64,000 bases of DNA from contig OZ223267.1 of assembly GCA_965140585.1 (NCBI GenBank), positions 384,001-448,000 on the forward strand, read 5' to 3'. A program made the position numbers and the translations under genes. This document shows positions 1 through 64,000 of this stretch, piece by piece. The notes under the pieces were generated by a model. That model had not been told where the DNA came from. It did not search any database and worked only from the letters and a program-made list of their open reading frames with translations. This DNA comes from Spirochaetia bacterium. GTDB taxonomy: Bacteria > Spirochaetota > Spirochaetia > UBA9216. The number at the start of each line of letters is the position of its first letter. Positions within the stretch are counted from its first letter, which is position 1.

Positions 1-1
1 T

Positions 2-934
2 ATGGGAAATCGCGGCATGCCTAAACCCAAACCGCCCAGGACTGCCGAGAAAGGTCTGTGGGATATGCCTACAGTAGTAAATAATGTTGAAACTCTTGCT
101 ACAGTGCCAATGATACTCCGTGTGGGTGTTGAAGCTTACAGGTCAAAGGGTACAGAGGGTTCACCGGGTACAAAGACTTTTGCTCTTACGGGGCACGTAG
201 CAAATACCGGTTTAATTGAAGTTCCCTTCGGAACAACCCTGCGTCAGATCATCTTTGAAATTGGCGGCGGAGTAATCGATGAAAACGGCAAAATAGATAA
301 CAGCGCTTTTAAGGCCGTTCAGATCGGCGGACCTTCAGGCGGATGCCTTATTGAAGAGCACCTCGATATTCCGCTGGATTTTGATTCGCTTGGAAAAGTA
401 GGTGCCATGATAGGTTCCGGCGGACTGGTTGTAATGAACAAATCAACCTGTATGGTCCAGATTGCCCGCTTTTTCATGCAGTTCACCCAGCATGAGTCCT
501 GCGGAAAATGTATTCCCTGCCGTGAAGGAACCAGGCAGATGCTTGAACTGCTTGATTCAATTATGGACGGCAGGGCTGATGAATCCACCCTCGATCTGCT
601 TGAAGAACTGTGCATGACTGTCTCAAAAGCATCACTCTGCGGACTGGGGAAATCAGCACCTTCACCGGTACTTTCAACATTAAAACAGTTCCGTGAAGAA
701 TATCTTGCACATGTTGTGGATAAACGGTGCCCGGCTGGACAGTGCAAGGCCTTAACACCGATTAGCATAGATCCAGATCTCTGCAGGGGCTGTACGCTCT
801 GTGCCAGAAAGTGTCCGGTCGGTGCAATCAAAGGTGATAAGAAGGAAGCACACGTAATTGACGAAGAGCTCTGTATTAAATGCAGAGCCTGTATCGAAGC
901 CTGTAAATTCAATGCAATAGGAGGTGCGGCATGA
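2..934 (+). CDS. hydB: NADH-binding beta subunit of an electron-bifurcating [FeFe]-hydrogenase (NuoF/HydB/HndC-like), 5' partial
   Basis: NuoF-type motifs PTVVNNVETL, AVQIGGPSGG, ESCGKCIPCREG and SLCGLG, plus a C-terminal 2x[4Fe-4S] ferredoxin (CRGCTLCARKCP, CIKCRACIEAC). Overlaps the hydA start by 4 nt. Confidence 0.93.
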   Translation: MGNRGMPKPKPPRTAEKGLWDMPTVVNNVETLATVPMILRVGVEAYRSKGTEGSPGTKTFALTGHVANTGLIEVPFGTTLRQIIFEIGGGVIDENGKIDNSAFKAVQIGGPSGGCLIEEHLDIPLDFDSLGKVGAMIGSGGLVVMNKSTCMVQIARFFMQFTQHESCGKCIPCREGTRQMLELLDSIMDGRADESTLDLLEELCMTVSKASLCGLGKSAPSPVLSTLKQFREEYLAHVVDKRCPAGQCKALTPISIDPDLCRGCTLCARKCPVGAIKGDKKEAHVIDEELCIKCRACIEACKFNAIGGAA

Positions 935-2868
935 ATAACACTGAAACATACCTGACACTCAATAATGTGAAAGTTCCGATTGACGGGGAGCGCAATCTGC
1001 TGGAACTCATAAGAAAAGCGGGCATAGATCTTCCCACCTTCTGCTACCATTCAGAACTGAGTGTTTACGGAGCATGCCGGCTCTGTATTGTTGAAATAGA
1101 AGGCAAGGGAATTACCGCATCATGCGCAGAACCGCCCAGACCCGGTATGATTATAAAGACTTCGACCAAAAAACTACGTGATATGCGCAGGATGACGCTT
1201 GAGCTGCTGCTTGCAAACCACAAGTTTGACTGTCCTTCCTGTGAGAAGGCAGGAGACTGCAGACTCCTTGAAATATCAAACAAGCTCGGAGTCCGTAATA
1301 TCCGTTTCGGTAGAACCCGTCCATTTTCAGAGAAGGACTGTATGTCAGACAGCCTTATTCGTGATCCCGATAAGTGTATTCTCTGCGGCGACTGTGTACG
1401 CTACTGTGCCGAGATTCAGGGAATCGGAGCTATTGATTTTGCCTATCGCGGAGAAGAAGTAAAGGTTACACCGGCATTCAATAAAAGTCTTGCAAAGGTT
1501 GACTGTGTAAACTGCGGCGGATGTGCTGCAGTATGTCCCACCGGTGCAATTCTGGCACGCAATGAAATTGATGCAGTGCTTGAGAGTATTGATGATGAAA
1601 ATACTCTTACAGTTGTGCAGATTGCACCTGCTGTTCCTGCAGCTCTCGGAGAGGAGTTCGGACTTCAAGGCGAGGATGTCACCGGAAAAATTATTACAGC
1701 GCTCAGGATGATTGGGTTTGATCGAATTTACAGCACAGCCTTCGGAGCCGATATGACGGTTCTTGAAGAGTCCGCTGAATTCATAAAAAGAAAAGAGGAT
1801 GGAAGGAAGCTTCCGCTGTTTACCTCATGCTGTCCGGCCTGGGTTAAATACGCGGAACAGTTCTATCCGGAAATACTCGAAAATGTTTCAAGCTGCATGT
1901 CGCCTCAGGAGATGGTCGGCAGCCTTGCAGAGCGGATAATGACAGAGGATGGAAGCCTGGGGACTGGTAAAAAGCTTTCTGTAATCTCGGTGATGCCCTG
2001 CACAGCAAAAAAATATGAAAAGAACAGACCCGAGCTCTCAAGAGACGGCAGGCAGCTTGTTAATAATGTTATAACAACCAGGGAGCTTGCTGCTCTGATA
2101 AAGATGCATGGACTGCGTTTTGCCGAACTCAAACCATCCGCAATGGATCTCCCGATGGGATACAGTTCAGGAGCGGGAACAATATTCGGTAATTCCGGAG
2201 GAGTTGCTGAAGCAGTTCTCAGATATACAGGAGATCCTGATATCAAAGTATGTACTGTTCAGGGACTGAAGGCTGCCGGAGATATGGCTGAAAAAGTTAA
2301 AAAAGGTGAATGTGAATATGATCTGATTGAGGTAATGGCATGTCCCGGAGGCTGTATAGGCGGAGCAGGACAGCCGGTAGCTGAGGATCGGTCTGTTCTG
2401 AAAAAGAGAGCAGAGGTTCTAAGGGATACCGACAGAATTCAGCCGGTCCATACTTCCTGTCAGAATCCGTTTATAGATGGAATATATGAAAAGTTTCTCG
2501 GGGGTATGCCCGGATCCGGGGAATCGCATAAGTTTCTGCATACAGGCTACCAGAGCCGCCGCCGGATTGAAGCCTCCGGTTTCGATTTGATTAAGGCTTC
2601 ATCTGACGCTGAAGATACACTAAGTGTGAGTATCTGTGTGGGAACAAGCTGCTTTCTAAAAGGTTCGCAGAAGATCCTAGCTGATGTCCTTGAGGCGGCT
2701 GAAGCACCGGAACTGAAAGGTCGACTGAATGTTCAGGCATCATTTTGCAGTGAACATTGCGAAAAGGGGCCGAATGTACATGTTGGAGATACACTTCTCA
2801 CAGGGACTGATTCTGAAAAGATAATCAGTCTTATAAAAAAAGAATTGGGATTTGCCGCTAAAAACTAG
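931..2868 (+). CDS. hydA: [FeFe]-hydrogenase catalytic subunit (group A3-like) with C-terminal thioredoxin-like [2Fe-2S] domain
   Basis: H-cluster motifs FTSCCPAW, MPCTAKKYE and EVMACPGGCIGGAGQP. N-terminal [2Fe-2S], HxxxCxxCxxxxxC and 2x[4Fe-4S] motifs. C-terminal CVGTSC...CSEHCEKGP. Confidence 0.96.
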   Translation: MNNTETYLTLNNVKVPIDGERNLLELIRKAGIDLPTFCYHSELSVYGACRLCIVEIEGKGITASCAEPPRPGMIIKTSTKKLRDMRRMTLELLLANHKFDCPSCEKAGDCRLLEISNKLGVRNIRFGRTRPFSEKDCMSDSLIRDPDKCILCGDCVRYCAEIQGIGAIDFAYRGEEVKVTPAFNKSLAKVDCVNCGGCAAVCPTGAILARNEIDAVLESIDDENTLTVVQIAPAVPAALGEEFGLQGEDVTGKIITALRMIGFDRIYSTAFGADMTVLEESAEFIKRKEDGRKLPLFTSCCPAWVKYAEQFYPEILENVSSCMSPQEMVGSLAERIMTEDGSLGTGKKLSVISVMPCTAKKYEKNRPELSRDGRQLVNNVITTRELAALIKMHGLRFAELKPSAMDLPMGYSSGAGTIFGNSGGVAEAVLRYTGDPDIKVCTVQGLKAAGDMAEKVKKGECEYDLIEVMACPGGCIGGAGQPVAEDRSVLKKRAEVLRDTDRIQPVHTSCQNPFIDGIYEKFLGGMPGSGESHKFLHTGYQSRRRIEASGFDLIKASSDAEDTLSVSICVGTSCFLKGSQKILADVLEAAEAPELKGRLNVQASFCSEHCEKGPNVHVGDTLLTGTDSEKIISLIKKELGFAAKN

Positions 2869-2903
2869 GAACGCACCAACTTCTGTTTGAACGGCATTAT
2901 ATT

Positions 2904-2934
2904 ACCGGTCCGCGGTTCGCGGCCGGTTTTTTTT
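2904..2934 (+). terminator. Rho-independent terminator after hydA
   Basis: GC-rich stem ACCGG(T)CCGC / GCGGCCGGT followed by a long T run. Confidence 0.8.
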
Positions 2935-3013
2935 CATTTGAAACTTGAAATCCAACAGCTGCTTACATAAACTTTATAGTATTAACAGTAGGGATATGAA
3001 GAAAAGGTAGATA

Positions 3014-3889
3014 ATGAAATTCCAAAAGACTGTTTTAGTATATATATCAGTCGGTTTTGTATTGGGCATGATTTGTCTTGATGCCATGTCTGTTGTTCAG
3101 AAACTTTTAATTTCAGACCCTATGAAACTTCAAGGCTTTCTTATCCCTTCGGTTATGGGGGGAATTGCCGGTACTGTTATAAGTCTGCAGCTGTATCATC
3201 TAAAGGGGAAAAATCTGCAGCTGAACAGATATCTTGAGATCGAAAAAATCCTGCACCATGAACTTGAACACCGGGTGAAAAATAATTTCCAGTATATTAT
3301 TTCTGTTCTTTCCCTTAAGGCCATGAGTAAGCAGGATGACCCTGAAATTCAGAATATGCTATTAAGCTGTAGAAACAGGATTGAAAGTGCAAAGACCATG
3401 CATGATCTTGTATATACCGATATGAATAATCTTTCTACAGAATCAAAAATCAGAGTACTTGTTGAAGAACTGATTGAGAATCTTACCGGTCGAACCGATG
3501 TTCCCAGGCTCAGACTTTTTACGGATCTTCCTGATGAAGGGCTGAACCGTGACGTTGAATACAATATCCTTCAGATAATTGTTGAGGCTGTAATGAATGC
3601 AGTGAGTTTTGCATACATTGATTCGAATTCTCAGCCTGAACTGAGGATTGAGATGTTTACAGTAAAAGATCGTATTTTTCTGCAGATCAGCGACAATGGC
3701 TGTGGAATGGATGCTTTGTCTGAAGACAATGACGGGCTTGGAATAAAAATGATATACGCTATCGCTGCCCAGATGAATGCAGCCGTTGAGTTTATCCCAA
3801 AAAAAGAAAATACCGGTGGTGTTGAGATTATTCTTTCATTTAAAGCTTCCGAGGCAAAGGTGAATCTGGCCAGAAAAACTTATTATTGA
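3014..3889 (+). CDS. Membrane sensor histidine kinase (HisKA_2/HWE-like)
   Basis: Two N-terminal TM segments, H-box ELEHRVKNNFQ, N-box EAVMNAVSFA, G1 ISDNGCG and G2 GLGIKMI. Confidence 0.88.
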   Translation: MKFQKTVLVYISVGFVLGMICLDAMSVVQKLLISDPMKLQGFLIPSVMGGIAGTVISLQLYHLKGKNLQLNRYLEIEKILHHELEHRVKNNFQYIISVLSLKAMSKQDDPEIQNMLLSCRNRIESAKTMHDLVYTDMNNLSTESKIRVLVEELIENLTGRTDVPRLRLFTDLPDEGLNRDVEYNILQIIVEAVMNAVSFAYIDSNSQPELRIEMFTVKDRIFLQISDNGCGMDALSEDNDGLGIKMIYAIAAQMNAAVEFIPKKENTGGVEIILSFKASEAKVNLARKTYY

Positions 3890-3929
3890 TAAAATTTTCA
3901 TGTTACAATAACAGCTCTGGAGGATTGTT

Positions 3930-5087
3930 ATGAGTTTCAATTTTTATATTCCGACAAAAGTACTTTTCGGTCCGGGACGTCTTGAAGAACTTTCCCGTGA
4001 AAAACTGCCGGGTAAAAAAGCTCTGATTGTGATTTCATCAGGAAATTCAATGAAGAAGCTTGGTTATTTGGACAGACTTGTCAAACTGCTTGCAAAGCAG
4101 TCGGTCGAATCTGTTGTATTTGATAAAATTCTTCCAAATCCTGTTCTCCGTCATGTTACTGAAGGTGCCGAGCTTGCAAAAAAGCAAGGCTGTGATTTTG
4201 TTATAGGCCTGGGAGGAGGAAGCAGTATCGATTCTGCCAAGAGTATCGCAGTGATGGCTAAAAATCCTGGTAATTACTGGGATTACATAAACGGCGGCAG
4301 CGGTAAAGGACTCCCTGTTAAAGGCGGTGTGCTCCCGATTGTTGCAGTCACAACTACAGCCGGAACAGGCACGGAAGCAGATCCATGGACAGTAATTACA
4401 AATGAAGAGGGCAATGAAAAAATCGGCTTTGGCACACCTGAAACCTTTCCTGTCCTGTCAATTGTTGATCCGGAACTGATGGCCTCTGTTCCGCCTGCAC
4501 TCACAGCCTACCAGGGGTTTGACGCTCTGTTTCACTCACTTGAGGGTTATATTGCTAATATTGCAACACCGGTGAGCGATGCCTTCGCTCTGAAAGCTAT
4601 AGAACTTATCGCCAAATCACTGCCGGAGGCGGTTAATAACGGCAAAAATCTTTCCGCCCGTATGGATGTTGCCACTGCGAATACATTATCCGGTTTTGTA
4701 GAATCGACATCCTCCTGTACTTCAGAGCATTCGATGGAACATGCCCTGAGTGCGTATTATCCGAAACTTCCTCATGGTGCCGGACTGATAATGCTTTCTG
4801 AATCATATTTCAGTTTCTTTGCCGATAAGGTTCCTGAAAAGTTTGCCGCTATGGCCGGAGCCATGGGAAAGGATAGAAAGCCTGAGAACTTTGTTCCGGC
4901 GCTTCTTGAACTTCAGAAAGCCTGCGGTGTTGATACTCTTAAAATGTCCGATTACGGAATTCAGGTTGATGAAGTGAAAAAGATGGCTGAAAACGCCTGG
5001 TATGCAATGGGCGGACTTTTTGAGTTTGATCCTGTAAAATTATCGCTTGAACAGACTGAATCTATTATTGCCAAGGCTTATAAATAA
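3930..5087 (+). CDS. Iron-containing alcohol dehydrogenase
   Basis: GLGGGSSIDSAK, TTAGTGTE, DALFHSLEGY, HSMEHALS and PHG iron-ligand motifs; GGAGG RBS. Confidence 0.93.
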   Translation: MSFNFYIPTKVLFGPGRLEELSREKLPGKKALIVISSGNSMKKLGYLDRLVKLLAKQSVESVVFDKILPNPVLRHVTEGAELAKKQGCDFVIGLGGGSSIDSAKSIAVMAKNPGNYWDYINGGSGKGLPVKGGVLPIVAVTTTAGTGTEADPWTVITNEEGNEKIGFGTPETFPVLSIVDPELMASVPPALTAYQGFDALFHSLEGYIANIATPVSDAFALKAIELIAKSLPEAVNNGKNLSARMDVATANTLSGFVESTSSCTSEHSMEHALSAYYPKLPHGAGLIMLSESYFSFFADKVPEKFAAMAGAMGKDRKPENFVPALLELQKACGVDTLKMSDYGIQVDEVKKMAENAWYAMGGLFEFDPVKLSLEQTESIIAKAYK

Positions 5088-5102
5088 AACTATTATGCTT
5101 GC

Positions 5103-6968
5103 ATGCATCTGTTGTCAGCCGAAAATTTAAGTATAAACCGGGGTGGCAGACTTCTTCTTGAGTCTGCCGGTTTCGGTATGGAATCAGAGGACAAGATAGG
5201 TTTGATTGCTCCCAACGGAGCCGGAAAAACCAGCCTGCTCAGCTGTCTGTCCGGGAAACTTGTTCCGACCGAAGGAAGTATTCATTACCGGAAAAATTTG
5301 AAAATATCCGTTCTATCTCAGCGTGTTGAGCACAATGAAAACGACACTGTTTTTGATTACATTTATAATACTGATAATCCGCGTATGAATCTGCTTCGCG
5401 CATATGAAAAATCGCTTGATATGAAAGATGAGAACCTCTACCAGGAACTGCTTCACAGGATGGATGAAGAGGAGCTCTGGAGTATAGAAAGCAAAGTCAA
5501 TACGATTCTTAAGATGCTTGGAATAACTGACGGAAATCTACCGCTGAAAAATATGTCCGGAGGTATGAAACGCAGGGCGGCACTCGCGGCGGCTTTAGCC
5601 GCAGAGGCTGATGTTCTTTTTCTCGACGAACCTACCAACCACCTTGACCTTGAAACTGTTGTGTGGCTTCAGGAATATCTTCAGAACCTCGACTCCGCAG
5701 TTTTTTTGATAACCCATGACCGTTACTTTCTTGAAGAAGTATGTTCACAAATCTGGGAAATAGAATCTGCTGAACTGTACCGATATCCGGGAAATTATTC
5801 TTCATATATCAAGGGAAGGATGGAGAGGCTTGCTGCAAGGCAGAGGGAGCAGCAGAGGCTGTCCTCGATTCTGCGGCGTGAGGAGGCCTGGCTGAGGCAG
5901 GGACCCAAGGCCCGCAGCAGCCGGGACAAGAAAAGACTTGAAAAGCTATATGATCTAAGGGAGCGGATTACTGCTGAAGATAACAGGAGTATCGAGTTTG
6001 CCACACAGGATACAAGGCTCGGCAAGAAAATCCTGAAGATGTCCGGTATTTCTAAAAGCTATGGAGACAGACCTATTGTTTCGGATTTTACTTATGAGTT
6101 CAATGCCGGACAGCGAATAGGACTTGTCGGTTCAAACGGCTCGGGAAAAACAACTCTGATGAACCTAATTGCAGGGGTAATCGAACCCGAAAGCGGAGAA
6201 GTTAATCCCGGTATAAACACTGTATTCGGATATTTCAGTCAGACCTTCTCTGCTGAAAAACCGGAAATGACTGTTCTGGCCTTCCTCGAAAAGATAGGGG
6301 ATACTTATAATATGCCGGACGGAAGCACCCTGACTCCTGAAACCCTGCTGGATCGGTTTCTTTTTCCGAGGGAACTTCACCGGGTGCCGCTGGAACAGAT
6401 TTCAGGAGGAGAACTCAGACGCCTGTATTTTGTCAGTATACTTCTTACTTCACCGAATTTTCTGTTACTTGATGAACCCACAAATGATCTTGATATAACA
6501 ACCCTTCAGGTTCTGGAAGATTTTCTTGAATCTTTTAAAGGATGCGTTATCACCGTTTCTCACGACCGGGCTTTTCTTGATCGGGTTTCCAACATTCTCT
6601 TTGTCCTTGACGGCACCGGCCGGGTTCTCTCTTTCGGAGGCAGCTGCAGTGATTATCTGGAGCTGAAGAAAGAACAGGATGCTGCAGCTAAGGAAGAAGC
6701 CAGACAGCAGAAGATTGCATCAGCTGCTGTTCAGACCAGACGCCGTGAAGAGAGACCCAAGCTGACCTTTAATGAAAAACGAAGGCTGGAGTCTCTTGAG
6801 GCTGAGCTTCCACAGCTTGAAAACGAGAAATCTGAGCTTGAAGACTACTTTTCTACCGCATTTGCCGGTTCTGAAGAATACAAGCTGAAACATCAGCGAT
6901 ATGAAAAAATTCTCACAGAAATTGATGAAAAATTTGAACTTTGGGCTGAATTAAGTGAGAAGTTATAA
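5103..6968 (+). CDS. ABC-F family ATPase (Uup-like)
   Basis: Two ABC cassettes (APNGAGKT/MSGG/LDEPTNHLD and GSNGSGKT/ISGG/LDEPTNDLD), no TM segments, C-terminal coiled coil KLTFNEKRRL. Confidence 0.92.
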   Translation: MHLLSAENLSINRGGRLLLESAGFGMESEDKIGLIAPNGAGKTSLLSCLSGKLVPTEGSIHYRKNLKISVLSQRVEHNENDTVFDYIYNTDNPRMNLLRAYEKSLDMKDENLYQELLHRMDEEELWSIESKVNTILKMLGITDGNLPLKNMSGGMKRRAALAAALAAEADVLFLDEPTNHLDLETVVWLQEYLQNLDSAVFLITHDRYFLEEVCSQIWEIESAELYRYPGNYSSYIKGRMERLAARQREQQRLSSILRREEAWLRQGPKARSSRDKKRLEKLYDLRERITAEDNRSIEFATQDTRLGKKILKMSGISKSYGDRPIVSDFTYEFNAGQRIGLVGSNGSGKTTLMNLIAGVIEPESGEVNPGINTVFGYFSQTFSAEKPEMTVLAFLEKIGDTYNMPDGSTLTPETLLDRFLFPRELHRVPLEQISGGELRRLYFVSILLTSPNFLLLDEPTNDLDITTLQVLEDFLESFKGCVITVSHDRAFLDRVSNILFVLDGTGRVLSFGGSCSDYLELKKEQDAAAKEEARQQKIASAAVQTRRREERPKLTFNEKRRLESLEAELPQLENEKSELEDYFSTAFAGSEEYKLKHQRYEKILTEIDEKFELWAELSEKL

Positions 6969-7193
6969 TATAATGAGAAAATACTATATATAAAAATCGT
7001 TTCATAAAAAATTCTGATTAAAAAGATAAGATAAATAATTATTTACATATTGATCTTTTACCATACAGGTTATATTGTATCAGGTGAAATAATTATATTA
7101 ATAACGATTTAATTTGATTATCTGATTAAATCTATTATAATTTAAACCAACTCAGATTAAATAAAGCTAACATATTCATATACAGGGGAAAAA

Positions 7194-9353
7194 ATGAGTA
7201 CTAAGAAAATTGTAATTCTTGGCGGCGGCTATGCAGGAATTGAAGCTGCAAAGATTTTGTGCAAAAGATACAGAAAGGATGAATCTGTTGATATTACCCT
7301 AATTGACAGGAATACCTACCATACCCTTATGACTGAGCTTCATGAGGTTGCAGGTTCAAGGGTTGAGCCGGATTCAGTACAGGTCAGTTACCAGAGAATC
7401 TTTTCAGGGACATGTCTTAATATTGTAAATGACTTTATAACCGGAATTGATTTCGAGAAAAGGATTATACAGTCGGAGCTTCATGAATATGCTTATGACT
7501 ATCTTGTTCTGGGAACAGGGGGTGCTCCGGAATTTTTTGACACTCCCGGTGTTCAGGAGAATTCATACTCTCTGTGGTCTCTTGAAGACGCAATGAGAAT
7601 CAGGGAACATTTTGAAGAACGCTTCAGACTTGCGGCAAAGGAACCAAATCCGAAGGTAAGAAACAGAATGCTTACCTTTGTAGTTGCAGGAGCCGGTTTT
7701 ACAGGAATTGAGCTGATTGGTGAGTTCCTTGAAAGACGGGATGTTCTGTGTGCTAAATATCATATAGATACTGATGATGTTAATATGATTGTTGTTGAGG
7801 CAATGGATACAGTTCTGCCGATTATAGAAGAAAACCTCAGAAAGAAATCTGTTAAATATCTCAACAAAAAAGGCTGTAAGGTTATACTGGGCGCCAGGAT
7901 TACCGGTGCTGCAGAAGGCAAGGTAATGCTTGCAGACGGTTCTGAAATTGAAACCGACACACTTGTATGGACCTGTGGTATTCACGGTTCAGAGTTCACT
8001 TCAAGGATTAACCTCACCAAGGGACATACTTCACGCGGTCAGTGCAGTTTTGCATCGGCTGACGGTATTCACGGAATGCTCGGATGCCGTTTTGATGAGA
8101 ATGAACGTTATGTTGTAGGTCAGAGAGGAAGAATACTTGTTGATGACTATATGAGGTCTGTAGATCACAACGAAGTTTATGCAGTCGGCGACAATATGTG
8201 GTTTCTTGAAAATGAAAAAGTTCTGCCTCAGATTGTAGAAACTGCTATTCAGACCGGTGAGGTTGCCGCAAAGAATATTATTGCTGATATCGACAGTACT
8301 GAAAAACACAAATTCAAATCAAATTATCATGGTTTTATGGTTTCAATAGGCGGACGTTATGCAGTGTCCAATGCCGGAGGCATGAAAGTTTCCGGTTTCA
8401 TGGCAATGGCAATGAAGCATGTTGTAAACCTCCATTACCTATTCGGCATAGCCGGAATAAATGCTGTATGGGGCTACCTGAAGCACGAGTTCTTCGATAT
8501 GAAAGACAGAAGAACATTCGTCGGCGAACATCTTTCCTGGAAACTTCAGGGTTGGTGGGGTGTACCGCTTAGAATGTGGCTTGGTGTTATGTGGATTGCA
8601 GAAAGCCTTAATAAAATTGGCGAGGGCTGGCTTAATTTTGCTTCAGGCACAAAGTCCGGCTGGATGTTCAGTCCTGGAGTTGTCCAGAAAGGCGTAGAAG
8701 TTGCCAGTGATGCTGTAAGTGCTGCATCAGAGGGCGGAGAGGCCGCTGAGGGCTGGGTTGAAACTGCTGCTCCTGCTGTTGCAGATACAGTGAGCGCCGC
8801 CAGTGATGCTGCAGGTGATGCCGCTCAGACTGTTGTTCAGGCTGCCGCTGATACAATAAGTGCAGCAAGTGATGCAGTAGCAGGTGCTGCCGGTGATGCT
8901 GCAAATGCTGTTGCTGATACCGCAGCTCAGGTTTTTGGAAAGATCTGGGAAACCGGTAATCCGATAATCCCGTACAACTCAGGATTTGTAACCTGGTTCA
9001 GGGAAACCTTCATGGACAGTATTATGGCATATATCAGCTATCCGATATTCCAGACTATGATTGTTCTTGTTGAGCTTTTCATCGGTCTTGCGCTTCTCGG
9101 TGGACTTTTTACCTGGCTTGCTGCCGCTGCATCAATTGTAATGTGTCTTGTTTTCACATTCTCGGGAATGTTCTCATGGGATCAGGCCTGGTTTGTATTT
9201 GCCGGATTCCTTATGCTTGCCGGAGCAGGACGTGCTGTAGGTTTTGACCACTGGGTTATGCCTGCAATCAAGAAATGGTGGAACAGTACAGCTTTTGCAA
9301 GACGTACTCATCTTTTTGTCGGTGAACCTGTTCTTAAGAGAAAAAAGAAATAG
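7194..9353 (+). CDS. ndh: Type II NADH:quinone oxidoreductase fused to a DoxX/DoxD-like membrane domain (Listeria Ndh2-like architecture)
   Basis: GGGYAG and VVAGAGFTGIE dinucleotide folds, YAVGD. C-terminal PLRMWLG...ELFIGLALLGGLFT...GAGRAVGFD membrane domain with an Ala/Asp-rich insert. Confidence 0.88.
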   Translation: MSTKKIVILGGGYAGIEAAKILCKRYRKDESVDITLIDRNTYHTLMTELHEVAGSRVEPDSVQVSYQRIFSGTCLNIVNDFITGIDFEKRIIQSELHEYAYDYLVLGTGGAPEFFDTPGVQENSYSLWSLEDAMRIREHFEERFRLAAKEPNPKVRNRMLTFVVAGAGFTGIELIGEFLERRDVLCAKYHIDTDDVNMIVVEAMDTVLPIIEENLRKKSVKYLNKKGCKVILGARITGAAEGKVMLADGSEIETDTLVWTCGIHGSEFTSRINLTKGHTSRGQCSFASADGIHGMLGCRFDENERYVVGQRGRILVDDYMRSVDHNEVYAVGDNMWFLENEKVLPQIVETAIQTGEVAAKNIIADIDSTEKHKFKSNYHGFMVSIGGRYAVSNAGGMKVSGFMAMAMKHVVNLHYLFGIAGINAVWGYLKHEFFDMKDRRTFVGEHLSWKLQGWWGVPLRMWLGVMWIAESLNKIGEGWLNFASGTKSGWMFSPGVVQKGVEVASDAVSAASEGGEAAEGWVETAAPAVADTVSAASDAAGDAAQTVVQAAADTISAASDAVAGAAGDAANAVADTAAQVFGKIWETGNPIIPYNSGFVTWFRETFMDSIMAYISYPIFQTMIVLVELFIGLALLGGLFTWLAAAASIVMCLVFTFSGMFSWDQAWFVFAGFLMLAGAGRAVGFDHWVMPAIKKWWNSTAFARRTHLFVGEPVLKRKKK

Positions 9354-9371
9354 GATACCACAGAGAGATTT

Positions 9372-10346
9372 ATGACTTATATTTCTGACTCCATAGGGGA
9401 CAGTCAGCTTTCAGAAGACCTCCGGTCAGTAAGGGCGGTGATTAATGGTTATATTCAGAATACACCTGAAATGATCCGCTCTGCTGTTGAAAGGCTTCTG
9501 GCAGACGGCGGGAAGATGCTTCGACCCGCCATGGTTGTACTGGCCGGACGGTATGGGGATTTTGACGGAAACAGAATTTATTCACTTGCTGCCGCAGTTG
9601 AGATGCTGCATAATGCAACTCTTGTTCATGACGACATCATAGATGAAGCTGAAACACGACGGGGCAAACCTGCCATGCATACGATTCATGGCAGCAAGCT
9701 GGCCATCCTGCTGGGTGATTACATGTTTTCAGGATGTTTTGTTATGGCATCCAGAAACTCAAGGATCGATCAGTACGATAAACTTGCCAAGGCTGTGGCC
9801 AGAGTCTGTGAGGGAGAAATCCTGCAGGACACTGAAAAATTTATCTTTAATCCCAGTATTAGAAAATATAAAAGGCGGATTGCAAGTAAAACCGCAGTCC
9901 TGTTCTCACTTAGTCTTTATCTGGGAGCAAAGGAAGCCGGATGTCCCGAGGCTGACTGCAATATTTTTGTTCGAATAGGCTACAATATCGGTATGGCTTT
10001 TCAGATTATCGATGATATTCTTGATTTTAACGGAAAGACTGATAAGGTCGGCAAACCTGTGACAGGGCATGATATGCAGGAGGGTATTTTTACTCTTCCG
10101 GCAATTATTGCAATGCAGTCCGATAACGGAGAGCTTGCTCAGCTTTTCAATGAACCGCCTTACAGCCCCGAATCAATAGCTCAGGCTTTAACCCTTATCA
10201 ATAAATCAGGCGCAATTGAAAAAGCCAAGGCTGTTGCAGAACTGTATTCCCAGCGTGCCCGCCGTGAAATTGCTCGATTGGAACCGGGATATACATCTCA
10301 GCAGCTTGAAAAAATTACCGGGCAGCTTCTTTCCCGAAATTTCTAA
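9372..10346 (+). CDS. Polyprenyl diphosphate synthase (HepT/IspB/DmkB-like)
   Basis: GGKMLRP, first aspartate-rich motif HDDIIDEAETRRG and second FQIIDDILD. Confidence 0.93.
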   Translation: MTYISDSIGDSQLSEDLRSVRAVINGYIQNTPEMIRSAVERLLADGGKMLRPAMVVLAGRYGDFDGNRIYSLAAAVEMLHNATLVHDDIIDEAETRRGKPAMHTIHGSKLAILLGDYMFSGCFVMASRNSRIDQYDKLAKAVARVCEGEILQDTEKFIFNPSIRKYKRRIASKTAVLFSLSLYLGAKEAGCPEADCNIFVRIGYNIGMAFQIIDDILDFNGKTDKVGKPVTGHDMQEGIFTLPAIIAMQSDNGELAQLFNEPPYSPESIAQALTLINKSGAIEKAKAVAELYSQRARREIARLEPGYTSQQLEKITGQLLSRNF

Positions 10347-10349
10347 TCT

Positions 10350-11246
10350 TTATAAAAAATCGGGAATACCTTCAAGGTATTCCTTTATTTCATCCTCAAT
10401 AAAATCAGGAGTCGATGCTGAAGATACGATGAGAGCCTTGTTTATGTCTGTAAGGTTAATATTTCTGCTTTTGAGATCTTCAAGATTCTGTATAAAGTAT
10501 GTATGCTTATCAGCCTCGTAAAGCAGGTGGAAAAGCTTGCTTGCATTGGATGAGAGTTTGTCTCCTATAACAAAACTTATATCTGCCTGTTTTTGAAGCT
10601 CCAGGGCTTCCTCTTCCTTTTTTCGTGTTACCGGGCAAATACTGTCAAAGACAGTAACGTTCGTTTCAGGCCAGTGCTCTTTTACTGCGCTGCAGGTGGA
10701 ATCAAACAGAACACGGCTCCCTGTAGTCTGAGAGGTAATAAAAAAACTTTCCGGGTGAATGTCTACACTACGGCTTCTGCTAAACTCCGGATTTTTTATA
10801 AAATCTTCAAGATCCTCTGAAGTTTCGATGACAGTAAAGTTCTCTGCATAACTCTGAAGCCCAAGGACTTCAGGATGGGTTTTCTTGCCTGTTATGATAA
10901 CAGAAGAACCGCCGGCTGATGCTTCGGCTATTTTTTTCTGAACTTTTTTAACATTTACACAGGTCAGATCTATAAGATGGTGAGTCTCTGAAAGTTCCTT
11001 TTCAAGTGTCCTGTCGATCCCGTGTGTTCTAACTGCAATTACAGCCTTATCGGGGATATCTTCAGGTTTATCCATTGTTTTAATTCCTTTTGTATTAAGA
11101 AATTCAACATGGCTTCGATTGTTAATCATCATACCCAGAACGCATAGATCCTGTGATTCAAGTTCATCTTTTGTTTTAAGGATGTTCTTCTCAGCATTTT
11201 TTACACCGGGGCAGAACCCGGACAGCTTCGGTATAAGTACGGTCAT
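10350..11246 (-). CDS. ispH: 4-hydroxy-3-methylbut-2-enyl diphosphate reductase
   Basis: GFCPGV, RTHG, DLTCVNVKKVQ, HPEV, SQTT, SICPVT and SSNA motifs. Start moved to the ATG at 11246 (MTVLIPK). Confidence 0.9.
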   Translation of the reverse strand: MTVLIPKLSGFCPGVKNAEKNILKTKDELESQDLCVLGMMINNRSHVEFLNTKGIKTMDKPEDIPDKAVIAVRTHGIDRTLEKELSETHHLIDLTCVNVKKVQKKIAEASAGGSSVIITGKKTHPEVLGLQSYAENFTVIETSEDLEDFIKNPEFSRSRSVDIHPESFFITSQTTGSRVLFDSTCSAVKEHWPETNVTVFDSICPVTRKKEEEALELQKQADISFVIGDKLSSNASKLFHLLYEADKHTYFIQNLEDLKSRNINLTDINKALIVSSASTPDFIEDEIKEYLEGIPDFL

Positions 11247-11321
11247 AACAAAACTATATTTAAAACAGGCACTGGAGTCAATTATGAGAAAAACGCTATA
11301 ATTACTGCGGAGGAACTGCTT

Positions 11322-12032
11322 TTGAAGGGGAACAGGACTATCGCAAAACTTCTTTTTATTCAGCCTCAATCCATAAAGAAGAATCCTGATTTTCAGCTGC
11401 TGGTCAAGATACTCAATGATTCTGCAAAACTTCGAAAAGTTATACTTCCGCCCAAGGCCTGGAAACTGGTGAATGAGCCGCGGCTTGAAATCAAGTACCT
11501 CGATAATTTTATCAGGACGTATTATCTTCCGGAAAAAGGGTTTTTTAAGCTTTTTTTAGAACTAAAATGGAATTATCAATCTCAGCGGAATAAAAAATAC
11601 CTACACAGGCAGCAGAGAATAAGTAAATCCGCAGATGCATGGCCTGAAAGTATAAAAAGACTTGTTTTTAAGCTGCTAAACGCGGAAAGAAAATGTAATG
11701 ATGATATACCTGTGTATAAAAGAGTTCTTTATCCGGCAAGCCTGAAACGTGCAGGAGAACTATCCGGATTCTCAGCCGAAGAGTGGGCTGAAATTATTTT
11801 GAAATATTATGACAGCCTTAAAACTCATTACCGAACCATTAAACTGCCTGATAGAGCAGCCTTAATGACCTTTCTGCAGGACCTCGAGTCAGTTAAACGA
11901 AATGCTGCTCAACAAAATAATGCCGGACATAGAAGAGAATACCGGAAACTTCTTAAAAAATATCATCCTGATCTTGGCGGTGATGCGAATATATTTATAG
12001 CCGTTAAAAGGCGATACGATGAATTAAAATAG
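11322..12032 (+). CDS. Hypothetical basic protein with C-terminal minimal J-domain
   Basis: C-terminus YRKLLKKYHPDLGGDANIFIAVKRRYDEL matches J-domain helices II-III with the HPD motif. Start uncertain (TTG). Confidence 0.65.
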   Translation: MKGNRTIAKLLFIQPQSIKKNPDFQLLVKILNDSAKLRKVILPPKAWKLVNEPRLEIKYLDNFIRTYYLPEKGFFKLFLELKWNYQSQRNKKYLHRQQRISKSADAWPESIKRLVFKLLNAERKCNDDIPVYKRVLYPASLKRAGELSGFSAEEWAEIILKYYDSLKTHYRTIKLPDRAALMTFLQDLESVKRNAAQQNNAGHRREYRKLLKKYHPDLGGDANIFIAVKRRYDELK

Positions 12033-12081
12033 ATATTCTGATAACACGGATTTTAACTGTGCTATCAGAATGATTTTAAAA

Positions 12082-12377
12082 TTATTCGCCATGATTGAAA
12101 AATCTTGATAGGTTGATCGAGACAAAAATAACACCGAGTATAAAAAGAATAAAATTCAAGTTTATGCCGATTTTAAGATGATCGATGAAATTTATTAGAA
12201 TAAACCTATAAGAAAATTAATTAATCCCCATATTACATTTGAAAGTGGGGATGATTTTCCTTTTCCCGGCGGTTTGGCAAAAGGACTGTGAAATTGTTTT
12301 CCGGAAATACCGTTAACAAAGTGAGGAATACCATTTGTGATAAAAATTCCGGCTAAAATCGAAAATACCTGATTCAT
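12082..12377 (-). pseudogene. Small membrane protein, frameshifted near 12197
   Basis: ORF (NGIPHFVNGISG...SPFAKPPG...SSPLSNVIWG) stops at 12195. Another frame continues hydrophobically (LINFIDHLKIGINLNFILFILGVIFVSINLSRFFNHGE*) to 12082. AAGGAG RBS. Confidence 0.65.
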
Positions 12378-12401
12378 ATTTACTCCTTGGATTTTTGATT
12401 C

Positions 12402-14297
12402 TTATGTTTTAAATAATTCAGCATCTTTATTTATATTTCCAACACGCTCTTCATTGTCTTTTATAAGCATCTCTTCTTCCGAGACCGCCTTATTTATCTC
12501 GTTAACACCCATTGTGATTTCATCAATGGCATGGCTTGTTGTTTTGCTGAAATCCTGGAGGTGAGTAACAGATTCTATGATCTGTTTATTGCCAATCTTC
12601 ATCTCTTGTGACCCTGAGTTGACTTCAGCTGAAATTTCCTCCATGTGGTTGAGGCCTTCAGGAACATGATTACTTCCGATGCTTAATTCCTGCACGGCGT
12701 TCTGAATATTGCTGAATATATTGCTGACCTTAATAACAGCTGTATTCATAGCATCGAAATCTTTTGTATTTTGCGAAGCTGATACGGTAAGTTCATCTAT
12801 TGCCTTTTTGATACTTGTCAAATTTGAACTTACAACCTTGAATTGGCTGTCAGACTGTTCTGCAAGTTTTCTTATCTCCTCTGCTACCACAGAGAATACC
12901 TTTCCTGCATCACCGGCATGAGCAGCTTTAATCACAGCATTCATTGAAAGTAAATTTGTCTGACTGGACAGATTTGATATTAATTCATTTGCCTGCATTA
13001 GTTCATTGGACTCTTCAACAATCTTATGAATTACGTCCTGAACCATTTCCATGGTTTCCTGGCCCTTGGAGGACGCATGTGTCATTTGCTTAACCTTTTC
13101 ATTTCAGGTTTCTATGACCCCGGCAATGGAGTCTATTCCTGCAGTCATTTCTTCAATAGCAGACGAGGACTGGGTAATACTTGAGCTCTGCTCAATAATA
13201 CTGTTGTTAAGATTATTGATATTATCAGTAAGCTGAGCAACAGAGTGAACTGTCTGACTTGTAACTGATGTCTGTTCATGCATCTGTTTATTGATGCTTT
13301 GCAGATTACTGCTGATCTGGTTGATAGATGCTGCAGTTTCGGTAATATTAAGGCTCATTTCTTCACTTGATTTATTGATGTCACTTATCTGGGTTTTGAG
13401 TTTCCCCAGGAAAACTGAAAAGTTTTCAAACATTGTATTCATGCTACGGTAAATGGAATCTAACTCATCTTTTCCCTTGGGCTTCACTCTGAGTCGTATA
13501 TCTCCTGTTGAAGCAGTGAGCAGATGTTTTTCCAGTTCTGATACTCTTTTCGTAATGATATTCCTAATCATAATTAAAAGAAGAATAATCAGGATAACCA
13601 TACTTGATGTACTTATAATTGATATTATCATCTGAAGATACTGTGATGTATCCAGAAGATCGCTCTCGGAAATATTGGCAGCAATAAACCATCCGCTTTC
13701 ACCTGACTGATGAAAAGCCGGATATCGGATAATTCCGTTTATCTGGTATCCGAAAAAACCTCTTTCTTTCTTCTTATTCAGGATTGTTATTATTGGTCCC
13801 GGCTTGCCGGAGTGATCAACTAACAGCTCATTTCTATCACCATAGGCCAGTACAATACCCTTTGATGTAAACATATACGGCTGTCCCATCTTGCCTAAAT
13901 CTCTTTCCCATAAAACATGGGTGAGCAATTTTGTAAAATTCAACCTAATAATATAATATCCCAGCGTTTCCCCATTTTGTATTAAGGGTTTTCCAACTGT
14001 CGAAATAATATTACCTTTTTTAGAAGAAAGTGAGAAGGTTTCATCGAGCTCGGAAGTACCAGAATTGGAAGACAGAGTCTTAAATATTTTTTCTTCACAT
14101 AAATCTTTTCCAATTGCAGCATTTGCAGTACTGGTTACTACGAGACCTTTGGTATCAATCAGAAGCATCTCATTACAAAATTCATGTGTTTTCTTTTCTT
14201 CATCTATATATTTTTTAACAGAGATAAAATCCTGATTAATGGTGTAGCTGTAAAGTATATAACAAGTTATCTGAGAGCTTAAGGATATGAATTCCAT
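12402..14297 (-). pseudogene. Methyl-accepting chemotaxis protein (Cache-TM-HAMP-MA), interrupted
   Basis: In-frame TGA at 13104-13106 joins the two ORFs ([14 protein letters not shown]). Signalling hairpin is degenerate ([16 protein letters not shown] versus NAAIEAAHAGxxGKGF). First TM and start region disrupted. Confidence 0.8.
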
Positions 14298-14455
14298 TCA
14301 GGAAAATAAATAATTTTTAAACTGAATTACTGCTTACAAAAAGATACAAAATGAAACATAAGGAAACATCTGCAGAAACAGGGATGGGTGTTTCTTTTAA
14401 AAGCCTACTGGAAACTTCCCCGAAAATTAATTATTTTTAATCAAAGGTAGGCAGC

Positions 14456-15559
14456 ATGATAGATACAGGCACCAGATTAGGCATACTCATCAGTTTTTTT
14501 ATTGCCTCAGGCGGTATGTATTTTGTTCTTTACTCGATTATACAGCTTATTTCTATCAGAAAAAGAAAGCAGATTCACTATCTACACTTTGGATTTTTCT
14601 TTCTTCTCGGCCTATGTATACTCCTGGATTCTTATTATAGAAAAGGTACCGAGTATTTTGCACCTGGCCTGCTTTTAATAAATTTTCCTTTGGATTTTTT
14701 ATTGGGTCCGATATTGATTTTCTATTTTAACAGCTTTTTTGATACTCATTTCAGGTTGAAAAAACTACATCTGTTAACCGTTCTTCCTGCGTTTATATGT
14801 TTAGCCGCTTTTATTCCTTATTATATTCTTCCCTCTGAACAAAAGCTTGCAATGTTTCCACTGGAAACGCTGTCATCGGGTTGTTTTATGATAATTGGAA
14901 AGGTCTTTAACTATACAATGTTCCCCTGGACAGCTGTATGTTTGATAGTTATATTCAAATCCAATCTGAAATATTTTGAAAAGAGTAAAAAGCATATACG
15001 GCTGACGCTGATATTTTTAATAACAGTAATACTTTTAGCAGCTTTTATGAGTTACAGTGATACTCTGAACGATTTAAAACCATATAAGGTCGGTATGACT
15101 GTTCTTGTTTTCTCTTTAATATGTTTTTCACTTATGACATCAAGGTTCACTGATTTCTTTTTGAGAATCCGAAATGAGGCCAGTGCTGTCCGTTATGCAC
15201 AGTCCAAGGTTTCATCACTTAATGTAGATTTTATAGTTTTCCGGATCGAAGATCTTATGGAATTTGAGCATCTTTACACAGATCCTGAATTGAATCTTAG
15301 AAGCCTGAGTGCCAGGCTGGAGCTGCGGCCTGGACAGCTTTCCGAAATTATCAATTCCAGATATTCAAAGAATTTTAACAGCTATATAAATGATTTAAGA
15401 ATAGAGTCTGCCAAGTCAAAAATCAGGTATGAGAAGGAGCATAGCATCCTTTCTGTCGCAATGTCCTGCGGGTTCAATTCAAAATCTAATTTCAATCGTG
15501 TTTTCAGCGAGAAGGTCGGTATGTCTCCCTCTGAATACCGGAAGACTATTAATAATTGA
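14456..15559 (+). CDS. Membrane-anchored AraC-family transcriptional regulator
   Basis: About 7 hydrophobic segments, then LYTDPELNL...NFNSYINDLRI...AMSCGFNSKSNFNRVF...GMSPSEYRK. Confidence 0.9.
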   Translation: MIDTGTRLGILISFFIASGGMYFVLYSIIQLISIRKRKQIHYLHFGFFFLLGLCILLDSYYRKGTEYFAPGLLLINFPLDFLLGPILIFYFNSFFDTHFRLKKLHLLTVLPAFICLAAFIPYYILPSEQKLAMFPLETLSSGCFMIIGKVFNYTMFPWTAVCLIVIFKSNLKYFEKSKKHIRLTLIFLITVILLAAFMSYSDTLNDLKPYKVGMTVLVFSLICFSLMTSRFTDFFLRIRNEASAVRYAQSKVSSLNVDFIVFRIEDLMEFEHLYTDPELNLRSLSARLELRPGQLSEIINSRYSKNFNSYINDLRIESAKSKIRYEKEHSILSVAMSCGFNSKSNFNRVFSEKVGMSPSEYRKTINN

Positions 15560-15686
15560 TGGATTATTAATCAGAAACGGTGTGAGCCTGACACCTGGGA
15601 GCCTTTATGATTACTCTCTAACTGTTTTCTACAGATAGAAAGAAATGTATTATATAGTTTGTATATTTACGCTATAATCTTAGACA

Positions 15687-16817
15687 ATGGACAGTAATTT
15701 ACTTGTAGATACAGGCCTTATTCTTGGTATTTGTCTTTGCCTTATCATAACTGTCAGTCAGCTTCTTTTAAAAAGAAAGGATCAGAAGAATTATCTCATT
15801 GCACTGAATACCTTTCTTATTGCCGTATACCAGTTCTCAAGTGCATTTTACCTGTTTTCAGGTATAGAGAACTGGTATGCTGTTTATCCCTATGTATACA
15901 CTTTAGGGAGGTTTGTTTTATTTACAGCGGCACCTGTATACTACTTTTTTTTCAAATCACTTCCTCAAAAAGAATATATTTTCCACCCATCGCATCTCCT
16001 GCACATGATAATCCCGGTTGCAGTCACTTTAATTCTAATTATATTTGCTGAATATCCTGTTTATCCGGTTGTGAGTTTTCGAGATTATAAGGATTTTCTG
16101 TATGCAAATGTTGGAATCTTCAGGCCTCTCAGTGTATTTTCTTCATTTTACGGAATTGTTTATTTCTTTATAATACTTGTTTATTATATCCACCTTTTTC
16201 GAAGATCAAAGGAGGAGCGGCAGAAAAACCTTTCTACCGTAATAATATTTTCTCTGATTACAATTGCACCGCTTTTCCCTTATATCGTATTCGGGAACAG
16301 GGTGGTATGGTATTACCATCTTTTCCAGCTGCGTTTTACAATACTGTCTGTATATCTTTTGCTGATAAGCCAGCGTTACCCATTTCTTCTCAATATAATA
16401 AAGCTGGAAGCCTACCGTGATTATTATCTTAAATCCAATATTGAAGATGCTGAGGCTGACAGGGTTTATTCAGCTCTTGAGCAGCTGATGAATGAAGAAA
16501 AACTATTTGTTAATAATGACCTGTTTCTCAAAAATGCAGCACAAAAGCTTAAAGTGTCGAACTTACAGTTATCTGAGGTTTTAAATATCCATCAGGGTAA
16601 GACATTTTCCCAGTATATTAAAGAAAAAAGAATAAACTATTCGCTGGAACTTCTAGAGAACAAAACATCAATGACAGTACTTGATATTGCCCTTGAGTGC
16701 GGATTTAACTCCAAATCCAGTTATTATGCAGCTTTTCAAAAGATGATAGGCGAAACTCCTCTTCAGTATCGAAAAAAAAGGTCCAGATATATATCTGGAC
16801 GATCATTGAACAGATAA
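15687..16817 (+). CDS. Membrane-anchored AraC-family transcriptional regulator (second copy)
   Basis: Multi-TM N-terminus; C-terminal IALECGFNSKSSYYAAFQKMIGETPLQYRK. Confidence 0.9.
   Translation: MDSNLLVDTGLILGICLCLIITVSQLLLKRKDQKNYLIALNTFLIAVYQFSSAFYLFSGIENWYAVYPYVYTLGRFVLFTAAPVYYFFFKSLPQKEYIFHPSHLLHMIIPVAVTLILIIFAEYPVYPVVSFRDYKDFLYANVGIFRPLSVFSSFYGIVYFFIILVYYIHLFRRSKEERQKNLSTVIIFSLITIAPLFPYIVFGNRVVWYYHLFQLRFTILSVYLLLISQRYPFLLNIIKLEAYRDYYLKSNIEDAEADRVYSALEQLMNEEKLFVNNDLFLKNAAQKLKVSNLQLSEVLNIHQGKTFSQYIKEKRINYSLELLENKTSMTVLDIALECGFNSKSSYYAAFQKMIGETPLQYRKKRSRYISGRSLNR
16781..16804 (+). promoter_or_regulatory. Conserved upstream motif copy 1 (candidate AraC activator site)
   Basis: Perfect 20-bp palindrome GTCCAGATATATATCTGGAC followed by GATC, ending 58 bp before the ATG at 16862. 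Related copies at 20543 and 21983. Confidence 0.6.
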
Positions 16818-16861
16818 ACGTTAACCTCCTTCTATTAATACTATCGAAGAAGAACCCGAAT

Positions 16862-18671
16862 ATGAAAAACATCTACTAGTGTCCATTGTATTTTCTTTTT
16901 GTCTGTTGGCAAACGGATATGCAGAATTGGTCGATCTTGGAGAATCGAACCAGAGTAAAGCTTCTGACGGCCTAACTAAAATGCATATGATTATCTTGTG
17001 AATCCAGCAGACTTTAATAAAATGGAATCAAGCACAATATTCTTTTCGCTTGATTCGGACGGAACACAGTTTGGAACAGAAGAAATCGGAACGGGACTGA
17101 GAGGCGGTTATGCATGGGTAACCGATGACCTTTCACTATTTTTTCTGTTGAATTATTTTACCAACCTTTCTTTAACAGATGAAAATGACGAAGATACCCA
17201 GACGATTACTTACACAGATTATTAAAGTGCTGCAGGTATTTATAATGAACTTGTTACTGCAACTGATTTTAATATTTAAAACTTTAACTTCCAGAAACTG
17301 CTTGCCAGTGTGGGTGTTGATTTAGGTATGCCGATTACATTTGATGTAAAAGGACTATGGCTTCTTAACCAATACAGCTACAGTGAAAGCTCAATTTCCA
17401 GTACATACACCAATACAAGTACAGCAGGTGATGACAGCCTTGATGAAGTAGGGGATTATGAGATTACAAGATACAGCATGCCATATTACTACTCATCCGG
17501 AGGACTTGTAGTAAGTGATACCGACAACTTTGAGAGTGTTCTCGCATTCGAACCCGAGATTGGTTTGAATGTCGGTAACCTGAGTTCAAAAATATCGCTT
17601 GGTGCCGCATTCTATAACCTTGGTGCAAATGAAGGAAGCTACTTAAACACAACCTCAAGCTATGCAGACGGCAGCGATGTAAGCCTGCTTGACACTGAAG
17701 AACTGTACAGTTCAACAGGAGCTGTTTATTACGACAGTGATTCAGGAGTTGAAAGCTCAGTAAGTATGGAGGCCTCTATTTCCGATACATATCTTGAACG
17801 CACAGTACTTGGATTTGACAGTGACAGCAATATCAATCGCGGGAACAATATCACCCTGAAGTTTATGCTCGGAGCAGATTACGGTATTTTCCCCACTGCT
17901 ATATATGAATTCAGTACAATAGAGATACAATATGATGACCACACCGGAACTCCGGTAGAGACATCCCGAAACAGCTCCATCACCTGTATCTCACAGTCTA
18001 TTAATGCAGCAATATCAGGACATGCGAAAGCTGCATTTTCAAAATCATTCATACCTGATGAAAGAGCCGCGTTTCATCTGGGTGCCGGTTTTGGTTATGA
18101 CATAGATTACATAACCGCGGTAAAAGAACAGACAAGGACTATCAGAGTTCTGATAGACAATGACGGGGATAATGCCGATACAACAGCAGGTACTGATATA
18201 GACACGTCTACTATATATTCAGGTTATACAATTCAGGTTGATGAAATGATTCATACAATCGAAGTTTCAGTGCCTCTGTCAGTTTCCTATACTCCAATAA
18301 GTGACATGACCTTCTAAACCGGGGCAAAGACAACAATCAGTCTTGCAATAGACAGCATATCAAGCCTTGTAACAGGACAGTCGGGTTATGTTTATACCGA
18401 GTATGTTGATAACCTGGAATCGGATAATTCAACTGATGCTGAGCTGATAGGCGGTACTGAAAACTATTACACCCCTGGAAACAGCATTGAAACAACGCTT
18501 GATGTCGAAGCTGAGGGGAATTTCGGATTCACACTGGCACTTACAGAAAAATTCAAAATAGACGCTTATGCAACTGTGAGTGCCGACAGTGGAATTATGG
18601 GTATGCCGACAAGCACAGATTCGGGTGTAGGTTTTGATTCATTCAGCCTTACAGGAAGCTCTTCTTTCTAG
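16862..18671 (+). pseudogene. Putative outer-membrane beta-barrel protein, multiply disrupted
   Basis: Reconstructs as signal peptide MKKHLLVSIVFSFCLLANGYA...NAYDYLVNPADF through SFSLTGSSSF* (terminal Phe). Needs two +1 A corrections (A-runs near 16865 and 16978) and read-through of TAA at 17223, 17277 and 18315. Confidence 0.72.
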
Positions 18672-18680
18672 GAGGGAAAA

Positions 18681-20486
18681 GTGAAAAAAATAATACTAAA
18701 TATAGCAGTGATATCACTGCTGGCAATTTTGTTGACAGGATGTTCATCGCCTCTGGCTTCTATAGTCGGTTATGATTTAATGGTCAGCCTTGGCCGAAAT
18801 AACTCATCGGAGCAGACGCAGCTCTATGCAGCTGTAGGGGGAAGTTTTGTTGTTCCCGTCACAGTGTCGAATCAAAACGGGGAAACAATTGCATCAGACT
18901 GCACAATAGTCTTTACGCTGTCGGATGATGATTTTTCAACCACAGATGATAATTACCTGCTCTTAACAGAAACAATTATTGCAGGTGAAGATGCTGATTT
19001 TACACTCAGTCTGCCTCCGGGCATAACAACAGCTGCTACCAGATATCTTTTTGCGGAGATTGACTGTGAAGATGACACGATAACTACCAATAATACTTCC
19101 CGTATTGCCCTGGATGTTGGAACAAGCAGTGAGCCCGATTTAGCTCTATCACTCAAATCTCCGTATACAGAGGTTCTTTACGGTCCGGCAGAAGGGAGTG
19201 TAAAAGTATCATACAGTATAAGTAATGAAGGATACAGAACTCTGAGTGCCGGGACAATTATTAAGCTGGACTTAACTGTCAACCTGGACGGAAGCGAAGT
19301 ATCCCTCTATGACGGTTCAGTTACGCTTAGTGAAGAGCTTTATCCTCAGGACTATATAAGCGGAACTTTTACAGCCGACCTGCCTGCCGAGGCCTCCCTC
19401 ATGGCTGATAATGCTGAAACGACCTTCTCGGGATGGATAGGATTCGTTACCGGGACTGTTAACGGCTCAGGAGACATCAGTGAGACCTCAACAGCAAAAA
19501 AATAATACTGACGGTCTCCTATGACTTCTATGATACTAGCAACTACAGATATCTTCTGGTCCCCGCAGATACAAGAGCACAAAACACTCCCACCGCAGGA
19601 AACTATTATCTTGGAGCTGCAATAATTGGAAGTATGGCTGAGGGAGACACTTCGGATAACACATATTCCTATTCAAGCGATGTTACATTTTTTAAAAAAA
19701 ACTATCAATCTTACAGGAACTGTAACCTCGTCAAGCTCCGGTAATGCGGCAGACGGTTCTACAGTTACCTATACTGCAACGATAACAAATGACGGCGATG
19801 GAGATATTGACGATAATTTCACCGTTACTTTGTATAGTTCTGAGGATAATTATAATGCTCGTTCAAGCAATACAATTTATACAACTACCGTTTCAGGTCT
19901 TGGCGTAGGAGAATCAAAGACAATAACCTATGACTTCAGCAACGCTGAGGGAAATAATGTTATGCATTGGGTAAGCTGCAAGATTGATACCGGAAATGCT
20001 ATTCCAGAGATTGATGAAGATGATAATACTCCCACATCTACCGGAATCTATTTCTATGATGATGAGAACAGCAGCAGGACATATACGCTTACATACAGGC
20101 CTTTTAGAACAAGCAGCGCTTTTTATATGTATTTTGTTCTTTATGATGAAAATGGTACTGCGTTGTCAACAGCTTCTTGCTCTACAAGTTCCCGAACTTT
20201 TGTTACTGCATTATCTCCAGGCATTTACTATCTAAAAGTTTATTCATATGTCCGTAACTCTTATGGTATGTTTGTTTCTCCATATTTCAGTTCGTCGATC
20301 GATAGCTATTCCACTCCATTTGAATCTTATTGCGCCGACAATTCCAAAGATGAATATGAGGACAATGATTCCAGTGTGTCCAGCGGAATTCCCGACAAGT
20401 ATACAGATTTAAATTTCGGAAAGGCATATAACCGTTATATCAATGGTAGTTCCGATTATGAATGGTATAAGGTAGTATTACCGTAA
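18681..20486 (+). pseudogene. Surface lipoprotein with CARDB/Ig-like repeats, two compensating frameshifts
   Basis: Lipobox LLTGC and CARDB-like motifs (PDL...ISNEG, ITNDGDG...IDTGNAIPEIDEDDN). Segment 19502-19700 reads sensibly only in the -1 frame, between an A7 run and a T6A8 run. Confidence 0.7.
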
Positions 20487-20500
20487 CAAAGACATTCTAT

Positions 20501-20534
20501 AGGGCATCCGGTTTTCGGATGCCCTGTTTTTTTT
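20501..20534 (+). terminator. Rho-independent terminator
   Basis: AGGGCATCCG-GTTTT-CGGATGCCCT, then G and T8. Confidence 0.88.
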
Positions 20535-20542
20535 ACAAAAAA

Positions 20543-20568
20543 GTCCAAATATATATTCTTGGGCGATC
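20543..20568 (+). promoter_or_regulatory. Conserved upstream motif copy 2
   Basis: GTCCAAATATATATTCTTGGGCGATC ending 56 bp before the GTG at 20624. Confidence 0.5.
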
Positions 20569-20623
20569 TTAACCTCCATTATTGTTACTTTGAATTAAAA
20601 ATATTTTAGATGGAGAAATTTAA

Positions 20624-21064
20624 GTGAAGAATTCAAAACAATTTATAAAAACTGAATGTGCAATTTTAATGGGTCTGCCTGCAGTCTTTATAAGCGACTG
20701 TCAGAACGGGACAACCGATCAGGCAGCTGAAACAGCGGAAGAAACACCGGCTGCAACCTACACGATAACATACAATGCCAACGGTGCGGAAACAGGCACT
20801 GTCCCAACCGACTCCGCAGCCTACGAAGAAGGTAATACGGTAACGGTATTAGGGAACACCGGAGAGTTGACGAAAACTAATTATATTCTTCCGGGGTGGA
20901 ACACCAGGGCGGACGGCAGCGGTACAACATACACAGCCGGCAGCACATTTACTATCGGCGATGCTGATATAACCCTCTATGCACTCTGGTCTTTCGAAAC
21001 AATCATCTACAACGACTGTTATTCGAGAGCTAACTCTATCTGCCTTGATGATTCGGGTACTTAA
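20624..21064 (+). pseudogene. Truncated lipoprotein-like gene with one Listeria-Bacteroides (InlB B-type) repeat
   Basis: YTITYNANGA...GNTGELTKTNY..PGWNT.ADGSGTTY..GSTFTI..ADITLYALW. Degenerate lipobox (FISDC). Ends abruptly 2 bp from the convergent gene. Confidence 0.6.
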
Positions 21065-21066
21065 TC

Positions 21067-21927
21067 TTATTCGTATTTCATAACTGTTGCTATATTATTG
21101 TTTCCTCCATCACAATAAGCAACATATGGGGTGTTATCAGGGCTTAATACCAAAGATATATCGGTGCTCACCCCGGTAGAGATATCGCTGCTTCCTACAG
21201 TTTCCCAGCCATTTGTGCTGTCAAACTTCATGACTGCTACTTTATAGTCGGTAGCTTCATATACATAAGCAACATAGGGAGTCTTGTTTGAATCAAAAGA
21301 AAGTGATGTATACCGGACTGCACCATCACTGAAGCCGGCACTCCCAACAAAGATCCAGCTGCTTCCGTCATACATCATAACTGTTGCTTTGTTGCTATTA
21401 CTGACATCACAATACGCAACATAGGGCTTGTTATCAGAATCAATGGCAAGTGATTCATACATGGCTGTACCAGCGCTGAATCCGGAATTTCCGACTGTTT
21501 TCCATTTCCTGACATGAAATGGAATTGTTATTGTCTTACTTGCTGTATTCCCATCAGAATCTGTAACGGTTGCTGTCAGGGTTATTGTTGTGTCTTCAGA
21601 GGCAGGTGTAACCGTTGCCGTACCATCGGTAATAGAAATAATATCAGTGTTATTTGAGCTCCAGCTGATAGTAGATCCGCTTATTGTTGCAGTGGGCAAG
21701 GTGAAATTGCTTGTTACACATTCTGCTGAATCTCCGTCAGCAAATTGGAAGTCACTTGTACTGATTGTCGCGGCCTCTGTTTCTGCAATCGGTGTTTCAT
21801 CTGCAGTCGATGTTTCGTTTGCAGCTTGTGTTGTTGTCGTGCCGTTGTCACAACCTGTAAGAAAAATGCCCGTAAAAATTATTAGGGCAATTCCTATTCT
21901 TTTTAAATATCTTGATAACTCTTTCAT
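21067..21927 (-). CDS. Lipoprotein with Ig-like domain and beta-propeller-type repeats
   Basis: Lipobox FLTGC; FTLPT..SGSTISWSSNN..IISI...TLTATVT Ig-like domain; three ~48-aa repeats W..VG..GFS.G.....SL..DS...PYVAY. Possibly C-terminally truncated. Confidence 0.72.
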   Translation of the reverse strand: MKELSRYLKRIGIALIIFTGIFLTGCDNGTTTTQAANETSTADETPIAETEAATISTSDFQFADGDSAECVTSNFTLPTATISGSTISWSSNNTDIISITDGTATVTPASEDTTITLTATVTDSDGNTASKTITIPFHVRKWKTVGNSGFSAGTAMYESLAIDSDNKPYVAYCDVSNSNKATVMMYDGSSWIFVGSAGFSDGAVRYTSLSFDSNKTPYVAYVYEATDYKVAVMKFDSTNGWETVGSSDISTGVSTDISLVLSPDNTPYVAYCDGGNNNIATVMKYE

Positions 21928-21982
21928 TTATTTCCATCCTTCAGTGGTTTATTGATATAACTCTACTAAAAACGCGAAGACT

Positions 21983-22003
21983 GATCGTCCAGAAATATAT
22001 TCT
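21983..22003 (-). promoter_or_regulatory. Conserved upstream motif copy 3 in a divergent promoter region
   Basis: Minus strand AGAATATATTTCTGGACGATC ending 56 bp before the ATG at 21927. Confidence 0.55.
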
Positions 22004-22036
22004 TCTATATTTTTATATCAAGGAGAGATTTTTGAA

Positions 22037-24055
22037 TTGAAAAAGACTTCACATTTTTTTAAGAGGGCTGTCGTTATCCTTATGATAATTCTTGCAGCCC
22101 TTGTATGCGGATGTCCGAGCGGGACATCCGATATTGCGACCTATACAGTTACCTATGACGGAAACGGTGCGACAAGCGGAACTGTTCCGGCCGACGGCAC
22201 ATCCTATGTTGAAGGACTTTCGGCAACGGTTCTCGGCAACACCGGAACTCTTTCAAAAACAAACTATTCGTTTACCGGCTGGAATACTGCCTCTGACGGC
22301 AGCGGAAGCGCATACACTGCCGGTAGTACTTTCACAATGGGCGCATCCGATATCACCCTCTACGCAATATGGACAAAGGATCTTCTTCTTACAATTACCT
22401 CACCATCAGACAATGGATATACAAACGAGTCATCCTTTACAATGGATTTTACCTTTAATAAAGACGTTACCGGTTTTGATGCAGAAGACATAAGCGTAAC
22501 AAACTGTACATTATCAGATTTTGCCGGAAGCGGAGCATCTTATTCAGCAACAATTGCTCCGTCTGTAGAGGGTGATGTTGTTGTAACGGTAGCAGATGCT
22601 GTAGCAGAAGACGCTTATGGTTATATGAATATAGAAACAAGCTGCAGCCTGATTTATGATGTAACCGTGCCTGAACAAATAGCTGGTACCAATAGCGCAG
22701 CCGGAGCCGGTAAGCTTAAGATTACCTGGATTGAGCCTACAACTGAAGAGGACTCAAGCTTTGACCATGAAGTCCTGAAATGTTATGAGAATGGAACATA
22801 CACAACAATGTCTGAGGTTGAGGTTAATAAGGGGATATGTGAATATACCTTTGAAGGGCTTACTACCGGAAAGTATTATCATGTTTATGTATTTCCTGTA
22901 GACGCCGCGGGTAATAAACAGGGTTCTACAAGTTCCAAAATTATAGAACTTAGAGATGAAACATTCAGAAACGTCTATTACATTACAGACACGGAGGGTT
23001 TTACCGCCTTGTCAGACGATTTGAGTGGATATTATATTTTAATGGCAGATATAAGTCTGTCATCAACATGGACTCCTGTCGGAACCTTAGCAGATCCATT
23101 TACCGGCATACTTGAAAGCTTCTGGTCAGGAACTAAAGTAACAATAAGCGGACTGACCACATCGGCTCAAAAGTATAATTGATTATTGGGTTATGCCAAA
23201 TCTGCCTATGTAAGGGATATAATAATAAGCGATGTTGAAGTTAATGCATCCGGAACCTATGATTACCAGGGAGTTCTTGCCGGATACTGGAACGGCGGAA
23301 CAATTGAAGGAGTAGAGGTTTCCGGTACTGTTGGAAATAACGATCATGGAGATTATCATGGCGGCCTGGCTGGCTATATTAAAGACGCTGATGTTAGATC
23401 ATGTTTATCGACCGCGGTTGTAAGCGGGTGGGAATACGCCGGAAGGCTAATCGGCGCTACTGGCGGAACTACCACAATAAGCATGTGCGCGGTAGAAAAA
23501 AGCAGTACAAGCGGTGCCTCTGATACAGATTTGAGTGGAAACTTAAGAATTGGTGGTCTTGTTGGTATTGTTGAAAGCGGAGCACTTACAATCAGCGAAT
23601 GCTTTACAAATATGGTTATATCAGTTGAAGATTATTGCACAGATAATGCTGCCGCCTTATGCGCCAGAGCAGATGGATCGTGCACTGTAAATAATTGTTA
23701 TACAAGAGGTTCTTTTAACAGTACCTACACAAGCTGTGTTGGAAGCTTTTTGGGATATAGTGCCGCAACTATTAATTGTACCAATTCTTATGGACAGGGA
23801 ACTATTTCCGGCGGATCTTATACCGGAGCCCTTTATGGTCTTCTGAATGGCAGCATAACTACTTCCGGCTGCTACTATTCTGAAAATACCGGATAAAGCT
23901 CTGTTAAAGGCAGCGGCAGCGGTACCGGAACAGAAGTCCCGGATGCCTCAATATCAACGATAATATCTGCCGGTGGATGGGATAGCTCAATATGGGGTGT
24001 GGACAGCAGCCATAATGACGGTTATCCGTATTTATTAAATAATTCGTATAACTAG
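22037..24055 (+). pseudogene. Large surface lipoprotein (InlB B-repeat, Ig-like, Fn3-like, GLUG-repeat), two in-frame stops
   Basis: Lipobox VCGC. TGA at 23180 sits in YN*LLGY, where Gly is expected in a GLFG-type motif. TAA at 23894 is followed in frame by WDSSIWGVDSSHNDGYPYL, with the stop ending at 24055. Confidence 0.78.
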
Positions 24056-24072
24056 GTTCTACTTTTGATTTC

Positions 24073-24098
24073 AGCCCGGGGCTTTCCCGTGCTTTTTT
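24073..24098 (+). terminator. Probable terminator
   Basis: AGCCCGGG / CCCGTGCT stem (one mismatch) followed by a T run. Confidence 0.55.
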
Positions 24099-24141
24099 AA
24101 TTTTATTGTTATCTTCTCATTCGTGTGATATTATCTATCGG

Positions 24142-24167
24142 GAAACTAAAAATGAAAAAATAGTTTC
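24142..24167. promoter_or_regulatory. Putative TetR autoregulatory operator
   Basis: Inverted repeat GAAACTA-N12-TAGTTTC just downstream of an extended -10-like TGaTATTAT (24126-24134). Confidence 0.55.
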
Positions 24168-24198
24168 TGTAATCATATCAATTAAATTTTAAGGATAA

Positions 24199-24810
24199 GT
24201 GATGCCGGCCGGCGATACAGATAATGAGATAAAAAAAGTTATCCTGGAAGGGGTGATAGATGAATTTAACCAAAACGGTCTGAAATTTACGATGGATGAT
24301 TTAGCTCAAAGATTATCGATGAGTAAAAAGACCTTTTATAAATACTATAAAGACAAGAATGAACTTTTCATGGAAATGGTTGATTACTGTTTTTCTGCAA
24401 TAAAGGAAAGTGAAAAAAGGATTCTTCAGGATGAAGAACTGAGCCTTATTGAAAAAATCAGAAAAATTATTGTCGTTCTGCCGGAACGCTATTCCGGAGT
24501 TGATTTTCGCAAATTGTGGGAACTTAAAAATATATATCCCGAAGTTTTTGAAAGGGTGGCTTTAAGATTGGAAAATGACTGGGAGCCGACAATTAAGCTT
24601 CTGGAAGAGGGTGTCAGGATGGGAAATATAAGATCTGTACAGATACCTGTATTAAAGATGATGGTAGAATCTTCAATAGAACATTTTCTAAGCGGACATA
24701 CGCTCCTTGATGAAAATATTTCATACGAGCAGGCTCTTGAGGGGATGATGGATATTCTTTTACATGGAATTCTTGCTGAAACAGAAGGAGAAATAAAGAG
24801 TGAAACTTGA
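24199..24810 (+). CDS. TetR/AcrR family regulator
   Basis: N-terminal HTH FTMDDLAQRLSMSKKTFYKYYKDKNELF. Confidence 0.9.
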   Translation: MMPAGDTDNEIKKVILEGVIDEFNQNGLKFTMDDLAQRLSMSKKTFYKYYKDKNELFMEMVDYCFSAIKESEKRILQDEELSLIEKIRKIIVVLPERYSGVDFRKLWELKNIYPEVFERVALRLENDWEPTIKLLEEGVRMGNIRSVQIPVLKMMVESSIEHFLSGHTLLDENISYEQALEGMMDILLHGILAETEGEIKSET

Positions 24811-26182
24811 TTTAAAGGCCAAGGCTTCATACGGTCTTGCCGCAGTCGGAAAGGATATGGTGTACGCCCTTTCCTCGGGTTATGTTCTCTATTACTACAA
24901 TGTCGTTATGGGACTCAGCGCTACATTTGTCGGAATTATACTGATGGTGGCACGTGTCTTTGATGCTGTAAACGACCCGGTAATGGGAATCATCGTAGCA
25001 AAAACCAACTCACGCTTCGGCAGGTTCCGTCCCTGGCTTTTCACAGGAACAATACTGAACGCCTTTGTTCTTTTCGCTCTTTTTGCGGTACCCGACGGAC
25101 TTGAAGGCAAACAGCTTATGGTTTATTTTGCTGCTATCTACATACTATGGGGGACTACCTATACAATTATGGATATTCCCTACTGGTCGATGATCCCGGC
25201 GGTAGCGGATACGCATGCTGAACGGGAAAACCTGTCTGTAATAGCAAGAAGCTGTGCCGGCGTCGGTTTTGCGGTAATAACAGTAGCCACAATGATTTCA
25301 GTAGCTAAATTCGGCGGGGGAAGTTCTGCTGCTGATTACCGTATCGGCTTCAGATGGTTCACACTTATCATCAGCTGTTTCTTTATTCTGGTCTCGGTTA
25401 TTGCCTGTATCAATATAAAGGAAAACAGTTCCGTAAATATGAAAACGGCAAGTGTCGGCCAGATGTTTAAATCACTTTTTAAAAATGACCAGGCTATGAT
25501 AATAGTGATTGCAATCATCTGCGTTAATACAGCTCTGTATATAACATCCAATCTGATAATATATTTCTTTCAGTTCGATATCGGTGGAGCCGGCTGGGAA
25601 GGTTCATATGCGCTTTTCAACACCTTCGGAGGCGGACTTCAGATTATTGCAATGATGATAATCTATCCTCTGATTCGAAAAAAGCTTTCAGCTACAACCG
25701 TTTTCAGACTCTGCCTCTTTATGGAAATCTTTGGTTATCTTGTTTTACTGATCATGGCATTTACCGGGGCTACGGCGGTATTTCTCATTTTTATCCCTGC
25801 CTTTTTTATCTTCTCGGGAAACGGAATGCTGACTGTCCTCACAACCATTTTTCTGGCCGATTCGGTAGACTACGGTGAGTTTAAAACAGGACACCGTGAA
25901 GAAAGTGTTATATTTTCAATGCAGACCTTTGTGGTGAAGCTTGCATCGGGCCTCGCAGCGCTGGCCGCCAGTATCGGTCTTGATTTAATCAATCTTGATA
26001 CCGATGCTGCTGTGCAGTCCTCAAAAACCATCTTCGGTCTAAGGACTGTTATGTCGGTTGTTCCTATGATTGGACTTTTTGTAGCGCTTTTTATTTTCAA
26101 AAAATATAAACTTGATGAAAAAGAACTTGCGAAGATTGCATCAAAACTTGAAAGAGAGGATGCATCGGCTGCGGGTATCTGA
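24800..26182 (+). CDS. Glycoside-pentoside-hexuronide:cation symporter (MelB/LacS-like)
   Basis: ARVFDAVNDPVMG, SRFGRFRPW, DIPYWSMIP and ADSVDYGE motifs; about 12 TM segments. Confidence 0.92.
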   Translation: MKLDLKAKASYGLAAVGKDMVYALSSGYVLYYYNVVMGLSATFVGIILMVARVFDAVNDPVMGIIVAKTNSRFGRFRPWLFTGTILNAFVLFALFAVPDGLEGKQLMVYFAAIYILWGTTYTIMDIPYWSMIPAVADTHAERENLSVIARSCAGVGFAVITVATMISVAKFGGGSSAADYRIGFRWFTLIISCFFILVSVIACINIKENSSVNMKTASVGQMFKSLFKNDQAMIIVIAIICVNTALYITSNLIIYFFQFDIGGAGWEGSYALFNTFGGGLQIIAMMIIYPLIRKKLSATTVFRLCLFMEIFGYLVLLIMAFTGATAVFLIFIPAFFIFSGNGMLTVLTTIFLADSVDYGEFKTGHREESVIFSMQTFVVKLASGLAALAASIGLDLINLDTDAAVQSSKTIFGLRTVMSVVPMIGLFVALFIFKKYKLDEKELAKIASKLEREDASAAGI

Positions 26183-26206
26183 TATACTGTTCATTGAGGA
26201 GACAGT

Positions 26207-27196
26207 ATGAATGATATTACTTTCAAGGCTTTAAATATATTTGAAACTGAGTCCGGCTTCAGCCCGGAAATTATAGACAAAAAGATTTCAGATCTCCCTG
26301 ATGGAGATCTGGTTATAAAAGTCCATTATTCATCGCTTAATTACAAGGATGCGCTTTCTATTTCCGGAAACAGGGGGGTTACCAGAAATTATCCTCATAC
26401 TCCGGGGATTGATGCCTCCGGTGAAGTTGTAGAATCGGGGTCACCGGCATTCACTGAGGGCGACAAGGTAATAATTACCGGCTACGACTTCGGTATGAAT
26501 ACCTCCGGCGGTTATCAGGAATATGCAAGGATACCCTCTACCTGGGCGGTGAAACTGCCCTCTGGGCTTAGCCTTGCAGAGGCAATGGTTTACGGAACGG
26601 CCGGTTTTACTGCTGCCATGTCGGCAGATAAAATATTTAAGACTCTCAGTCCTGAAGACGGTGAAATAATTGTGTCCGGGGCAACAGGCGGTGTAGGTTC
26701 CATAGCCGTAAGACTTCTTGCAGCAGCAGGTTACAGAGTTGCCGCAGTGACAGGAAAACCGGAAAAGGCGGATTACCTTAAATCACTTGGTGCCTCTTCT
26801 ATTGTCGAACGATCCTCTTTGCAGGAGGAAAATTCAAGGCCGATGCTAAAGGCGCAGTATGCCGGTGCAGTTGATACTGTCGGTGGAAATATTCTTGCAA
26901 ACATTATTAAATCGATTGCTCCGCTGGGAACCGTAACCAGCTGCGGGAATGCTGCCTCGGCTGATCTTCCGCTGAGTGTTTATCCCTTCATTCTGCGCGG
27001 TATCAGTCTTATTGGAATAGACTCTCAGAACTGCCCGATGGAATACAGGCAGTACATCTGGAATCATCTGGCAACAGACTGGAAACTTCCGGATTTATTA
27101 AATCTGGCGCATGAGATCAGCCTTTCTGAAGTAGCAGAACAGGCTTCTCTCATGCTGAAAGCCAAGGCTTCCGGAAGAGCTCTGGTTAAATTATAA
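26207..27196 (+). CDS. YhdH/YhfP (AcuI-like) quinone oxidoreductase / acryloyl-CoA reductase
   Basis: YSSLNYKDAL, PGIDASG, GTAGFTA, GATGGVGS and PFILRGISLIGIDS motifs. Confidence 0.9.
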   Translation: MNDITFKALNIFETESGFSPEIIDKKISDLPDGDLVIKVHYSSLNYKDALSISGNRGVTRNYPHTPGIDASGEVVESGSPAFTEGDKVIITGYDFGMNTSGGYQEYARIPSTWAVKLPSGLSLAEAMVYGTAGFTAAMSADKIFKTLSPEDGEIIVSGATGGVGSIAVRLLAAAGYRVAAVTGKPEKADYLKSLGASSIVERSSLQEENSRPMLKAQYAGAVDTVGGNILANIIKSIAPLGTVTSCGNAASADLPLSVYPFILRGISLIGIDSQNCPMEYRQYIWNHLATDWKLPDLLNLAHEISLSEVAEQASLMLKAKASGRALVKL

Positions 27197-28219
27197 TCAG
27201 TTCCGGCTGATGGATATGTCGCCTGAGCTAGCCTTAACTCTAACCAGGCGGCCGCCTCCGTTTACTTTTCCGCTTATCCGATCTTCATCTGATTTTGTTA
27301 CATCGCCGAGTATTGTGAAATCAGTTGTAATCTTTCCGGAAGAGGCGCCAAGATCGGCATCAAAAGCTGAACCTGCAGGAAGACTGAGTCTGACTTTTCC
27401 CGATTTACTGTCTATATCAATATCTCCGGATAGGGTGGCCATTTCGATGGTGGTTTTGCCGGATGATATTTCGCATTGAATACCGCCTTCAGCTTTTAAC
27501 AGTTCAAGTGAACCTGAGGACAGTTTTATTCTGGTATTGTCTGCTGATAACCTGTTGATTTTTATATCGCCTGAGGATGCTTTGAGTCCTATTTCCGAAG
27601 AACGTAGTTCATCAATCTTTATATCTCCGGAACTTGCTGTAATATCAATGCTGCGGGCTGCATTTAACAGTCCTGCGTTTATTTTTCCAGAGGATGCTTC
27701 AATAGTAAGCAATTCGGCGGATATCCTATCCAGACTCACATCCCCGGAACTGGATTTTATATTCAGTTTATCAGCAGAGATGTCTGAAACTGTAATATCT
27801 GAACTGGAAAGTTCTATTTCAATGTCGCCGATGAATGATTCGGGTATATTCGCCGAAAAATAGACTCGACCTGTCTGTGCGAGTCCGAAGAATATTTTTT
27901 CATTTTTATAGAGACTGATGTTTAAGACTCTTCCGTTTTCCGAGACATACAAGGCGGGAACGGCACTGCCCTGATTTGAGGTCATAGTTCCCTCAAGAGC
28001 TAGCGTCAGCTTTTCGGATGCAGAGCTTCCATTGATGGTTTTATCAAAATTTACAGTTGAAATGCACAATCCGCATCGTGCTGAATCAAGCCTGAATACC
28101 AGTTTTTCAACTGAACTAAGGTTAACCTCTTTGTAATCATCCAGTTCGTATGACAGGGCAAAGCCATGTAGTACTGTACTCAGTAATATTACCGCTGTAA
28201 TTAAAATTATTTTTTTCAT
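27197..28219 (-). CDS. DUF4097-type beta-strand repeat (putative adhesin) exported protein
   Basis: Signal peptide MKKIILITAVILL..; about 9 repeats of xxSSGDI; RBS AGGAG before the ATG at 28219. Confidence 0.82.
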   Translation of the reverse strand: MKKIILITAVILLSTVLHGFALSYELDDYKEVNLSSVEKLVFRLDSARCGLCISTVNFDKTINGSSASEKLTLALEGTMTSNQGSAVPALYVSENGRVLNISLYKNEKIFFGLAQTGRVYFSANIPESFIGDIEIELSSSDITVSDISADKLNIKSSSGDVSLDRISAELLTIEASSGKINAGLLNAARSIDITASSGDIKIDELRSSEIGLKASSGDIKINRLSADNTRIKLSSGSLELLKAEGGIQCEISSGKTTIEMATLSGDIDIDSKSGKVRLSLPAGSAFDADLGASSGKITTDFTILGDVTKSDEDRISGKVNGGGRLVRVKASSGDISISRN

Positions 28220-28278
28220 TTTATCTCCTTGCTGCGATTTCTTACTGAAATATAGACCCGAAACCATTAATGCAGTAG

Positions 28279-28294
28279 TCGTATATTTGTACGA
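28279..28294. promoter_or_regulatory. Possible LuxR-type operator upstream of the DUF4097 gene
   Basis: Inverted repeat TCGTA-N6-TACGA between the LuxR gene and its downstream neighbour. Confidence 0.35.
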
Positions 28295-28303
28295 TTCGGG
28301 TAT

Positions 28304-29230
28304 TTAAGGCTTTCTCAGCCTGTTTGCAAGCTCAGTTTTATTGCCTACCTGCATTTTAGAGTAAATTCTTCCCACGTGAGTCTGGACGGTGGACATTGAA
28401 ATAAAAAGATCGGAGGATATTTCCTTGTAGGTTCTCCCGTGCATCAGCATGAGGGCTACCTCAGATTCCCGGGCTGACAGTCCGTAATGCCTGCAAAGTT
28501 CCTCAGTTCCTGATGTGGATACGCCGTCAACCTTTTTGCCGGAATAGAGTATTATCGAAGTCAAAAGTGCAATTACTACAATTATCCCGGACGGGATAAT
28601 AAAAACAGCTACTTCTGAATCTGTTATTACATATGCCGTTACAGATATTAGTATAAAGTTTAGTGTTATTCGAAATATTTCAAGGCCGGCTTTATCTGTA
28701 TTCTGATTTAAGGGCAGATAGAGTTTTACTGTACAGATTATCGAAATAAAAAGAAGCAGAAAAAATCCTGCCATTACTGAATACCCATATAGTTCTGCAA
28801 ACAAAGAGTTTACCGCGAAGGAGTTTATTATCAGGAATGAAGATTCAGATATCAAAAATAAACCCAGAGATACAGCACTTATTATAAAAACCATGCGCGA
28901 TCTGGAAAATTTACGGTATTCATTGGTAAGCAGAATGATAAAAAATCCGGCTGACGTCATAGAAAATAGCAGCAGTACATTAAGCACAAGTTCAGGAACA
29001 GCTGGGTTGAAATAGAGCTGCAGATTATCCGGACTGTTGTGAATATACATTTCTGCCGTGAGCAGTATACCGGTAAGAGAAAAACTTAGAAGAAACAAAT
29101 GCAGGGCCGGGCTTTTCTTTGAAGATTTACCGGATTTAACTATGACTATCCCGATGGAAATCAATGAAACAGAATAAACGAGAATATAGAGCAGATTGAT
29201 TAATATATCTTGAACCTGATTGCTGTTCAC
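28304..29230 (-). CDS. Membrane-anchored LuxR-family regulator
   Basis: About 7 TM segments plus C-terminal LSARESEVA...YKEISSDLFISMSTVQTHVGRIYSKM. Confidence 0.88.
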   Translation of the reverse strand: MNSNQVQDILINLLYILVYSVSLISIGIVIVKSGKSSKKSPALHLFLLSFSLTGILLTAEMYIHNSPDNLQLYFNPAVPELVLNVLLLFSMTSAGFFIILLTNEYRKFSRSRMVFIISAVSLGLFLISESSFLIINSFAVNSLFAELYGYSVMAGFFLLLFISIICTVKLYLPLNQNTDKAGLEIFRITLNFILISVTAYVITDSEVAVFIIPSGIIVVIALLTSIILYSGKKVDGVSTSGTEELCRHYGLSARESEVALMLMHGRTYKEISSDLFISMSTVQTHVGRIYSKMQVGNKTELANRLRKP

Positions 29231-29365
29231 TCAGATGATTTTACAGCCTGTATTTTCAATTATCAATTAATAAACTGATTTTTTGTACGATAATTCTAAA
29301 AATATTAATATTATGATCATTGCAGGATAAAGAAAGAATGAATAGAATTGTAATTGGAGGACTAA

Positions 29366-29764
29366 ATGAAGTCTCTGATAGTTGAAGATGACCTTGCCAG
29401 CAGACTGATTTTACAGGAAATGCTGAGTAACTTCGGGCCGGTTCATACTGCAGTAAACGGCAAAGAGGGGCTGCAGCTTTTTAAACGATCAATAGAAAAA
29501 AATGATAAATACAAACTGATATGTCTAGATATAATGATGCCGGAGATGGACGGGCAGCAGGTTCTTAAGGAAATTCGTGAAATTGAAGCCTCCGAATCCG
29601 CAGAACACTTCAGGCGAACGAAGGTGTTTATGGTTACAGCTTTGGGCGATGTTGAGAGTGTAATGAAATCCTTCTACGAGCTCTGTGACGGTTATCTGCT
29701 AAAACCTGTTACAAAAGAGAAGCTGCTGAAGGAACTGAAAAAAGTAAGACTGATTGCCGGATAA
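29366..29764 (+). CDS. Single-domain response regulator (CheY-like)
   Basis: IVEDD, LDIMMPEMDG, MVTA and LLKP motifs. Confidence 0.92.
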   Translation: MKSLIVEDDLASRLILQEMLSNFGPVHTAVNGKEGLQLFKRSIEKNDKYKLICLDIMMPEMDGQQVLKEIREIEASESAEHFRRTKVFMVTALGDVESVMKSFYELCDGYLLKPVTKEKLLKELKKVRLIAG

Positions 29765-29772
29765 TCCAGCAG

Positions 29773-30762
29773 TCAGAGTTTCTTTAATTGATCTCTTCTG
29801 CCGCGATAGGCAAGAATCGGTCCGTCTCCCTGCAGAAGATTTTCTTTCATTTTAAGTTCCGTTTTTTTCGGCAGCTGAGTATGCACAACCCTCCTGTCCT
29901 GGTGGGTAATTATCTTACTGAAAAACATTCCGAATCCGTTTACGACTTCTCTCAATACCGGCACCATCATAAATTTTTGATAGAATCTCAAATAGAGAAG
30001 GGTATGATCTTCATCAACCGGAACAAAGGCAATAAAGATCCTGGCCTTATCAGTCAGCCAGTTCTGCCAGATATGCGGAAAGCGGAAGTGTAGATGCTGC
30101 TGTCCTTCCTGCGGCTCAGGTGCTTCTTCCGGTTTTTCGGGAATCTGTCCCTCATCAACAGCATTATATACCCAGACATTCATTTCATTATCACTGATCT
30201 TTACCCTGGGGCCGTTCACCAGTGTCTTGTTTCCGGCCCCTATCGTGTTGTGATGAACAAAGGGAAGGTGAAGAACATCAAGCTGATTTTCTATGCATCT
30301 GGAGTAGTGGCAGAGCCAGGGATCAATCCAGTTTTTATAGCTGAAGCTGTCGTCGATATCCTCGAAAAACGGCAGGTCCGGAAATGCCGGGTCAACATCA
30401 CCTGCACTCAAGCTGTCACTCCAGAAGAGCCATATCATGCCTGCTTTTTCCCTGGTTTTGTAGGATTTGGTGTGGAAATTTTCAGGAACCGGGTTCTGTT
30501 TTCCGTTGCCCGGAATAAGAATGCATGTTCCCTTACTGTCAAATTCGAGTCCGTGAAAGGGGCACTGCGGATGTCCCTCATGTATCTTCCCGGCCGATAT
30601 TGATGCTCCTCTATGCGGACATTTATCTGCAATACAGGAAACCTTACCAGTGGTACCGTCTCTCCAGAAAGCAAGTTTTTCTCCAAGCCTTACCACTCCG
30701 GTAATACGGCTGGGTTTAACCTCTTTACTGTAAAGAACTGCATACCACTGGTTTTTTATCAT
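29773..30762 (-). CDS. Rieske non-heme iron oxygenase (VanA/KshA-like alpha subunit)
   Basis: Rieske CPHRG...CPFHG; mononuclear Fe motif ENQLDVLHLPFVH and downstream QD. Confidence 0.88.
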   Translation of the reverse strand: MIKNQWYAVLYSKEVKPSRITGVVRLGEKLAFWRDGTTGKVSCIADKCPHRGASISAGKIHEGHPQCPFHGLEFDSKGTCILIPGNGKQNPVPENFHTKSYKTREKAGMIWLFWSDSLSAGDVDPAFPDLPFFEDIDDSFSYKNWIDPWLCHYSRCIENQLDVLHLPFVHHNTIGAGNKTLVNGPRVKISDNEMNVWVYNAVDEGQIPEKPEEAPEPQEGQQHLHFRFPHIWQNWLTDKARIFIAFVPVDEDHTLLYLRFYQKFMMVPVLREVVNGFGMFFSKIITHQDRRVVHTQLPKKTELKMKENLLQGDGPILAYRGRRDQLKKL

Positions 30763-30768
30763 TTCTTC

Positions 30769-31626
30769 CTACCTCAGAGTTAATCCGAGTGTCAGGGATG
30801 TAGTTGCAAGATAATTGGCTGTGGCATCCTCAACACTGTCTGTCCAGTATAGATCAGGATATTCACTTACGCCATCTGCACTTCCGCCGAGGAACCGAAA
30901 GTTCATGAAAAGATCGATATTATTTTTCAGTGTATAACCTCCCCGAAGCGAGGCATCAAGCAGCGAGCCTGAAAAATCGAAGTTTGCACCGTTAATAAAA
31001 GCTGATGATGCATATATTCCGGTTATATCAGTCAGCGCATAGAACCCATTGTTAAACTGGTAGCGGGCGTACAGATTAAGTGCCGGTACAGGCCCGAGGT
31101 TCTGGCTGACAGTCATCTGCTCGCCATCCTGCTGTTTAAATACTATAGAAGCATCACGAAGCTGAAGTGCAGCTCCGGCAGCAAGATCGATTCGATCGCT
31201 TTTAAAAAAGTCATAGGCATAGGTTATTCTGTAGAATGGAAAACCGTATGACAGCTCCATCGGTGTTCCAGACAGGAAGGTTACATTATCTACGGTTACA
31301 TCATCCTTGAATGTGACTTCTGTCACTACTTCAAGGGGTTGATAGAGAAAACTTATCCTGTGCTGATCAGCTATGACCATACCTGCATTGAATCTCTGAA
31401 TGGGGAAGAGTATTTCCTGCCCTCCCTGTATTACAAAGTCAAAGGTTGTTCCTGTTCCTTCTGTTTCTGAACCTATAAGTATTGTATGATAGTTGACTTT
31501 TACAGTTCCAAGCTCTGATTCGAGAAAGAATTTAAAATTTGAATCGTCCCGGTTTATAAGAGACTGCTGGGCAGATAGTGAAAGCGGTATAAAGATAATT
31601 ACAAATAAAAGTATTAGTTTTTTCAT
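30769..31626 (-). CDS. Putative outer-membrane beta-barrel protein
   Basis: Signal peptide, alternating amphipathic beta-strands, C-terminal TSLTLGLTLR. Confidence 0.6.
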   Translation of the reverse strand: MKKLILLFVIIFIPLSLSAQQSLINRDDSNFKFFLESELGTVKVNYHTILIGSETEGTGTTFDFVIQGGQEILFPIQRFNAGMVIADQHRISFLYQPLEVVTEVTFKDDVTVDNVTFLSGTPMELSYGFPFYRITYAYDFFKSDRIDLAAGAALQLRDASIVFKQQDGEQMTVSQNLGPVPALNLYARYQFNNGFYALTDITGIYASSAFINGANFDFSGSLLDASLRGGYTLKNNIDLFMNFRFLGGSADGVSEYPDLYWTDSVEDATANYLATTSLTLGLTLR

Positions 31627-31773
31627 ATATATCCTCCAATTATATTAATGATAATAAATATAAAACTATAAGTAAAAAGAAAATAGTTAAAAAATCGGAT
31701 GAATAGTGGGGAAAGCTTGTTTTAATAATTACTTTTCTGCTAATATTTCTCATTATTTTTACGGGAGTGTAAA

Positions 31774-32508
31774 TTGATTATTATTTCCGCTATTGCTTCA
31801 CTGATTACATGGCTTGAAATAGTTATCGGAGCAATATTGTTTATTCCGATTCAGACCGTCTTATTTCTGCTGACCGCCCCATTTGATAAAAAGCGGCGCA
31901 TACTTCATTATAACTCTTCAATTCTGTGCTTAATTCTGCTTGCCGTAATTCCTATCTGGCGTCTGAAGATTAACGGAAAAGAGTACCTGGACAGAAAGAA
32001 GGCTTTTGTAATTACTGCCAATCACCAGTCTCTTATAGATATTCTGCTTGTTTTCCGTCTTTTTTATCCGGTCAAAATGATTGCAAAAAAATCCCTGGCT
32101 ATTGTTCCTGTAATCGGCTGGAACCTGTTTTTTTCTGGACATCTTTTAATCGATCGAAATAATAGAAAAAGCCAGTTTGATGCAATCAGAAAAATTGAAG
32201 ATATTCTGGGCAACGGCGAATCCTTTCTTATTTTTCCGGAAGGAACCAGAACCCGTGATGGAAATATAGGTGAGTTCAAAAAAGGAGCATTCAGATCCGC
32301 GGTGAATACAGGAACGCCGATTCTTCCTGTGATTATCGACGGTGCATTTCAGTCACTGCCCCCGAATAAATTTATTGCCAACGGTTTCAAGACAATAACA
32401 ATAAATATTCTGCCGCCTATTGAAGTTACAAGTGATATGAAGATGTCGGATGTCTCCGAAAATTGCCGGAATAAAATGGTGCAAGAACTGGACCGTATGA
32501 GGGGCTGA
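31774..32508 (+). CDS. plsC: 1-acyl-sn-glycerol-3-phosphate acyltransferase
   Basis: NHQSLID, IDR and FPEGTRT motifs. Confidence 0.9.
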   Translation: MIIISAIASLITWLEIVIGAILFIPIQTVLFLLTAPFDKKRRILHYNSSILCLILLAVIPIWRLKINGKEYLDRKKAFVITANHQSLIDILLVFRLFYPVKMIAKKSLAIVPVIGWNLFFSGHLLIDRNNRKSQFDAIRKIEDILGNGESFLIFPEGTRTRDGNIGEFKKGAFRSAVNTGTPILPVIIDGAFQSLPPNKFIANGFKTITINILPPIEVTSDMKMSDVSENCRNKMVQELDRMRG

Positions 32509-32564
32509 TTTATTTAAAAGCGAGTTTGAACTTGGCATGTCTTTCTGTTATAGTTTTATTAGAT

Positions 32565-33839
32565 ATGATAAGTTCCATTCAAATAAGTGATTTTTCAATT
32601 TCTCTTTTAGTCACAGTAGGAATCAGATTTTTTGCATTTATTATGTTTATCGTAATGACATTACGGCAGCGTGAAAGTAAACATTTTATCATATCAGCTG
32701 CCTGGTTAATATATATAATAGGGCCTATCATAGTACTGACTTCTTCAGATATGGTATCAGGATTTTCCAAACCATCTTTTGTTTTCTCTGCTTTATGCGC
32801 AACAGGTTTTCTTGTATTCGGGCTGGTTCTTTATATATATAATCTGAAAGCGAAGTATGTCACAATAATTGCATTATCTATCACTGCCGCTGCTGCTGTT
32901 TTTTCGCTTCTGCTTTCAGCTGAACAAACAACAATTACATCTTTGATTCAGTTCTTTTTCATATTTTTGTGTTTTGCATTTGTATTATTCAATAGAAAGT
33001 CGTTCAAATATGAAAGATCAAGTCTGAGTTTAGTCTGGTTTATTATTACTATCGTTCTTGCTCTTATACAGTCACTAGGCTTTAATCTTTTCCTTGATGA
33101 TGTTGCTATTTCGGTAAAATTAATCCTTACTGCTCTGATAAATCTTTCATTTATGGAGTTTCTGATCTTCCTTGACTGGGAGCAGATTCAGAAAGAGTAC
33201 AATAACTCTCTAAAGCAGAAGGAAATTCTTATTCAGGAAGTACACCATCGTGTAAAAAACAACCTCTCAATTATCAATTCAATATTAAGGCTGCAGGAAT
33301 CACATATAGATGATGAGGACAAGATTGAACTGCTGCAGAGTCTTGAAACAAGACTGAGCACAATGGCCATGGTGCACGATCAGCTGTACAGATCAAGTTC
33401 CAAAAAGGTTGTAGATTTTTCACTGTACATGATCGAGCTTACAGATTATCTTGCCACCTGCCTGAGTCTTCCTGACAGTTCTGTTTCGATTGAGCGGGAT
33501 ATTCAGCCGCTCAATCTTGATATCAATAAAATGATACCCTGCGGAATGCTTGTAAATGAAATTGTTACTAATTCGTTCAAACATGCTTTTTCCGGAATAG
33601 AATCACCTGTGCTTTCAATACAGACAAAAATGGATGATAAAGGATATTGTATAATCAGGATTGCAGACAACGGACGAGGCATGGATGATTCCGGGCAGCA
33701 GACATCTAAGAGTACAACAGGACGGGTTATTATTTCCGCCCTGGTTGAACAGCTTGAAGCGCAGGTGAAAATTAACAACATCGGAGGAACTGAGTACATT
33801 ATCAGTATCAGGAGCAATGAAAAACAAAAGACAGGCTGA
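32565..33839 (+). CDS. 7TM sensor histidine kinase (HisKA_2)
   Basis: Multi-TM N-terminus; EVHHRVKNNL, NEIVTNSFKHAF and DNGRG motifs. ATG at 32565 preferred over TTG at 32526. Confidence 0.85.
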   Translation: MISSIQISDFSISLLVTVGIRFFAFIMFIVMTLRQRESKHFIISAAWLIYIIGPIIVLTSSDMVSGFSKPSFVFSALCATGFLVFGLVLYIYNLKAKYVTIIALSITAAAAVFSLLLSAEQTTITSLIQFFFIFLCFAFVLFNRKSFKYERSSLSLVWFIITIVLALIQSLGFNLFLDDVAISVKLILTALINLSFMEFLIFLDWEQIQKEYNNSLKQKEILIQEVHHRVKNNLSIINSILRLQESHIDDEDKIELLQSLETRLSTMAMVHDQLYRSSSKKVVDFSLYMIELTDYLATCLSLPDSSVSIERDIQPLNLDINKMIPCGMLVNEIVTNSFKHAFSGIESPVLSIQTKMDDKGYCIIRIADNGRGMDDSGQQTSKSTTGRVIISALVEQLEAQVKINNIGGTEYIISIRSNEKQKTG

Positions 33840-34329
33840 TTTTTTAAATTATTCAATCGGACAGATCGGATATGTAGTTGAAGATCTATACAAAACAGTA
33901 AAGAATTACCATGAAAACTTCGGCGTAGGTAACTGGCAGATCTATACCTATGGACCGCCGCTTCTTAAGTTTATGAACTATATGGGAAAACCGGTAAGCT
34001 ATAAATCAAGGATAGCACTAAGTTACTTTGGAAATACAAGAATCGAAATCATTCAGAATCTCGAGGGCAGAACCGTCTATAGCGATTTTATCGAAAAACA
34101 CGGCTATGGTATTCAGCATCTAGGTATCTACGTTGAGGACATTACAGAGGAAATCCGAAAGGCGGAAGAGGCCGGCTTTTGCGTGCTGATGGAGGGCGGA
34201 GGTTTCGGTCCCGATGGTGACGGACATTTTGCTTATCTTGATACCGAAAAAGATCATGGAATCACCTTCGAACTGATTCAGCGTCCGCTAAGGAGATACG
34301 AGCCGGAGGATATCTACCCGGCAGAATAA
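33817..34329 (+). CDS. VOC/glyoxalase family protein (methylmalonyl-CoA epimerase-like)
   Basis: QIGYVVEDL, IEIIQ, GIQHLG and FELIQ motifs. Confidence 0.82.
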   Translation: MKNKRQADFLNYSIGQIGYVVEDLYKTVKNYHENFGVGNWQIYTYGPPLLKFMNYMGKPVSYKSRIALSYFGNTRIEIIQNLEGRTVYSDFIEKHGYGIQHLGIYVEDITEEIRKAEEAGFCVLMEGGGFGPDGDGHFAYLDTEKDHGITFELIQRPLRRYEPEDIYPAE

Positions 34330-34334
34330 TTCTT

Positions 34335-35234
34335 TTAATAGCCGTTTTGTATCAGCATTTGAACCACACGTAAGTAGAAATATAGGTAGTCGAAGTCAGA
34401 GTTAGGCAGAATATCAAGTCCGACAAGATCCGGGTGGTTGAGACTGCCTGGATAATCCATGTATTCATTTACTGTCCCCAGGTAGTCGCCCCATCTTGCA
34501 GAAGATACTGATATCATTCCGTCATTGGGGCCTTCTTTGAAGAAGATATACTCCCGAAGAAGGCTGAAAATAAAATGAAAATCATCATACCTCATTACTG
34601 CTGAATAAGAGAAATATGAAATTTCATCCAGATTCGGATATTTGGTATTGAAAATTTCCATCTCTTCAGTTCCCAGCTGTGTTATGGTTTTTATAAAATC
34701 CTGATCTCTGTCTCCGGCATATCCGGCAAGGGTATTCATTATGTATTCAAGTGAATAGCTGGTTGTAAGCGGATTGGAGGAAAAAAAATCGGCAACCGGA
34801 GTGCCTCTATGAGGAGTTGATACTGTTGTAATACTTGCAATTTTTCCGCGGGCCTGTGGAAGATAGGCCGCCAGTCTTGCATCAAGACCGCCCTTGGAAA
34901 ATGCAATTATATTCACCTTTTCCGATTCTGTTTTCAGACATATTTTTTCGATCTGTTTTGCAAGCCTTTCAGCGTTGGATTCAATACTTCCCAGCGCATC
35001 AATATCTGCAATATAGGCCGACATTCCTTTTTTGTTGAGGAAATTTGCGATAGGGAGGGCTGAGTTAGGATAGATGATATCGGAACGTTCAATGAAGCCG
35101 TGAACGATAATCATGGGATATTTCGTTTTTTCATATTCATGGAAGTCCACTGCTACGGCGGTACGAGGCAGCAGCAGTAAGCAAGCTGTAAAAATAATAT
35201 AATTTCTAAGTCTCATTAGCATAAGTCCTTTCAA
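34335..35234 (-). CDS. Exported lipase/esterase (alpha/beta hydrolase, lipase family I-like)
   Basis: YPMIIVHGF, nucleophile elbow AFSKGGLDAR, TPHRGT, NDGMIS and NHPDLVG motifs. Confidence 0.85.
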   Translation of the reverse strand: MKGLMLMRLRNYIIFTACLLLLPRTAVAVDFHEYEKTKYPMIIVHGFIERSDIIYPNSALPIANFLNKKGMSAYIADIDALGSIESNAERLAKQIEKICLKTESEKVNIIAFSKGGLDARLAAYLPQARGKIASITTVSTPHRGTPVADFFSSNPLTTSYSLEYIMNTLAGYAGDRDQDFIKTITQLGTEEMEIFNTKYPNLDEISYFSYSAVMRYDDFHFIFSLLREYIFFKEGPNDGMISVSSARWGDYLGTVNEYMDYPGSLNHPDLVGLDILPNSDFDYLYFYLRVVQMLIQNGY

Positions 35235-35236
35235 AA

Positions 35237-36139
35237 TTAAAAGCCGTTTTCGGCGAGGTATTCAATGAGTTTTTCAAAAAATATTTCATGATCAAAGTCA
35301 TTGTTATGCGGTATGTTCAGCCCGACTACATCTGTATGACAGATATCAGTATCACAGTCTGAAAAGCAGTTTATAGTTCCAAGGTATTCTCCCCATGCTG
35401 CAGATTCCTCGGAAACGATTCCGTCATTGGGTCCCTCGACAGTAGCTACCAGGTCCCGGGAAGAGCCAAAAAAAACATGAAAGTAATCGCTTGAAACCGT
35501 TGAGGCAAAAGAATAATACTTTACTCCGGGAAAATCACTGCATATCATATTGAAAATTCTCATCTTGTCACGACCCATCTGATAAAGGCAGTCCGGATAG
35601 GCTTCTTTGCGGTCTCCAGCCAGTTTTCCGAAGGTGTTGATTAGAAATACTGATAATTTATTTGAGGTCAACCACCAGGTAGAAAAAAAGTCTATTGCAG
35701 TTGAACCCCGGTGCGGGGTTGCAAGAGTCGTAAGTGAAGCCGTATATGCCCCGGCACCCATAATTGAAACGGCGTATCTGGCATCTAAACCGCCCTTGGA
35801 ATAAGCTATTATATTAATCTTTTCCTTCCCTGGATTTTCCTTGAGAATTTCATCTATAGTCTGAGTTATGTAGTAAGCGTTATCCTCAATTTTTGCGAAG
35901 GCATCGGTATCAGCATAGTAAACGTTATACCCCTTCCTCCTTAGATGTTTTGTAAGATCCACAAGTGAATTGGGATAGGGGATAGTAGTACGTTCATTGA
36001 AGCCGTGAACAAGAAGGATTGGGTAGCGGGGCTGCCTGATTTCGGGTTCAGCAAGTTTTGCGGTAGTATTGCATGAAACGAGAAGAAGTGCTGTAAAAAG
36101 TATCAGTATTGATTTTACACGCCGCATTTTTAAACTCAA
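35237..36139 (-). CDS. Lipoprotein lipase/esterase (paralog of the neighbour)
   Basis: Lipobox LVSC; YPILLVHGF, AYSKGGLDAR, TPHRGS, NDGIVS and CHTDVVG motifs. Confidence 0.85.
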   Translation of the reverse strand: MSLKMRRVKSILILFTALLLVSCNTTAKLAEPEIRQPRYPILLVHGFNERTTIPYPNSLVDLTKHLRRKGYNVYYADTDAFAKIEDNAYYITQTIDEILKENPGKEKINIIAYSKGGLDARYAVSIMGAGAYTASLTTLATPHRGSTAIDFFSTWWLTSNKLSVFLINTFGKLAGDRKEAYPDCLYQMGRDKMRIFNMICSDFPGVKYYSFASTVSSDYFHVFFGSSRDLVATVEGPNDGIVSEESAAWGEYLGTINCFSDCDTDICHTDVVGLNIPHNNDFDHEIFFEKLIEYLAENGF

Positions 36140-36197
36140 AGTATTTATAGCAGGAAATCGGATTTATAACTATAGGCTGGAAGCATTTGAATTTTTG

Positions 36198-37817
36198 CTA
36201 TACACGCGCAAGTTTTCCGATCAGTTTTCTTGTCGTGAAGTTCACAATAAAAACGATTATTACAAGAATTGTCGCTGTAGCGAATGCGTTTTCCATTGAT
36301 ATATTTTCACGGATCAGCAGGTACAGATGAACAGATAGTACCCTGATAGGAGAATTAAGACTTTTTATCAGACTCATATTACTGCCCATTGTAAACAGAA
36401 TAGCTGCTGTTTCACCTATGGCCCGGCCGATACCGAGAATAAGGCCTGTAAGTATTCCCGGCAGTGCAGTAGGAATAGCAACCCTTAGCACCGTTTCAAG
36501 TCTGGTTGCTCCGAGGGCAATACTTCCGTCTTTCAGGTCTTTTGGAACACTTTTTAGGGCTTCCTCGCTTGTCCTGATAATTGTTGGTAGAATCATAAGG
36601 GTTAATGTCAGAGAACCTGAAATCAAACCTGTTTTAAGTCCCAGAAACTGTGAGAAAAAGACTAGTCCGAATAAGCCGAATATGATTGACGGAATTCCTG
36701 CCAGGGTTTCTGTTCCTACTCTGAAGGCGTTCAGCAGCGGACCCTGTTTTGCATACTCAACCAGGTATATTGCAGCACCGACGCCGATTATGCCGGCAAG
36801 AACTGTTACCGCAATCACCATTACTATGGTGTTTATAATGATGCTGCTAATTCCGCCCACTGCGCCTGCCCGGCTGGGCGGTGTGACAAAGAAAGATGGT
36901 TTGAGGTTTATTTTATTTTTGAAAAACTTTGTCTCAAGCAGTTCAAGTTTCATGTAATCAGCATCTGAGGCTGTCACCAAGCTTACTGCACCTTCAGTAG
37001 TATTTAAAATATTCTGAAGTTCGGAGATATTTTCTGCGCGTATCATTTCCGCCTGAAAAACAGAAGATCCCATCAATTCAGAAAGATAATCTGCAGAGGG
37101 ATAGCTTCTGTCAGAAAGTATCACCGGAATAACCGGAACATCAGGACCTCCGAGCTCTGACCAGCGTAAATCTTTATCTGCAAAAAGTCGTGTAAGCATT
37201 TTATCTGTAGGCTCAATTCTTTTAAAGCGGCGCCCGTCAATCAGTTCTGTCAGACCGGGATTGACTGCAATTGAATAAGGCCTTATACGGATAATTTTTA
37301 AGTTCTCCGGCAGATTTTCGGAATATTCGGAGGGAATTATTGCTATTCCGCCTGCTGCCAAACCGGTATCCCTGAGTAATTCTTCAAGGCTGGTTTTCTT
37401 TAGGGTGTTTTTATCTGTGTCATAGTTTTCAAGATTAAGATAACCGGCAGTCTGGATAATAAAGCTATTTTCATCAAGGATAAATGAACTGATACGCAGG
37501 TTCTGTCCGGTTATGTATCCCCAATAGCTGTTTTCTCCACTGTAAATTTCTTTAAGCTGTGAATATGTCAATTCATCTATATTCAGTTTTTCTCCAGCAA
37601 TTACTGTAAACAGCTGGGACCCGGTCATAAGGACAGATTCTTCAGATTTTATCAGCGCTGTTGAAAGATCCGCTTTCCTGTAAACAAGGCCGTTGAAAAT
37701 GATGTATCCTACAATGCAGACAAGAACTGCGAAAGTAACAAATGCTGCAGAATATATCGCAGTCTTTGCGGCTGTCTGCTGAGCCCTGACCTTTCCTGTG
37801 TTTGAGTGTCCTATCAT
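36198..37817 (-). CDS. pstA: Phosphate ABC permease PstA with a large periplasmic PBP-like insertion
   Basis: LAGIPSIIFGLFG, EEALKSVP..SIALGAT and GRAIGETAA motifs. About 270-aa insert with two PstS-like segments (LKEIYSGENSYW; LTRLF..KDLRWSELGGPD). Confidence 0.88.
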   Translation of the reverse strand: MIGHSNTGKVRAQQTAAKTAIYSAAFVTFAVLVCIVGYIIFNGLVYRKADLSTALIKSEESVLMTGSQLFTVIAGEKLNIDELTYSQLKEIYSGENSYWGYITGQNLRISSFILDENSFIIQTAGYLNLENYDTDKNTLKKTSLEELLRDTGLAAGGIAIIPSEYSENLPENLKIIRIRPYSIAVNPGLTELIDGRRFKRIEPTDKMLTRLFADKDLRWSELGGPDVPVIPVILSDRSYPSADYLSELMGSSVFQAEMIRAENISELQNILNTTEGAVSLVTASDADYMKLELLETKFFKNKINLKPSFFVTPPSRAGAVGGISSIIINTIVMVIAVTVLAGIIGVGAAIYLVEYAKQGPLLNAFRVGTETLAGIPSIIFGLFGLVFFSQFLGLKTGLISGSLTLTLMILPTIIRTSEEALKSVPKDLKDGSIALGATRLETVLRVAIPTALPGILTGLILGIGRAIGETAAILFTMGSNMSLIKSLNSPIRVLSVHLYLLIRENISMENAFATATILVIIVFIVNFTTRKLIGKLARV

Positions 37818-37818
37818 A

Positions 37819-38724
37819 TCAGCTGTTCCTTATCGTTCTCTGGTGAGATATAACCTGAGTAATTATATTCAGGGCGAGGATGAAAAAGAAAAGAACTATA
37901 GCAGTGGTAAAAAGAGCTACCCGGTGGTCATCTCCGGCATAGCCCATATCGTTGACTATTGCCATGGTCATTGTTCTTACCCGTGATTTAAGACCCTCCA
38001 TCGGCATAGTCGGCTGATTTCCGGCAACCATGAGCACTGCCATTGTTTCCCCTATTGCGCGTCCCATTCCTAGTATTATTGCTGTAACTATTCCGCTTCT
38101 GGCCGATGGAAGCACTATCTTCCATATAGTCTGCCAATGGGTAGCTCCGGTTGCAAAAGACCCGTCTTTAAATTTCTGCGGGACGGCCTGTATTGAAACA
38201 GTTGAAATATTTACTATGGTCGGCAGTGTCATTATTCCAAGAATTATCATTGCAGAGAAGGCGTTGTAGTTGATAATCGGATCAGTTGAATGTGCCAGGA
38301 ACCTGCCGATCATCATTACCCCGAAAAAGCCGTATACAACGCTGGGTATGCCGGCAAGCATTTCAGTTACGCTTATCAGAAATCCTTTCATCCGGGCTCC
38401 TGACAGTTCTGCGATGAATATTGCTACTGCTATCCCTACAGGTACCGAAATGACCAGAGCCCCGGCTGTAACCATCAGGGATGAGACAATAAAGGGAAGT
38501 ATTCCGAAAAGCGGAGGCTTGTCGGTGGGATACCAGTCTTTCCCGAACAGAAAATCGGACACTGAGGGCGGGGTATTTCCGGCTTCTGATGTGAAAAAAA
38601 GAGGAAGTCCTTCACTTATAATAAAAGCCGTAATGAATATTACACTTATAACGGCTGTCGCCGCGAAGATAATCAGAATAACTTTTACTCCTGATTCAAA
38701 AGTTACTCTCTGCTTACTGTTCAA
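37819..38724 (-). CDS. pstC: Phosphate ABC permease PstC
   Basis: FLFGKDWYP...FGILPFI, LAGIPSVVYG and GRAIGETMAV motifs. Confidence 0.93.
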   Translation of the reverse strand: MNSKQRVTFESGVKVILIIFAATAVISVIFITAFIISEGLPLFFTSEAGNTPPSVSDFLFGKDWYPTDKPPLFGILPFIVSSLMVTAGALVISVPVGIAVAIFIAELSGARMKGFLISVTEMLAGIPSVVYGFFGVMMIGRFLAHSTDPIINYNAFSAMIILGIMTLPTIVNISTVSIQAVPQKFKDGSFATGATHWQTIWKIVLPSARSGIVTAIILGMGRAIGETMAVLMVAGNQPTMPMEGLKSRVRTMTMAIVNDMGYAGDDHRVALFTTAIVLFFFILALNIITQVISHQRTIRNS

Positions 38725-38745
38725 TAGTTAATCTCCTGATGGCTT

Positions 38746-39585
38746 TTAGTTAAGCGGAATGTATTTAACGTCTGAAATTATCTGCTGGCCGCGTGAACTT
38801 AAAATGAATTCGATAAAAACAGATGCATCACCTTCGGGATCACCATAGCTTACAAAACTAAGCGGTCTTACTATGGGGTATTTTCCTGTTATTACATTCT
38901 CAGGAGAGTTTTTTATACCGTTAACAGTAATGGCTTTTCCGCCAGAGGCTTCAAGCCTGTCTATGATTGCAAGTGAACCATAGCCGATGGAATAGGGGGT
39001 TTGTGCTACCATCGTGGCCATGTTGCCGTTACTTTCAGTAACAAGGGCGTTTCGTGTGAATCTGCCGTCATCACCGTATACACGTTCAAGTACCAGTTCT
39101 TCAAATGCTCCGAGTGTTCCGGAAGCTTCATCACGGTTTACAACTATTATATTCTGATCTGGTCCGTTAAAGTAATTCCAGTTTGTAATCTCACCGACAA
39201 AAATACCTGCAAGGTCTTCGATTGAAATATCATCGATAGGTACAGTTTCGTTTACTATAATTGTAAGACCGTCCAGCGCAATATTAGTAAGAACAGCGCC
39301 CTGTTCAATTTCACTCAAAAGCAATGCACGGGACGCCGCTCCAAGATCGTAAGTCCCGTTGAGAATCCCGCGGATACCGGCAGTTGACCCCGTGGCATCG
39401 TATGATAGCTCCGCATCAGGATCGATCTCATTGATGTATATTTCAATAGCACTTGTGATAATTGGTTCTACTGTGGTTGATCCTCCCATCGAAAGCCTGA
39501 TGGATGAACCTCCTTCACCCTGTCCTCCGGCAAAGGCTGTTGAAGAGGATAAAATTAATAGGCATACTGCCAATATTTTTTTCAT
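38746..39585 (-). CDS. pstS: Phosphate-binding protein PstS
   Basis: GGSTTVEP, GSTAGI, ASR, RDEASGT, SIGYGS and YPIVRPL motifs. Start at MKKILAV after an AGGAG RBS. Confidence 0.9.
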   Translation of the reverse strand: MKKILAVCLLILSSSTAFAGGQGEGGSSIRLSMGGSTTVEPIITSAIEIYINEIDPDAELSYDATGSTAGIRGILNGTYDLGAASRALLLSEIEQGAVLTNIALDGLTIIVNETVPIDDISIEDLAGIFVGEITNWNYFNGPDQNIIVVNRDEASGTLGAFEELVLERVYGDDGRFTRNALVTESNGNMATMVAQTPYSIGYGSLAIIDRLEASGGKAITVNGIKNSPENVITGKYPIVRPLSFVSYGDPEGDASVFIEFILSSRGQQIISDVKYIPLN

Positions 39586-39607
39586 CTTGTTTCTCCTTAA
39601 AAAGTTA

Positions 39608-42600
39608 TTAAAAATCAAGTTTGCCGCTTACTGTAAAGCTGCGTCCTTTTTTTTCTTCGTTTACTATCAGATCTCCGACTGTTTCAGTAGCAGGAAGATC
39701 GAGGATATTTTTAAATTTAAATCCCATTGAAAAAAACTCATTGAATGAATGTTTGGCTACAAGGTCCAGCTGATGAAAGGGCTGCTCGTAGTAGTCCGGA
39801 CTGCCGTCTTTTCCGATGCGAGAGATCCGCGGGCCGAATACATTGTAGTTGAGATATATACTCGTATGACTGTCGTAATCCATTGACCATGATACGGCAT
39901 TTTTATAACCAAACGAGACATTCAGTATCCAGGGAGACTGGCCCTGAAGCGCTCTCTGTGCATTTGTATTTGTACCCTGTTCGCCTTCATAGTCAATCAT
40001 TGAATAGATGTAGGAAAAATTTCCTGAGGTATTCATATCTCTGAAAAGAGAAGCCGTTCCCGCAAGGGCTTTCCTTATTTCCTTCGGAGGCCTTGCCCTG
40101 CTGATGTATGAACGAATACCGTCTGAGATATATCGAAGGCTGAGCTGCCATTCAAGTTCTCCGCCGATATTATAGGCGCTCGGAACATTTGCCAGAGTCG
40201 TTGAATCGGCTGCACCGGCTATGGATACAATTTCAATTGCATCAGTAAAGTGCTTGTAGAATCCGCCGATTGACAGGCTTTCCTGTTCTGCAATGTAGTA
40301 TTCAAGCCTTGTATCCGCGTTCCATATTTTTGCTTCCTGCAGGTCCGGATTTCCCTTGAAAACGCCTGAACCGGCAACATCATATTTTGGAGCGTCTGAA
40401 AGTTCCCGCAGATCCGGTCTGTTTACGGTTTTACTTCCGCTGGTACGGAATTGAAAACGTTCTCCAAGAGGTAAAGTCAGATTTAAAGCGGGAAGTATAT
40501 CAAGAACCTGGAGCTCTGCTGCAGATTCCGTGTCCCCGAAAAGATAGTAAGTTTCAACATCCTGTTTTGAATATTCAGCCCTGAGTCCGGCATTTGTCCG
40601 CAGATAATTAAAAAGAAGCAGGTCAGTGTTGAAGTATCCGGCTGCTATTAAATGTGAACCTCTGTAGTTATCGGTTTTCTCTGTGTATTCTGCGAAGTTG
40701 AATTCTTCATTAATATATTCTTCAATGAACAATTCATCAGGACTAAGAGAAAGATCTATCGCCGTATCATCCGAAGGCCCGAAAGCGAAGCGCCGTACAT
40801 CGGCCTCTCTGGTTTGATACATAAACTGAGTACCGACATCAAAGTAATCTGCTGAATCATTTCCAAGGAAAAAAAAACGGTATTTCCAGTTCAAGTTTTG
40901 CATCATGTATCATGTCATTAACTGTTGCATAGCACTGTGACGCCGCGTTGCTTCGGGGGTAAACTGAATATTCGGAAGATTCATCATCTGCATTTTTAGC
41001 ATAAATAATTTCACTGGTCCCCGGCTCATATCGGTTGGCCATTGAGAAGGTATACTGCCAGTTAAGATCAGGTTCTGTCAAAAAATCAAATCCTGCCATG
41101 CCCGCAATCCGCTGGCTTATGAGTGTCGATTCGATCCAGGAAATGTTGAATACGTTCAAATCAAGACTGTCGCTGCTGAAGTAACCGGAATAATTTTCAA
41201 TTTCATTGTCGGTGGTTCTGACAAGAAGTGTCGTTGATTCAAAGTTCAGATTATCATTAACCTTGTAGCCCATATCGTAAAGTGCGCCGATATCAATATT
41301 CCGGCTGGTTGAGACGGCATCATAATCATAATAAATTGCTTCCTGACTTACATCTGAATAATTTTTTATTGAGTATGCTGAGGTGTCCCAGTCGTTTTTA
41401 TAGGACAGAGATAGATTCCATCCCAGCGAGGCGTCATCCTCAAATTCCACCTTGTCTCTGAATGATACAGATGCAGAAATATCCGGCCAGATAATTCCGG
41501 TCGTACCGTCCCAGTCCTGGGGAAGAGACTCGGCAATAGTCTCAATTTCCTCCTCTGTGTAATCCGCAGAAAATATTGAAGACGACTCGGTTACCTGCTC
41601 ATCGTGAATAAGTTCTGACAGTTCCCTATCTCCGTCATCAAAGCCCAGCCAGTCAAATACTCCTGCCGTGTCAACCATCTGTTCTGTAAAGGTGCTGTCG
41701 GCATCGTATCCTATTGAAAAATTATATGTTGTCCTGAGTCTTCGTTTATATCGATCTTCCGGAATTCCGGAAGTCCTTAGGCTTACCGTTCCGCCTGCAA
41801 AATCTCCGAAAAGATCAGGGGAAAAAGATTTCTGTATCGACATACTCTCGATTACACTTGTCGGAAAGAGATCAAGAGGGACAACCCGTTTATCTATTTC
41901 AGGGCTCGGAAGTCTTGCTCCGTTCAGATATGAAGAAGAATATCTTTCTCCCATTCCACGTATATATACATATTTCCCGTCTACTACTGTAAGGCCGGTA
42001 ACCCTGCTTAATGCTCCGGCAGCATCGGAATCGCCGGAATGTGAGATTTGCTCAGCTCCAATCAGGTTCATAACGACGCTTGAATTTTTAGTTTCATCAA
42101 GTAGGTCTGCAATGCCGCCCTTTACCCTGATATCATCGGATGCAAAAACGGTAACTGCTTCAATGGTAATAGCGGAGGGTGTAAGGCTGACTTCAATATC
42201 CTGCTTTTCATCTGCGGTTATTTTAATTCCATCTATTGTTCTTGATGAAAAATCAGGGTGAATTATTGATATTGAATATTCACCTTCCGGAACCTCCGCA
42301 ATGAACCGCCCTGTATCTCCTGTATTACTTTCAAAGGCGATTCCCTTGAATATTACAGTTGCTTTTTTAATTATTTCTCCCTTTTCTATATCCCGGACAA
42401 TTCCGGACAGTATTCCGGTTTTCCCGGTAAAGCCGCCTGTCTTTTTTTCAGAGCTGTCGGATTCTCCGTTACCGGAACTGTTCTCAGTCTCATTAAAAAC
42501 TACTGTTTCATTGTCTGAAACAGTAATCAGTGCCTCCATAACAAGACCGGCTCTTACCGGAATTGTAATTACTGCAGCCTTCCGTCCTTTATAAAAAAGC

Positions 42601-42827
42601 TCATACTCTCTTGTCCCCTCAAGATCCCGGAATGTGAGATAACCGTTTTCATCTGTAGTAAATGTCTCTTCATTTACGGTTACTTCAACTCCGGGCTGAG
42701 GCATGCCGGATGCGGAGAAAACGTAGATGTCAACATCACCCTTTTTTTCGAGGGCAGTCACCGCAGAGGCTGGAATGAGAAATAATAGAATAAATGTTAA
42801 TTTAAAGCGCCTGATAAATTTATTCAT
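39608..42827 (-). pseudogene. TonB-dependent receptor with N-terminal carboxypeptidase-regulatory-like domains, split by a one-base frameshift in a T9 tract
   Basis: Plug motifs (DSDAAGALSRVTGL..VYIRGMGERYS..LNG..LPSPE..VPLDLFP) upstream; barrel motifs (NRPDLRELS, GNPDL, NILD, terminal F) downstream. T9 at 40869-40877; T8 restores EIPFFFLGND. Confidence 0.85.
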
Positions 42828-43980
42828 TATTAAAATACCTGATAGATGAATTTTTTGCTGATTCAATAGCTTTTCGAAGCTGTGATGACTGCCTGAAAAG
42901 TATGCTGTCGTCAATTCCGCTAAGATATGAGACCGCCTTCCCGTATTCCTGAGTCTGATAGAATACATATGCCAGTGCATATTTAATTCCGTCTTCATCT
43001 AAAAGTCCGAGCCTTTTAAGCCTCATTTCAAGAGCTGCAGCCTGCTCAAAACTTTTTTTCTGAATCAGGGTGTTAAACCTCAGTCTTGTTTTATCAACCT
43101 GGTCGGAGAGGAGTGTATTAAGATATTCTGATTTTAGAAAATCACCCGCTTCACGGTAGAGTTCCGCTGCATCATTTGTCATTTCATAATCATCATATGA
43201 AAGCTGTTCAACTATTCCTGCTGCGGTAAGATACATTTCCCTGTCAACATAACATTGGGCAAGCATCAGTTTTACCCTGGCATTTGCGGGGAATTTTAAA
43301 AGAGCTTCCTCCATAATCATTATTGATTCATCAGTCATTTTACAGTCCCGATGCGCTTCGGCAATTGTTATGTATCCCTCGGCATTATCGTTTTCAGAAT
43401 TTTCCAGATAGGTTCTGCTGATATCCAGAGCTTCCTGGCTGAGTCCTAGTTCCAGCAGGTAGAAAACTTTCTGCTGGAGAAAGCTTGACCTGTTTTTAAA
43501 AACCGACAGTCCCTTATCTATTGTTTTAAAAGCTTCTGATTTTTTACCGAGAAACCAGTATGACTGAGATTTTAATCCGTACAGATCCGGAAACTGATTG
43601 AGAGATGGAAGTTTATCTATTGATTCTACGGTCTGCTGATAGTCCCCGATTGAAAAATAAGCCTGCGCAAGATATGCGTTTATAACCGGATCATTAAAGC
43701 CGGCGTAAACTGCAGCTCTGAAATCCTCAATTGCTTCTTCATTATCCTGTTTTCGGAGGGCTATAAGCCCTTTGAGAGTCCAGTACCTTGCTGTATCTGT
43801 ATCGGGAGCCTCAGGATCGACATTATCCAGAGCTTCTTCGGCCCTGATATAGTTTCCGTCTTTTATCAGCACTGCTGCCACACCAAGATAATCAATGTTT
43901 CTGTTTTTAGCAGATTCCGCTGCAGGAAGAAACGCCGTGATTGCGATAGTTAGAAATATTGAAAGTAATACTCTTTTCAT
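42820..43980 (-). CDS. Periplasmic TPR protein (TtpD-like)
   Basis: Signal peptide and repeated helical TPR patterns; lies after tonB. Confidence 0.78.
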   Translation of the reverse strand: MKRVLLSIFLTIAITAFLPAAESAKNRNIDYLGVAAVLIKDGNYIRAEEALDNVDPEAPDTDTARYWTLKGLIALRKQDNEEAIEDFRAAVYAGFNDPVINAYLAQAYFSIGDYQQTVESIDKLPSLNQFPDLYGLKSQSYWFLGKKSEAFKTIDKGLSVFKNRSSFLQQKVFYLLELGLSQEALDISRTYLENSENDNAEGYITIAEAHRDCKMTDESIMIMEEALLKFPANARVKLMLAQCYVDREMYLTAAGIVEQLSYDDYEMTNDAAELYREAGDFLKSEYLNTLLSDQVDKTRLRFNTLIQKKSFEQAAALEMRLKRLGLLDEDGIKYALAYVFYQTQEYGKAVSYLSGIDDSILFRQSSQLRKAIESAKNSSIRYFNNE

Positions 43981-43989
43981 ATAAAACCT

Positions 43990-44643
43990 TTAATTCAGCC
44001 TGAACGGAATCGGGACATTAACCCAGGATGAAACTGCCTTTCCCTGATACTTTGCCGGAATGAAACTCCAGCTGCCAGAAGCTTCAATAACTGCAGAGTC
44101 GAACACTCCCGGAGGGTCTGATTCCAGAATCTGAGCATCAATAACCTGACCGGTTTCTGACAGATGAACGCTTACCAGAACCCGTCCTTCAAGCTGTCTC
44201 TGCTTTGCCCGTTCGGGGTAGGGAACTTTTATATTCTTTGCAGCCGGAGGAGTATCAACTGCATCCTCGGTCATAACAACATCTTCCAGTTCGCCAAGCA
44301 GAGATTCTGATATCCCTGCAGTTCCGGCTCCGTTAAAATTAGGCAGTGACAGAGAAATACTGCTCATCCCTGAACCTAAAACCGGAACCGGAGCAAGATC
44401 CGTCTCCGTCCTTTTAACCGGTTTCTGCTCCTTCTCTTCACGCGGCGGTGGTGCCTTCTGCTGAGCTAAAGGAATTGTAAAATCGACGGAAGTCATGCTG
44501 TCAATCTTCTCCGGATCTGTAATATACCTGTTCATCAGAATCACCCATGTGAATATAAGAAGTGAACCCAGAAAAGCTATGAGAACTATCCTGATAAAAT
44601 CCTTCCTGCCCGGATTTACCGGATCAAATACTGAACTGCTCAC
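43990..44643 (-). CDS. tonB: Energy transducer TonB
   Basis: N-terminal TM, Pro-rich linker, C-terminal YPERAKQRQLEGRV...FD..VIEA..WSFIPA. Confidence 0.9.
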   Translation of the reverse strand: MSSSVFDPVNPGRKDFIRIVLIAFLGSLLIFTWVILMNRYITDPEKIDSMTSVDFTIPLAQQKAPPPREEKEQKPVKRTETDLAPVPVLGSGMSSISLSLPNFNGAGTAGISESLLGELEDVVMTEDAVDTPPAAKNIKVPYPERAKQRQLEGRVLVSVHLSETGQVIDAQILESDPPGVFDSAVIEASGSWSFIPAKYQGKAVSSWVNVPIPFRLN

Positions 44644-44648
44644 TCTGC

Positions 44649-45044
44649 TCAGTTCCTGGTTGCTACGCCGACATCTGACGCACCTGCCAGTTTTGCCTGA
44701 TCTATTACTTCAATCAGCTGTTCTGTAGAAGTAAGCCGGTCTGCAATAACCAGTACCGAACCTGATGATGATGCAGCCAGTGCATCCCTTACAAGGCTCT
44801 GAAGCATCCAGGTTTTTACAAGCTGTTCGTCCATGTAAATCAGACCTTCTCTGTCAATATAGATACGGATTGATTTGCCAGATGCCGCAGCGGCACCATT
44901 GGCACTGGGCCTTTCAAGGTTAAGCTGCATATCCTTGGTGAAAGTTGTGGATACCGCAAAAAATATTAAAAGTATGAAAACCATATCGATCAGCGGAGAC
45001 ATATCAAGCGCTTCCGGTTCGTGTCTTCTTGGTAAAAATTTCAT
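44649..45044 (-). CDS. exbD: Biopolymer transporter ExbD
   Basis: MSPLIDMVFILLIFF and VIAD motifs. Confidence 0.92.
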   Translation of the reverse strand: MKFLPRRHEPEALDMSPLIDMVFILLIFFAVSTTFTKDMQLNLERPSANGAAAASGKSIRIYIDREGLIYMDEQLVKTWMLQSLVRDALAASSSGSVLVIADRLTSTEQLIEVIDQAKLAGASDVGVATRN

Positions 45045-45664
45045 ACCTGTCCATCTCCTTCATCAGCGTTTAAATCCGCTTCAAAAAATTCTTTAATCTG
45101 TTCAATTTCATCAGCCATGGAATCCTGGCGTCTGTCCAGAAAGCGTCCAAGTATCAGTCCGGGAACCGCAATAACCAGTCCGAACTGTGTTGTAAAAAGC
45201 GCCTGGGAGATTCCATTGGCAATTCCTCCGGTTTGTGAATAGAAAGTCAGACTGCCTAAGGAGTCAAACATTTCTATCATTCCGCTCACTGTTCCGAGAA
45301 GTCCGGCAAGCGGAGCAACAGTTACTATGGTTCTTACAAGAGTTCGATGTCTGTTCATCCCTTCCGTAAGAAAATAGAGCTCGTCATCAAGATAGCTTTT
45401 GATCTTTTTGCTCTGCTTTTTCCGGATACGCCAGGCAATACTGACTGCTGAATCGATAAAGCCTTTAACAGGTTCTTCAGGACGGCATTCGTAGATTGCA
45501 AGCAGTTCACGGACATTCATACGGTTTCCACGTCTCAGCATTATCATACGGTAGGCAAGGGCATACCACAGAACAACTGTACCTGCCACAAGCGGCCACA
45601 TGACAAAGCCGCCGCTTTTTAGGAATGCCGAAAGATCTTCAATCAGGTCAAGGAAGAAATTCAT
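45041..45664 (-). CDS. exbB: MotA/TolQ/ExbB proton channel
   Basis: APLAGLLGTVSGMI and GISQALFTTQFGLVIAVP motifs. Confidence 0.92.
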   Translation of the reverse strand: MNFFLDLIEDLSAFLKSGGFVMWPLVAGTVVLWYALAYRMIMLRRGNRMNVRELLAIYECRPEEPVKGFIDSAVSIAWRIRKKQSKKIKSYLDDELYFLTEGMNRHRTLVRTIVTVAPLAGLLGTVSGMIEMFDSLGSLTFYSQTGGIANGISQALFTTQFGLVIAVPGLILGRFLDRRQDSMADEIEQIKEFFEADLNADEGDGQV

Positions 45665-47031
45665 TTGGCTTTCTTAACCGCCTTTTTGGCTCTCTTGAAT
45701 CCTGAAGATGCATTTACGAGTCTAAGGGCGGAAATCTCCAGCTTTGAACTTATAGAATCAGACCAGGCCGAAAGAAGGTTTCCCAGGAGCAGTGTAGGAA
45801 TTGCCACTACAAGACCAAACTCTGTTGTAACCAGGGCTTCAGATATTCCTCCGGAAAGCAGTTTTGGATCTCCGGTACCATAAATAGTGATTATTTCAAA
45901 AGTTGAAATCATGCCAGTAACAGTTCCAAGAAGTCCGAGAAGAGGCGCCACAGCCGCGAAAACACTGATTGCCGATCTGAACCTGTTCAAAGCTGGCTGT
46001 TCATTAAGTACACTTTCAGCAATTGAATCTTCAACCTTTTTAGGAGAATCGATCAGGCCGTTTACAGTAGCTGTAATTACCCTGTTCAGCGCTCCGCTTA
46101 ATTTACTGCAGAGGACCAGTGCTTCCTGAAGGGCTCCGGATTCTACCTTGTCGGCTATATCATCAATGTACTCTTCTTTATTACCCTTATTGATTCCTGA
46201 AAGGCCTAGAGCCCTGATAACTATCAGCACAAGAGCCAGAAACCCCATGGCAATGATTACAAGTCCGATTATACCGCCTCCGTCTATTGTGTCTTTAAGA
46301 GTTTTCCCCTTGGAGGTTTCAATAAGATTTTCTGATGATTCAAATAGAAAAAGCGGAAGACTTGCAGGATGTTTTCCGTTAATAATTTCCTTCGCCTGGG
46401 GCAAGAAATCCTCTCTGACAAGGTGAAACATTCCGCCTCCGGCCGGGGCTAACGTGCCACCGATATTGTCGCCTGTTCCCATTGCCGCTATCTGGCCTAC
46501 ATGAGCAATTTTTCCATCGACGGTTTTTCCGTCGGGAAGGAAAAATGGTTCCTCTTTTACTGTAATTGAACCCAGTGTAGAGAGGAGCTTCAATGACTCT
46601 GAAAAAACTTCACCCAGATTGGCTGTCTGTTCATCAGCATTACCGCTGTATGCTTTAGTTTCAACATCATATTTCTGAAGTTTTGATACCGCCTGTATGA
46701 TGATTGTTTCAATCGTATCGAAAGTCTCAGTTGAATCACTTTCCTGGTCTTCAAGGAAGTTCAGTTCTTTCTGTTCTTTTTCTACATCATCCTGTAGGTT
46801 AAGCAGGGTAACTTCAAGGCGGTTAAGTTCATCTCTGGCTGCTTCAATACGCTGGTCTCCGTCAGTCTCAACATCCTGAATCCTATGCTGAAGAAGACGT
46901 ATTTCATTATCAAGATAGATAAACTCCCGTTTATATGCATCAGTGAGACTATCGCTTTCCTGTGCGGAAACGGAGAATATGCTGCAAAGAATCAATACTG
47001 CTGATATGATTAATACAAGCTGCTTTTTCAT
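45661..47031 (-). CDS. Large ExbB-family protein with periplasmic coiled-coil domain (TtpC-like)
   Basis: Signal peptide, coiled coil, then APLLGLLGTVTGMI..GTGDPKLLSGGISEAL. Confidence 0.85.
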   Translation of the reverse strand: MKKQLVLIISAVLILCSIFSVSAQESDSLTDAYKREFIYLDNEIRLLQHRIQDVETDGDQRIEAARDELNRLEVTLLNLQDDVEKEQKELNFLEDQESDSTETFDTIETIIIQAVSKLQKYDVETKAYSGNADEQTANLGEVFSESLKLLSTLGSITVKEEPFFLPDGKTVDGKIAHVGQIAAMGTGDNIGGTLAPAGGGMFHLVREDFLPQAKEIINGKHPASLPLFLFESSENLIETSKGKTLKDTIDGGGIIGLVIIAMGFLALVLIVIRALGLSGINKGNKEEYIDDIADKVESGALQEALVLCSKLSGALNRVITATVNGLIDSPKKVEDSIAESVLNEQPALNRFRSAISVFAAVAPLLGLLGTVTGMISTFEIITIYGTGDPKLLSGGISEALVTTEFGLVVAIPTLLLGNLLSAWSDSISSKLEISALRLVNASSGFKRAKKAVKKAK

Positions 47032-47035
47032 GCGA

Positions 47036-47818
47036 TTACTCCTGTTCAGCCGTCATGGGGTTCGGCAGCTCAAAGAAACCTTCCCTCAGATTTTTCCGTA
47101 TTGAGTCAAACAGGGTTTCTATCTGCTTCTGCTGAGTCCGATCTTTAAGGACGGTATATTCGGGCCCGGTCTCTGTTCTTAAAGCGTAACCGTATTTCTC
47201 ATCAAAGGTTTTGAAATAAAGCAGGACCATCCCAAGTCTGGCAACTTCAACCAGCTGCTGTTCACCGTCAATCACTGCCTGCTGCCTGTAGATACCGTTT
47301 TCTGTTGTCAGCCGGAATTCAGACTCCAGGAGGTTCCAGAATCTGGCCAGAACCACACCGGTATCAGCGCTGCCTGTTTCGATTAAAGTTTTTAAGTCCT
47401 GTGCCTCGGAAACTCTTTCATCGGTCTGAAATGGAATGCCGCTTTTTATATATGCAATCAGCTCTTCAATGGTATTCAGCAGAACAGGTTTAATCTCGAC
47501 GATTGACTCCCTGTTCTTTTTTATCTGGTCCTCAAATTCGGCTGTATCTCTTCTGATTTGTTCTAAACTTATTTCTTCACGTTTGATCTGGGTTTCGATA
47601 TCAGTTTTCTGGGTTGCTATAGAACGGAGCTGCTCATTGTATTCAGTTTTTGTCAGTGAGAGCTGATTCGATAAAGTTTCAACCTGAGAACGTTTTTCGG
47701 CTATCTGGGCGGCAAGATTATTAAGTGCTGATGATTCAGCATCCTGTGCAAAAATTATAAGGGGTATAAAAAAAAGAAAAAGGGTTAAATAAACCTTTTT
47801 ATTAAGTGCTTTATGCAT
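47036..47818 (-). CDS. DUF3450-like (TtpB-like) periplasmic coiled-coil protein
   Basis: Signal peptide, coiled coil, IPFQTDER and RLGMVLLYF motifs; located upstream of the TtpC-like gene. Confidence 0.75.
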   Translation of the reverse strand: MHKALNKKVYLTLFLFFIPLIIFAQDAESSALNNLAAQIAEKRSQVETLSNQLSLTKTEYNEQLRSIATQKTDIETQIKREEISLEQIRRDTAEFEDQIKKNRESIVEIKPVLLNTIEELIAYIKSGIPFQTDERVSEAQDLKTLIETGSADTGVVLARFWNLLESEFRLTTENGIYRQQAVIDGEQQLVEVARLGMVLLYFKTFDEKYGYALRTETGPEYTVLKDRTQQKQIETLFDSIRKNLREGFFELPNPMTAEQE

Positions 47819-47828
47819 TAGTTTTCCT

Positions 47829-47856
47829 CAAAAAACTCCACGCCCGAAGACGTGGA
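47829..47856 (-). terminator. Intra-operon terminator/attenuator hairpin
   Basis: Minus strand TCCACGTC-TTCG-GGCGTGGA followed by GTTTTTT. Confidence 0.7.
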
Positions 47857-47877
47857 ATTAAAGCAGTAATAATAATC

Positions 47878-49287
47878 TTAGTTGGCAGGTGTTGAAGTCC
47901 AGCCGGCATACCATTCAGATCCTGAAGTTGAAGGATCAACAGCTCCAAAGTAGGCTGAGCCATCTACGCTTACAGAAATTGATGTTAAATCAGTTAAAGT
48001 TGTACTTGTCGGGCAAACATCAACTTCACTTTCATTAGCTCCAGCGAATGCTGCAGCGGGAAGGTAAGTTGTAATATTTCCATTGGTTGCATCTTTATTT
48101 GCTGCTGCAGTTGCAACCCAGTCGGCAGCTTCAGTAGCACTGTCCACAGCAGTTACAACGCCCTTATAAACAACAGTTCCGCATTCTTCGCCGGTAGCTG
48201 TCTCTTCTTCAAAGGGTTCTTTTGCAACAGCATATGCTATTGAGTTTATAAGAGTAAGGTTGGTCCCTCTTCTGAACTTACATCCGTGATCTCCGTTTCC
48301 AATCATTGTAAAGTTTGAAAGAGTAGGATTGGCAACAGGAGTGGCTGCAGTATTATCTTCGTTACTGTCAGCTTCAATGAGTTTGTCACCGATACCTGAA
48401 TACTGCTGAAGAATCACATGGTCGGCTGCTCCCGTCCATCCGTATGTCCAGTCAAGTGAATCGTCTTTTGCACCTGTAATTACAAGGTGGCTTACTTCTA
48501 CAGCTCCGCCGAAGAACTCAACACCGTCATCAGCATTCATGTGAACCTGAACGTAGTCTACAGTTGTTCCGCTTCCTACGGCCTGGAAGGCTATTCCGTT
48601 AAGTTCGTTGTCTGCACTGAAAAGTGTGCCGGCAAATTCAACTCTTACATATTTAAGAGTTCCGCTGTTATCAGCATCATCTGTTCCGCCGTAAGTTCCG
48701 GTTTCACCTTCACCTTCTGCAGTACCTCCGGTAGCATTGATTGCAGCGTTACCGTTGATTACAAGTCCGCCCCAGTCTCCGCGTGCTCTCGTTCCTTCTG
48801 ATTTTGCAGATGTAAAAACAATAGGAGCTGCAGCAGTACCGACTGCATTTATTTTTGAACCCCTTGTTATAACAAGGACACCCGGTTTGGTTGTGCTGAC
48901 TTCACCCTTGATAAGGGTTCCGGCTTCAATTGTAAGTGTACAGTTATTAGCATTATCATTTCCAATGAATACAGCATCAGCAAGATAGTATACATTGTCA
49001 CTATCCCAGCTCATGTCAGTTCCGAATCTTCCTGCTACAAGTACCTGATACTCATCATCATCACCTGTCATGTAGCCTGCATCACCTGAGACATCACCAT
49101 CAGCATCGTAAGTTCTTGTTGCCATATATCCGCCAAGGTCATCTACAGCGCTTACAATAAAGCCGTTTCCAAGATCGTCTCCAATCGCATAGTCTACAGT
49201 TCCGGTTGAATCGTCACAACCAACAAAGACAGCGAGTACAAGTGCCAGCATCACGAGTACTGACAATATGTTCATTAGTTTCTTCAT
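47878..49287 (-). CDS. Acidic beta-helix-type lipoprotein of a kind commonly associated with TonB receptors
   Basis: Lipobox FVGC; LTIEAGT, GSKINAVGT..PIVFTS, GDWGGLVINGNA, DNSGTLKYVRVEFAG and DDGVEFFGG motifs; AGGAGG RBS. Confidence 0.8.
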   Translation of the reverse strand: MKKLMNILSVLVMLALVLAVFVGCDDSTGTVDYAIGDDLGNGFIVSAVDDLGGYMATRTYDADGDVSGDAGYMTGDDDEYQVLVAGRFGTDMSWDSDNVYYLADAVFIGNDNANNCTLTIEAGTLIKGEVSTTKPGVLVITRGSKINAVGTAAAPIVFTSAKSEGTRARGDWGGLVINGNAAINATGGTAEGEGETGTYGGTDDADNSGTLKYVRVEFAGTLFSADNELNGIAFQAVGSGTTVDYVQVHMNADDGVEFFGGAVEVSHLVITGAKDDSLDWTYGWTGAADHVILQQYSGIGDKLIEADSNEDNTAATPVANPTLSNFTMIGNGDHGCKFRRGTNLTLINSIAYAVAKEPFEEETATGEECGTVVYKGVVTAVDSATEAADWVATAAANKDATNGNITTYLPAAAFAGANESEVDVCPTSTTLTDLTSISVSVDGSAYFGAVDPSTSGSEWYAGWTSTPAN

Positions 49288-49323
49288 ACTTTTCCTCCTA
49301 TGGAAAATTTAATAGATGGGCAC

Positions 49324-49409
49324 ATATTACGGGGCGGACTGTTAGGGTAGTATTATCCTGATATGAAATAGGGATAAGTTTAGTGTTAATTGTATTTAGA
49401 GAATGTTAA
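49324..49409 (-). promoter_or_regulatory. Pho-box-like direct-repeat array with -10 element
   Basis: Minus-strand units TTAACA, CTTATC, TTCATA, ATAATA and CTAACA at exact 11-bp spacing (49389 to 49340), a further TTAACA at 49409, and TAATAT at 49329-49324, 10 bp downstream of the last unit. Confidence 0.6.
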
Positions 49410-49424
49410 ATAACACAGTGGAAT

Positions 49425-49462
49425 AAAAAAAAGGAACCAACCTGTTTCAAGTCAGTCCCCTT
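49425..49462 (-). terminator. Terminator after the RRM gene
   Basis: Minus strand AAGGGGACTGACTT-GAAAC-AGGTTGGTTCCTT (several G-U pairs) running into T8. Confidence 0.6.
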
Positions 49463-49485
49463 CGGTACAAAGTAAAAAGTTATTG

Positions 49486-49755
49486 TTAGAAGCGTCTAGG
49501 GCCTCGTTCCTTTTCAATTGATTCGTTCACTTTAATGTTGCGGCCTTCAATATCAGTACCATTGAGCGCAGAGATTGCAGCCTGTGCTGAATCCTCGTCC
49601 TCCATCTCTACGAAACCGAAGCCCTTGGAGCGATTGGTTTCTCTGTCCATGATAATTTTTGCACTAACAACAGGTCCGAACTGACCGAACAGCTCTTCAA
49701 GCCCTTCGTTGCGCATTCTGTAGTTTAAGTTCCCTACATAAATTTTCTTTGACAA
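49486..49755 (-). CDS. RRM RNA-binding protein
   Basis: RNP2 IYVGNL and RNP1 KGFGFVEM; TTG start. Confidence 0.93.
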   Translation of the reverse strand: MSKKIYVGNLNYRMRNEGLEELFGQFGPVVSAKIIMDRETNRSKGFGFVEMEDEDSAQAAISALNGTDIEGRNIKVNESIEKERGPRRF

Positions 49756-49892
49756 TTTAGCATCCTCACCGGTGTATTACCGGTATTAAAAAAATAAATA
49801 CACTGAACAGAAAATCTGTCTTAACCAGTTATTTCATCTTTAGCAGTAATTAAACTGTTTGTCAATCGGTAAAAAAATAAGTTGTAAAAACC

Positions 49893-51260
49893 TTATTTTT
49901 CATCGGGATTATCAAAGACAACCACCGTTCCGTTAAAATCAAGTACATCTCCGCTTTTAAGTATATGCTGCTTTTTAAACCGGTTGTTGACCTTAAACTC
50001 ATCATCAGCTGCTACAGTGTAGTTTCCAACGGTCTTGTCGTATACTATGGTCGCGTGTGATTCTCTTAAAGACGGGTTCCCGGCTACAGTCATATCGGCC
50101 CGGTCCCCAGCTCCAATTACAGTTACCTCATTTGTCAGATTCACTCTTGTTACCTGTGAAAATGGTTTGTCTGTATTGAGAATATTGATTTCCGCCGATT
50201 TTGCGGCATGTTCCCATACAAGCAGAAGCATTGCGGCAATTATACCTGCAGCAAGCAGAAGCGGAATCAGAAACAGCCAGCTGAAACCGTTCTCTGGAAG
50301 TCCCAGAAAGTGAGGTACATAGAATGCCGACTGACTTTCCTGATTGTCCACCTTCAGGATTATATCGTTAACCTCTGTCCTGTTGTATGAAGGACGGAAG
50401 CGTATACGGTATTCTTTTCTTATTTCCTCACGTATTGTACTGTAGACATTTTCAAGCTGTTCTCTGTCTGTTGCATCAAAGCTCCTGCCGCCTGTGGCTT
50501 CAGCAATTCTGGAAAGTTGCGGATCTCTGTCTGCTCCTATATGAACCGCATAAATACTGATGCCTTCCTCAAGCATTTTTTCAATAACTTCATCAGGTGC
50601 GGTTTGCTCTCCTGCATACAAAGGATGCTCACTACCAGAAAGCGAGTAGGGATAGTTTTCTCCGTCTGAAAGAACAATCATTGCCCGCCGGCCGGTAAAA
50701 GCTGCAAGTTCAGCAGAGGCCTTGTCCATGGACAGGTAGAGCTCTGTGAATGCTTCATCATCCGCCGGTTTCTGAATCTTTTGAAGTGAGGATTTCTGTG
50801 TTCCTGATATTCCGGCAATCGGTGAAAGCGGTGTGTAGTATGTGTTAAAAGAGGCAATCCCTATCTTATCAAGCGGATTATCTATACTGCTTAGAAAAGA
50901 TTCTACAGCATGAACCGCAGTCTGATATCTGCTCTCATCGCCTATATTCCATTTATGCATTGACCCCGAATTATCCAGCAGCAGAAGAAAGCTGATACCC
51001 TGCTGTTCAGGGGCTTCCTGCTCAATGCTCTGAATCTTCTGTTCCTTCATATTCCCCTTTGAATCGAGAATAAAAAGCTGAATTTTCTCTGAGCCGTCCA
51101 GAGTTCTCGGTGATCCTTCAGCATCTCTTGGAAGAAAGAACAGATCAAGAGTTCCGTCAATCAAAAGCCTTCGGTTTTCTATCTGGGTAATATCAATACT
51201 CTGAGCAAACAAAGATGAAACTGTTAATAAACAAATCGCTGCAGCTAATAATTTCTTCAT
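49893..51260 (-). CDS. Exported VWA domain - TM - cytoplasmic degenerate FHA domain protein
   Basis: Signal peptide MKKLLAA, MIDAS motif LLLDNSGS..T..LSDGEN, TM WLFLIPLLLAAGIIAAMLLLVW, FHA-like VIGAG..ADM....SHA..VNN..LKSGDVL. Confidence 0.8.
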   Translation of the reverse strand: MKKLLAAAICLLTVSSLFAQSIDITQIENRRLLIDGTLDLFFLPRDAEGSPRTLDGSEKIQLFILDSKGNMKEQKIQSIEQEAPEQQGISFLLLLDNSGSMHKWNIGDESRYQTAVHAVESFLSSIDNPLDKIGIASFNTYYTPLSPIAGISGTQKSSLQKIQKPADDEAFTELYLSMDKASAELAAFTGRRAMIVLSDGENYPYSLSGSEHPLYAGEQTAPDEVIEKMLEEGISIYAVHIGADRDPQLSRIAEATGGRSFDATDREQLENVYSTIREEIRKEYRIRFRPSYNRTEVNDIILKVDNQESQSAFYVPHFLGLPENGFSWLFLIPLLLAAGIIAAMLLLVWEHAAKSAEINILNTDKPFSQVTRVNLTNEVTVIGAGDRADMTVAGNPSLRESHATIVYDKTVGNYTVAADDEFKVNNRFKKQHILKSGDVLDFNGTVVVFDNPDEK

Positions 51261-51274
51261 AATATTCTCCATAA

Positions 51275-52163
51275 CTAAGGTATAAATCTTAGTACTGTCC
51301 GTCCGCACCGGATAACATCTTCATATTTAAGCTGGCAGTCTCCATCGACAGCCCTGTCGTTGATAAACAGCTTTTTATCCGAAGCCTTCTTTTCAATATG
51401 AAGACTGCCTGACTGCCGGTATACCCTGGCATGGAAACCTGCTACTGCGGAATCTCCAGGCAGGACAATATCAGCCTTGTCGGCAGAACCTATAAGGCTT
51501 GAAGTTCTTGAGATGATGAATTCCTTACCTTTAAATTTTCCATTAACGACTTTCAGCACACCGTACCGGCCCACAGCATCAGCTATACTGAGCCCGGCGC
51601 CGATGAAAATTCCCATGAAAATAAAGCCGGCAAGTCTTAGTCCGGAAGGAGCTACTATGCTTAATGAGTTAAGTCCCTCATAAGCAAGTCCCGCCGGCAA
51701 GCCCTCCAACCAGTCCTCCGGCAAGTCCGAACAGCAGTCTTCTAAGTGATTTTGTCCTAACTCCTTCAATTATTCCAAGAATGCCGCCGAGGACAGTCCA
51801 TCCCGGAATTCTTGCTTTCGGAAGATAACTGGTCTGTATATCATTAATTGAAGCGCTTCCGGCTCCTGTGACAGAAAATAAAAGCCCCTGGGCTATCAGG
51901 ATTGCTAAGGCTCCGGCGATAAAGCCGAATATCAGACCGAAGAGTGCTCCATTTGCAGCCTTTGATTTTATTGAAAGGGCAATTCCTTCACCCAGTCCTA
52001 TTACAGCTCCGTATACAGCACCGATAAAACCTCCGGTAATGATCAGGTGCAGGTAAAATGAACCTCCGTTCATGATCATAAGAGATTCAGTGGCGAACCA
52101 CACTATGCCTCCTGCGGCCAGTCCAAGCAGCAGATATATAATCTTTTTTATAGTTTTAGTCAT
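51275..52163 (-). pseudogene. Gly-rich multi-TM protein with C-terminal FHA-like domain, split by a one-base frameshift
   Basis: Removing one G from the minus-strand GGG at 51690-51692 gives ...GGLAGGLAYEGLNS... and joins both ORFs. FHA-like GKFKGKEF..LIGS..ADIVL..FHARV..INDR..LKYEDVI. Confidence 0.75.
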
Positions 52164-52187
52164 TACGTTAACTCCCTGCTGTGATGT

Positions 52188-54092
52188 TTACTTTCTCAGC
52201 AATTGAATATTTCCATCTATCTCAGTAATTCTCAGTTCAATCTTCTCGCCAGAGACGATACTTAAATCCAGTCTTGTTCTGGATCCCCATCTTGATGCTT
52301 CAAACCTGTAGCGTCCCGGAGCCAGGTTCATAATCCCGGGAATGCTGTCATGCAGATTCCATGCTTCCATCCTTGTCACAGGACTTCCGCTGCTGTTATC
52401 TTCCAGATATAAATCAATCCATGATGTCCCGTTCACCGTCAAATCAATATTCTCATTACCTGTATCAAGACTAATAAGAGCCGGTTCCGGCAGGAGTACC
52501 GCTTCAATCTTCAAATCCCTGATTTCTTCTCCCAGAAAAAGGGAATAATCCTGTCCTATATATCCGTCAGCCGTCAGTCTGAAAAGATGAACATCTCCCG
52601 ATTCGATATTTGTTATATCTGAAAATGGAATGAACCCCCGGTTGGTTTTCATGCTTATCTGCGTATCAGGACCGATATCTTTCCCGCTCACTGCATCTCT
52701 GATGTCGAGAGCTACTGACAGTTCTGATGGCGCCGGCTCAGGAATACTGAAGGTTTTTACAGTTTCAGGATAAATATCCGATCCGCTGTGAAGCCTTTTC
52801 TGTTCTCTACCGGCCGGGAGATATACCGAGCCCCAGAAGATATCGGGACCGCAGGTAATTTTAATTCGGTATATCCCTGTTTTCAGATACAGGGGCAGCG
52901 TTGAGAATGTAGAACCTGTGTTTTCAGAATTTATAAACTTAGGAATCTTAAAAATTGACGGTTTTACCACAAGCGGAATTTCAGCGTTTTTTTCCGAAAA
53001 AACAGCGGCTGAAACCGGCAGATTATGAAAGTAACCTGCATTTTCGGGTAATGAAAAAGTTATCCTTAGTCTGCCGTCTGTACTTCCTTTAAAAAGGGGA
53101 TGAAATACCGTACTCTTAATTCCTGCAGTGAACAGAATAGCAACTGCCGCCATAGCAATGACGGATCGAGTGACTATTCTTATCAGGTTTTTCCTGGGTT
53201 TTAGAAGCTGCTCATTTTCTTCCAGACGTACCATAGAGCCTAGTTTTTCGCGAATAGCTTCTTTCTCGTAGTATTTGAGCAGCTTTTCGGTTCTTTTAAT
53301 TATCTGCTCTACCGTTTGATACCTTCCTTTCGGAGAGGTCTTCATACAGCCTCTGATAATTCTTACAAGCTGCCTCGATATTTCGGGAACATATTTTCTC
53401 GGGTTCCGGTATATTCCTTTCTGCTTTGCATGTATCAGTTCCGGAGAGAAACCGCCGGTAAAGGGCTGTTTTCCTGTGAGCATCTCGTATGCCATTACCC
53501 CCAGAGCATAAATATCAGCCCTTGCGTCTACATTCCTTGAATTTTGAAATTGTTCGGGAGCCATATAGGACGGTGTGCCCAGTGTCATCCCTTCACGGGT
53601 CAGTCCTGAATCTACATCTTCGGTCGATGCCGCAATTCCAAAGTCTGCGAGCTTGATTGCACCGTCTCTTGAAAGCAGCAGATTGGCGGGTTTTATATCC
53701 CTGTGTACTACGCCGCGCTTATGCGCATAACCAAGTGCCCTGGCACAGTGCAGCAGGATATATGCCGCCGTAACTGAATCAAGGTATCTGTGTTCTTTGA
53801 TAAGTCCTTCAAGAGAAGTTCCCTCAACATATTCCATGACAATGAAGTAAGAACTGCCCTCCTTGAAATGATCGAATACCGTGACAATATCATCATGTCT
53901 AAAATCCATCAGAATTCTGGCTTCGCGCTTAAAGCGTTCGGAGAAGGCCGATTTTCCACGAAGGGTAAGTTTTTTAAGGATTACGGGTCTGTTAAGAGTA
54001 GGGTGCATGGCTTTGTAAACCGCGCCCATACCGCCCTTGGCAATAAGGTCAACCTCGCCGTATTTATCAATCTTCTCAGGCTCTTTTCCCAT
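52188..54092 (-). CDS. Hanks-type Ser/Thr protein kinase, single TM, extracytoplasmic beta-rich (PEGA-like) region
   Basis: GGMGAVYKA, HRDIKPAN, DFG, GTPSYMAPE and DIYALG motifs; TM SVIAMAAVAILFTAGI. Confidence 0.93.
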   Translation of the reverse strand: MGKEPEKIDKYGEVDLIAKGGMGAVYKAMHPTLNRPVILKKLTLRGKSAFSERFKREARILMDFRHDDIVTVFDHFKEGSSYFIVMEYVEGTSLEGLIKEHRYLDSVTAAYILLHCARALGYAHKRGVVHRDIKPANLLLSRDGAIKLADFGIAASTEDVDSGLTREGMTLGTPSYMAPEQFQNSRNVDARADIYALGVMAYEMLTGKQPFTGGFSPELIHAKQKGIYRNPRKYVPEISRQLVRIIRGCMKTSPKGRYQTVEQIIKRTEKLLKYYEKEAIREKLGSMVRLEENEQLLKPRKNLIRIVTRSVIAMAAVAILFTAGIKSTVFHPLFKGSTDGRLRITFSLPENAGYFHNLPVSAAVFSEKNAEIPLVVKPSIFKIPKFINSENTGSTFSTLPLYLKTGIYRIKITCGPDIFWGSVYLPAGREQKRLHSGSDIYPETVKTFSIPEPAPSELSVALDIRDAVSGKDIGPDTQISMKTNRGFIPFSDITNIESGDVHLFRLTADGYIGQDYSLFLGEEIRDLKIEAVLLPEPALISLDTGNENIDLTVNGTSWIDLYLEDNSSGSPVTRMEAWNLHDSIPGIMNLAPGRYRFEASRWGSRTRLDLSIVSGEKIELRITEIDGNIQLLRK

Positions 54093-54112
54093 AAATAGTT
54101 CTGTTCCTTATA

Positions 54113-55117
54113 TTAAATTCTGCTGATTCGGATAATCTGCTTGTGGGGAATAAAGTCTTCGCCCCTGAATACAACAGCCGCTATTTCCTCTGATGGATGA
54201 TTAATCTGTATATACCTGTCTGAAGCCCGAAGCGCATACAGACCGTTTACCGGCCTGTGTCCGCCGAAGCATAATGCTGTCGGATTTTCCGGAAAAAGAT
54301 TATCAAGTGTCTGTTCAACACTCCCTTCCTCTGCAGCTTCATTATCAGTCCAGGTCAGGCCGTAAAGAACCTCATCATCTTCGTAAGCATTTATCAATTC
54401 GTCGCGGCTGAAAGTGCGTACAGGTTCCGCATGTGTAACCAGAAACCTCTCACCGACAGCCGTAAGCGGTAGTGCTTTTTCATAGTCATAAATCAGATCG
54501 AAGCATTCTTTTCCAAGAAACTTCTCTGTCCATACTTTTACCATTTCACCTTCATTAACAAACTTTCTAAAAGGGTAGTTCCCTTCGCCCATCTCATTGG
54601 CGATATTCTCATGGTTTCCTTTAAGGAAAAAAAAGTTTTCCGGAAAACTCTGAAGCAGTACCAGAATCATCTGCAGCAGCCTCAGATTGTCGGACATCTC
54701 CTGATCCATGGACCCATGTTTAACAAAACCTTCCATAAATTCTACATAAGCCAGGGACCATCTGCCTCTGACTCTTGCTTCACCATGAAAGGCGTCTCCT
54801 ACACAGACTACATTAGCTGTGCCCTGGGCGAGCATCCGAAGAAACGAATCCCCTTTTACAAGCGGTATTGTAAGTGCATTGTACAGGAAATCACGTCTTC
54901 CATGAAGATCCGGAATAATTAATGTGGGCATCTCCGGTTTAAGAGAGATAAGGCTTCCCGGCTCTCCGGATGAGGCGGTGGGGCGAATTTCATCAGATAG
55001 TCCCTTGAGACTGTCTATTGTTTTTCTGAGTTCTGTGGCAAGTGCCGCACCCTTGGGGGTGGAGGCACTGTCACGTAATCGAGCTAATAATGAACTGACA
55101 ACTTTAAAGGTATTCAT
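54113..55117 (-). CDS. Calcineurin-like (PPP-type) metallophosphoesterase
   Basis: DLHG, GDAFH, KGNHE, THA and GGH motifs. Confidence 0.85.
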   Translation of the reverse strand: MNTFKVVSSLLARLRDSASTPKGAALATELRKTIDSLKGLSDEIRPTASSGEPGSLISLKPEMPTLIIPDLHGRRDFLYNALTIPLVKGDSFLRMLAQGTANVVCVGDAFHGEARVRGRWSLAYVEFMEGFVKHGSMDQEMSDNLRLLQMILVLLQSFPENFFFLKGNHENIANEMGEGNYPFRKFVNEGEMVKVWTEKFLGKECFDLIYDYEKALPLTAVGERFLVTHAEPVRTFSRDELINAYEDDEVLYGLTWTDNEAAEEGSVEQTLDNLFPENPTALCFGGHRPVNGLYALRASDRYIQINHPSEEIAAVVFRGEDFIPHKQIIRISRI

Positions 55118-55127
55118 CAGTTAAGAA

Positions 55128-55664
55128 TTATTCTCCGGCAATAATTGTTCTATTTACTTCAGTAAAATCTTCGGCAAGTATCTGTGTAACTTCAGCCAGC
55201 TGTTCTTCTTCATCTTCGGCTTCTAGCTCATCAGAGAATACTGCCATCTTATATATCGGCGAACTGCTCTTAACAGGACCGGATTTAAATTTTACTGATT
55301 CACCGGCCTGTACCATTGCATCAAGAACTGCATCTTCCGATTCTGCAAACTCTGGAACATCTTCCCTCATTCCGATGCTTGCATATGTTGCTGTTCTTTT
55401 GCCGTCTACAATTGGCCCTACAGAAAGAAGTGAACCTGAATAGGTAAGCAGAAGAACGCCGCCGTTTTCATCGTAGGGATCGAATTCGTCGACCATTTCC
55501 ATTTTTCTTACCAGGATCTGATGAACAAAGGCATCTTCTTTTTCTTTCCATGCTCTTGCCAGTGTTTCAAGAGCTTCACCGTCATCTTCAATTTTTACCG
55601 ATTTCCTAAGACTGCTGATATGATCAGCAACTTTCGGATCCAATTCATCAAAATATTCTGCCAT
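55128..55664 (-). CDS. Acidic hypothetical protein; standalone paralog of the N-terminal domain of 55793-56656
   Basis: GGAGG RBS; shares LTxSGSLxS, YxSIxxRxDVP and GxVxx[ST]SP[IV]xx[MI]AV with the divergent gene. Confidence 0.85.
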   Translation of the reverse strand: MAEYFDELDPKVADHISSLRKSVKIEDDGEALETLARAWKEKEDAFVHQILVRKMEMVDEFDPYDENGGVLLLTYSGSLLSVGPIVDGKRTATYASIGMREDVPEFAESEDAVLDAMVQAGESVKFKSGPVKSSSPIYKMAVFSDELEAEDEEEQLAEVTQILAEDFTEVNRTIIAGE

Positions 55665-55700
55665 TTTGCATCCTCCATCCTCGTTAATTTATACCGGTTT

Positions 55701-55749
55701 TCCAGAAAATTCCAAAAAAATCGGAAAAATTTGAAAAATGTTGTATAAT
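55701..55749. promoter_or_regulatory. Divergent promoter region with four 10-bp-phased A-tract repeats and a TATAAT
   Basis: TCCAGAAAAT TCCAAAAAAA TCGGAAAAAT TTGAAAAATG, then TATAAT at 55744-55749. Confidence 0.5.
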
Positions 55750-55792
55750 TAAGCTGTACAAAGCCTAATACATATGGAAAACAGGAGGCAGT

Positions 55793-56656
55793 ATGGCTTT
55801 TAATAAATTACCTGCGGATATACAGAAACACATCACCGGACTCGTAAAACTTATTCCGGATGCCGGGGAGGATACGCTGGAGTTGTACTCTGACGTATGG
55901 ATGGAAAAGGACAGGATGTTCAGGAGCCAGATGTCCTCAGTCGGCATGAAGCTGGTTGAGACTGCAGATCCCGGAGAGGGAAACGGAATCCTTGCCCTGA
56001 CCAATTCCGGTTCACTTGTAAGTCTGAGCCCCGGAAAAGAAGAGCGGGTTCTTGAATATTCAAGTATTAAACTGCGAACAGATGTCCCGGATATAATTAT
56101 AGATAAAATATCGAAGCTCCCGGAATCTATCAAAAACGGAATGCCTGTGGTTTTTCCTGAGGGCCGGGTAAGCAGAACCAGCCCGGTGCATCTGATAGCA
56201 GTCTGTACTTCAGAGGTTCCGCAGGAAGAGCAGTACAAGCGAGTCAGGGAAGCCACAATCTTTTTAACCAACGGATTTATGAAACTTAACCGCAGCCTTC
56301 ATCTTGATCCTGCAAATGTTCCGGATCAGTACACTATGAAAAGCATGGTCAGGTATGTAGCTAAAAAGAACAGTATGACCGCCGGAGATGTGAAGACTGT
56401 AATTGATGACTTTCTGTATCTCATCGAAACAGGCTTAACACTTGGTGAAACTGTACCGCTGGGAAGAATAGGACGGTTCAGTGCTAAGAAAAAGGATGCT
56501 CAGAAGGCAAGAATCGTAAGACATCCGGCTACCGGTGAAGAGATTACAGTAGAAGCCAAACCATCAATTGTAGTGCCCAAAATATCTTTCTCCAGCTATC
56601 TTAAGGAACAGCTTGCCGAGCTGCCGGCATCAGAGAATGATACGATAGAACGCTGA
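55793..56656 (+). CDS. Fusion of an unknown N-terminal domain with a C-terminal HU/IHF DNA-binding domain
   Basis: C-terminal GETVPLGRIGRF..K..QKARIVRHPATGEEITVEAKP..VPKISFSSYLKE matches the HU/IHF signature; AGGAGG RBS. Confidence 0.85.
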   Translation: MAFNKLPADIQKHITGLVKLIPDAGEDTLELYSDVWMEKDRMFRSQMSSVGMKLVETADPGEGNGILALTNSGSLVSLSPGKEERVLEYSSIKLRTDVPDIIIDKISKLPESIKNGMPVVFPEGRVSRTSPVHLIAVCTSEVPQEEQYKRVREATIFLTNGFMKLNRSLHLDPANVPDQYTMKSMVRYVAKKNSMTAGDVKTVIDDFLYLIETGLTLGETVPLGRIGRFSAKKKDAQKARIVRHPATGEEITVEAKPSIVVPKISFSSYLKEQLAELPASENDTIER

Positions 56657-56688
56657 CTTTTTTTTAAGAACAGTTTATTCTACAGTAT

Positions 56689-58857
56689 ATGAGCAGTCCA
56701 TTTCTTTCAGCATCAGAGAAAAACCGTGGTCTTAAGCACCATTACCGTCACCAGCTGTTAAACGGCATCGGATTTAACTTTCTGGGTGATACGCCTGTAT
56801 ACCTCCTGGCTTTATATTTCGGGGCAAGCAATACAGAGCTTGGATTTATAAGTTCGGTTCTATATGTTGCAGGTATTCTTCTTTCAATTACCCCAAGGCT
56901 GCTTGCCGGTAAAGATATTGTAAAAATTCAGTATCTTGCATGGCTTATTCGCGGATTTCTCTGTCTTTCCTACGCCGCCCTGTTTTTCTTACAGGGACGA
57001 GCGGCTGTATGGCTGATTCTGATAACATATACGCTTTTCTGCTCATCGCGAATCGTGGGAGCATCTATGTATCAGCCGCTGATCAGGATGATTTCCACAA
57101 CCCGCAACCGGGGCAATGTTCTTGCCGGATCTTCGCTTAGATTTCAGATTTCGGCCACTCTTTCAAAGGTAATAAGTTTTGCAGTTACATCACTAAAGCA
57201 GCTGGGCGGAGTGTCCGGAATCCTTTTTATGACTCTTGGCGGTGTGATCATTAATACATTAGCCGCGCTTGAGATAAAAAAAATTCCCTGTAGGGAGAAA
57301 GTCAGATATAAAAAAGGAAGAAATGTATTTGTTATCTTTCTTGAATCTGTGAAAGTAAAAAATCTGCGGCAGCGAATACTTCTTTCAATAATCAACGCAG
57401 GGCTGATAGTAATTTTCGGGTTTGCTGTTCCGTTTCTGCGTAATGATGCCGGGTTTTCAAACTCCGAAGTCTTTCTAGTGACAGTGACCGCCGGGGTTGC
57501 TACCATTGCTTCTGCATATTTTTCAAAGGGTTTTGCGGATCGCCTGGGCAGCCGTCCGCTTATAATCTGGGTAATTGTACTTCTTACAGCCGCGTCACTT
57601 CTCTGGGCTTTACTTCCGTATACTCCCTACAAGGCTGTCTATTATTTCGCTCTTTTTCTTTCAACGTTTTTTCTCAGAGCCAATGACCTTCTGGTAAACA
57701 GGCTTATTGTAGGAAGTATGCCGGAAAATGATTCGGTTGGTTTTTCAAGTATGCTGAATTTTTTTATAGCTTTCTTTGCCCTGATAATCGGTCTCACTGG
57801 CGGAAAGCTGGCGGATTTTTCCAAAAGCAGTGACTCTTTTGCGGCTGTAAATGGGTATTCCTTCACCTTTATTTTTGCGGCAGTACTCTGCCTGTTTTCT
57901 CTGTTTATTTCGCTCAGGATAAAAGAAAGCGGTTCTATTTCGCCAGCTGAAGCAGCTGCCATAATTTTTTCACCGTCAAACCTTTCGACATATCAGAGTA
58001 TTTCCAAACTCGATTCAACCGAAAACGCAATTCAGCGGAAGACACTTCTGATGAATATTGGTCTGAATAATTCCAAAATGGCAACGGATGAAATCCGAAA
58101 CATTTTATCCAGCCCTCTCTCTTCCGATAAAGGTGAACTTATTACTTCACTGTATACGAACCATAGGCCTATTCTTCTTCCTGAACTTCTGCATGAAGCT
58201 GAGGAACCTTATTCATATCACCGGTTGAAGGCTATATTTGCTCTGGGTGCATATCCCTCTGTTGAAACCCAGGAGCTGCTTTTAAGGCTGCTTGACGATC
58301 CGGATCCGGCTGTTGTTTCAAATGCAGCAAAATCTCTAGGCAGAATAGGCTGTACAACCGCTTATGATAAGGTAAAAAAACTTGCAGCATCTCCGACTAC
58401 GATCTGGAACACGCTCAATTTTATTATTGCCATGTATCATCTTGATACTGAGGGTGAATATCTGAATGATATCTTCTCGGAAGACAAAACAGTCAACGGG
58501 GATGCTTTTAACCAGACTGTGTACAGTCTTTATGCAAACCTGTATCAGATGGAGCCGCCGCTCTCAGTTATTTTCCAGGAGAGAAATATGATGAAGGGGC
58601 AGGGGCTTCGGGATTTCCTGGATGAGGCACGTGAAGAGGAGAAATTCCTTCATAATCATCGAAATTTTCTTGAGTGGTTCAGGGATGATGAACTCGAAAA
58701 TATCTGGAACCTCTGTAAAGATATTCTTCAGCCGAAGACTGTCCCTGACTATTATTCGGGCATAAAAAAAAGCATCATCAAATTCCCTTCCGACAAAGGA
58801 GCTTATGATGATGCTTTAGCAGCAGTATATTTTACATATCAGCTGCTTAAGATGTAG
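56689..58857 (+). CDS. MFS transporter with C-terminal HEAT repeats
   Basis: About 12 TM segments, ADRLGSRP MFS loop motif, HEAT-like RLKAIFALG...LLRLLDDPDPAVVSNAAKSLGRIG. Confidence 0.82.
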   Translation: MSSPFLSASEKNRGLKHHYRHQLLNGIGFNFLGDTPVYLLALYFGASNTELGFISSVLYVAGILLSITPRLLAGKDIVKIQYLAWLIRGFLCLSYAALFFLQGRAAVWLILITYTLFCSSRIVGASMYQPLIRMISTTRNRGNVLAGSSLRFQISATLSKVISFAVTSLKQLGGVSGILFMTLGGVIINTLAALEIKKIPCREKVRYKKGRNVFVIFLESVKVKNLRQRILLSIINAGLIVIFGFAVPFLRNDAGFSNSEVFLVTVTAGVATIASAYFSKGFADRLGSRPLIIWVIVLLTAASLLWALLPYTPYKAVYYFALFLSTFFLRANDLLVNRLIVGSMPENDSVGFSSMLNFFIAFFALIIGLTGGKLADFSKSSDSFAAVNGYSFTFIFAAVLCLFSLFISLRIKESGSISPAEAAAIIFSPSNLSTYQSISKLDSTENAIQRKTLLMNIGLNNSKMATDEIRNILSSPLSSDKGELITSLYTNHRPILLPELLHEAEEPYSYHRLKAIFALGAYPSVETQELLLRLLDDPDPAVVSNAAKSLGRIGCTTAYDKVKKLAASPTTIWNTLNFIIAMYHLDTEGEYLNDIFSEDKTVNGDAFNQTVYSLYANLYQMEPPLSVIFQERNMMKGQGLRDFLDEAREEEKFLHNHRNFLEWFRDDELENIWNLCKDILQPKTVPDYYSGIKKSIIKFPSDKGAYDDALAAVYFTYQLLKM

Positions 58858-58901
58858 CCCTGTTTTCAATTCAATCAGGCAACAGGATTTTTACATTCAA
58901 C

Positions 58902-58935
58902 TTTTTACAATTAACCTTTTTTTACAATTAACCTT
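58902..58935 (+). repeat. Perfect 17-bp tandem duplication
   Basis: TTTTTACAATTAACCTT x2 in an AT-rich intergenic region. Confidence 0.8.
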
Positions 58936-59124
58936 TTTCTTTGTTTTTAATTTCAATTTTTAAATTATCTTAACTTTTTTTGTTTTTCAAAAATAATGTC
59001 TTATTTTCTAATAGAATTAGCACATATACAAGAAAAATGCTTACTTTTGGCATACCACTTTGGTGGTATATGTTAGTTTAGAGTCCTGATACTCATAAAA
59101 TATTAAAAGATGTTAAGTTTATAA

Positions 59125-59166
59125 TTGACTATTGATTAAGCTGTCCTTATATTTAAGTAAACTTAA
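59125..59166 (+). promoter_or_regulatory. Sigma70-type promoter with overlapping putative MarR operator
   Basis: TTGACT-N17-TATATT (59125-59153) and palindrome TTAAGT-AA-ACTTAA (59153-59166) over the predicted +1. Confidence 0.65.
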
Positions 59167-59189
59167 CTATTTGGACGGCTAACAGATCT

Positions 59190-59639
59190 ATGAATAAGCA
59201 GACAGAACTAAATACCGCACTTCAGAGACTAACAAGGATAAGCATGCAGAATTCAATGCGTGGGTTTATGTCAATGTCAAAAAAACTGAATTTATCAATG
59301 TCCCAGATAGGCGCAATGATGCATATAAACAGATGCAGGAGCTGCGGGGTTTCAAATATTGGCGAAGAACTGGGAATAACCAATGCAGCAAGCAGTCAGT
59401 TACTGGAAAGGCTTGTTCAAAACGGGTACATAATCAGGGTAGAGAATCCTGATGACAGAAGGGCAAAAAAAATAGAACTGACCGAAAAGGGAACAAAACT
59501 AATAAAACAGGGTAATCGGATTCGTTACGATTGGATAAGCGGCCTGACAGAAAGCTTTTCCGAAGATGAATTGGATGCTGTTTTAAATGGAGTGAATATA
59601 TTGGTAAGAAAAGCAAATGAAATGGAGTATGCAGAATGA
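59190..59639 (+). CDS. MarR family regulator
   Basis: LSMSQ...IGEELGITNAASSQLLERLVQNGYIIR..NPDDRRAKKIELTEKG. Confidence 0.92.
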   Translation: MNKQTELNTALQRLTRISMQNSMRGFMSMSKKLNLSMSQIGAMMHINRCRSCGVSNIGEELGITNAASSQLLERLVQNGYIIRVENPDDRRAKKIELTEKGTKLIKQGNRIRYDWISGLTESFSEDELDAVLNGVNILVRKANEMEYAE

Positions 59640-61813
59640 TCTTAAAACTTGGTAAATACTTAAAGCCATACCTCCCGGCAGTACTGTTTTCAATACTGCT
59701 TCTATTTATTCAGGCTAACGCAGATCTTGCTCTACCTGACTATATGTCAAAAATTGTTAATACAGGTATCCAGCAGGGCGGCATAGACAGCTCGGTCCCT
59801 GTAGCAATGAGTGAAGATGGCATGTCGTTATTGAAGCTTTTTATGACTGATGAGGATATTGGAACAGTAGAGTCGGCATATGTGAAAACTGAGGTTAATA
59901 CCGATGTCCTCATTGAAACTTATCCGGCAGCTGAGAGCGAAAATATCTACCTGTTGAGATCGGTTGATGAGACATTGCTTGATGAATTAAGCCATCTTAT
60001 GGCTCCGGCGCTGATAGCCGCAGGGAATATCGATAAAATGCCCATCCCTGAAGGGGCTGATCCTGCCGCTCTGCTTAGTGCCATGAGTTCAGAACAGCGT
60101 CTGATGATTCTTGAACAGATGACTTCATCAATACAGGCTATGTCGCCTACTATGATTGAACAGGCTGCCGTAAGTTCTGTAAAGGCAGAATATGATGCTC
60201 TGGGGATGGATACAGCTTCGATACAGCACAAATATATTCTTAGAATCGGAGGGCAGATGCTTCTGCTCACTCTTGTTGCCGCTTTTTGCACAATTATAGT
60301 CGGTTTTCTTGCTTCACGGGTTGCTGCCGGATTTTCCAGAGATCTGCGTTCAAGCATCTTTGAAAAGGTTGAAAATTTCTCAAGCCGTGAATTCGACAAG
60401 TTTTCGACAGCTTCTCTTATCACGCGAAGCACCAACGATATTACCCAGCTTCAGATGGTTATAGTCATGCTGATAAGAATGGTTTTCTATGCTCCGATTA
60501 TAGGAGTCGGCGGTATAATAAGGGCTATCGGAAAGAACTCCTCCATGTGGTGGGTTATCGCCTCTGCCGTAGGAGCACTCAGCCTTATAGTGATATTCAT
60601 GTATTTTGTGGCCATTCCCAAATTCAAGCTGATGCAGAAACTTGTAGACCGGCTTAACCTTGTCAGCCGTGAGGGGCTTTCGGGTATGCTTGTTATTCGT
60701 GCATTCAATATGCAGCCTCATGAGGAAAAACGGTTTGAGAAGGCAAACAGTGATCTCACTGATAATACTCTTTTTGTAAACCGTATTATGGTATTTATGA
60801 TGCCGCTGATGATGCTGATAATGAACGGACTCTCGCTTATAATCATCTGGGTCGGTGCTCACCAGATAGCAGACTCGGCAATGCAGGTCGGCGATATGAT
60901 GGCCTTCCTTCAGTATGCCATGCAGATAGTAATGTCCTTTCTGATGATGTCCATGATGTTCATCATGCTCCCCAGAGCTGCAGTTTCAGCTGTCAGAATA
61001 GCAGAGGTAATAGAAACTGAACCCACTATTAACGATCCGGAGAAACCGGAAAACTTTGACGATAATTTTAAACCGGAAATTGTTTTTGATAATGTTTCTT
61101 TTAAATATCCAGGAGCTCCCGAAAATGTACTTGATAAGATTAGTTTTACTGCAAAACCGGGACAGACTACAGCAGTTATCGGTGCAACAGGTTCAGGTAA
61201 ATCAACACTGGTTAACCTTATTCCCAGATTCTACGATGTTACCGAGGGTACAATAAAAATTGACGGGCTTGATATCCGTCATCTGACTCAGCATGATCTG
61301 CGCGATAAAATAGGTTTTGTTCCGCAGAAGTCAACACTGTTTTCAGGAACAGTAGAATCCAATTTGAAGTATGCAGATGAGAATGCCTCAGTTGACTTTG
61401 TGGCGGATGCTGCTGAAGTTGCCCAGGCTGCGGAGTTTATCAGTAAACTTGATGACGGATTTGATTCTCCCGTTTCCCAGGGAGGAAGTAATCTTTCCGG
61501 CGGTCAGAAACAGCGGTTGTCAATTGCAAGGGCGCTTGTAAAGAAGCCGCCTGTTTATATCTTTGACGACAGTTTCTCCGCACTTGACTACAAGACAGAC
61601 TCGGCGCTGAGGGAAGCTCTTGCATCACGCACCGAAAACAGCACTGTAATTATAGTTACACAGAGAGTTGCTACCGTAATGAGTGCAGACCAGATTATTG
61701 TTATGGAAGACGGCCGGGTTGAAGGCATAGGCACACACCGCGACCTGATGGAAAATTGTGAAACATACCGTGAAATTGCTACATCACAGCTGTCACTGGA
61801 GGAACTTCAATGA
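59636..61813 (+). CDS. Heterodimeric ABC exporter, subunit A (degenerate site) with large extracytoplasmic loop
   Basis: TMD plus NBD: GATGSGKST, LSGGQKQR, degenerate Walker B FDDSFSALD and Q-switch (VTQR). Confidence 0.92.
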   Translation: MILKLGKYLKPYLPAVLFSILLLFIQANADLALPDYMSKIVNTGIQQGGIDSSVPVAMSEDGMSLLKLFMTDEDIGTVESAYVKTEVNTDVLIETYPAAESENIYLLRSVDETLLDELSHLMAPALIAAGNIDKMPIPEGADPAALLSAMSSEQRLMILEQMTSSIQAMSPTMIEQAAVSSVKAEYDALGMDTASIQHKYILRIGGQMLLLTLVAAFCTIIVGFLASRVAAGFSRDLRSSIFEKVENFSSREFDKFSTASLITRSTNDITQLQMVIVMLIRMVFYAPIIGVGGIIRAIGKNSSMWWVIASAVGALSLIVIFMYFVAIPKFKLMQKLVDRLNLVSREGLSGMLVIRAFNMQPHEEKRFEKANSDLTDNTLFVNRIMVFMMPLMMLIMNGLSLIIIWVGAHQIADSAMQVGDMMAFLQYAMQIVMSFLMMSMMFIMLPRAAVSAVRIAEVIETEPTINDPEKPENFDDNFKPEIVFDNVSFKYPGAPENVLDKISFTAKPGQTTAVIGATGSGKSTLVNLIPRFYDVTEGTIKIDGLDIRHLTQHDLRDKIGFVPQKSTLFSGTVESNLKYADENASVDFVADAAEVAQAAEFISKLDDGFDSPVSQGGSNLSGGQKQRLSIARALVKKPPVYIFDDSFSALDYKTDSALREALASRTENSTVIIVTQRVATVMSADQIIVMEDGRVEGIGTHRDLMENCETYREIATSQLSLEELQ

Positions 61814-63711
61814 GTGATAATAAAAAAACACAGATGAATAACAGCCCGCGCGGGCCTATGATGGGGCGAGGCCCCGGCGGCGGCCGCGGTCCGATGGGGG
61901 GGGGACCTCCTCATCTTTCGGGCATACCGGGAGACAAGGCTTCAAACTTCAAGGGAACCATGAAGACTCTTCTGCAGTACCTTGGAAAGTATAAGGTTGC
62001 TGTTTTCTTTACTCTCATTGTATCTGCTGTATCAACAGTGTTCATGATACTCGGACCTAAGATCCTCGGAAGGGCAACTACCGGAATCTTTGAAGGCGTG
62101 ATGGCACAGATCAGCGGAACAGGCGGAATAGACTTCGGTTTTGTTGCAAGGATTCTGATAACAGTTCTGATTCTCTATCTGATCTCAACCGCAGCGAATT
62201 ACATTCAGGGCTGGATAATGGCCGGAATTTCAGCAAAGGTAACCTTCAGACTTAGAAAAGATATTGAGGAAAAGATTAACCGGATGCCTCTTGGCTACTT
62301 CGATACAACCAGTCACGGCGAGGTTCTTTCAAGAATCACAAATGATGTTGAAACCGTCAGCCGAACACTCAGCCAGAGCCTTACACAGGTCGTAACCTCG
62401 GTTGCTACAGTTGCAGGTGTTCTAGTTATGATGTTTTCAATCAGTTGGATGATGACCCTTGTTGCACTTGTAATAATCCCTGTGTCTATGATCTTTGTAA
62501 GTGTGATAATAAAAAAATCACAGAAGTATTTCAAACAGCAGCAGGATTACCTTGGTCATGTCAACGGACATGTTGAGGAGATGTTCAGCGGACATGTAGT
62601 AATGAAGGCTTTTAACGGAGAAAAAAAGAGTATTGAAAAATTCAGTGAATTAAACGATACCCTCTACACATCAGCATGGAAATCACAGTTTCTAACAGGG
62701 CTCATGCATCCTATAATGATGTTTGTCGGAAACCTCGGTTATGTCGGAGTCAGCATTCTAGGAGGCTACCTTGCTGTGCAGAGGGCAATTACCGTCGGAG
62801 ACATTCAGGCTTTTATTCAGTATGTAAGATCATTCATGCAGCCTCTAACCCAGCTTGCCAATATTTCCAATATTCTCCAGCAGACTGCTGCTGCAGCTGA
62901 AAGGGTATTTGAATTTCTTGATGAGCCAGAGCAGATTCCGGAGACTGATGATCCTCTTAAGGTGCGGAACTTTAATGGAAAGGTTGAGTTTGCGAATGTT
63001 AATTTCGGCTATACTGAAGATAAGGTAATCATCAACGATTTTTCAGCTGTAGCAGAACCCGGTCAGAAGGTAGCAATTGTAGGTCCAACCGGAGCCGGAA
63101 AAACGACTATGGTAAAGCTTCTGATGCGTTTCTATGATATCAACAAGGGTAAAATCTTAATTGACGGAAATGATATCACCGATTACAGCAGACGTGATCT
63201 AAGGCGGATGTTCGGAATGGTTCTTCAGGATACATGGCTGTTCAATGGGACTGTAATGGAAAATATCCGATACGGACGCCCCGGTGCCACCGATGAAGAA
63301 GTATATGCTGCGGCTAAAACAGCACATGCTGATCACTTTATAAAAACGCTTCCCGGCGGTTACTCAATGGTAATCAATGAAGAAGCAAGCAATATTTCAC
63401 AAGGACAGATGCAGCTTCTGACTATAGCCAGGGCAATTCTGGCCGATCCTAAAATGCTGATACTCGATGAAGCTACAAGTTCGGTTGATACCAGAACAGA
63501 AATACACATACAGAAGGCCATGGATAATCTTATGGCTGAACGTACCTCCTTTATTATTGCTCACAGGTTGTCAACAATTAAAAATGCCGACCTCATTCTG
63601 TTTATGAAGGATGGAGATATAGTGGAACAGGGCAACCATGAGCAGCTGATGGCCGCAGGCGGATTCTATTCAGAGCTTTACAACAGCCAGTTTGAAAAGA
63701 AGGCCGGCTGA
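61810..63711 (+). CDS. Heterodimeric ABC exporter, subunit B (consensus site)
   Basis: GPTGAGKTT, ISQGQ, LDEATSSVD and AHRLSTI motifs. Confidence 0.93.
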   Translation: MSDNKKTQMNNSPRGPMMGRGPGGGRGPMGGGPPHLSGIPGDKASNFKGTMKTLLQYLGKYKVAVFFTLIVSAVSTVFMILGPKILGRATTGIFEGVMAQISGTGGIDFGFVARILITVLILYLISTAANYIQGWIMAGISAKVTFRLRKDIEEKINRMPLGYFDTTSHGEVLSRITNDVETVSRTLSQSLTQVVTSVATVAGVLVMMFSISWMMTLVALVIIPVSMIFVSVIIKKSQKYFKQQQDYLGHVNGHVEEMFSGHVVMKAFNGEKKSIEKFSELNDTLYTSAWKSQFLTGLMHPIMMFVGNLGYVGVSILGGYLAVQRAITVGDIQAFIQYVRSFMQPLTQLANISNILQQTAAAAERVFEFLDEPEQIPETDDPLKVRNFNGKVEFANVNFGYTEDKVIINDFSAVAEPGQKVAIVGPTGAGKTTMVKLLMRFYDINKGKILIDGNDITDYSRRDLRRMFGMVLQDTWLFNGTVMENIRYGRPGATDEEVYAAAKTAHADHFIKTLPGGYSMVINEEASNISQGQMQLLTIARAILADPKMLILDEATSSVDTRTEIHIQKAMDNLMAERTSFIIAHRLSTIKNADLILFMKDGDIVEQGNHEQLMAAGGFYSELYNSQFEKKAG

Positions 63712-63712
63712 A

Positions 63713-64000
63713 ATGGGATTTCGGGAGATCGAGCTTAGTCTGCCGACTGCTTATACAGAAAATGAGCTGAAGGCTCAGATCAGGAAGAAAACCGGTCTGG
63801 GCAGCTTCAGCTACGAAATACGGCGTAAAAGTCTTGATGCCAGACGCAAGGGCAATATTCTGTGGCGTCTTGGAGTTCTTGTAATATCAGAGGCTCTGCC
63901 TGGAGACTCATTCGAAGAAAAGCAGCTTGAAATTCCTTTATCAAAAAGAAACAAAAATATACTGATTGCCGGCAGCGGACCCGCTGGTATTTTTGCCGCC
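63713..64000 (+). CDS. FAD-dependent oxidoreductase, 3' partial (not in the ORF track)
   Basis: ATG at 63713 reads MGFREIELSLP...RRKSLDARRK...ILIAGSGPAGIFA, open to the window end. Confidence 0.8.
   Translation, partial: MGFREIELSLPTAYTENELKAQIRKKTGLGSFSYEIRRKSLDARRKGNILWRLGVLVISEALPGDSFEEKQLEIPLSKRNKNILIAGSGPAGIFAA

Follow-up and report, generated by a model that had tools for sequence, protein, structure and literature searches.

In the TerY-P triad, a soluble vWA protein, a PP2C phosphatase and a Ser/Thr kinase are combined in a stress/restriction context. The actinobacterial PknB/PstP/FhaA/FhaB and GarA/OdhI switches pair a membrane kinase that carries an ectodomain with a TM-FHA partner and small FHA proteins. 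According to the accessible parts of two papers, the archaellum network of Sulfolobus acidocaldarius comprises ArnA (FHA), ArnB (vWA), the kinase ArnC and the phosphatase PP2A; it forms one phospho-switch on gene expression, and ArnA, whose pThr site is intact, binds ArnB (PMC7472852; PMC6509490). The accessible text of a recent preprint describes the DRA0331–DRA0334 operon of Deinococcus radiodurans, in which a vWA protein, a Ser/Thr kinase, an FHA protein and an FHA-PP2C protein act in push-pull fashion (bioRxiv 10.64898/2026.01.23.701218). HU domains within larger proteins have been described as the HU-CCDC81 and HU-HIG fusion clades; kinase, FHA, vWA and phosphatase are absent from the main text of that paper, whose supplement might list the fusion described here (PMC5499826).

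The locus considered here lies in a 64,000-nucleotide window, the whole stretch of DNA that was analysed, and has two divergent arms. The leftward operon, read 5′ to 3′ on the minus strand, begins with a standalone copy of a novel domain (178 aa, net charge −24; 55128–55664), a candidate phosphate-reading relay. It continues with a PP1-like PPP-family metallophosphatase (334 aa; 54113–55117), a single-pass membrane Hanks-type Ser/Thr kinase with an extracytoplasmic C-terminal part (634 aa; 52188–54092), a multi-TM protein with a degenerate C-terminal FHA domain (51275–52163), and a signal peptide–VWA–TM–degenerate FHA protein (454 aa from its ATG; 49893–51257) that is a putative envelope receptor. 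The gaps between these genes are 10, 20, 24 and 17 bp, as small as first reported. A 128-bp AT-rich intergenic region (55665–55792), in which a promoter scan found no sigma-70 consensus, presumably serves as a shared promoter region. On the plus strand, the first gene (55793–56656) joins the novel domain (aa 1–176) to an HU/IHF domain (∼aa 181–274), the proposed DNA-level output, and is followed by a gene for a 722-aa MFS-HEAT protein (56689–58857). The ORFs, their order and their strands agree with the preliminary description, and its domain calls are borne out by Pfam matches to Pkinase, Metallophos, VWA, FHA, Bac_DNA_binding and MFS_1 plus HEAT. Its statement that both arms carry the same domain also holds, the two copies being paralogues that are 35% identical over 173 aa (E = 1e-26).

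Two other parts of that description need revision. The MFS-HEAT gene is genuine, but it is a local neighbour outside the conserved set: of 102 loci, L003 and the present one are the only two where it adjoins the cluster, and it was rejected as a member together with the downstream RRM gene, also present at 2 of 102. The TM-FHA protein, described as one gene, is split in the window into two ORFs (51678–52163 and 51275–51769) by one extra base near position 51689 relative to the same-genus locus L003, where an intact gene encodes 295 aa. This base is the sole coding indel in a 14.6-kb alignment that is 91% identical, the split form is found on this contig alone, and the frameshift is likely to be an assembly error. 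PADLOC returned generic kinase models only and left seven of eight proteins without a match, so that it does not assign the locus to a known anti-phage defence system.

Set against the systems above, the cluster is a variant of known kinase/phosphatase/FHA/vWA systems; the literature searched contained no description of the combination, as had been supposed. At the level of generic domains it shares with the Arn network a kinase, a PPP-family phosphatase, FHA and vWA domains; both operon FHA domains are degenerate here, the vWA domain is predicted to be extracytoplasmic and membrane-anchored, and the novel domain and HU fusion are additional. Like DRA0331–DRA0334, it places vWA, kinase, FHA and phosphatase genes in one bacterial operon; that operon, however, has a PP2C and canonical FHA domains, and the accessible text of the preprint names no multi-TM partner, novel domain or HU fusion. 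As in TerY-P, vWA, kinase and phosphatase genes stand together, but with a PPP phosphatase, a membrane receptor layout, a single copy, a stable gene order and a domain without a match in the plasmid and phage collections. The ectodomain-bearing membrane kinase, the TM-FHA partner and small FHA proteins that bear an acidic-Thr motif at the N terminus recall the actinobacterial switches, from which the system differs by its PPP in place of a PP2C, the degenerate FHA domains, the vWA receptor, the novel domain and the kinase, in which no PASTA domains were found. According to the preliminary description, kinase/FHA/vWA clusters mostly use PP2C; the phosphatase here belongs to PF00149, not PP2C, and the accessible part of one paper provides a PPP precedent in Sulfolobus PP2A (PMC7472852).

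The cluster is real and conserved. Among 301 Spirochaetia genomes sampled for co-occurrence, 103 (about a third) carry the novel domain, 111 the phosphatase (101 shared with the domain), 94 the TM-FHA protein (93 shared) and 95 the fusion-type HU (92 shared), and 87 of the 117 genomes with any of these have all four; because the genomes are related, these counts are not independent events. All five operon genes are present at 68 of 95 loci with a standalone copy, and 45 of those 68 also have the HU fusion. Loci were picked from domain matches, L001, L002 and L004 were left out as duplicates before counting, L077 enters the 68 through a second copy near its operon, and length filters took fused or truncated ORFs out of the alignments. 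A phylum tally of 104/401 was set aside as a domain count because it takes in HU-only matches. The co-occurrence foreseen in the preliminary description is thus found, in that the kinase, the phosphatase, the two TM proteins, the standalone domain and the HU fusion are co-inherited, and we consider it very likely that these genes work as one system. The association has exceptions. Ten of the 111 phosphatase genomes lack the domain, which indicates that the kinase and phosphatase are independent of it; at seven phosphatase loci in domain-less genomes (L105–L111; L112 is similar) a canonical small FHA gene lies directly 5′ of phosphatase–kinase, in the usual slot of the domain. Conversely, 11 of the 103 domain genomes lack a fusion-type HU, and with the queries used neither it nor TM-FHA was found in G088, G131, G182, G209 and G221 (92–96% complete).

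The kinase (PF00069, E = 9e-53) is the sole PF00069 gene found in the genome. The catalytic Lys, the αC Glu, the HRD and DFG motifs and the activation-loop Thr165 are kept in 68/68 sequences, and hydropathy indicates one TM segment. A PEGA-like ectodomain had been proposed but is weakly supported; this kinase has no PF08308 match, PEGA matches occur in 2 of 34 homologue ectodomains, and CarboxypepD_reg matches in 4 of 34. The phosphatase retains its metal ligands (DxH, GD, GNH, H, H) in 71/71 sequences, and all 49 matches of its family profile are PP1/BSU1/PP5/PP2A-type chains (best E = 3e-5). Whereas the canonical second motif of PPP enzymes is GDxxDRG, it reads GDxxHxE here (H in 71/71, E in 70/71, with Arg two places on in 61/71), which marks a divergent PP1-like branch.

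This altered motif raises the question of whether the enzyme is a metallophosphoesterase acting on a small phosphorylated molecule, a nucleotide or metabolite, that the novel domain binds or turns over, in which case the HU fusion would be a nucleoid protein gated by a ligand and would have only a loose link with the kinase. The invariant set of the domain is as strict as an active site, and domain and phosphatase are still adjacent at L057, L058 and L123, where the kinase has moved away. However, the profile matches are to protein Ser/Thr phosphatases only, the phosphatase–kinase order is kept where the domain is lost, and no nucleotide-synthesising gene is conserved across the loci; we regard this explanation as quite improbable.

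The VWA protein has an N-terminal signal or hydrophobic segment and one TM segment by hydropathy, with the VWA domain between the two, and its MIDAS motif (DxSxS...T...D) is preserved, with D, S, S and D in 66/66 sequences and T in 65/66. Hydropathy of the TM-FHA protein indicates about five TM segments, and there is a weak NCBIfam match to FhaB. The pThr-binding residues have largely disappeared from both FHA domains, Arg, Ser and Asn remaining in 3/66, 8/66 and 2/66 TM-FHA sequences and in 2/66, 3/66 and 2/66 VWA-FHA sequences, while the controls keep the Arg of GR, the Ser of SxxH and the Asn of NG (22/22 small FHA and 11/11 FHA-LuxR proteins). Elsewhere, the genome encodes two canonical FHA proteins, of 127 aa and of 326 aa, the latter with a motif that we take to be GGDEF-like.

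The novel domain has no Pfam, NCBIfam, PHROG or PADLOC match. The AF2 model of the standalone copy has a pLDDT of 94, and neither the entire domain nor its beta core had a clear fold match in the PDB (Foldseek, VIA-align wide) or among viral models. Against the PH-like superfold, the beta core aligns best to 2vld, the N-terminal part of NucS (Z = 5.7, rmsd 3.5, 82 aligned), followed by DM10-type chains at Z = 4.0–4.7, and Foldseek gave none at E ≤ 0.001. A PDB sequence search with the domain profile returned a single match (E = 0.38), and in the ESM Atlas both the domain and the TM part matched nothing but unnamed clusters below 0.9. In these searches the domain matches no well-characterised family, a match that the preliminary description had held would count against its proposal. 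It has a near-invariant polar set (K/T/S/S/R/Y/S/R/S). Twelve residues, W39, K42, F46, T74, S76, G77, S78, R90, Y94, S96, R100 and S135, are kept in 68/68 operon-locus copies and 9/9 LuxR-type copies, and are 92–99% conserved among the 101–109 representatives covering each position. Only Thr (0.48) and Ser (0.52) occur at position 134 (n = 95), mostly with Ile/Val at +3. The conservation pattern of the domain suits a reader that binds phosphate no less than it suits a substrate.

Ile/Val at +3 is typical of FHA ligands, and canonical FHA genes recur beside the domain, at 19 of 68 full loci and in the pairing with FHA-LuxR. The domain could, in line with the preliminary description, be a kinase substrate only: once phosphorylated, Thr/Ser134–Ser135 or another conserved Ser/Thr would be the dock for small FHA and FHA-LuxR proteins as canonical readers, and would act directly as the switch of the HU fusion. 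Against this, invariant K42, R90, Y94 and R100 would be needless for a mere phosphosite, several conserved Ser/Thr residues fall in predicted strands, and position 134 is Ser in 47 of 68 operon-locus copies, while FHA domains select pThr according to the accessible part of PMC6509490. As an account of the locus we consider it unlikely.

Our preferred reading, to which we give a probability of roughly 0.55, is a conserved Spirochaetota Ser/Thr-phosphorylation system in which a phosphorylation-controlled relay would link a receptor complex in the envelope to outputs that bind DNA, the novel domain being more likely a phosphate reader than a substrate only. Judged from sequence, its components are an intact kinase, a PP1-like phosphatase, a MIDAS-intact VWA receptor and a co-inherited domain and HU fusion. 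In the inner membrane, the kinase would be in complex with the VWA protein and the Gly-rich multi-TM protein, and would be switched on when an extracytoplasmic ligand engages the MIDAS or the kinase ectodomain; the two membrane FHA domains, having lost pThr binding, would act as scaffolds. The novel domain would relay the signal to the cytoplasm, most likely by means of a predicted phosphate-binding pocket that reads a phosphorylated partner, and may itself be phosphorylated at the conserved Thr/Ser134–Ser135. The HU-fused copy would respond to the signal state by binding or bending DNA differently, the acidic standalone copy may be an adaptor or competitor, an FHA-LuxR regulator paired with a third domain copy may provide a second output in some genomes, and the phosphatase would reset the system. 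That the domain is a phospho-dependent relay of the system is probable; if so, we lean slightly towards a reader, with a role as substrate only falling a little short of an even chance. A complex prediction with the phosphatase, the HU-fusion domain (aa 1–176) and the standalone domain scored 0.00 in two runs and weighs neither way. A stronger version, in which the domain, with a fold of its own, is a new reader of phospho-Ser/Thr that replaced FHA reading in the operon as its FHA domains decayed to scaffolds, and the HU-fused copy is a nucleoid protein switched directly by the envelope-sensing kinase complex, is tentative and on balance doubtful. The canonical FHA proteins encoded elsewhere in the genome could carry the output instead.

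The HU part of the fusion (PF00216, E = 2e-14) retains the residues of the DNA-binding arm, Arg240 in 48/50, the intercalating Pro245 in 45/50 and Thr247 in 46/50 sequences, and its HU-HIG Pfam match spans only aa 178–235. A precedent for phosphorylation altering DNA binding by HU comes from Deinococcus, according to the accessible part of PMC9900698. The HU-fused domain copies form one clade (SH-aLRT 100) in a quick tree. A recent local duplication was rejected because in that tree, with a careful search unfinished, they are one old clade over two or more classes. Whether they are arranged divergently, convergently or in tandem, the fusion gene and the operon remain neighbours. The standalone and fusion genes are usually divergent, and their median net charges are −18 for standalone and −5 for HU-fused copies, as might be expected if the standalone copy, by domain–domain pairing, inhibited the HU fusion or served as its partner subunit, and if canonical FHA proteins were the main route from the kinase genes to targets other than DNA, such as metabolism or c-di-GMP. 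The persistence of FHA–phosphatase–kinase loci without the domain, and the small FHA and FHA-GGDEF-like proteins of this genome, are compatible with such an arrangement. The standalone copy, however, heads the kinase operon, not the unit of the HU gene, it is retained in the five genomes in which fusion-type HU was not found, and a VWA-domain fusion puts the domain at the receptor, so that we give this explanation the least weight of all.

In that fusion (P0207; five contigs from four sources), a VWA-TM segment is joined directly to the novel domain at the normal place of the FHA domain, and the domain has lost Y94, S96 and R100. Some other copies are fused to another uncharacterised helical domain; a search for longer fusions returned none, which is weak evidence. 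Copies also occur away from the kinase cluster, which the preliminary description had held would speak against its proposal: nine loci divergent from FHA-LuxR regulator genes form a separate clade (SH-aLRT 100 in the quick tree) and 11 copies are orphans, yet each of the 10 such genomes that were checked has a Hanks kinase gene elsewhere.

To our knowledge, few bacterial domains read phospho-Ser/Thr, FHA being the main one. Small, soluble and confidently modelled, strict in its polar motif, unmatched in fold and tied to the sole Hanks kinase of the genome, the novel domain is a testable candidate for such a reader, and an HU protein with its own regulatory domain, if confirmed, would link envelope sensing to nucleoid state in few steps. 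A distribution limited to uncultured organisms was rejected, as two named species, Marispirochaeta aestuarii and Salinispira pacifica, have annotated copies of the HU fusion; both are cultured, which makes the system testable.

All genes named in the preliminary description of this locus were found, in the order and on the strands it gave. The leftward operon encodes the standalone unknown domain (55128..55664, 178 aa), phosphatase, kinase, multi-TM FHA protein (TM-FHA) and VWA–TM–FHA protein (49893..51257), with gaps of 10, 20, 24 and 17 bp; 128 bp separate it from the divergent HU fusion gene (55793..56656, + strand). Pfam matches agree with the kinase, calcineurin-like phosphoesterase, VWA, FHA, HU and MFS–HEAT assignments, but neither the 178-aa protein nor residues 1–176 of the HU fusion gave a Pfam match. 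These two regions are 35% identical (E = 1e-26), bearing out the proposed shared domain. The MFS–HEAT gene (56689..58857), which had been counted as part of the cluster, adjoins it in only 2 of 102 loci; the genome has one copy of this fusion. Compared with a same-genus locus (L003), whose copy is intact, the TM-FHA gene is broken by an additional base near 51689. This is probably an assembly error, because the base is the sole coding indel across the 14.6-kb alignment and the split form is recorded only on the window's contig.

The cluster is real, old and conserved. Homologues that bear an organism name, a minority, all come from spirochaetes, and genome-level searches were made within Spirochaetota. 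In a class sample of 301 genomes, the domain is present in 103, the phosphatase family in 111, TM-FHA in 94 and fusion-type HU in 95. The domain shares 101 genomes with the phosphatase, 93 with TM-FHA and 92 with fusion-type HU, and all four markers occur together in 87 of the 117 genomes having any; because the genomes are related, these overlaps are counts and not a statistical test. Among the 102 loci, which were picked from domain hits, 95 have a standalone copy and 68 of these carry all five operon genes, with the HU fusion in 45 of the 68 and a small FHA gene in 19. The order domain–phosphatase–kinase–TM-FHA–VWA is almost fixed and is also found in further classes of the phylum. The HU fusion may be divergent upstream, convergent downstream, in tandem or unlinked. 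Eleven orphan copies and three domain–phosphatase-only loci argue against a strict link of the domain with the kinase genes. A Hanks kinase is encoded in 10 of 10 checked genomes with an unlinked domain, and the retrieved kinases belong to the same family. In family f35 only, a tandem DUF3276 gene, presumably PUR-like, follows the operon (L027, L029, L053, L054, L057, L058, L061, L063 and L123).

No PF00069 gene other than this kinase was found in the window's genome (98% complete). All 68 kinases compared have intact catalytic residues; the VWA MIDAS is intact in 65–66 of 66 and the set of phosphatase metal ligands in 71 of 71. All 49 chains matched by the phosphatase profile are of PP1, BSU1, PP5 or PP2A type (best E = 3e-5), but the second motif of the family is GDxxHxE in place of the usual GDxxDRG. 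The PEGA-like character initially proposed for the kinase ectodomain is weak, with PEGA matches in 2 of 34 ectodomains. TM-FHA and VWA read as a single ORF of 756–824 aa (predicted starts) at L043, L047 and L051, which supports a shared complex. HU arm residues are conserved in the fusions. Neither membrane FHA domain has kept the Arg, Ser and Asn that bind pThr (Arg occurs in only 3/66 and 2/66), whereas 22/22 small FHA and 11/11 FHA-LuxR proteins retain these residues; their roles in pThr binding are described in PMC6509490. Elsewhere the genome encodes a canonical HU of 103 aa and a pair of canonical FHA proteins, one of 326 aa with a GGDEF-like motif (G000:C4:243087-244067, L138) and one of 127 aa (G000:C1:158043-158426, L137); both FHA proteins probably also read the output of its single kinase. 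That signalling runs through such other FHA proteins, with the domain acting as an anti-HU partner, is unlikely.

The reading we prefer, at a probability of roughly 0.55, is built from gene linkage and residue conservation, from which we infer each biochemical step. The VWA receptor, multi-TM protein and kinase would form an inner-membrane complex sensing an extracytoplasmic cue, with the degenerate FHAs as scaffolds; the domain would pass on the phosphorylation state, more likely by reading it than as a substrate only; output at the DNA would come from the HU fusion and, in some genomes, from FHA-LuxR; and the PP1-like phosphatase would reset the system.

An AF2 model of the domain (pLDDT 94) has two N-terminal helices, a beta core and a long C-terminal helix. 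Structure searches gave no clear fold match; the closest to the beta core had Z 5.7 and rmsd 3.5 over 82 aligned residues, and PH-like leads were weaker. That the domain binds a small-molecule ligand, or is an enzyme, seems quite unlikely. Across 68 operon-locus and nine LuxR-type copies there is no variation at W39, K42, F46, T74, S76, G77, S78, R90, Y94, S96, R100 and S135, which are nearly invariant in HU-fused copies (sets of 50 and 120) and held in 92–99% of distant representatives. That an otherwise acidic protein (median charge of the standalone domain −18) keeps Lys, Arg, Tyr and several hydroxyl residues suggests a putative phosphate-binding site. That the domain is only a kinase substrate is a less likely alternative. 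The undescribed domain is a candidate phospho-reader of a new kind and can be tested as such.

In a quick tree the HU-fused copies fall into a single clade (52 rows, SH-aLRT 100), so the duplication that produced them is old. A separate domain clade of nine loci is divergent from an FHA-LuxR regulator, and two further loci are arranged likewise; the two-gene modules are at L046, L048, L050, L052, L055, L056, L059, L060, L062, L120 and L124. The FHA-LuxR transcription factor has an acidic-x-Thr-Leu linker motif, and this module with its third domain copy is a second candidate DNA-level output. The homologue P0207, on five contigs, joins signal peptide–VWA–TM straight to the domain and a helical C-terminus, and has lost three of the 12 residues. 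The domain with this ~120-aa helical region, for which Pfam gave no match, also occurs at L078, L091 and L141–L143; P0207 is the one case in which it stands behind VWA–TM. A divergent, long-branch orphan clade (L085–L090, L092–L094) has Asn replacing Ser76 in 9/9 copies; several are divergent from a lipoprotein-like gene and a putative dihydropteroate synthase gene. Both window-genome copies (55128–56656) group with families f3/f9 and not with other genera of f1, the family to which the genome belongs, possibly through transfer or a taxonomic quirk. In phosphatase-positive, domain-negative genomes (L105–L111), a canonical small FHA gene fills the domain's slot before phosphatase–kinase. L105–L112 are reduced small FHA–phosphatase–kinase operons lacking the domain, TM-FHA and VWA, and many of their FHAs carry an N-terminal D/E-Thr-Ile/Val motif that, we presume, resembles GarA/OdhI.

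In its predicted action the cluster is comparable to the Arn network of Sulfolobus, which includes PP2A (PMC7472852), and to the DRA0331-0334 operon of Deinococcus (bioRxiv 10.64898/2026.01.23.701218); it presumably also resembles TerY-P triads. It belongs to none of the three and is a variant of kinase/phosphatase/FHA/vWA systems: its FHAs are degenerate, its vWA protein is a predicted membrane receptor, it uses a phosphatase other than PP2C, and nothing in those systems corresponds to the domain or the HU fusion. Thr phosphorylation controls HU, according to PMC9900698; the main text of an HU-superfamily survey (PMC5499826) mentions no kinase, FHA, vWA or phosphatase. A literature search, with coverage of subscription papers mostly absent, found no description of the cluster. 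Downstream of the operon (43990–49755) lie an RRM gene, a gene for a lipoprotein-like protein of 469 aa, DUF3450 and genes whose sequence reads as ExbB/ExbD/TonB-like; the block beyond the RRM gene is unlike that at L003.
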